A DNA stretch of 63,524 nt, the filler included, from Octopus bimaculoides (Eukaryota): assembly GCF_001194135.2 (NCBI RefSeq). It is 5 parts of 4 records of this genome, joined end to end, with 100 filler letters (N's around TTAATTAATTAA, not from the genome) between each part and the next. Parts side by side here need not be neighbours in the genome. Positions count along the whole stretch, not along the records: positions 56,671 to 60,782 come from NW_026300677.1; 4 more parts are not named here. The stretch is one strand, 5' to 3'. The notes below the pieces were generated by a model. The model made no database searches, was not told the origin of the DNA, and saw only the letters and a program-made list of their open reading frames with translations. The position numbers were made by a program, and so were the translations under genes. Positions 1 through 63,524 of this stretch are shown here, piece by piece; position 1 is the stretch's first letter, and the number at the start of each line of letters is the position of its first letter.

Positions 1-14404: not shown

Positions 14405-14670
14405 GAGGTGCAATGGCCCAGTGGTTAGGGCAGCGGACTCGCGGTCATAAGATCGCGGTTTCGATTCCCAGACCGGGTGTTGTGAGTGTTTATTGAGCGA
14501 AAACACCTAAAGCTCCACGAGGCTCCAGCAGGGGATGTTGGTGAACCCTGCTGTACTCTTTCACCACAACTTTCTCTCACTCTTTCTTCCTGCTTCTGTT
14601 GTACCTGTAATTCAAAGGGTCAGCCTTGTCATACTCTGTGTCACGCTGAATATCCCCGAGAACTACATTG
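14405..14670 (+). mobile_element. Third tRNA-derived SINE family
   Basis: tRNA-like head GGTGCAATGGCCCAGTGGTTAGGGCAGCGGACTCGCGGTC...GGTTTCGATTCCC followed by a non-tRNA body. Confidence 0.75.
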
Positions 14671-15373
14671 AAACTGTGTCCCCCCTATAATACAATACAT
14701 TATTATGCCTTACTCCCTACCTCACTCACTCCAGTAAGCCAAACCTATATAACGACTCAATAATTAATTAATTAAATGGTCTCTTGTTGATAAATTTTCA
14801 CCCATATTTAAAAGCTTGCTCTGATAATTGATATGAAATTATCAGAGTTCCTAACTAACAGCCTGTGACCAAGTCTTATGGCATGTCAAAGTCAGTCTTT
14901 ATGGTTGAACATTGTTATAATCTGTATTTCATTCTGTACATAGTTTTTGGGAGGGAGGAGGGAGGGAGGGAGAGAGGGAGATAGAGAAGGAGAGATAGAG
15001 AAAGAGGGAGGGAGAGAGAGAGAGAGAGAAAGAGAGAGATAGATAGAGGTTAGCAGGTCATAAGTTGTCATTAGGTCTGTTCAGTTCATGGTCAAGACAT
15101 GGTATTCAGATATAGAGATAAGACCTGAAATTTTGCAGGGAAGGAGTTAATCAGTTAAACAGACCCCTGTGCTAAGCCCGGTACTTATTTCGTGGTGGAC
15201 CCTGAAAAGATGAAAGGCAAAGGCAATCTTGGCAGAATTTGAACTCAGAACGTAAAGACGAGCGAAATACCAATAAGCATTTTGTCCAGCATGCTCACGA
15301 TTCTGCCAGCTCACTGCTTTAATGCCGCCAACGCCGACAGTGATGACAATGACGATGGTGATGATGGTGATGG

Positions 15374-15405
<32 letters not shown>

Positions 15406-15578
15406 CTTTCTAATTTCTGTATAAGACCAGCGGTTTTTCAAGAGAGGGAGAAATTGATTATATCAACCCCGAAAGGCGCAGTTGACACCAGCCAAACTTG
15501 TATTGTAGAGAATCAGAAAAAGATTGTCTCTAAGCATTTTGCCCGACATGCTAACAATTCTACCAGTTCTTCACGTTA

Positions 15579-15614
<36 letters not shown>

Positions 15615-15629
15615 TTGATGATGAAGATG

Positions 15630-15885
15630 CTAGTGGCACGTGAAAAGACATTCGAGCAAGATCGTTGCCAGTGCCAATGGACTGGCTCCTGTGCAGGTGG
15701 CACGTAAAACACCCATTACACTCTCGGAGTGGTTGGCATTAGGAAGGGCATCCAGCTGTAGAAACTCTGCCAAATCAGATTGGAACCTGGTGTTGCCTCC
15801 TGATCCACCAGTCCTCAATCAAACCGCCCAACCCATGCTAGCATGGAAAGCGGACGTTAAACGACGATGATGATGATGATGATTA
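15630..15885 (+). mobile_element. 3'-end copy of the RTE family with (GAT)n tail
   Basis: Reverse complement of the 40470-40760 UTR, ending GGACGTTAAACGACGATGATGATG. Confidence 0.8.
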
Positions 15886-16097
15886 CACACATATGTATAT
15901 ATGTGCATATATACATATATGTGCATATGTATATATAAGTACTGCGGTTGATTTGTTTGACTAACATCCTTCAAGTGGTGTCACTCTAGCATGGCTGGAG
16001 TCCAACAACAGAGACGAGTAAAAGATAAAAGTAAAAGATAAACTAGATTAAAAGATAAAAGATTAAATATTAACTAGATTTAATTAATCTTACTAAC

Positions 16098-16213
16098 CCA
16101 TGAATTCTGTTGCATGACATTTGGAATGGCCATCTGGATGTTCTTGTGCGTATCTTGTGATTTCTCGGCGATGGTAAAAATATCCAATACGTGTCTTGGT
16201 ATAGAGAAAATAT
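16098..16213 (-). CDS. PNKD: Internal coding exon (116 nt) of a PNKD-like hydroxyacylglutathione-hydrolase-family gene
   Basis: Manual translation gives YFLYTKTRIGYFYHRREITRYAQEHPDGHSKCHATEFM(G), matching from memory human PNKD [38 protein letters not shown](G). Acceptor ttttatatctttctAG, donor GTtagtaag. Ends in phase 1, compatible with the exon at 4664-4776. Not in the ORF track. Confidence 0.9.
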
Positions 16214-16594
16214 CTAGAAAGATATAAAACCAAAGAGTCAAGATAAATAGATGCTTACAAAATAGAAGACTTGGGGTCTATATATGTGGTTATGTGCATG
16301 TGTGTATGTATGTATGTATGTAGTACGTATGTATGCATGTTTGTAAGTATGTATGTATATATGAATGTTTGTATATATTTATATATATATATGAAAACAC
16401 ACAGGTTAGTGGTTTGGGTGTTGCACTCATGATTGTATGATTGTGGTTTCAATTCCCAGACCGGGTATTGCATTGTATTCTTGAGCAAAGCACTTCGTTT
16501 CACATTGCTGTGTGATCATTTCATCATCTGACATGTAGCACATGGTGCACCTGTACAGGTAATATGATTTGATGGAGGGAGTGAGCTTATGCGG

Positions 16595-16720
16595 TCCTGA
16601 TGGTGGGAGAGCCCTTGAGGACTTTCTTGCCGGTCTGCCATGTATCTCGGGGTTGGATGCGGAGTCTTGCGAAGGGCCAATCACGCCTGGGGAGGTGATG
16701 GAAGCTTTGGCCGACTGTAA
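16595..16720 (+). mobile_element. Tx1/L1-clade LINE ORF2 fragment
   Basis: GC-rich island encoding DFLAGLPCISGLDAESCEGPITPGEVMEAL, typical of the pre-RT linker, embedded among SINE remnants. Confidence 0.6.
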
Positions 16721-17516
16721 ACACACACATACACAAGAAGCTTCCACACAGTTTCCATCTATCAAATTCACTCACAAGGCATTGGTCAGTTCAGAACTAT
16801 AGTAGAAGACACTTGCTCTCAAGACACAGTACAGCAGGACTGAAGTAAAACTCATACAAACACACACACAAACACACTGGATAATAAATAATTGTTCTGG
16901 ATATACAAAAAGAGGATTTGTCACAACTGGAATGTGATTTCATTAGAAGACTTGCTCAATCAAGACACCAACAACAACAACAACAACAACATCAGTAGTG
17001 TCTTTTTTTTGTTTTGTTTTGGAATTTTTCCTCTTCTGCTGCAGATTTCAGTGTGAATTTTAAAAATTACTTTTTAAAAAAAAAAAAAAAGTTAGAATGT
17101 CTTATATTTGTGAATAGTCACAGCATCAGTTAAGTCAATTAAACTAGTATTACAAATTATAAGTGTTAACGTTAGTATGGACTAAAACAGATAAAAGATA
17201 ACACAGTTGAAATAACAGAGACCTGTATAGTTGTTGAATGTAACAGAGAGACAGTCTTTCAGCATGTAAACACATACCGCCAACCACAACACCACCACCA
17301 CAACCACCATATGTGCAGGCAGTCTCCTAGCTAATGATAGTTATTGCAGAAAGGTAAGAGGTCAATGCAATGAAAATGAAACTGTGTTTGTTGATTATTT
17401 GTGCATGTATAGGAGGGGAGTGCACATATATGAACACACAAAGTTACACACACAAACGATTGTGAATACTTTAGTTTGTCATAGAGCTAGTTAGTGCATG
17501 TGTGTGTTTATATATG

Positions 17517-17553
<37 letters not shown>

Positions 17554-17715
17554 CGGTATTTTAGTCAAACAAACCACTCCAGTACTTATTTTTTAAAAGC
17601 TTAGTATTCATTCTATTGGTCTCTTTTGCTAAATTGCTAATCTATAGGGACGAAAACATACCAACACTGGTTGTCAAGCTGTTGGAGGTGGGACAAACTT
17701 CTTATTACACAGCCA

Positions 17716-17756
<41 letters not shown>

Positions 17757-17799
17757 NNNNNNNNNNNNNNNNNNNNNNNNNNNNNNNNNNNTAGTATCT

Positions 17800-17846
<47 letters not shown>

Positions 17847-19220
17847 AACACACACAAATGTGTATACCCTGTGTGTGTATTTGTGTATGTGCATGTGTGT
17901 ATGTATGATGAAAGCTTCAATAAGTACTTGATAAAGTCATGTCTCTTACAGAATACCAAGACATGAAAAAACCTGTTGTTTATCACAAGCTTTGGAAATT
18001 ACTATCAAAATATGCATGTGTCACAAGATGCATGCTTGTGTGTGCGTGTGTCTGTGTGTGAGAGAGTGGGGGAGAGACAGACAGACAGAGACAGAGACAG
18101 GGGGGGAATATGTAGACATGCATGCAATGGGTCTGCGAGTGTATGTAAGTGTGTATGTGTGCCCTTGTATAAAGTTTTACTTGTATAAATTAGATACCAT
18201 CTAAATAAAGATGTAAATAAAAATACCATGAAAAAAAAAAATATTTAAATAAAAGCACCACAAAAAAAAAAAAAAAAATCAAGCTTAAGTAAACAAACAA
18301 TGTAACGCAGCAGAGTTTTCTGTTAAATGAAAACAAATGTCAACTATGAAAACAAGTGTGTGGCCAAAATGTAGATATGCAGCAAAGTGTGAAGATAGAA
18401 ACGGCAATAAAGTAATGTTATTTAATGCAAGAAGTGGCAGCAATGAAGCAGTTGAAAAGACACTGAAGACTCCGTCTGCAGCTTGAAATTTAAATGACGA
18501 TATAGACACATACATACATTATATATTAATANNNNNNNNNNNNNNNNNNNNNNNNNNNNNNNNNNNNNNNNNNNNNNNNNNNNNNNNNNNNNNNNNNNNN
18601 NNNNNNNNNNNNNNNNNNNNNNNNNNNNNNNNNNNNNNNNNNNNNNNNNNNNNNNNNNNNNNNNNNNNNNNNNNNNNNNNNNNNNNNNNNNNNNNNNNNN
18701 NNNNNNNNNNNNNNNNNNNNNNNNNNNNNNNNNNNNNNNNNNNNNNNNNNNNNNNNNNNNNNNNNNNNNNNNNNNNNNNNNNNNNNNNNNNNNNNNNNNN
18801 NNNNNNNNNNNNNNNNNNNNNNNNNNNNNNNNNNNNNNNNNNNNNNNNNNNNNNNNNNNNNNNNNNNNNNNNNNNNNNNNNNNNNNNNNNNNNNNNNNNN
18901 NNNNNNNNNNNNNNNNNNNNNNNNNNNNNNNNNNNNNNNNNNNNNNNNNNNNNNNNNNNNNNNNNNNNNNNNNNNNNNNNNNNNNNNNNNNNNNNNNNNN
19001 NNNNNNNNNNNNNNNNNNNNNNNNNNNNNNNNNNNNNNNNNNNNNNNNNNNNNNCCACCACCACCATCACTTGACAACCGATGTGGGTATGTTTATGTCA
19101 CTGTAACTTCGCAGTTTGACAAAGAATAAATCCTGAAGTCAATTCATTCAACTAAAACCACCAAAGGTGGTGCTCCAGTATGGCTGCAGTCAAATGACTG
19201 AAACAAGTAAAAGAATAAAG

Positions 19221-19255
<35 letters not shown>

Positions 19256-19827
19256 TCGTCATCATCATCATCATTTAATATCCATATTCCATGCTGGCAT
19301 GGGTTGGATGATTTGGCAAGGATCCAATGATTGGATCCAAGGACTGTATCATACTCCAGTGTCTGCTTTGGTATAGTTTCTATGGCTGGAAGCCCATCTT
19401 AACACCAACCACTTTACAGTGAGTGCTGGGTATTTTTTTATTGAAGTCACCATGTAGCTTGCAAGTCAAATAATCCAACAGGCTTCCACACAGTTTATGT
19501 CTGTGAAATTCCCTCACAGAGCTTTGGTCGACTTTGGACTATAAAACTAGATACTTCCCCAAGGTACTGCATAATGGGACATGAACTTGAAACTATGTGG
19601 TTATATGCAAAGCATGCATCTTAACCACAAAGCCATCTATATATGAATTCCATGGAATAATTAAAAAAGAATACCAAAACATCCGAAAACCACAAGAAAG
19701 AAACAAACAAGTGTGAATATTTGGTAAACATTTTGATAGGAAACAAAGTAATAATGTTTAGTGATATTTATTAATTAGTTAATGAGAGGGGAGAGATTAA
19801 ACTACCATCTTTCAGTAACAGTGTTAG

Positions 19828-19876
<49 letters not shown>

Positions 19877-19979
19877 TGTGTAGGGGCATTAACATGTTTA
19901 CAATATTGGAAAACAGTTTACTTGTCTGTTCCTTGGCAGTAGTGGGAGGTGTGTACAAATAGTTTTTATTTACTGTAAT

Positions 19980-20031
<52 letters not shown>

Positions 20032-20169
20032 GGAAGAGGCTGAAGAAATGAGTAGAGATGATAAAAATTTGAAAAGATGAAAACAGATCATCGTCATCAC
20101 CATCATTCTTCACCACCACTACCATTCTCATCATCCTCATGATCATTTGACGTTCATTTTTTTCCATGT

Positions 20170-20510
20170 TGGGATTGGGTAGGTCTACATGATGATGTTA
20201 GGTAGATCTACACGTTGAGGCTGGGTAGGTCTACATGCTGAGGTAAGGTAGATCTACATGTGGAGGGTGAGTAAGTCAATCTACATGTTACATGTTGACT
20301 GAGACCATATCTACATGTGAAGGTTAGCTCAGTTTACATGTTAAAATTGGGTAGGGTCTACATGTTGATGTTGGGTTGGTCTACCATGCTGATGTTAGGT
20401 TGATCTACATGTTGAGGTTGGTCTACATGCTGATGTTGATGTTAAGTTGGTCTACATGTTGATGTTCGTCTACATGTTGAGGCTGGGTACATCTACATTT
20501 TCTTATTCTT
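20170..20510. repeat. Degenerate ~20-24-bp minisatellite, core TCTACATG
   Basis: About 15 units resembling GGTAGGTCTACATGTTGAGGTT. Confidence 0.85.
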
Positions 20511-21126
20511 TCACTCTTTTACTTGTTTCAGTCATTTGACTGTGGCCATGCTGGAGCACTACCTTTAGTCAAACAAATCACCTCCATCACCTTATTCTTT
20601 GTAAGCCTAGTACTTATTCTATCAGTCTCTTTGCCTGAACCACTAGGTTACGGGAACATAAACACACCAACATCGGCTGTCAAGCGATGGTGGAGGACAA
20701 ATACAGACACACAAACATGTACATATACATGTATATATATACAACGGGCTTCTTTCAGTTTCCTTCTACCGAATCCACTCACAAGGCTTTGGTCGGCCTG
20801 AGGCTATAGTAGAAGACACTTGCTCAAGGTGCCACACAGTGGGACTGAACCCAGAACCATGTGGTTGGTAAGCAAGCTACTTACCACACAGCCATAATCA
20901 TGAAAGAAAGAAAAGTGAAAAGCAAAATATCCATAAAGAAGAATAAGTGCAGAACCTTGTCAGAAGTGTTGGCAAATTTCAGGAAGCATGGAACTTTTGA
21001 AATATCCATTGTCTTGCCAGCCAAGAACTGATGCATATCGTTTATTCCATGCTTTGTCAATTCTGAACATGAAAATATGTTTCTGAAAGTCTTTGGTGCA
21101 ATGCTGTTATTTTGACTTTATTACAG

Positions 21127-21510
21127 GCATAAGAGTGGCTGTGTGGTAAGGCGGAAACGTTAGCACACCGGGCGAAATGCTTAGCGGTATTTCATCTGCC
21201 GTTACGTTCTGAGTTCAAATTCTGCTGAGGTCGACTTTGCCTTTCATCCTTTCGGGGTCGATAAATTAAGTAGCAGTTACACACTGGGGTCGATGTAATC
21301 GACTTAATCCCTTTGTCTGTCCTTGTTTGTGCCCTCTATGTTTAGCCCCCTTGTGGGCAATAAAGAAATAAGAAGCTTGCTTCTCAACCACATGGTTTTG
21401 AGTTCAGTCCCACTGTATGGAACCTTGGGTAAGTGTTTCTTATTATAGCCTCGGGCCAACAAAAGACTTGTGAGTGGATTTGATAGACAGAAACTGAAAG
21501 AAGCCTATGA
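21127..21510 (+). mobile_element. Nested SINEs: a family-2 copy inserted in the head of a CORE-like SINE
   Basis: The host reads GTGGTAAG|AAGCTTGCT when 21152-21371 is removed, and TAAG occurs at both junctions. Confidence 0.7.
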
Positions 21511-21836
21511 CTGCACTGGTATGGTCATGTGATGGGTATGGACGCCTTCACAAGAGATAATAATAAAAATAATAATGAATTCAAGAAAACAATGGCCAGA
21601 GTTATTGTTGGAAAAGCGGTGAATAAACTTATGGGTTGCTACCAAGTCAGCGCCAGCTACTAAACGTGTGTGTTGAGTATACTTATGAATGTGTGTGTCC
21701 ATCCTTGTGTATGCATGTGTGCATGTATTTGCTTGTGTATTCATATGTATGTGTGCATGTGCTTCAGTACGTGTGTGCTTCAGTATGTGTGTGTGCATGT
21801 GTGCTCCAGTATGTGTGTGTGTGCGTGTGTGCTTCA

Positions 21837-21904
<68 letters not shown>

Positions 21905-21958
21905 GTGTGTGTGTGTGTGTGCATGTGTGCTTCAGTGTGTGTGTGTGTGTGAGAGAGA

Positions 21959-21990
<32 letters not shown>

Positions 21991-22642
21991 GTGTGTGCAC
22001 NNNNNNNNNNNNNNNNNNNNNNNNNNNNNNNNNGAGAGAGAGAGAGAGAGAGAGAGTGTGTGTGTGTGTGTGTGTGTGCACGTGTACTTCAGTGTGTGTG
22101 TGTGTGTGTGTGTACAAGGTGTCCTTGTGGTTCACTTGTTCGACTTTCACACTACTCAAACTTGCAAGAGTCTGAAGTGCACAAAATCTGAACGCACCAC
22201 ATAAATCTTGAGGACGAATCTAGCAACATAGCGAAAAAAATTTTTACTACTGCTTAATAGCAGGACATGGTTAAAAACACTTAAGCCTTGAGCAACAGCT
22301 CGCTGCTATGTTGTTGTTGTTATTATTGTTGTTGTCTATTGCTGTTGACAATGTCCAATCTGGATGTTGGTGTCAAGAACAGGAAGTTTGTTCCATCTGA
22401 CAAGCACATACATAACTTGTTAAGAAATATAAATAAAATCGCAAATACAAGCAAAACAAAACAAGGCAAAATAAAAATAGTAAAAAATGAGTCACATTTA
22501 GAGCATTTACAACTTAAACATTATTTTTCTTTGTTTTTACATATTTTATCTTTATTTTTCTCAAGTATTTACTAAATCATTCCATTTAGTCTTTATTGTT
22601 TGTTACATTATACTTTTAAACATTTATACCGTTTATTACTAC

Positions 22643-22688
<46 letters not shown>

Positions 22689-22890
22689 GGTTTTGGTTCT
22701 TAAATACTTTTTCTTTCATTTCATTTTTAAAATTCTTTTTGTTCTCATTTTTTTTTTTTATTAAATACTTTTTCTTCTCCACCTACAATTTTGCAGTTAT
22801 AGTCCCCCGAGTCACCAAATTTCTTTCAATTCTCCCCGTGTGGAAACGATCACACAAAAAAAAGCTTGATGTATTAATAAACTGGTACTG

Positions 22891-22935
<45 letters not shown>

Positions 22936-23254
22936 AAATCAAACACACATATGTATGTGTATATATATATGTTACTATATGTGTGTGTATATATATATAT
23001 ATTATAAATATAAATATATATATGTACATTTATATATACATATATAAATATATACATATACACACACATATGTGTGTGTATGTGTTTGTGTGTATAAAAT
23101 CTAACAGCTGTGAGATTTTAACCAAGATCATCTTAGTCATTCACTCCCAGACAGACATGACTCCCAGAAGTACTTTCTGCCTAATCTTAAACCCCCAATA
23201 AACATCACAAACACAGACATGTGTGTATGCACACACACACACACACACGCAATA

Positions 23255-23405
23255 TACATGACCACCACCACCACCACAACCATCATCAATCATCACCACA
23301 GCCATCATCATCATCATCAACATCACTACCAACATCATCAACATCACTACAAACTTCATAACCTGTCACCATCATCATCATCATCATCATCATCACCATC
23401 ATCAC

Positions 23406-23446
<41 letters not shown>

Positions 23447-23500
23447 CCATCATCACCACCACCATCACCATCATCATCATCATCATCATCATCATTCTCA
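23255..23500. repeat. Compound (CAT/CAC)n microsatellite, representative of dozens of simple repeats
   Basis: Directly visible. Other large tracts include (TAT/TAA)n 10500-10650, (GGT)n 12050-12285, (GT/GA)n 21700-22115, (CA)n 32250-32365, (TAT)n 52407-52525 and (CTA/CTG)n 55785-56065. Confidence 0.95.
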
Positions 23501-24768
23501 TCATTTTAATGTTTGACATATGTTTCGCTGCGTCATTTGCCTCTGAGGTCCACTACCTCAAAAGCTGACCCCACCCAACAGCTTATTTCCTGGTTTCCAT
23601 TGGCAATTTCCTCCTCTTCTCCCTCGCAAACACACAAACACACACACATGTGGATTATAGCTGTGTAGAATATCCCACATCAGGTGAATACGAACCAAAT
23701 GTGTGCTCGGTTTAGTATATAACAAACCAATGATCTTCAGGTCATTTCAAAACCAAAGCTGAATGATACATCAGCTATATATTTTCAGCCAATATCATTC
23801 TTTTCTTCTCTAGGCACAAGGCCCCAAATTTTTTTTTTGGGGGGGGGGGNNNNNNNNNNNNNNNNNNNNNNNNNNNNNNNNNNCAACACCAGTATGCAAC
23901 TGGTACTTAATTTATCGACCCCGAAATGATGAATGGTAAAGTCAACTTCAGCTGAATTTGAACTCAGAACAAAAAACAGACGAAATACCACGAAGCATTT
24001 CGCCCGGCGTGCTAACATTTCTGCCAGCTCAGTTAGCCTAGAGCTACAGTAGAAGACACTTGACCAAGGTGCCATACAGTGAGACTGAACCCAGAACCAT
24101 GTGATTGGGAAGTAAATTTTTTATGATTAATCTTTTCAAGTTCGTTGCATTAAGGTATTAATCTTTAATAATACAGGCACAGGAGGAGAGTGCACACGAT
24201 TTAGGAGAGAGTGCATATTTGATTTAATCAATAATCAATACTTCACCAATATTTTGTTTAATTGATCTTTCCTCCAGAAGAATGACAGTCAAACTCCACC
24301 TCGGCAGCATTTGAACTCAGAAAGTGAAACTAAAAGGACGTAACTAGATTTCAACTAAAACTGTTGCTCTACTGATTTTGTGGCCTCTGCTGCACATTTA
24401 ACCTTGTAAAGATAATGACTGGTGTGCTGTTTGTATGCATATGTGTGTGTTGCATGTGTGTGTTTGTGTGTGTGTGCTTGAGTGTGCGTGTGTGTGTGTG
24501 TGTGTGTTTGTGTTGTGTGTGTGTTTGTGTGTGTGTGTTTGTGTGTGTGTTTGATTCTGTGTTTGTGTGTGTGTTTGTGCATGTGTGCTTGTGTGTGTTT
24601 GTGTGTTTCTGTTTGATTGTGTTTGTGTGTATATATTTGTGTGTGTGTGTGTGTGTTTGTGTGTGTGTNNNNNNNNNNNNNNNNNNNNNNNNNNNNNNNN
24701 NNNNNNNNNNNNTTAATTAATTAANNNNNNNNNNNNNNNNNNNNNNNNNNNNNNNNNNNNNNNNNNNN

Positions 24769-25000
24769 TATGTTGTATCCTATCTAGTTCATTGACTCCT
24801 AAATACTTATATGGTTGGCTTTCGTCTAGTTCTCTTATTTCATTGGCTTTATCTAGTGTTATATTGCTACTTTTAACTAATTTTCCTCTTTTCAGGGTTG
24901 CTTTGGCACATTTTTCTAATCCGAATTTCATATCTATTTCCTTGGTAAAGCCGTGTACTGTCTGTAGTAGTGTTTCTAGCTCTTTGTCGTTTTTAGCATA
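24769..25000 (-). mobile_element. R4/Dong-like reverse transcriptase fragment with an intact frame
   Basis: YAKNDKELETLLQTVHGFTKEIDMKFGLEKCAKATLKRGK...YKYLGVNE. Its 5' end abuts (AAT)n. Confidence 0.85.
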
Positions 25001-25002
25001 TT

Positions 25003-25015
25003 ATTATTATTATTA

Positions 25016-25092
<77 letters not shown>

Positions 25093-25497
25093 TTTAAGTG
25101 AGAGTGCAGTGCATGCCGTTAAAGAGACACTGAGGTACAAATATATATAGCTCAATATACCCATCATGACTACCCATCTGATAAGAGTACACCAGACATA
25201 TGCATCTTAACTATATGCATGTGACATGGTGATGTCATATCAAGATAAACAGCACATGACCTTGCAGATGGGAGACCAGTTAGAATTTTCTTTAGGTCGA
25301 GTAGCCCATCCTGCTCAAAAGGTCCCTGAATAAAGTTTGTTTAAGGATGATGAATGAAACACCTATGCTTCCAGAAGTAAATTATTCAAACACCAAAGAA
25401 TTCCTCTCAACATATGGCTATGATGCTTCCCAACTACTTCTGCTTGTGATCAGAGATGCACATATTGTCAGCCACTAAGGGACATGCTCAACTGGAT
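25003..25497 (-). mobile_element. Second copy of the (AAT)n-tailed retroposon segment
   Basis: Matches 6665-7050 and is flanked by AAT tracts on both sides. Confidence 0.7.
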
Positions 25498-25554
25498 AGC
25501 ATTATTATTATTGCTGTTGTTATTATTATTATTGTCATCACTTCACTTCTCAGA

Positions 25555-27065
25555 GCTCTCAGTTTCCCTTGCTCTGGCTAATTTTGTGAGAGCAGACAAC
25601 AATCACTTATCAAGGATCTCATGGTGTTTCTTTCCATGATATTTAACATCCAAATACTAACCTCAAAATCCTTGCTGTCTCCAATAGAATGTGTTCTATC
25701 GTCATGTCAATCCCAATTTCTTCAACAAACTTCTCAAACCTAGTTGTTAATGCATCCAGTGCCCTTACAACTATTGGGAAGGCAGTTATTGTCTTCATTG
25801 CCCACATTCATGCAATCTCATCTTTTAGTGGCTTGTACTTCTTGATCTTTTCTAGTTCTTTATCTTCCATTTGTACATTCCCAGATATGGCAATATCTAT
25901 GATCAGAGTTTCCTTCATCATTTTCATCATCATCATCATCGTCGTTTAACGTCAGCTTTCCATGCTAGCATGGCTTGGACGATTTGACTGAGGACTGGTG
26001 GACCAGGAGGTGACACCAGGCTCCAATCTGATTTGGCAGAGTTTCTACAGCTGGATGCCCTTCCTAATGCCAACCACTCTGAGAGTGTAGTGGGTGCTTT
26101 TACATGCCAACGGCACGAAGGCCAGTCAGGAGGTACTGGCAATGGCCAAGCTCAAATGGTGTATTTTACGTGCCACCTGAACAAAGGCCAGTCCAGGGAC
26201 ACTGGCAATGATCTCGCTCGCATGTCTTACTGGCAAAGGCCACGCTCAAAATGGTGTATTTTATGTGTCACCTGCACAGGAACCAGTCCATCGGCACTGG
26301 CAACGATCTCGCTCGAATGACTTTTCACGTTCCACTGGCACAAGTGCCAGGAAGGCAACATTGATAACGATCACGCTGGTGCTATTTACATGCCACCGGT
26401 TATTCCTACACATAATGCTGGTAAGTTTTTCCATTAGTACCCTTGTACCCCATCTTGACCTGGACATTTCCAGTTCAGAACCTTTGTTGTCTGCTCTGTC
26501 ACCATTTCAGTTGTTATCCTTCTATTATTGTTTACTTTGATATTAATTCCTTCAACTGTTCAACATCTTTCTTATGATTCTTTCTGTTATCCCAGATGTT
26601 ACTCCAAAACTTCCTACTGTCTTCAGTATCAGGCTTCTTATTGCTGTTAACCTTTCTGTACAACTGCTGAGAAACCCTTTTCTGATCCTGTTTTAACAAT
26701 CTGTTGATCTTTCACCGTTCAATTCTTTGAACATATCTCTTAATGTATTTAGTATTTCGTAGCTTTAGCCCATAGTCTTGTTTCAGCTCTTCAAAGAGTA
26801 CATTTAACTCCTTTCTCTTGATCCTATATCTAGATTCTAGTTCCTGATATTTCTCCTTCCTGATTTCATTTTGTTTCTTTCTTTCCAGGATGTCGATATG
26901 CTTTCATAGTTTGCTCATTGATTGCTTTATCCTTCCCTTCCACCAAGGCCCTTTCACTACATCGGTTCTTTTATGGTTTGGTTCAAGACCTACTTCTCTT
27001 CCTAATCTTTAATCAATCTATCCATTCTAGCTATATTATCCATCTTAATTTCTTTCAGTACTAAG
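25555..27065 (-). mobile_element. Decayed R4/Dong-like (RLE-type) non-LTR retrotransposon lacking its RT core, interrupted by an RTE fragment
   Basis: 26405-27065 gives PWWKGRIKQ...LFEELKQ and NWKCPGQDGVQGY. 25555-25915 gives LIIDIAISGNVQMEDKELEKIKKYKPLKDEI...PIVVRAL (RLE domain). Confidence 0.8.
25915..26400 (-). mobile_element. RTE 3'-UTR copy sitting inside an R4-like LINE
   Basis: Same UTR family with internally repeated GGCACGAAGGCC/GGCAACGATCTCGCTCG blocks. R4-like coding remnants flank it on both sides. Confidence 0.75.
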
Positions 27066-27300
27066 GTCAATGTAATCAAGTTAACCCCACCAGAATCATG
27101 AGAAAGCTGGGCAAAATGCTTAGCAGCACTTTGTCCATCTTTACGTTCTGAGTTCAAATTCTGCTAAGGGCAACTTTACCTTTTATTCTTTCAGGGTTGA
27201 TAAGACAAGTACTAGTCGAGCACTGGGGTTGATGTAATTGACTTACCCCCTCCTCTGAAGTTGCTGGCCTTGTGCCAAAATTTGAAACCATTATTATTAA

Positions 27301-27341
<41 letters not shown>

Positions 27342-27690
27342 GGAGAGCAGTTCAGCTGCAGAATGGGCAGGGTTGAATGGTAGAGAGTGGTGGGTGGGTA
27401 TAGTATCAGACAAAACTTTGCAGTCCTTATCCCTCTCCAGATTTTACATCCTTTGAGATTTATCCTTTCAAAATCAATAAAATATAATACCAGTTATATA
27501 TATTGATGTATCACTTGACCAAAATGTGTAGTCTTGAGCTAATGTTAGGAATCATTATCATCACTCACCGTATGCAATAAAACTGGTCCCTTGGTTTAAT
27601 AAGCTGGCCAGGGAAAGCAACCAGCATGAAATCTACAACTCCAGTGTCAAAAGGTGTGGAAGACTGGTGACTTAAGCTCTATCTTATATA

Positions 27691-28917
27691 CATAGACATG
27701 ACAGAAGTAAATAGACACTCCATAAAACATTGTTTTATGTTTATTGTAACTTGAAAAGGATTATATTTTTTATTAATTGATGTTTTTATGTCTCAGGCTC
27801 TGTATGTGATTGTTTAATCATGCTACATACAAAAGAAGCATTGGAACTGTACGAATTTCAAAGAGGTCATATTGTGGGTCAATCTGAAGGTGGACTTAAT
27901 CAGCGTAAAATCACAGAAAACCTTGGGATCTCACTTTCTACATTGTGCAATTCACCAGAGAGGGAAAGGAGTCCACATTACCTCACCCATGATGACCAGG
28001 ACCCTCTGACAGGACCCTTTGCTTTGTTAAGAGAAGTGTGGAGATACTCCTTGTTGCAAGGCCTCTGACATACCAGAACAAGTTAATGTCAGTCCCAGAA
28101 CAGCTGTCATCTATCTCCACAAATTTTGCTACAATGGCAGAGTAGCCAAAAGGAAGCCACTTCTTTGACCAGCCAATATTAAGCAGAGAAAAGATTGGAG
28201 TAGTGAGATGGTGGAGAGACCACTAGCATTTTGGAACGCTGTCATATTCTCTGATGAGTCCAGATTTGCTGTATTTTCTGACAGTGGTCGAATGTGCATC
28301 TGGAAATTCTATGATCATGAATTTGATGAGAAATGATTGCAGCCAACAATGGAACATAGTGGCTATTCTGTGATGGTCTGGGGAGCAATGGTCGATCAGA
28401 GCTGATGGAGTGTGAGGGAAACATAAACTCAGATAAACATGTGTCCATATTACAGAAATAACACCTTCCAATTTTTCTCCAGTAGTGAAATGATTAAAGA
28501 CTATTTATGGAAGATGGAGCTCCTTGTCACATGCCTAAGAAGACTCAAGGTTAGTGGGGAAGAGAATGGCATTAAAAAGCTTCCATGGTGAAGCCAGTCA
28601 CCAGATATGAATCCTATTGAACAATTCTGGGGCATAATGGACAGGACACTTAATAAAATGAACAAGACAGCATCATCAAAGCCAGATCTCTTGAGATTAC
28701 TGCATGAAACTTGGCAAGAAATTCCTCAAGAGAATATGTGTCATCTGATCAGTAGCATACCTAATAGGGTCCTTGCATTGAAAAATGCAAAGGGTATGTC
28801 TACTAAATATTATATATTCACATTATAATAATTAATAAATTATTTGAATGTATAATTTCAGGTTTAAATAAATTTTAACGATTATAAGGGTGTTTATTTT
28901 CTTCTGTTATGTCTGTG
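27691..28917 (+). mobile_element. Decayed Tc1-family DNA transposon with both TIRs
   Basis: TA flanks both ends. About 30-bp imperfect TIRs (CATAGACATGACAGAAGTAAATAGACAC vs reverse complement CACAGACATAACAGAAGAAAATAAACAC). Broken transposase with IFSDES, EDGAPCH and QSPDMNPIEQFW motifs. Confidence 0.92.
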
Positions 28918-30031
28918 TATATGTACTGAAGGGTACCTATTCACTATGGTAGGCTGCCAATCCTCAAAACTTATTAGAACTATATAGTATATTACTATGG
29001 CAGCCTCAGCACTTAGCAGTTATTTAGTTTCCTCTCTAAGTATTCTGAGTTTAACTAACTTATATGTCATCAGTACTGGTTTGATTAAATCACTTCCAGT
29101 AATCTGTAGATACACTTTCATTACACAATACTCCACAAGAATCTACCACATTTTCAAATTATCTGCCAGAAATTATAGTCAAATCTACTTTAAATCATAG
29201 TCTTCTATCTAAAATACAGTTACATACATTATTAGATGGTATAGTTTTAGATACCTGGTAAAACATGGAAAACCTATAATCTTAAGTCTGGCGGATCTGA
29301 TCTGGCCTGGTGTTAAAAAATAATGACAGTAATAATAACCAGAATAACAACAAAACAAATGTAGCATTATGTGTATTCTGAAGAACACATTATTAGTAAT
29401 ATAATTAAAATGGTGAATTAATTTTGCTTTCAGGAGTCAATAAAATAAGTAGCATTGAGTACTGGGGTTGATGTAATCAAATAGCCTCCACCCTAATATT
29501 TCAGGCTTTGTACCTTATAGAAGAAAGAATTATTAATAATACAATTTCAGTTTACTTCCAAAATAACAGCATCCAGAATAACAGAAAACTTAGGCTAGCA
29601 GAACTTCTTTAAGTATATTCTGTTGTGTCTGGGGAGAGTCATTTTCTTATTGTGCCTTAAAATTTCCACTTATTTTTCTTTTTATTTTCCTAAAATTTTC
29701 GTTGCATCTTGCAACCTTATCAATAGTCTTGACTGTCCGTTATTTACGCTGCGTTCTTTTTTGCTTTTGTTTGTTTTTGCGCATGTGTGTGTATGTATGC
29801 ATGCATGTATGTGTACATGTGTGTGTATGTATGTCTGTGTGTGTGTGCACATGTATATATGTATGTATGTGTGTGTATGCATATATGTATGTATGTGTGT
29901 GCGTTTGCATGTATGTATGTATGAATTCTGCATATTCCTGTGTTTCTGTGTTTTTTTTATGTATGTGTGTATATGTATGTATGTTCCTCTGTCTCCTTGT
30001 GTGTGCATGTCTGAGTGTGTGTGTGTGTGTG

Positions 30032-30064
<33 letters not shown>

Positions 30065-30374
30065 TTCTGCTATGTACCATGTTTGTATGTATGGGTGCAC
30101 ATCTCCATATGTGTGGACATGTGTCTTTGTGTGAAGTAAAGTGTGTGTGTATATGTGGTCATGTGTTTCAATCTCTATTTGCGTATGTGGTTGTCTGTTC
30201 ATATACCCTATGTACTTACCCGTCTGTATGTAGACCTGTTTGTTTACATATACATACATGTGCATGCACACACAGACATACACAGACATACACACATCTA
30301 TCTGCATAAAAGCCCATTCACTGTTCTACTCTACCTGTGTAAAATGTGGGTATGGAGGTATGATATCTATGTAT

Positions 30375-30830
30375 ATTTCTTATTTAGTATTGGAGAAGTT
30401 TCATTTATAAGGACGTACTCCCGTATTTGTCTTAGAGTTGGGTCTTTTGGGTGCTTGGATAAGATGCAGATGTCAAGTTGACCTAAGTTGCCTCCATGCT
30501 GGTCTTTGGCATGTTGGTAGAGTATGGAGGACTGTTTTTTGTCGTCATATTGTTTCAGCTGTTCGTTTAGTCATTCCGCAATGCTCCTAGATGTTTCCCC
30601 TATGTATGTCATATTCAGGTCTTTACAAGCACCTTCCATGAATTTTATGCTGTAAACTACATTTCTATTTCTGCAGTTAATGCCAGGGCTAATCCTACAT
30701 ACCATGCAGTTATCATCTGTAAGTAGTTTTATAAAAATGCTGACAATGCGCTGATTTGTTTATTTCCACATTTTTCTTTGACTTTCTTATTTGCTATTTT
30801 ATTGATAAATTAAAATGCAAATATTTGGAT
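30375..30830 (-). mobile_element. Penelope-like element fragment (GIY-YIG endonuclease)
   Basis: Translation DNCMVCRISPGINCRNRNVVYSIKFMEGACKDLNMTYIGETSRSIAE* shows the Cys motif plus the VVY...YIGET core, with one stop. Confidence 0.85.
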
Positions 30831-30919
30831 GGAATATTGTATGCATGATTTTGTTAAGGTGAATTGTATCCATATATCTGGACCTTGATTTCAGCTAAAA
30901 ATAAAGATTTTATAGAAAA

Positions 30920-32271
30920 CTAGCAGCTAAGCCCGGTTTCACCCGGTCAGAGAACAGCGTGAAGAGAGAAATGAAGACATAAAAAAGAGGAAGAAGTGGA
31001 TACGCAGTGGTGTTTGGGCGACGGATCTGGGTAGAAAAAAAAGAATGTCATGGTGAGCTAGCAAGGAGAGCAAAGCAAGACTGGACTTACGTGGGCTGGC
31101 AGGACGATGAAAAAATTGCGGAGTTGAAATTGGAGCAGTTGAAGTTGCCATTGTTATCCTTGGAGTGCCTCTTGGTAGACAACATTCTTCGTCCTTCCGT
31201 CGGATGCACAAATAGAAAGACCATGGGGACAGCCATCTTACAGTTGTGCATGTGAGAATACTTGCTCTGTCAGATTCAAACCAACTGCTTGCACTGATTG
31301 TCCCTGTGCCTTGTTGATTGTCATGGGAAAGCAGAGTTTAATGGGAAATTGCATTTGTTTAAACTTGTAGGTTGTATTGGAGTGGGTAAGGGACATAGGA
31401 GTTATAAGTATGTCTTAGCCAGTGGCCGGTTCATTCAAGATTGTTGCCTACAGAACTCGGGAGCATAAATTTTTGATAATCATCCGCGTACCATGCACAT
31501 TATTGGAGCATCTAAATTCCTTAGCAGCATGATTGGCGTGCCAACTTTCAGATGCAGTTTGTGAGCTGGTAGTTCTGCGGGTACCCCCTTTTGTCAAATT
31601 TGTCATGGGCCGGCCAGTCTATCTCAGATATATGGGAAGCTGGATTAAATTTTTCATCAACACAAGGGAGCCAAAATAAATTTTTTTAATGTCCAAGGGA
31701 AGCCAAATCGCAAAAACGGTTGAGAAATGCTGATCTATAACAATGGTTTTTATTTAGGCACATTGTAAAAGTAATTATAATGAATTGTTTAATATAAAGA
31801 AAAGTATGTTTTTTCAAGCAAATACAGTTAGAAAAAATATTTACCATTTCAAGTCATCACTAAAAACAAAGCTCATCAATTTTTGAATGAAATAATAATT
31901 TTATTCTTTTATTGTAAGTTGTAAATTTTGCCCGAGAAATAAAGCAAATAATCACCAAATGCATTGTTAAAAATCTGCAACTCGATAGCAAATATCTCCA
32001 AATTGATTAGAAATGCATAAATTTAATAATAACAATGTTTTTGAGTTTCCGGTTCGAATGACATGAGTGTTTTTGTTTCACTTTTGACACGTAATACTTA
32101 AATAGTAGAGGAGATATGATGTTGCTGTGGGCTGGAAGTATGCAAGAAGTTAAAATTGTATTTTTTACTAAAACACAACCGGGACCCTAAGTAAGGCATG
32201 TGTAAAATTTGAATGAAATTGGTTGTGTAGTTCTGGAGTTTTAGGGATTCACACAGACACACACACACACA

Positions 32272-32366
<95 letters not shown>

Positions 32367-32389
32367 TCTCAATTTTATATAAATATAGA
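30920..32389 (-). mobile_element. Internally deleted Helitron retaining both termini and the PIF1-helicase C-terminus
   Basis: On the minus strand the 5' end is A|TCTATATTTATATAAAA at 32389 and the 3' end is GACCGGGTGAAACCGGG-N-CTAG|T at 30920. Helicase remnants at ~31160-31590: HKLHLKVGTPIMLLRNL, QFPIKLCFPMTINKAQGQS, VFSHAQL, TKNVVYQEAL. Confidence 0.88.
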
Positions 32390-35300
32390 TAATGCATTGG
32401 GAGACTTCAATGGTTTCCCAGAGGATTGTTTGACTAGCTTTAAGATCTCTTTGCTTCCTTGCATTCTCAAGTTGACAAATGACCCCTAAGGACTTCTTTT
32501 GTATGTGTTTATGATAGAATTACCCTAAGAAAATATAAAAATGGTTAATCATTGCTAACTTGATTCAAATTTTAGGAGAGAGAAGAATCTAAATTTATCT
32601 CCCAAAGTGTTTGTTTGACTGATACTTTATTAAAAATAGAATTGATAAATAAAATATGAACTCAGAGTACAAATAGCTCACCAAATACTGAAAGGCATTC
32701 TTTTAGAAGATTTCATGTCAATAATAAAGGATTTCACAATCATGGCATCAGAAATCTCCAATATTTTTCTTGTATGGGAAGCTTAGTGTTCTATAAATAT
32801 GCATTCATCTTGCTCCCTGATATTTTATTGTCTATACTGTCCTTGTGGCACATTGTATAAAATTCCTTTGGGTATTTAAACACATCATTTGAGGTTTTGA
32901 GTTCAACTCCCACCAGACACAATCTTTCCATTCATCCCTCCAGGATCGATAAAATAAAGTACCAGTCTGAGGTCAATGTAAACTATTATACTCTTTCTCT
33001 CAAAAAAACTGACGAATATTTTGCCTAAAATTAGAACATTTATTTATAAATGATTAATGGACAGCATCATCAGAGCACTAAGCAAAATAAACTTCGGTAT
33101 TTATTCTGGTTGTTTACACTCCGAGTGCCAATCTTGCCAAGATCCACTCTGCATATCATCCTCTCAAGATTGGTTAGAGAAATTACCAGTGAAGTGCTGG
33201 GGATGACGGTATCGACAAAGCCCCTCTCCACAAAAACTGCTGACCCTGTGCATATCAGAACTTATTAATGTTGCTGTTTCTTGCACTTTCAAGGTATTTC
33301 TTTTCGATCCTGGTAAGTTAGGATTTTCAAACTGGTTTCTAATTGGTTTTAATTGTAGGAAATTTCTATTTTTATGTGTACACTAGCATATAACAAAGTT
33401 ATATGTTATTAGTTTACATTCTTGACTCACTCCTCAATGAGGTAGCTAAGAAACACTTTAATAGAAAATTTTTGTTCAGTATGCAACTGTCATATTTTAG
33501 CAGTATGGTGACAAAGTGTCAAAACAACCAACAGGTTATGCCCACCCCAAAATACCCAGATATTTCTGCAAGATCTAAACCTGGTTAAAATACTTCACAC
33601 ATTGGTACTCAATTGACAACAATAAGGACTTTTCCAGCATTGAAGATGTCTTTAATATTACCCTCAATGTCAGCAGCAGCAACAAAATCCCAAGATACTT
33701 ACACTCTTTATCCAGTAAAAAAAGCATTATAGAAAAAAATACTATCGAACCTTTAGCAGGAATGCCATAAGTGTTTTGTCAAGGTTTGTGATGTGAGATT
33801 ATAATGGATCAGGCTGGACATTTTGCAATATATTTATTTTTAAAAAAAAGGTTGTACACATATACATGGAGTTTTTAGATACTCACTGGTAGATATGTAG
33901 GATATAAAGTTCAATTCTCATATGGTCTAAATTCTACAATCATTAACGGCTTATTCTGGAGTCAGGAATAAAATGATCTTCAATGAAAATCAAGAATTGA
34001 GTTTATCTGAATCTACTCACATCTCTGGTTTGCTTGGGCAAGAGTGATATAACATGTCTTTAACTTTATTTAATCAGCCATTTGTTTTCTTGGGGCAAGA
34101 GAAAAAGAGATGTTAGTCTGCCAAGTGTTGCTTGTTTGTGGTATGCAGTAACATGTGTGTTTCCTAGTTGCTCTCAACCTCTACAAAGACTCTTGATGCC
34201 AAACCACTTATGATTAGAGAAAAGGGTGTGGATCTCAAGGACATTTACTTTTGGTCTGACAGTGTAATGTGATCTCTTGCAACCCATTTGGTTACACAGT
34301 CTATTTGTGGCACTGGCCTGATAACTTAAAGAACAGGGATTGAATTCTGTCCAATCCCATAAAGAACAATGCTAACATTGAATTAATAAACTCTGCCTTT
34401 CCTCTTGAAACTTTTTCACGAACAGCTAAGGAAAAAGCTGGTGTGCCTATGCCTTTATCACAAATGGAGCAGAGTCCACCATCCATTCAAAGACTTAACT
34501 GAGGGAAGTACTGGGTGATTTTTGGGGCAACATTGTATCCAATGGTTAATTAAAAACCTGCAAGACAATCAGACTGCTCTTCAAGGTTGAGGCCGAGGTG
34601 GGACAACAAGCAGATTTGATGCATGCAACATGAAATCAGGTCATTAAGTCATACTCCAATGTATGAGCCAAAAAACCACAAAGGTGAAGATAAGAGGTAT
34701 TGGTAGTAGTATTAACCCCTGTCTTCTTTTTACCTCTATAAAACTCTGTGAGTGAGTGATAAGTGCAGAGATTACAAAAAATGATGTAAGGTAAGGTGAT
34801 CATGGGAGGACAACTTGGACTACAATACCTCAAGACCTCAAAGCTATTCCAGATTTTTACCTTGTTATTGACAGAAAATAAAACTAAAGTGATAAGACTG
34901 ACATCTAAGTTGTTGCAATAAGACACCTGTGCCGATATGATGTCTTTTACTTCCCACAGAGTTTCTGACCTTGTACCAAATGTTAAAGATCATCTAATAT
35001 TCTTATCACTGCCTTCACCATCCATCAGTACCATAATTATCACAAACATCAGCACCAAATATAGGTAGAGACAAATGATGTGTTGTGTCTAAGCAATACG
35101 ATTTGTAGTGGTGGTAGCAACAGTGAACAAATAGATTGCTGTTTGAGTCAGATCTGCTGAGTATTTGGAAAGTTAAACAAGTAAAATGCTATGGTCCACT
35201 TGAATCACATATTATACAGAGCAATAGAATTATTGACCAAAATGCTCTTATCAGAGACATGGACACTAGAGTGCAAGCTCATGTAAAATGTATGTTCTAA

Positions 35301-36949
35301 TGTTGATGCACCCGAAACATATGCACATCACCTGAAAAGACAAACAGCATCATTCTAAAGAAATCTAAGCTTTATAGCATGAAAGAGATATTAATAAGTT
35401 AAAACCTCCACTAGCTTGAGCACATCAGAGAATTTTGAAAACTTAGTTATTAAGTTATATTCTCTAATAAGTGGCTAAGGCTGTTTCTAAATCAAGCTAA
35501 AAATAGATTAAGATACAAGGATCTGATTTAAGAGAATCTGGAGAGTTTAAATATTGATAATTACAGTGGGATCACAACAGATTAAGGCAGAAAACAATGG
35601 AAGGTGATCTACTTATAATGTAACATAGCTTTAAGTGATGAGTTACTTCATCATTCAAAAGCAACAGACTGCTTATGATGATGTAGATACATTGCTGATG
35701 TATATCAGTGAAAGATGAGAAAGCAAAAATATAAATATTTTTGGATAAAACTACCACGAGCAGCATTTTTACACATATTAACAACATTTTTCAATAAATA
35801 GTCTTTTTCAATATATTAGCAATATTTTCGACACTCTCACCATTAAAAACACAATGAACCAGTAACTGAGCCATTGGAAATGTTCACCAAATAAATGGAT
35901 AAATATTTACCCATGTATCCACACACACACACACTCATGCATGTGCATGTGTGCATGTGTGTGTGTATGTGTGTGTGTCTGTGTGTGTGTCTGTGTCTTT
36001 GCATGTGTGTGATATGAACACTGAATACACAAATATGTCATAATTATCATTATAGATTTCACATCTATTTGCTCATGTTCTCATGTGTGGGAGAAATTTG
36101 TAGTCGGGCAGCTTTTCACATGATTTATTCCATGAATAATTTGAGCAACACAATGTCAATGACGCTTATGGCATCTCGACCATCTTTGCATTCTGAGATC
36201 AAATTCTGTCAAGATCGACTTTGCCTTTCACTTTTACAGGGTCAATGGAATAAGTAATAGTTGTGTACTAGGGGCAATGCAATCAAAATTTTAGGTCCTG
36301 TGTCAACAATAGAAAGGATTATATTTTTAGCTTTAAACAGTGAGCAAGCAGAATTGTAAGCACACTGGACAAAATGCTTAGCAACAATCTTTCTGCTTTT
36401 ATGTTTTGAGTTCAAATTGTACTAAGATCAAATTTGCCTTTTATAATTTTGAGGCCGATGAAATAAGTACCAATGGAACATTAGGTCAATTAACTCCCTC
36501 CTACAAAACTTCTATTTTATTAGTTTCAGTCAGTTGGTTGCAGCTACATTGGGACACCGCCTTCAAACATTAAAGTTGATCAACTCCAATTCTTATTTTA
36601 GTCTGGTATATATTTACATTTGCTTGTCAAACCACTATATAAGGTGCATGGCATAAAGAAATATCCTATATATTGAAAATATATGTGTAGACAGAGTACT
36701 GAAAAGTTCACTTCTCAACCACAAGGTTCTGAGCATAGCATCATAGACAAATTTCATTTCTTATAAACTAGGTTCAACCCAAACCCTGTGAGTGAAATTA
36801 GGGTGGATAGAAACTGTTTAGAAGCCCATTGGAAGCACTGTCACACTGTGCCATGCTGATTCAACTTGACAGCATGTACGCAAAGGGGACATGTGTCTGC
36901 ATCATACCTAGTCAATTACAAATTAATTCAGGACCATGTAATTCAATTG

Positions 36950-37870
36950 AGTGAGCAACTGCAGCCTCATTGACAAACAATGGAAATCTACCATGATCAT
37001 ACAAACACATACTTATACGGATGTATGTACATCTGATAACCTTAAATACATGTCCAAAGAAGTTGCACAACTCTGCTGCAGTGTATCATCAGATGAAAGG
37101 ATGAGCATATATGAACAGAAGACCATGCATGCATATGTTAATAGAAAGCTCCATTGATCATCAAAGCAGTCTATCATGGACTAATAACCAGACTACTACC
37201 TCCCACTTTGAAGGGTATGCATTTGCAATCCAGGAACAGGAAATATTGACCAAATATCTGATGCAGAAAAGGGATAGAGATGCAGGAAAAACAGTAAAAT
37301 GTGACAACCGATGCAGGCTTTGTGGAGTTAACCCTGGAGATGTCATCTTCACCATAAGCAGTTGTCTGAAAATGTCATCACGGTATTATCTACCAATGAG
37401 ACATGATGTTGCAGTCAGAACACTATATAATGAAATCTGTCAGAAGGATAACCCTAAGGACAAAGAAATAAGAACTCACGGTATGGTAGAAACCATAGCC
37501 ACTCATAATAAAAAGGAGTACTGGTGGAATGTCCCAGTGAAAACCTCAATAAAATGTAAGCACAACAGACCTGATATAAGGATTTGGGATAGAGAAGTGA
37601 AATTGTGTGCAGTTGTGGAAATTAGTTACCGAGTGGATGTTAACATAAAGCTGATGATCAGTGTAAAAGAGAATACCTACACTGAACTATTGAGAAATCT
37701 GCAGTTACTCTATTCAGATTCCAAGTTCAGGTTTATACCTGTAATTATTGGGGCACTGGGATATGAAGCACATTGCCTAAATACCAATCTTGAAAAATTA
37801 GGCTTCTCAAAACCAGAAAGGGGAAAGCTGATTCCCAAGACTACAAATCCAATCCATCACATTCAACTAA
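36950..37870 (+). mobile_element. RLE-type non-LTR retrotransposon 3' fragment (CCHC knuckle plus restriction-like endonuclease)
   Basis: ORF 37111-37911 contains EGYAFAIQEQEI, CRLCG...SSC...RHD, HNRPDI...VEIS and PVIIGALG. A frameshifted KTMH segment lies upstream. Confidence 0.88.
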
Positions 37871-38031
37871 AAAATGAAAGTTCAAGATGGCTTGGTCAAG
37901 ATCTCACATAGTGTTGTTGACATTGGTATAAAAAATCAGTCTAGAATTCTGTATTTCTTGGATGTTATGGAACGGTAAAAGTGACTTTCAAGTCTGTAAC
38001 AACTATGCCACTGTTACACTCCACTCATATA

Positions 38032-39527
38032 CAGTGGGGGGAAATAAATATGCGTACATGTCAAAATTCTTTATTTATTTAATTTCTAATGAACATAAAT
38101 GGGATATACCAATACTATATTTGCATACACATGCATAAACTAAGAATATACAAGAGAAACTAATAAATTATAGTAACTAATGAATTTATATAAAATTATA
38201 AATATTTTGGAGTGAAAAAAGTATTCGTACAGAATAAATTTATGAGTTTCTATGCCACAAAATGCTGTTAAAATAAGTTTTTCTTTTACTAGAACTTTCT
38301 CGTTTGTTCCAATAATCTTATCAGTGGTCATTTTTAAGCGTCAANNNNNNNNNNNNNNNNNNNNNNNNNNNNNNNNNNNNNNNNNNNNNNNNNNNNNNNN
38401 NNNNNNNNNNNNNNNNNNNNNNNNNNNNNNNNNNNNNNNNNNNNNNNNNNNNNNNNNNNNNNNNNNNNNNNNNNNNNNNNNNNNNNNNNNNNNNNNNNNN
38501 NNNNNNNNNNCTAGATCTTTAAGAAAAATGAAGTGAAGTATTGAAAAAAACGCAATGGTCACCAGAAAGAAGTTGCAAAAAGCTTTGTTAGCTTCAGGGA
38601 CTAGTGTTACACTATGAACAATCAGCAATGAAATTCATGGGAATGAACTGAAGTCATGCTCTCTGAGGAAAACTCCACTGTTGACTAAAAGGCATAGAGA
38701 TGCCCGTTTAAAATTTGTTTATGAACATAAAGATAAATCTGATACATTCTGGGAAAATGTTCTTTGGACAGACGAGTCGAAAATTGAATTGTTTAGGCGA
38801 AATTCACGTAGCCATGTTTGGAGGAAAGATGGTACCACCTATTCGCCGAAAAACACAATTCCTACTGTAAAGTTTGGAAGTGACAACATCATTGTGTAGG
38901 GGTGTTTCTCTGCAAATGGCACTGACAATTTACATGTGATAGATGGTAGAATGAATACAGAGATGTACCAAAATATTTTGACTTTGTGAAGGGTGGGTTT
39001 TACAACAGGATAACGACCCTAAGTACATGGTGAAGTTTACCAAAAATGGATTGTCAATCATAATATAAAATTATTAGAATGGCCAAGCCAGTCACCTGAC
39101 TTGAACCCCATTGAAAATTTGTGGAGTTATTTGAAAATTAAAACTCATTCAAGAGCCCCAATGTGCATTCCAGATTTGAAAAAAAATTTGTCAAGAAGAA
39201 TGGGGAAAAATTCCTAAAGAAACATGCAAGTCATTGATTAAGAGCTACAAGAAGATATTGGTTGAAGTGGAACTGAATAATGGTTATGCTACGAAGTATT
39301 AAATCAGAATTATCAGTTATTTATGTTCTGTACAAATACTTTTTACACCCCAAAATATTTATGTTTGTATATAAATTCATTAGTTACTATGATTTATTAG
39401 TTTCTTTTGCATATTCTTAGTTTATGTATGTGTATGCAAATATAGTATTGGTATATCCCATCTATGTTCATTAGAAATTAAATAAATAAAGAATTTTGAC
39501 ATGTACGAATATTTATTTCCCCCACTG
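38032..39527 (+). mobile_element. Decayed IR/DR-type Tc1 transposon with ~205-bp TIRs
   Basis: TA|CAGTGGGGG ... CCCCCACTG|TA ends with long near-identical inverted repeats. Transposase remnants WTDESKIELF, QDNDPK and EWPSQSPDLNPIENLW contain stops and frameshifts. Confidence 0.95.
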
Positions 39528-39631
39528 TACGTATATATATATGATTGTGTGTATATGTATACGTGTGTATGTATGAATGTACGTATGTCTGTGTGTATGT
39601 GTATATGTGAACATATGTAAATGCATTAGTA

Positions 39632-39685
<54 letters not shown>

Positions 39686-39695
39686 NNNNNNNNNN

Positions 39696-39745
<50 letters not shown>

Positions 39746-40469
39746 ATATGTAAGAATATACGAGTGTATATATCTGTAAGTGTGTGCATGTATACTAGCC
39801 TGAAATGGTGATGACAGTTTGATGTCTTTCAGCGACACTAAGGTCTGCTTCTTTATCTTACTTAACATACAACATGTCTTCCTAGAAATGTTTTGGCTAG
39901 CCCAATTGTTTCCCAGCAATCTTTCATAGTATGCTGAAGCCATAAACAAATTAAGATAAAGCTTGAAATGATAAGGTTGCTTTGACCTCTGCTCTTCGCA
40001 TGTCTGTTATACTTCTGATTTCTCTATAAATTTGAATGTTCTTTTGAAAATATCGCTTACTCATCATACTGTTTGTTGAATAAGTCATCATCAAGGTTTT
40101 ACGTTGCTTGTTTATACTTGTCTAAAATTTTCCTGAAGATGATGGATTTATGCTATGATGTAATCTATGAATGCATCAATAACATTCTACTGAAACATCT
40201 GTAATAAATTTTAAACTCTATTTGTATTTCATCTTTTATACCAATGGCACACCTTGAACCAACCCTGAGTCAGATCTAGAGTTTGTATTGGATTTGGTAC
40301 TTACATATATACATACCTGTTTGTATATAAGTAAGTATGTATATGGTTGTTTTACTCCACTGTGAACTCAATATTATGATTCCTAACCAGTGCTGGTGCC
40401 CTACAAGTTGATGCACATAGATTCTAATGGATCCTGTAACTAATCAATATGTGTGCATATATATATATA

Positions 40470-41647
40470 TATCATCATCCTCCTCATCGTCGTCGTTTAA
40501 CGTCCGCTTTCCATGCTAGCATGGGTTGGACGATTTGACTGAGGACTGGTGAAACCAGATGGCTACACCAGGCTCCAATCTGATTTGGCAGTTTTTACAG
40601 CTGGATGCCCTTCCTAACGCCAACCACTCCGAGAGTGCAGTGGGTGCTTTTACGTGCCACCGGCACGAAGGCCAGTCAGGCGGTACTGGCAACGGCCATG
40701 CTCAAAATGGTGTATTTTACGTGCCACCTGCACAGGAGCTAGTTCGGCGGTATTGGCAACGATCTCGCTCGAATGTCTTTACACATGCCATCCGGCACAA
40801 ATGCCAGGGAGGTGATGCTGGGCACAGGTTCCATGTCGATTTCGCTTTCGCTTGCCCCAACAGGTCTTCGCAAGTCGATTTTCTTGTCCAATGAAGGAGA
40901 CGACGTTGGTATGGCTGCCAGTCGTTGAATCTAATTCGATTTCGATTTCACTTGCCTCAACAGGTCTTCGCAAGCGGATTTTAGTGTCGAATGAAGGAAA
41001 GTAAGCATAAGTGGGCTGGCTGAGGCGTTAGATTTAGGTCTCACTTGGCTTGCCGGGTCTTCTCACGCACAACATATTTCCAGAGGTCTCGGTCAGAAGT
41101 CATCCCCTCAGTGACGCCCAATGTTCGAAGGTCGTGCCTCACCACCTCATCCCAGGTCTTCCTGGGCCTACCTCTTCCACAGGTTCCCTCAACTGCTAAG
41201 GTGTGGCACTTTTTCACACAGCTATCCTCATCCATTCTCGTCTCTCTTGCACACCTCAACTGATGATTCTCAAGGTACTAACACTCTGTCTAGTATGCAC
41301 ACTGACATTACACGTCCATCGGAGCATACTGGCTTCATTCCTTGCGAGCCTACGCATGTCCTCAGCAGTCACGGCCCATGTTTCACTGCTATGAAGCATG
41401 GCTGCTCGTACACATGCGTCATACAGTCTGCCTTTTACTCTGAGTGAGAGGCTCCTTGTCACAAGCAGAGGTAAGAGCTCTCTGAACTTTGCCCAGGCTA
41501 TTCTTATTCTAGCAGCTACACTTTCAGCGCACCCTCCCCAACTACTAACTTGGTCACCTAGATAGTGGAAGCTATCGACTACGTCTAGTTTTTCTCCCTG
41601 GAATGTGGCAGAAGTTGTTTTCTGCACATTTACAGTGTTTATTGCTC
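40470..41647 (-). mobile_element. RTE-clade LINE 3' portion (ORF C-terminus, 3' UTR, (GAT)n tail)
   Basis: DSFHYLGDQVSSWGGCAESVAARIRIAWAKFRELLPLL...HSSETW and GTCGRGRPRKTW, followed by a UTR ending GGACGTTAAACGACGACGATG. Truncated by the gap at 41648. Confidence 0.9.
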
Positions 41648-55886: not shown

Positions 55887-56334
55887 ATGCAACTGCTGCT
55901 ACAGCTACTGCAGCTGCTGTTGTTGCTGTTACTACTACTACTACTACTACTACAACGACTACTACTACTACTACTACNNNNNNNNNNTACTACTACTACT
56001 ACTACAACGACTACTACTACTACTACTACTACAACGACTACTACTACTACTACTACTACTACTATCAAAACTGATAATTTATTTTATTGGTCACAAGGGT
56101 CCAGGATATGGAGATCAATATGAAAGGACGTGATGCAACACACACACACAACAACAACAACAACAACAAAACAGGTGGGGTTTTACATCAATGAAGGGGT
56201 GACACTAAAATACTAAAAAATAAAACGAAAGGATATATATAAATAAAAAAAAACAGAAAAATAAATAATCAATAGATAGAATATCCAATATCGGGGTAGC
56301 CCACTAAAGGTAGTTCGGGGGTAAACACCGCACG

Positions 56335-56490
56335 AATTCACATTCTTTACATTATTTAAATTTGACGGATATTTCTCCTCATTTTGTTTCTTGTTAACAC
56401 AACATTTCGGTTAATATCCCCTCCAGGCTTCATTAGGTGTCTTGGGGAAATTTCGAACCTGGGTTCTAATTTCTAAGGTACTTTTCGATG
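56335..56490. mobile_element. Penelope-type terminal-repeat remnant
   Basis: ACAACATTTCGG...CTTCATTAGGTG followed by a (TAT)n tail. The minus strand reads like a decayed CTGATGA...GAAA core. Confidence 0.5.
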
Positions 56491-56500
56491 TTGTTGTTGA

Positions 56501-56570
<70 letters not shown>

Positions 56571-56670
56571 NNNNNNNNNNNNNNNNNNNNNNNNNNNNNN
56601 NNNNNNNNNNNNNNTTAATTAATTAANNNNNNNNNNNNNNNNNNNNNNNNNNNNNNNNNNNNNNNNNNNN
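56571..56670. other. Artificial 100-bp assembly spacer: N44-TTAATTAATTAA-N44
   Basis: The identical construct occurs at 24669-24768, 41648-41747, 56571-56670 and 60783-60882. Confidence 0.95.
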
Positions 56671-56672
56671 GT

Positions 56673-58052
56673 AAATGTGGACAATATCAAGATCTAATGT
56701 TGCTATCTGAGGGAGAATCTTTTGCTTATACATATACTGACATTGAATATTATGGAAAGATGGCCCGTCCTTATAACCAGCCCACCTTTTACTATTCATC
56801 TGACGTGCAAAATATATTTAACCGGCGATTTGATTACACCTTAGTATTGGATGCCGATACAGGGGTGCCGGATGGAACGGTAGAAAAACTTCTCGGAATA
56901 GCTGCAGCAAACCCAGAGAAAGGGATCATCCAACCATCTATAAAACTAAGTCGCGATGTAAACGATACCCTGTACATGAGACTGGAAGCGATGAGACAAA
57001 TGATCTACGAGCCAATGACAAATGCTGTCACAGCATTACTCGGTCAGTGTGGTTTCTTCGGAAAAGGGCTCATCAAAAACCGTATATACATCGATAACAT
57101 AATCGGGAGTAGAGACAATCTAATCGAACGTGTTCCTATTGATGTTCTTAGTCACGACACATTTGAAGCAGCTTTACTCAAACCCTACTATGCCGGCTCA
57201 GTGTTCTTACTGGAAGCTCCCAGTTTTAATTACATTACATGGAACATTCGAGAACGACGTTGGAATCGAGGTGAGGTTATATTATCCATGTACTTCTGGA
57301 AAAATACGATTGGTATAATTTTTAGGAGCTTACAGAAAGTTTTTCAAAGGGATAAGTTTAATAAAACAGTTCTGAGGACGGAAAGTAAACTTGATTTCGT
57401 TACGGCTTATATTGCCCATTCGGCATTAAGACAGATGTTAATGAAACCTTTCTTACTTATATTTATTTGTTTACACGTTGGTATAGAACTCAGGTTTTCA
57501 ATTGCCCCAATCGCTGTCATTATGTTCTTGGTTCTTGTCTTCCCTAAAATTGCTACGTGTACCAGATCAAACGTTAAATATGTTATAATTGAAACTTTGA
57601 CATCCATCTTACAATTTACGCCTGAAGCCATTGTTGGTTGCGTACGCATCTTTCGTGCAATCCAAGCGAATATTTCCGCCAATTGTAAATGGATTCCACA
57701 AAGATCTATCGAAGAAGAATTTAAAAACTGCAATCCTTTCCTCTCCAGTCTGAAACACTTATGGATGTACTCTTTATTGGCCGCTGTTGTTGCTCCGGTG
57801 GTAGTGATTTTTGTTCCAAGTTCAAGCATTATTCTCTGTATGTTGATAACTTTATTTCTTCTTCCGCTGTTTACTGGGCTAACATCACTAACTATGGACT
57901 TGAAATCCTCCCGAAGTGTAATTTCAACTTCAAAACAGCACCTACAAGTTAGTGTTCTTGGAAGTACTAGCAGCTTGACTTTAGGTTTAAAAACGACGAC
58001 TATCAATTCTACGGGTGCTTACCTAAACCAGGCATATGATAATATGTGGTAA
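56673..58052 (+). CDS. 5'-truncated membrane glycosyltransferase (GT2/GT84-like) resembling bacterial beta-1,2-glucan synthases OpgH/MdoH and Cgs/NdvB
   Basis: The frame is open from the gap edge (KCGQYQDLM...) to TAA at 58050-58052, >=459 aa with no intron. Motifs: YTLVLDADT (DxD at 56850), IIQP, GFFGKGLI, LSHDTFEAALL (57150), RERRWNRGE, ETLTSIL..P, WIPQR, then several hydrophobic helices. The ATG at 56697 is probably not the true start. Confidence 0.88.
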   Translation, partial: KCGQYQDLMLLSEGESFAYTYTDIEYYGKMARPYNQPTFYYSSDVQNIFNRRFDYTLVLDADTGVPDGTVEKLLGIAAANPEKGIIQPSIKLSRDVNDTLYMRLEAMRQMIYEPMTNAVTALLGQCGFFGKGLIKNRIYIDNIIGSRDNLIERVPIDVLSHDTFEAALLKPYYAGSVFLLEAPSFNYITWNIRERRWNRGEVILSMYFWKNTIGIIFRSLQKVFQRDKFNKTVLRTESKLDFVTAYIAHSALRQMLMKPFLLIFICLHVGIELRFSIAPIAVIMFLVLVFPKIATCTRSNVKYVIIETLTSILQFTPEAIVGCVRIFRAIQANISANCKWIPQRSIEEEFKNCNPFLSSLKHLWMYSLLAAVVAPVVVIFVPSSSIILCMLITLFLLPLFTGLTSLTMDLKSSRSVISTSKQHLQVSVLGSTSSLTLGLKTTTINSTGAYLNQAYDNMW

Positions 58053-58142
58053 ATCTCATCCTATTTCTATTTTTATTTGAAACATCAGTCACGATATTTA
58101 ATCGAATCAATCATATTATTTATTGAAACTGTCATAATTTGG

Positions 58143-58148
58143 AATAAA
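58143..58148 (+). promoter_or_regulatory. Candidate polyadenylation signal of the glycosyltransferase gene
   Basis: AATAAA about 90 nt after the stop codon. The context is AT-rich, so chance occurrence is possible. Confidence 0.35.
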
Positions 58149-58386
58149 TTTCTCTGAAAATGAAGCGTTTATTTTGACTTTTCCGTACACCAAATAGCAG
58201 TGACTAAAAATTGTTTGTTTTAATATATATTTCAAGAAAAGATTATTTCTCGTTATTGCTTCATCGCCATACAATATTTGCATGTGAAATTAACTGGTTA
58301 GTATACATATTGTTTCATGTATTTGTAACGGCAGCTTGTTAACAATTATATATAGCTTTAGAAGACGACCAAAAAGAAAACAAGAA

Positions 58387-58590
58387 GGCTGGCAGAAACG
58401 TTAGCATGCCAGGCGAAATGCTTTGCGGTATTTCGTCTGTCTTTACGTTCTGAGTTCAAATTCCGTCGAGGTCGACTTTGCCTTCCATCCTTCCAGGGGT
58501 CTATAAACCAAGTACCAGTTGCATACTGGGTCGATCTAATCGACTGGTCCCCTCCCCCAAAATTTCGAGCCTTGTGCCTAGAGTAGAAAA
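58387..58590 (+). mobile_element. SINE about 335 bp downstream of the glycosyltransferase stop, on the same gap-free contig
   Basis: Same family as 59677-59890 and as the copies inside the PNKD introns. Confidence 0.85.
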
Positions 58591-59676
58591 GAATATTTAT
58601 ACAAGTCCTAATAATATCTAATTTAATACAATAAGAGTTTTTAAACATCGAACGGGTATGAGAGTCCACCCGTGTAAAATGGAAATCAAAGGATCCACGG
58701 GTAAAAATGGGAACCCTTGGTTTAAAGCTTCGTCTTGTCACGGTTACTTTCATTTTCATGATACACAATTTATCACATGCAAATTGCTTAGCTTCCAAAT
58801 CTTGTTTTCTGATTGGGTAAAAGTAATCAACCTTTAAATTTCTGTAATATTTTCCTAAAAATTTTTCTGAATAAATGAATCGCAGATGCAGATTCTCATA
58901 AAAAAATGTACAGCAATTTTCACTTAATTTTAGATTTTGAAAATCTGTAACAACAGAAAAGATCTCCTTTTTATAGTCATCTCTTTTATTTTCTCGGAAT
59001 CGAACCACGAAATACTTGGGTTCAAACGAATTTCTCCACCCCACGACCAGATATAATTTTGTTTTCTTGAACTGTACAACAGGTAAGGTTGTTTACCAGG
59101 TTTCCCTGGCCAAGATCATAACTTGCAGACTTCTTTACAATTTGCCCAGAATACTTCATCTCCAAACAAATACAATAACGCAAATAAAAAGAAGAGAAAA
59201 AAAAAACACTGTTTAATTTTCACAGTTTCACTTTTTATTCTTCCTCATTTAAATTTGTATCAAAATAAAAAAACAAAGCAAAACAAGAATATATAAAATA
59301 TATGTAAATACTTGTGAAAATTTATCAACATGTGTGAATAATTGTATAATAATTTATGAAAGTTTATGGAAAACATTGTATAATAATTTATGAAAACATG
59401 AAAATTTGGAATATGAATGAATATGTGTAAAGATCTATGATTATTTATAAAAATAATTTATGAAAATTTATTTTGAATTTTGTAATTAATGAAGTGGAAG
59501 AAACGATAGGTCAGTTTTCTTTACATTATAGGGTCAATTCGTACCAAATAGCTTAACGACTAAACTGTATTTTTTTTTTTTACTCGCCAAACAGCGATGT
59601 GAAGAAGCCAGTCGTCTGCTGCTATAACCATTACTACGAAAACCCATGGATACTGCCTGCAGTATCATTCTGTGGA

Positions 59677-59890
59677 AAGGCGGCGAGCTGACAGAGTGGT
59701 TAGCACGCCGGGCGAAATGCTTAGCGGTATTTTGTCAGTCTTAACGCTCTGAGTTCAAATTCCGCCGAGGTCGACTTTGTCTTTCATCTTTTCAGGGTCG
59801 ATAAATTAAGTACTAGTTGCGTACTGGATCGGTCTAATCGACTGGGCCCCTCCCCCCAAATTTAGGGCCTTGTGCCAAGAGTAGGAAAGA
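59677..59890 (+). mobile_element. Second tRNA-derived SINE family (representative copy)
   Basis: GGCGGCGAGCTG...GAGTTCAAATTCCGCCGAGGTCGACTTTG...CTTTCATC. Other copies lie at ~12840-13000, 15160-15310, 21152-21370, 23885-24030, 44110-44345 and 60160-60360. Confidence 0.85.
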
Positions 59891-60444
59891 ATTTACCTTA
59901 AATAGCAAAGTAATTTATAAACCTTTGAAAGACTGGAAAAGAACCGACCACCCCATGGAGTGAATCATGTAATTAAATAAAAATACACACACGCACACAC
60001 ACAGACACACACACACACACATGCATACATAGGCAGTAGAATAATTTTTCATTGGCTTGAGGGGAAAAATCCCCTGTGATAATCCAAGTACATTGTCCAG
60101 CTGGGTGAAAGAAAATTTTCTGCTAATCGTGTTGCAATGCTAAGACAATCAATGGATTTCGGTTTCAAATTTTGGTATAATGCCAGCAGTTTTGGGGATT
60201 AAATTGGCTTCATTGTTCAACTGGTACTTATTTTATCGATTAAGGAAGAATGAAAAGCAAAGTAAACCGCGGCAATATTTGAACTCAGAACGTAAAGACG
60301 GACGTAATACCGCTAAGCATTTCACCCGGCGTGCTAACGATTCTGCCAACTTGCTGCCTTAGGAACCGCAAAGATATTAACCACACATGTAACAATACTA
60401 GAACTGACATTCTATAACAACCAGCATTAGAAAGACGATAATAA

Positions 60445-60625
60445 TGCCAGAGTGTATGGTCATAACATCAACATATGTCATAGCAACCATATTATCACAG
60501 AAAATGTTAATGTTAAACTACCTGCGTCATAACATCAATATATACCAAAGCAACTATATTAGCAACAACATTTTTATTCTGGAGTATATACCATAACATC
60601 AACACATATTATAGCAACCACATAT
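60445..60625. repeat. Degenerate ~65-bp tandem repeat, 3 units
   Basis: CATAACATCAA...AGCAAC recurs at 60461, 60528 and 60592. Confidence 0.65.
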
Positions 60626-60919
60626 ATAGAGACATTACAACAGCATCTGATTCTTCAAGTGCTTCAATTCTGTACATACACATATATTTACCCAAATGTT
60701 GAATTTATCAATGGTTTCTCTCATTGTTTTGATAAAGACATTTTCTATCAGTAATAAAATTGTTTGCAGTTTTGACGACACGNNNNNNNNNNNNNNNNNN
60801 NNNNNNNNNNNNNNNNNNNNNNNNNNTTAATTAATTAANNNNNNNNNNNNNNNNNNNNNNNNNNNNNNNNNNNNNNNNNNNNTATATATATATATATATA
60901 TATAGATATAGATAGATAA

Positions 60920-60964
<45 letters not shown>

Positions 60965-61348
60965 TATATAGATAGATAGATAGATAGATAGATAGACAGT
61001 AACTTCAGAGAAGATAGAGCTACAGTGAGAGAAGACGAAGTAAATATAATTGAAAACATTGTCGAAAAAGACTGGAGTAACACAAACAAAACTATAATCA
61101 ATAAAAAATAAAAGCGAACAAACTGGTCCGATTCTTCATAAACTTTTGTACAAAAAGAAAAGAAAAATAGGAGAAAAGTACACAAAATCATTGGAAAAAA
61201 TTTTTGCAAGAACAGGATATAAAGATGGGAAATGAAAACTAAAGATTTTATTTCATAGAATGCAATTAGAAAATGAGGGCCGGTCAAGAAACTGCGCCAA
61301 AATGAAGGACAATGGTCACGTAGTGAAACTGTCCGTCTTATAACTTAC

Positions 61349-61720
61349 GTGCTTCTTGCTTTCTTACACCGATTACATTCCTATTCACTCAAACTGTCGA
61401 CCATTAGCTTAGAGTTCGCTTCTATTTCATTTTATTTCTATTTTATGTATATTTTTGCCATTTTTGTCTTCCATCCCCGCCCCTTTCCTCCTTTTTTTCT
61501 TTTGCTTTTATTGCGTATCTTTCGCCCCTCCCCTCATTCTATTCTGCGTTTGCCATCTTCTTCACTCCGTTTCGTTCCGCCTCCTTCCGCATCATTACGT
61601 CTAACTCCGCCTCCCTCCGTCTCCCTCCGCCTTACTCCGATAAACTCTCCACCTCACAGACTCGTTTACGTCGTTTCCCACCGCCGACATCTTTTACCGC
61701 CTCCGTTGCTCGCTGCTGCC
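61349..61720 (-). promoter_or_regulatory. CpG/GC-box-rich segment ending in a strong minus-strand splice donor; possible promoter or 5' exon
   Basis: Repeated CCGCC/GGCGG motifs at 61555-61705, a perfect GC box CCCCGCCCC at 61475-61483, and minus-strand GCAC|GTAAGT at 61349/61348. Confidence 0.3.
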
Positions 61721-61982
61721 ACAAATAAAACTCAAAGTAAAATTAAAAACTACGATGAGAACCATTTATTGAAGAGTTTACAGTAAACAGATCAATATGG
61801 AGGAGAGCGAACTGGTTTTCATAGTCTCTCTATTTCTCTTTATAAAAGGGATACAGTGTGTGTGTGTGTAAGGGACGATAGATTTGTCATGAAACTTATA
61901 ACAACTATAAAAGTGACGAATGGCTGTTATTGAGTAACTACAAGTGTTTAGCTGTGGGCTTACCTACGCAAGTGTGCCTCTC

Positions 61983-62153
61983 CACTAGCGTAGCTAGGGG
62001 GAAGGGGGTGGTAAGGACGGTCCGCCCCGGGAGGCACTTTTAAAGGGGCGGCATTTTTGGGTCCACTGTAGGCAATATGTTTTTTTTTTTTGGATCCGGG
62101 GGTGGCAAACGGAAGGGCCACCCCGTGCGGCACACACTCTAGCTACGCTAGTG
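61983..62153. mobile_element. 171-bp MITE with perfect 15-16-bp TIRs
   Basis: CACTAGCGTAGCTAG ... CTAGCTACGCTAGTG, with flanks gcctctc and gcctcatc resembling a degenerate 8-bp TSD (hAT-like). Confidence 0.8.
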
Positions 62154-62859
62154 GCCTCATCGACTTTGTTTCCTCATAACTTTCAGAAGAATGATCTTTT
62201 ATCTTTTGTCCTGATTCAGGTTTAGTCTGCGACCATACTGGAGCACTGCCTTGAATTTTGAGTCAAATGAGTCAACTCTAATACTCATTTCTTAAGCTTG
62301 GTATATATATATATATATNNNNNNNNNNNNNNNNNNNNNNNNNNNNNNNNNNNNNNNNNNNNNNNNNNNNNNNNNNNNNNNNNNNNNNNNNNNNNNNNNN
62401 NNNNNNNNNNNNNNNNNNNNNNNNNNNNNNNNNNNNNNNNNNNNNNNNNNNNNNNNNNNNNNNNNNNNNNNNNNNNNNNNNNNNNNNNNNNNNNNNNNNN
62501 NNNNNNNNNNNNNNNNNNNNNNNNNNNNNNNNNNNNNNNNNNNNNNNNNNNNNNNNNNNNNNNNNNNNNNNNNNNNNNNNNNNNNNNNNNNNNNNNNNNN
62601 NNNNNNNNNNNNNNNNNNNNNNNNNNNNNNNNNNNNNNNNNNNNNNNNNNNNNNNNNNNNNNNNNNNNNNNNNNNNNNNNNNNNNNNNNNNNNNNNNNNN
62701 NNNNNNNNNNNNNNNNNNNNNNNNNNNNNNNNNNNNNNNNNNNNNNNNNNNNNNNNNNNNNNNNNNNNNNNNNNNNNNNNNNNNNNNNNNNNNNNNNNNN
62801 NNNNNNNNNNNNNNNNNNNNNNNNNNNNNNNNNNNNNNNNNNNNNNNNNNNNNNNNNNN

Positions 62860-62902
<43 letters not shown>

Positions 62903-63477
62903 CACACATATATATATATACACATGCATATGTATATATGTACGTATATATAGATATGTGTGTGTGTGTGTATGCATGTATATATATATATATATACACG
63001 CACACATACACACATATGCTTGTATGGATCTACACGAGTGTGTATGTATTTATGCATCTATGTATGTGTATATATATATAATATATATATATTAATTATA
63101 ATAAAGGGTAGAAATCGTTGATGATTTTACCAGGGAGTCAGCGCGGAATTTTAAAAACCTTATAGGTAAATTTTACAAATATTTTAATAATTATATACAA
63201 AATTCTAACAAAGGTTTGGCTACATGCCTCTCCACGCGCTGGGAAAAATAGACGCCAAAAGTCACTATTACCACCTTAAAATCTCCGAGAATAACACACT
63301 GGGTTGTAGGTGAACAAAAGAAAGATAATGAATTAGACTTTTGGTTATATATATATTAGGTGTATGATTTAACTTAGGAAACAGTTCAATAAATTCAATC
63401 ATATTTTTCGTAAATGGAGGATTAATATGGATCGAAAATATTATACAAGTGTATACATGTATATATATGTGTGTGTA

Positions 63478-63524
<47 letters not shown>

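What the first reader, a model, noticed from the sequence alone, without database searches (positions are those of the whole stretch)
56673..58052. Candidate animal beta-1,2-glucan synthase (OpgH/Cgs-type glycosyltransferase) in octopus DNA
Seen: a >=459-aa open frame with a complete processive-GT motif set, LDADT (DxD), SHD and RERRW, followed by membrane helices. Established: animal processive GT2 enzymes (chitin and hyaluronan synthases) usually have (G/T/S)ED plus Q/RxxRW. SHD..EAAL and RxRRW are characteristic of bacterial OpgH/MdoH (SHDFVEAAL, RDRRW) and Cgs/NdvB (SHDLLEG, YxITLDAD, GKG), which make beta-1,2-glucans, polymers known mainly from bacteria. Inference: an intact, probably catalytic gene, possibly acquired horizontally, that could let a cephalopod make an unrecognised glucan (mucus, egg capsule, cuticle, immune or osmotic role). 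I cannot tell whether homologues are already described in other invertebrates.
Basis: partly seen in the sequence, partly recalled or inferred. Interest (0 to 1): 0.9.

Follow-up and report, generated by a model that had tools for sequence, protein, structure and literature searches.

The report
Octopus OpgH/Cgs-like membrane sugar-polymer synthase
The window holds the last two thirds of an intact, strongly conserved octopus gene for a membrane-embedded sugar-polymer synthase whose closest studied relatives are the bacterial beta-1,2-glucan synthases, and which belongs to a family shared by molluscs, acorn worms, a ribbon worm, dinoflagellates and giant viruses that no paper I could find describes.

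Summary
Window 56673-58052 is an open frame of 459 codons plus stop, cut at its 5' end by the contig edge. It carries LDADT, FFGKG, SHDTFEAALL and RERRW, followed by membrane helices.

It is true octopus DNA: 95.8% identical to an Octopus vulgaris chromosome. It is intronless and under strong purifying selection (dN/dS 0.03-0.05 against Argonauta).

The only annotated relatives are bacterial. Only MdoH/OpgH models hit in NCBIfam, but at 35 bits against cut-offs of 328-1131. The only sequence hit in the PDB is the cyclic beta-1,2-glucan synthase Cgs, which is also the best fold match (E 5e-16, TM 0.59), ahead of cellulose, hyaluronan and chitin synthases.

It is not an OpgH or Cgs orthologue:
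- It lacks their extra domains.
- It lacks the first nucleotide-binding Asp.
- It lacks the Cgs priming Tyr.

It belongs to a distinct family of roughly 600-700 aa proteins found in molluscs, hemichordates, a nemertean, dinoflagellates (some fused into ABC transporters) and giant viruses. The nearest bacterial relatives sit in operons with GH144 beta-1,2-glucanase homologues.

A beta-1,2-glucan product is the leading inference but is untested. Some members are already auto-named "glucans biosynthesis glucosyltransferase H-like". I found no paper on them.

The parts
56673..58052 (+). 3' part of an intronless gene: 459 codons plus stop, corresponding to residues 211-669 of the Argonauta orthologue. 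The first ~210 codons (N-terminal membrane helices and the first half of the GT-A domain) lie beyond the contig edge.
   Evidence: Translation. 82% identity over 100% of the query to Argonauta P0002, a 669-aa single-exon gene. O. vulgaris has an uninterrupted 654-aa ORF. dN/dS 0.03-0.05.
56673..56693 (+). KCGQYQD motif, the counterpart of OpgH RKSGNIDD.
   Evidence: Nearly invariant in the family. Aligned with OpgH and the bacterial relatives.
56847..56861 (+). LDADT, the DxD motif. D60 and D62 of the fragment equal D270 and D272 in Argonauta numbering. Counterparts: OpgH D346/D348 and Cgs D624 (a UDP-coordinating residue).
   Evidence: Invariant in 46 sequences. Alignments. Cgs residue roles from PMC10901819.
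56925..56939 (+). IIQPS motif, with invariant Q and P. Matches GIIQ in OpgH and LLQP in Cgs.
57054..57068 (+). FFGKG motif, with invariant G and K. Matches TGKGL in Cgs.
57150..57179 (+). SHDTFEAALL. The Asp (D162 of the fragment) aligns with the Cgs catalytic base D739 and with SHDFVEAAL of OpgH. It takes the place of the TED motif of cellulose synthase.
   Evidence: S, H, T and E are invariant and D nearly invariant. Alignments. Residue roles from PMC10901819.
57249..57275 (+). RERRWNRGE, the RW motif at the start of the interface helix. R196-W197 of the fragment align with Cgs R773-W774 and with OpgH RDRRW.
   Evidence: R, R, W and G are invariant..
57231..57356 (+). Two long helices after the GT-A domain, predicted to be interface (amphipathic) helices.
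   Evidence: AlphaFold2 model of the Argonauta orthologue, helices 397-418 and 420-438, pLDDT above 90, mapped to the window.
57396..57884 (+). C-terminal membrane domain of about six helices. It includes the conserved QFTPE (57612-57626), KWIPQRSIEEE (57687-57719) and LPLFTG (57861-57878).
   Evidence: Model helices 452-614. Hydropathy peaks. dN/dS 0.05 against Argonauta.
57888..58049 (+). Poorly conserved, predicted disordered C-terminal tail. It is specific to one paralogue and ends ...YLNQAYDNMW, like Argonauta P0002.
   Evidence: pLDDT below 50 for residues 630-669. dN/dS 0.36. Tail alignment.
58143..58148 (+). AATAAA, a candidate polyadenylation signal 91 bases after the stop codon.
   Evidence: Pattern match only; not tested.

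Best explanation
The window carries the 3' two thirds of a functional, intronless octopus nuclear gene. It is one of two convergent paralogues.

**What the protein is.** It is a membrane-embedded, probably processive, GT-A-fold glycosyltransferase of about 660 residues. The model shows 2-3 N-terminal membrane helices, a cytosolic catalytic domain, interface helices and about six C-terminal membrane helices.

**Shown here.** The fold and the catalytic residues match those of the bacterial beta-1,2-glucan synthases OpgH and Cgs. These residues are DxD for the UDP/metal, the Asp of SHD as catalytic base, and RxxRW for the acceptor and diphosphate.

**Inferred.** The enzyme takes a UDP-sugar, most likely UDP-glucose, on the cytosolic face. 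It builds a beta-linked glucan, with beta-1,2 the leading candidate. It passes the glucan to or through its own membrane domain, towards the cell exterior or a lumen.

**Where it sits.** It belongs to a separate family, not to OpgH or Cgs proper. That family is shared by molluscs, hemichordates, a nemertean, dinoflagellates and giant viruses, and I found no paper describing it. It reached animals long ago, probably by transfer among marine eukaryotes or their viruses.
For: **Catalytic core and fold**
- Every NCBIfam hit is an MdoH/OpgH model.
- Profile-profile comparison with E. coli OpgH gives probability 97.4% and E 9.5e-12 over 160 columns. BLASTP gives 29% identity over 164 aa.
- The only PDB sequence hits of the family profile are Cgs entries 8rf9 and 8rf0 (E 1.8e-5). 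The aligned residues are Cgs D624, D739 and R773.
- The AlphaFold2 model has pLDDT 88.8 and pTM 0.87.
- Foldseek ranks Cgs first (E 5e-16, TMq 0.59). It comes ahead of BcsA (E 7e-11, TMq 0.45), hyaluronan synthases, CesA, Fks1 and chitin synthases. Non-processive GT2 enzymes rank far lower.

**The gene is functional**
- 37 columns are invariant across 46 sequences, including all motif residues.
- dN/dS against Argonauta is 0.028 for the catalytic part and 0.051 for the membrane part.

**It is a true animal gene**
- It lies on assembled records of 13.6-140 Mb in several species and next to intron-bearing animal genes in Saccoglossus.
- Its GC content, 0.39, is close to that of its flanks, 0.34-0.36.
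- Host interspersed repeats lie in the flanks.

**Clue to the product**
- In 4 of 5 loci of the nearest bacterial relatives, a GH144 endo-beta-1,2-glucanase homologue follows directly on the same strand.
- This parallels the opgG-opgH operon and the glucan-processing domains fused into Cgs.
Against: - Homology to OpgH and Cgs covers only about 160 residues of the catalytic core at about 29% identity. Donor sugar and linkage cannot be read from that.
- The first nucleotide-binding Asp, LSD[ST] in OpgH and in the bacterial relatives, is VS[A/V/S]T in the animal and viral proteins. By my own knowledge this Asp corresponds to Cgs D527 and BcsA D179; that equivalence was not tested here.
- The Cgs priming residue Y694 falls in an insertion that the family lacks.
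- No glucan-processing partner was found near the animal or viral genes.
- As far as I know, no beta-1,2-glucan has been reported from an animal.
- Expression was not tested. The O. vulgaris annotation models a 410-aa spliced product that would lack the membrane domain.
Confidence: 0.55

Rival explanations
1. It is the same kind of enzyme, an active membrane-embedded GT2-type synthase, but the product is not a beta-1,2-glucan. It could be another glucan linkage, another sugar polymer, or a glycolipid or glycoprotein primer.
For: - Identity to OpgH is only 29% over 164 residues.
- It scores 35 bits against MdoH cut-offs of 328-1131.
- The first nucleotide-binding Asp is replaced.
- A ~70-residue helical insertion in the GT domain (Argonauta 127-196) is absent from the bacterial relatives.
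- No beta-1,2-glucan-processing partner gene was found near the animal or viral genes.
- In dinoflagellates the synthase is fused into ABC or MFS transporters. That would suit a small exported product as well as a polymer.
Against: - Every characterised relative detectable by sequence makes beta-1,2-glucan (OpgH, Cgs).
- The closest bacterial clade is coupled to GH144.
- Cgs is a clearly better structural match than cellulose, hyaluronan, chitin or beta-1,3-glucan synthases.
Confidence: 0.35
2. The gene is a decaying relic of a horizontal transfer, or a non-catalytic derivative, with no enzymatic role.
For: - The first canonical Asp of the GT-A nucleotide site is missing.
- The O. vulgaris annotation truncates the product at 410 aa.
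- The C-terminal tail evolves fast (dN/dS 0.36).
Against: - The frames are uninterrupted in every species examined.
- dN/dS is 0.03-0.05 over both the catalytic and the membrane parts.
- The DxD, SHD, RxxRW, GK and QP residues are invariant from molluscs to giant viruses.
- The replacement of the first Asp is itself conserved (S122, A123 and T124 are nearly invariant), which argues for a changed site, not a lost one.
Confidence: 0.04
3. The sequence is contaminating microbial, protist or viral DNA in the octopus assembly, not an octopus gene.
For: - The source contig is short (4112 bases).
- The gene is intronless.
- Its relatives include giant viruses and dinoflagellates.
Against: - It is 95.8% identical to a site on an 84-Mb O. 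vulgaris chromosome. Argonauta has the same two-gene convergent arrangement.
- The flanks carry an interspersed repeat present in many copies at the O. vulgaris locus.
- In a neighbour-joining tree, relationships within the cephalopod, other-mollusc and hemichordate groups broadly follow taxonomy.
Confidence: 0.01
4. It is a divergent member of a well-known eukaryotic GT2 family: chitin synthase, hyaluronan synthase or cellulose synthase-like.
For: These families share the general fold and give significant Foldseek matches. Pfam Glycos_transf_2 and Glyco_trans_2_3 give weak hits below threshold.
Against: - No Pfam model reaches its threshold in the animal proteins.
- The catalytic motif is SHD, not (T/G/S)ED.
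- Structural similarity is clearly lower than to Cgs (TMq 0.20-0.49 against 0.56-0.59).
- No chitin, hyaluronan or cellulose synthase appears among the sequence hits.
Confidence: 0.03

Closest known systems
OpgH / MdoH (E. coli b1049), the GT2 osmoregulated periplasmic beta-1,2-glucan synthase
   Same: - The catalytic core aligns motif for motif: VLDAD[ST], ANPxxGIIQ, DTLY, SHDxxEAAL and R[DE]RRW.
- RKSGNIDD of OpgH corresponds to RKCGQYQD.
- The general plan is shared: N-terminal membrane helices, a cytosolic GT domain, then C-terminal membrane helices.
- OpgH models are the only family that hits in NCBIfam.
   Different: - It scores 10-30 times below the curated cut-offs.
- Homology is detectable only over about 160 residues.
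- It has no OpgH N-terminal domain (1-138, the FtsZ-binding part) and no C-terminal domain (702-848).
- The Asp of LSD[ST] is replaced by Ala.
- It has an extra ~70-residue helical insert.
- It has no OpgG partner.
- It is eukaryotic and viral, and intronless.
Cgs / NdvB / ChvB cyclic beta-1,2-glucan synthase (GT84 domain; PDB 8rf0, 8rf9, 8rfe)
   Same: - It is the best structural match (E 5e-16, TMq 0.59) and the only PDB sequence match.
- The UDP-binding D624, the catalytic base D739 and R773-W774 all have invariant counterparts.
   Different: - Cgs is about 2800 aa, with an N-terminal domain, a GH189 cyclase and a GH94 phosphorylase. None of these is present here.
- The priming Tyr Y694 lies in an insertion the family lacks.
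- Cgs releases its product in the cytoplasm for export by an ABC transporter.
Fungal OpgH homologues acquired from bacteria (Verticillium VDAG_02071, Fusarium oxysporum, Metarhizium; PMC3145793)
   Same: They set a precedent for an OpgH-type glucosyltransferase in a eukaryote. It was explained by horizontal transfer and has a phenotype (reduced virulence).
   Different: The fungal genes are described as closely related to proteobacterial OpgH and group with Rhizobiales. The octopus family is far more divergent, and its nearest relatives are dinoflagellate and giant-virus genes. In 2011 that paper found no other eukaryotic homologues.
Membrane-embedded processive GT2 synthases (BcsA cellulose synthase, Chlorella-virus and vertebrate hyaluronan synthases, chitin synthases)
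   Same: - They share a GT-A domain docked under a membrane-helix bundle, a DxD motif, a catalytic Asp, an xRW motif on an interface helix, and significant fold matches.
- Giant viruses encode members of this class too.
   Different: - They have TED/GED where this family has SHD.
- Fold similarity is lower (TMq 0.2-0.49).
- No Pfam match passes threshold.
- The membrane-helix layout differs.
Uncharacterised bacterial 'membrane glycosyltransferases' known only from metagenomes (P0231, P0239, P0243, P0245, P0246; ~625 aa)
   Same: - They have the same length and the same collinear architecture. They match both the family profile and the MdoH models.
- They have WGKKWGAYQDLM where the family has RKCGQYQDLM.
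   Different: - They are bacterial (RHS-repeat neighbour, GC 0.45-0.61).
- They keep the LSDT Asp.
- In 4 of 5 loci they are followed by a GH144 beta-1,2-glucanase homologue.
- A pattern scan found none in GTDB species genomes.

Membership tests
OpgH/MdoH (NCBIfam equivalogs NF003955-NF003963) | The whole-protein score reaches the curated cut-off of an MdoH model. | tested here: not met
   The best score is 34.9 bits against a cut-off of 419. Other models score 15-31 bits against 328-1131. Full-length orthologues score 18-49 bits.
OpgH/MdoH | Catalytic-core motifs DxD, SHDxxEAAL and R[DE]RRW. | tested here: met
   Aligned residue for residue with E. coli OpgH 335-496. hhalign probability 97.4%.
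OpgH/MdoH | The first nucleotide-binding Asp after strand 2 (LSD[ST]). | tested here: not met
   Multiple alignment: OpgH has YILSDS and the bacterial relatives IYLSDT. Animals have VLVSAT and giant viruses VLISVT or VLVSAT.
OpgH/MdoH | N-terminal cytoplasmic domain (1-138) and C-terminal cytoplasmic domain (702-848) flanking eight membrane helices. | tested here: not met
   Orthologues start directly with a membrane helix at residue 3 and end at about 669 with a short disordered tail. OpgH domain limits come from PMC3723540.
OpgH/MdoH | Makes linear beta-1,2-glucan from UDP-glucose, with an OpgG (GH186) partner. | not testable with these tools
   No partner gene lies within 10 kb in Octopus, Argonauta, Haliotis or Saccoglossus. 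The biochemistry was not tested.
Cgs/NdvB (GT84 + GH189 + GH94) | GT84 domain fold with the UDP-binding Asp, catalytic base Asp and RW Arg (D624, D739, R773). | tested here: met
   Top Foldseek match, E 5e-16, TMq 0.59. The profile alignment places the family's invariant D270, D372 and R406-W407 on those residues.
Cgs/NdvB | The autoglycosylated priming tyrosine Y694 in the IF1-homology loop. | tested here: not met
   In the HMM alignment Y694 lies in a three-residue insertion ('yvf') with no family column. The neighbouring Tyr of molluscs (IYEP) is not conserved in hemichordates or viruses.
Cgs/NdvB | Fused cyclase (GH189) and phosphorylase (GH94) domains, about 2800 aa. | tested here: not met
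   The orthologues are 632-686 aa, with no Pfam domain beyond the weak GT2 hits.
Processive membrane-embedded GT2-type polysaccharide synthases (general class) | GT-A domain, DxD, a catalytic Asp, an xRW motif on an interface helix, and a membrane-helix bundle above the active site. | tested here: met
   Model pLDDT 88.8. All 50 listed PDB matches but one are such synthases. The motifs are invariant. Processivity itself is inferred.
Animal chitin and hyaluronan synthases, cellulose synthases | The Pfam family model passes its threshold, and the catalytic motif is (T/G/S)ED. | tested here: not met
   The window fragment has only sub-threshold Pfam hits: PF00535 at 13.7 bits against 23.3 and PF13632 at 10.4 against 27. 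The full-length animal orthologues have none. The motif is SHD. Fold similarity is lower than to Cgs.

The most novel reading that the evidence does not exclude
Marine invertebrates (molluscs, hemichordates, nemerteans) make a beta-1,2-glucan or a related, so far unrecognised glycan. They do so with a synthase lineage shared with dinoflagellates and giant viruses. That lineage was exchanged among them by ancient horizontal transfer, and it works without the glucan-processing partner that every bacterial beta-1,2-glucan synthase has.
Probability: 0.3. Interest if true: 0.85.

Novelty: new variant of a known kind. Interest (0 to 1): 0.62.

Why it matters
**A polymer not expected in animals.** Beta-1,2-glucans are regarded as rare, mainly bacterial polymers. 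They act in osmoprotection, symbiosis and infection (PMC11842490). The only eukaryotic synthase candidates I found in the literature are the fungal OpgH genes acquired from bacteria (PMC3145793).

**What this family adds.**
- It is a conserved, selected family in three animal phyla, dinoflagellates and giant viruses. That gives a concrete gene to test for an unknown animal glycan, for example in mucus, egg capsule, shell matrix or immunity. It is also a candidate for the unexplained cyclic beta-1,2-glucan reported from an alga.
- It is a clean case for studying gene flow between marine protists, their viruses and animals.
- It offers a natural variant of the GT-A nucleotide site that lacks the first Asp.

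**If the product is something else,** the family is still a membrane synthase class in animals that no paper I found describes.

Tried and rejected
**Searches that found nothing**
- Single-sequence phmmer against the PDB gave no hit at E up to 1. Only the family profile reached Cgs.
- Pfam gave no hit above threshold for the animal proteins.
- Pattern scans of GTDB genomes found none of the bacterial relatives. The metagenome scan added only two loci.
- Nine literature searches found no paper on animal or viral homologues (one search failed on syntax). The metazoan HGT compendium has no supplement held as text.
- No tRNA or Rfam match explains the flank repeat.

**Checks that led nowhere**
- The 818-aa ORF near the Argonauta gene is not a paralogue.
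- Genes next to the synthase in giant-virus loci are not conserved between loci, so no viral partner emerged.
- The downstream gene at the fifth bacterial locus (L017) is not GH144-like in its first 138 residues.
- The contig carrying P0004, probably another cephalopod, gave no evidence on expression.

**Readings rejected:** contamination, pseudogene, and chitin, hyaluronan or cellulose synthase. See the rival explanations.

**Limits**
The second prediction job was not used, because the window fragment is 82% identical to the modelled protein.
- The trees are neighbour-joining on simple distances. Their deep branches are weakly supported (5-55%), so the direction and number of transfers are left open.
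Full report
**1.

The piece spans window 56671-60782. Frame +1 from 56673 is open for 459 codons and ends at TAA 58050-58052. It runs off the left edge, so the gene is cut by the contig end. The ATG at 56697 is internal.

From the piece's composition a stop is expected every 14 codons or so. An open run of 459 has probability about 5e-15.

- LDADT at 56847-56861
- SHDTFEAALL at 57150-57179
- RERRW at 57249-57263
- also KCGQYQD, IIQPS and FFGKG

Hydrophobic helices follow from about 57396 to 57884.

**2. It is a real octopus gene, intronless and under selection**

*Identity.* Piece positions 1-1221 match an 84-Mb Octopus vulgaris chromosome at 95.8%. At that site there is an uninterrupted 654-aa ORF.

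*Paralogues.* The window's last 160 coding bases and its 3' flank instead match, at 94%, the end of a second gene. That gene lies about 10 kb away on the opposite strand. Argonauta has the same pair of convergent genes about 12 kb apart: P0003 of 655 aa and P0002 of 669 aa. The window's C-terminal tail (...YLNQAYDNMW) is the P0002 type. The window gene is therefore the orthologue of P0002, and about 210 N-terminal codons are missing.

*No introns.* All genes checked are single exons:
- Argonauta, 2010 and 1965 bp
- Haliotis, 2055 bp
- Saccoglossus, 1899 bp, flanked by an intron-bearing GMC oxidoreductase gene and by MIS13

*Selection and composition.* Against Argonauta, dN/dS is 0.028 for the catalytic part, 0.051 for the membrane part and 0.36 for the tail. 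dS is near saturation, so these ratios are approximate. The gene's GC content (0.39) is close to that of its flanks (0.34-0.36).

Contamination and pseudogene readings are rejected.

**3. What the protein is**

*Sequence.*
- Pfam gives only sub-threshold GT2 hits.
- Every NCBIfam hit is an MdoH/OpgH model, but at 15-35 bits against cut-offs of 328-1131. Full-length orthologues behave the same way.
- Against E. coli OpgH the fragment shows 29% identity over 164 residues (E 2e-12). VLDAD[ST], ANPxxGIIQ, SHDxxEAAL and R[DE]RRW line up.
- A 46-sequence profile gives hhalign probability 97.4%, but only over residues 258-420.
- The same kind of profile finds only one thing in the whole PDB: the cyclic beta-1,2-glucan synthase Cgs (E 1.8e-5).
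- In that alignment the family's invariant D270, D372 and R406-W407 (window D60, D162, R196-W197) fall on Cgs D624, D739 and R773-W774. The structure paper assigns these to UDP binding, catalytic base and the RW motif (PMC10901819).

*Structure.* An AlphaFold2 model of the Argonauta orthologue is confident (pLDDT 88.8, pTM 0.87). It shows, in order:
- 2-3 N-terminal membrane helices
- a GT-A domain (about residues 83-395)
- two interface helices
- about six further membrane helices
- a disordered tail

Foldseek against the PDB ranks the three Cgs entries first (E 5e-16 to 2e-14, TMq 0.56-0.59). BcsA follows (E 7e-11, TMq 0.45), then hyaluronan synthases, plant CesA, Fks1 and chitin synthases.

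The protein works like a membrane-embedded, probably processive synthase. Its nearest characterised kin are the two beta-1,2-glucan synthases.

**4. It is not an OpgH or a Cgs**

Several defining features fail.
- The scores lie far below the curated cut-offs.
- The OpgH N-terminal (1-138) and C-terminal (702-848) cytoplasmic domains are absent.
- The Cgs cyclase and phosphorylase domains are absent.
- The Cgs priming tyrosine Y694 sits in an insertion that the family lacks.
- The first nucleotide-binding Asp is replaced. OpgH has YILSDS and the bacterial relatives IYLSDT. Animals and giant viruses have a conserved VS[A/V/S]T. By my own knowledge this Asp corresponds to BcsA D179 and Cgs D527.
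- The animal and many viral proteins carry a helical insert of about 70 residues in the GT domain.

**5. The family**

*Animals.* The word-indexed search returned 145 proteins. Full-length relatives of 53-82% identity occur in:
- cephalopods
- gastropods: Haliotis, Patella, Lottia, Batillaria, Nucella
- many bivalves, often with several copies
- hemichordates: Saccoglossus, Ptychodera, Glandiceps

A nemertean (Tubulanus) has one at 41%. Several carry the automatic name 'glucans biosynthesis glucosyltransferase H-like'.

*Size.* An exhaustive profile search of 1.84 billion cluster representatives found 112 at E <= 1e-30, 196 at E <= 1e-10 and 957 at E <= 1e-3. This is a small family.

*Giant viruses.* Full-length members lie on giant-virus contigs. 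Their neighbours include the NCLDV major capsid protein, DVNP, PCNA and topoisomerase II. Three IMG/VR loci are giant-virus genome bins. A further locus has IF4E and DUF5764 as neighbours. The AT-rich environmental sequences cluster with these viral genes.

*Dinoflagellates.* Transcripts from Gymnodinium smaydae and an MMETSP sample, plus an unnamed metagenome protein with the same layout, encode the whole synthase inside an ABCC-like transporter. These score as close to the animal proteins as any non-animal sequence (800-870 bits). Other large proteins of unknown source fuse the synthase with an MFS transporter or an FH2 domain.

*More distant relatives.* Collinear relatives occur in Abedinium, Effrenium and the ichthyosporean Chromosphaera.

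*Trees.* In neighbour-joining trees the cephalopods, the other molluscs and the hemichordates each group together with support. The dinoflagellate clade falls among the animal sequences and the viruses fall outside. The deep nodes have only 5-55% bootstrap support.

*Reading.* This was an ancient acquisition, or an exchange among marine eukaryotes and their viruses, predating the split of the mollusc classes. The direction of transfer is unresolved.

**6. Evidence on the product**

The closest bacterial clade consists of 'membrane glycosyltransferases' of about 625 aa, known only from metagenomes. It bridges OpgH and the eukaryotic family in both sequence and architecture.

In 4 of 5 of its loci the synthase gene is followed at once, on the same strand, by a PF10091 protein. 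That protein matches the GH144 endo-beta-1,2-glucanase (5gzh) at E 1.6e-34.

A synthase paired with a beta-1,2-glucan-specific processing enzyme is also the logic of two known systems:
- the opgG-opgH operon, where OpgG is a GH186 beta-1,2-glucanase (PMC11842490)
- Cgs, with its fused GH189 and GH94 domains

All three bacterial branches around the animal family are therefore tied to beta-1,2-glucan. That makes beta-1,2-glucan the leading guess for the animal enzyme.

It remains a guess. No partner gene was found near the animal or viral genes. The nucleotide site is altered. Identity in the core is under 30%.

**7. Mechanism proposed**

*Shown:* the fold, the motif set, conservation and selection.

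*Inferred:*
- The cytosolic GT-A domain binds a UDP-sugar through the DxD motif and a metal ion.
- The Asp of SHD deprotonates the acceptor hydroxyl.
- RxxRW holds the diphosphate and the acceptor.
- The growing chain enters the helix bundle above the active site and is delivered across the membrane.

The transporter fusions in dinoflagellates leave open a second possibility: the product is released on the cytosolic side and exported by a transporter, as with Cgs.

I put 0.55 on an active OpgH/Cgs-like glucan synthase with beta-1,2 as the likely linkage. I put 0.35 on the same enzyme class with another product. The remainder goes to relic, contamination or a known eukaryotic family.

**8. Novelty**

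I found no paper on these animal or viral genes.

The nearest precedent is the OpgH homologue of Verticillium, Fusarium and Metarhizium. It was acquired from Rhizobiales-like bacteria and is needed for full virulence. Its authors found no other eukaryotic homologue in 2011 (PMC3145793).

The octopus gene is one member of a family I found described nowhere, and that family is a new variant of a known kind of enzyme.

Noticed in passing
L001 10001-11965 and 22264-22422 (O. vulgaris); L002 and L006 (Argonauta); window 56673-58052: Octopods carry two convergent (tail-to-tail) paralogues 10-12 kb apart, with tails specific to each paralogue. Gene conversion homogenises their bodies. In Argonauta dS between the two copies is 0.039 over residues 211-410, against 1.06 and 0.71 on either side. 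The window gene differs from the other O. vulgaris paralogue by dS of only 0.10 up to residue 405, then by 2.7 in the tail.
   Followed up: partly
P0131 (Gymnodinium smaydae, 2241 aa), P0130 (MMETSP, 2226 aa), P0126 (2213 aa); also P0132 and P0136: In two dinoflagellate transcripts and an unnamed metagenome protein the whole synthase (profile positions 6-621) sits inside an ABCC-like full transporter. In P0131 it is inserted within the first nucleotide-binding domain: Walker A and the Q-loop lie before it, and the ABC signature (LSNSDRARISLARA) and Walker B lie after it. Other large proteins of unknown source fuse the synthase to an MFS transporter or an FH2 domain.
   Followed up: partly
L007-L009, L011-L013, L015-L016 (giant-virus contigs): Full-length homologues (31-35% identity) are encoded by marine giant viruses, next to the NCLDV major capsid protein, DVNP, PCNA, topoisomerase II and IF4E. 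No neighbouring gene is conserved between the loci. The best BFVD fold match is a Yasminevirus GT2 protein.
   Followed up: partly
L014 1514-4731, L018 547-3722, L020 2911-6185, L021 420-3607: A bacterial clade of OpgH-like 'membrane glycosyltransferases', known only from metagenomes, forms a two-gene unit with a GH144 endo-beta-1,2-glucanase homologue in 4 of 5 loci. It looks like an undescribed beta-1,2-glucan system. A pattern scan found none in GTDB species genomes.
   Followed up: partly
window 57267-57276 (CGAG|GTGAGG); L001 10001-12422: The deposited O. vulgaris gene model (P0086, 410 aa) follows the long ORF for 407 residues. It then splices out just after RWNR, at a GTGAG donor that the window also has. 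That would drop the whole membrane domain. The downstream ORF is under strong purifying selection (dN/dS 0.05). The model is therefore probably wrong, or at most a minor isoform.
   Followed up: partly
window 58388-58594 (+), 59687-59892 (+), 60218-60360 (-): Three copies of an interspersed repeat of about 200 bp (80-86% identical to one another), with many further copies at the O. vulgaris locus. It looks like a SINE, but there is no tRNA or Rfam match.
   Followed up: partly
window 59295-59471 and 59985-60021: A degenerate AT-rich tandem array of 10-mers (about 17 copies) and an (AC)18 microsatellite lie in the 3' flank.
   Followed up: no
Argonauta P0002 residues 122-124 (upstream of the window's cut); alignment: The family replaces the canonical first Asp of the GT-A nucleotide site (LSD[ST] in OpgH and the bacterial relatives) with a conserved S-A/V/S-T. 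All the other catalytic residues are kept. How the uridine is bound is unexplained.
   Followed up: partly
P0121 (3301 aa, 4 matched stretches), P0122, P0123: Some assembled contigs encode proteins with two to four tandem copies of the whole synthase. They may be true tandem fusions or run-together tandem genes. The source organisms are unknown.
   Followed up: no
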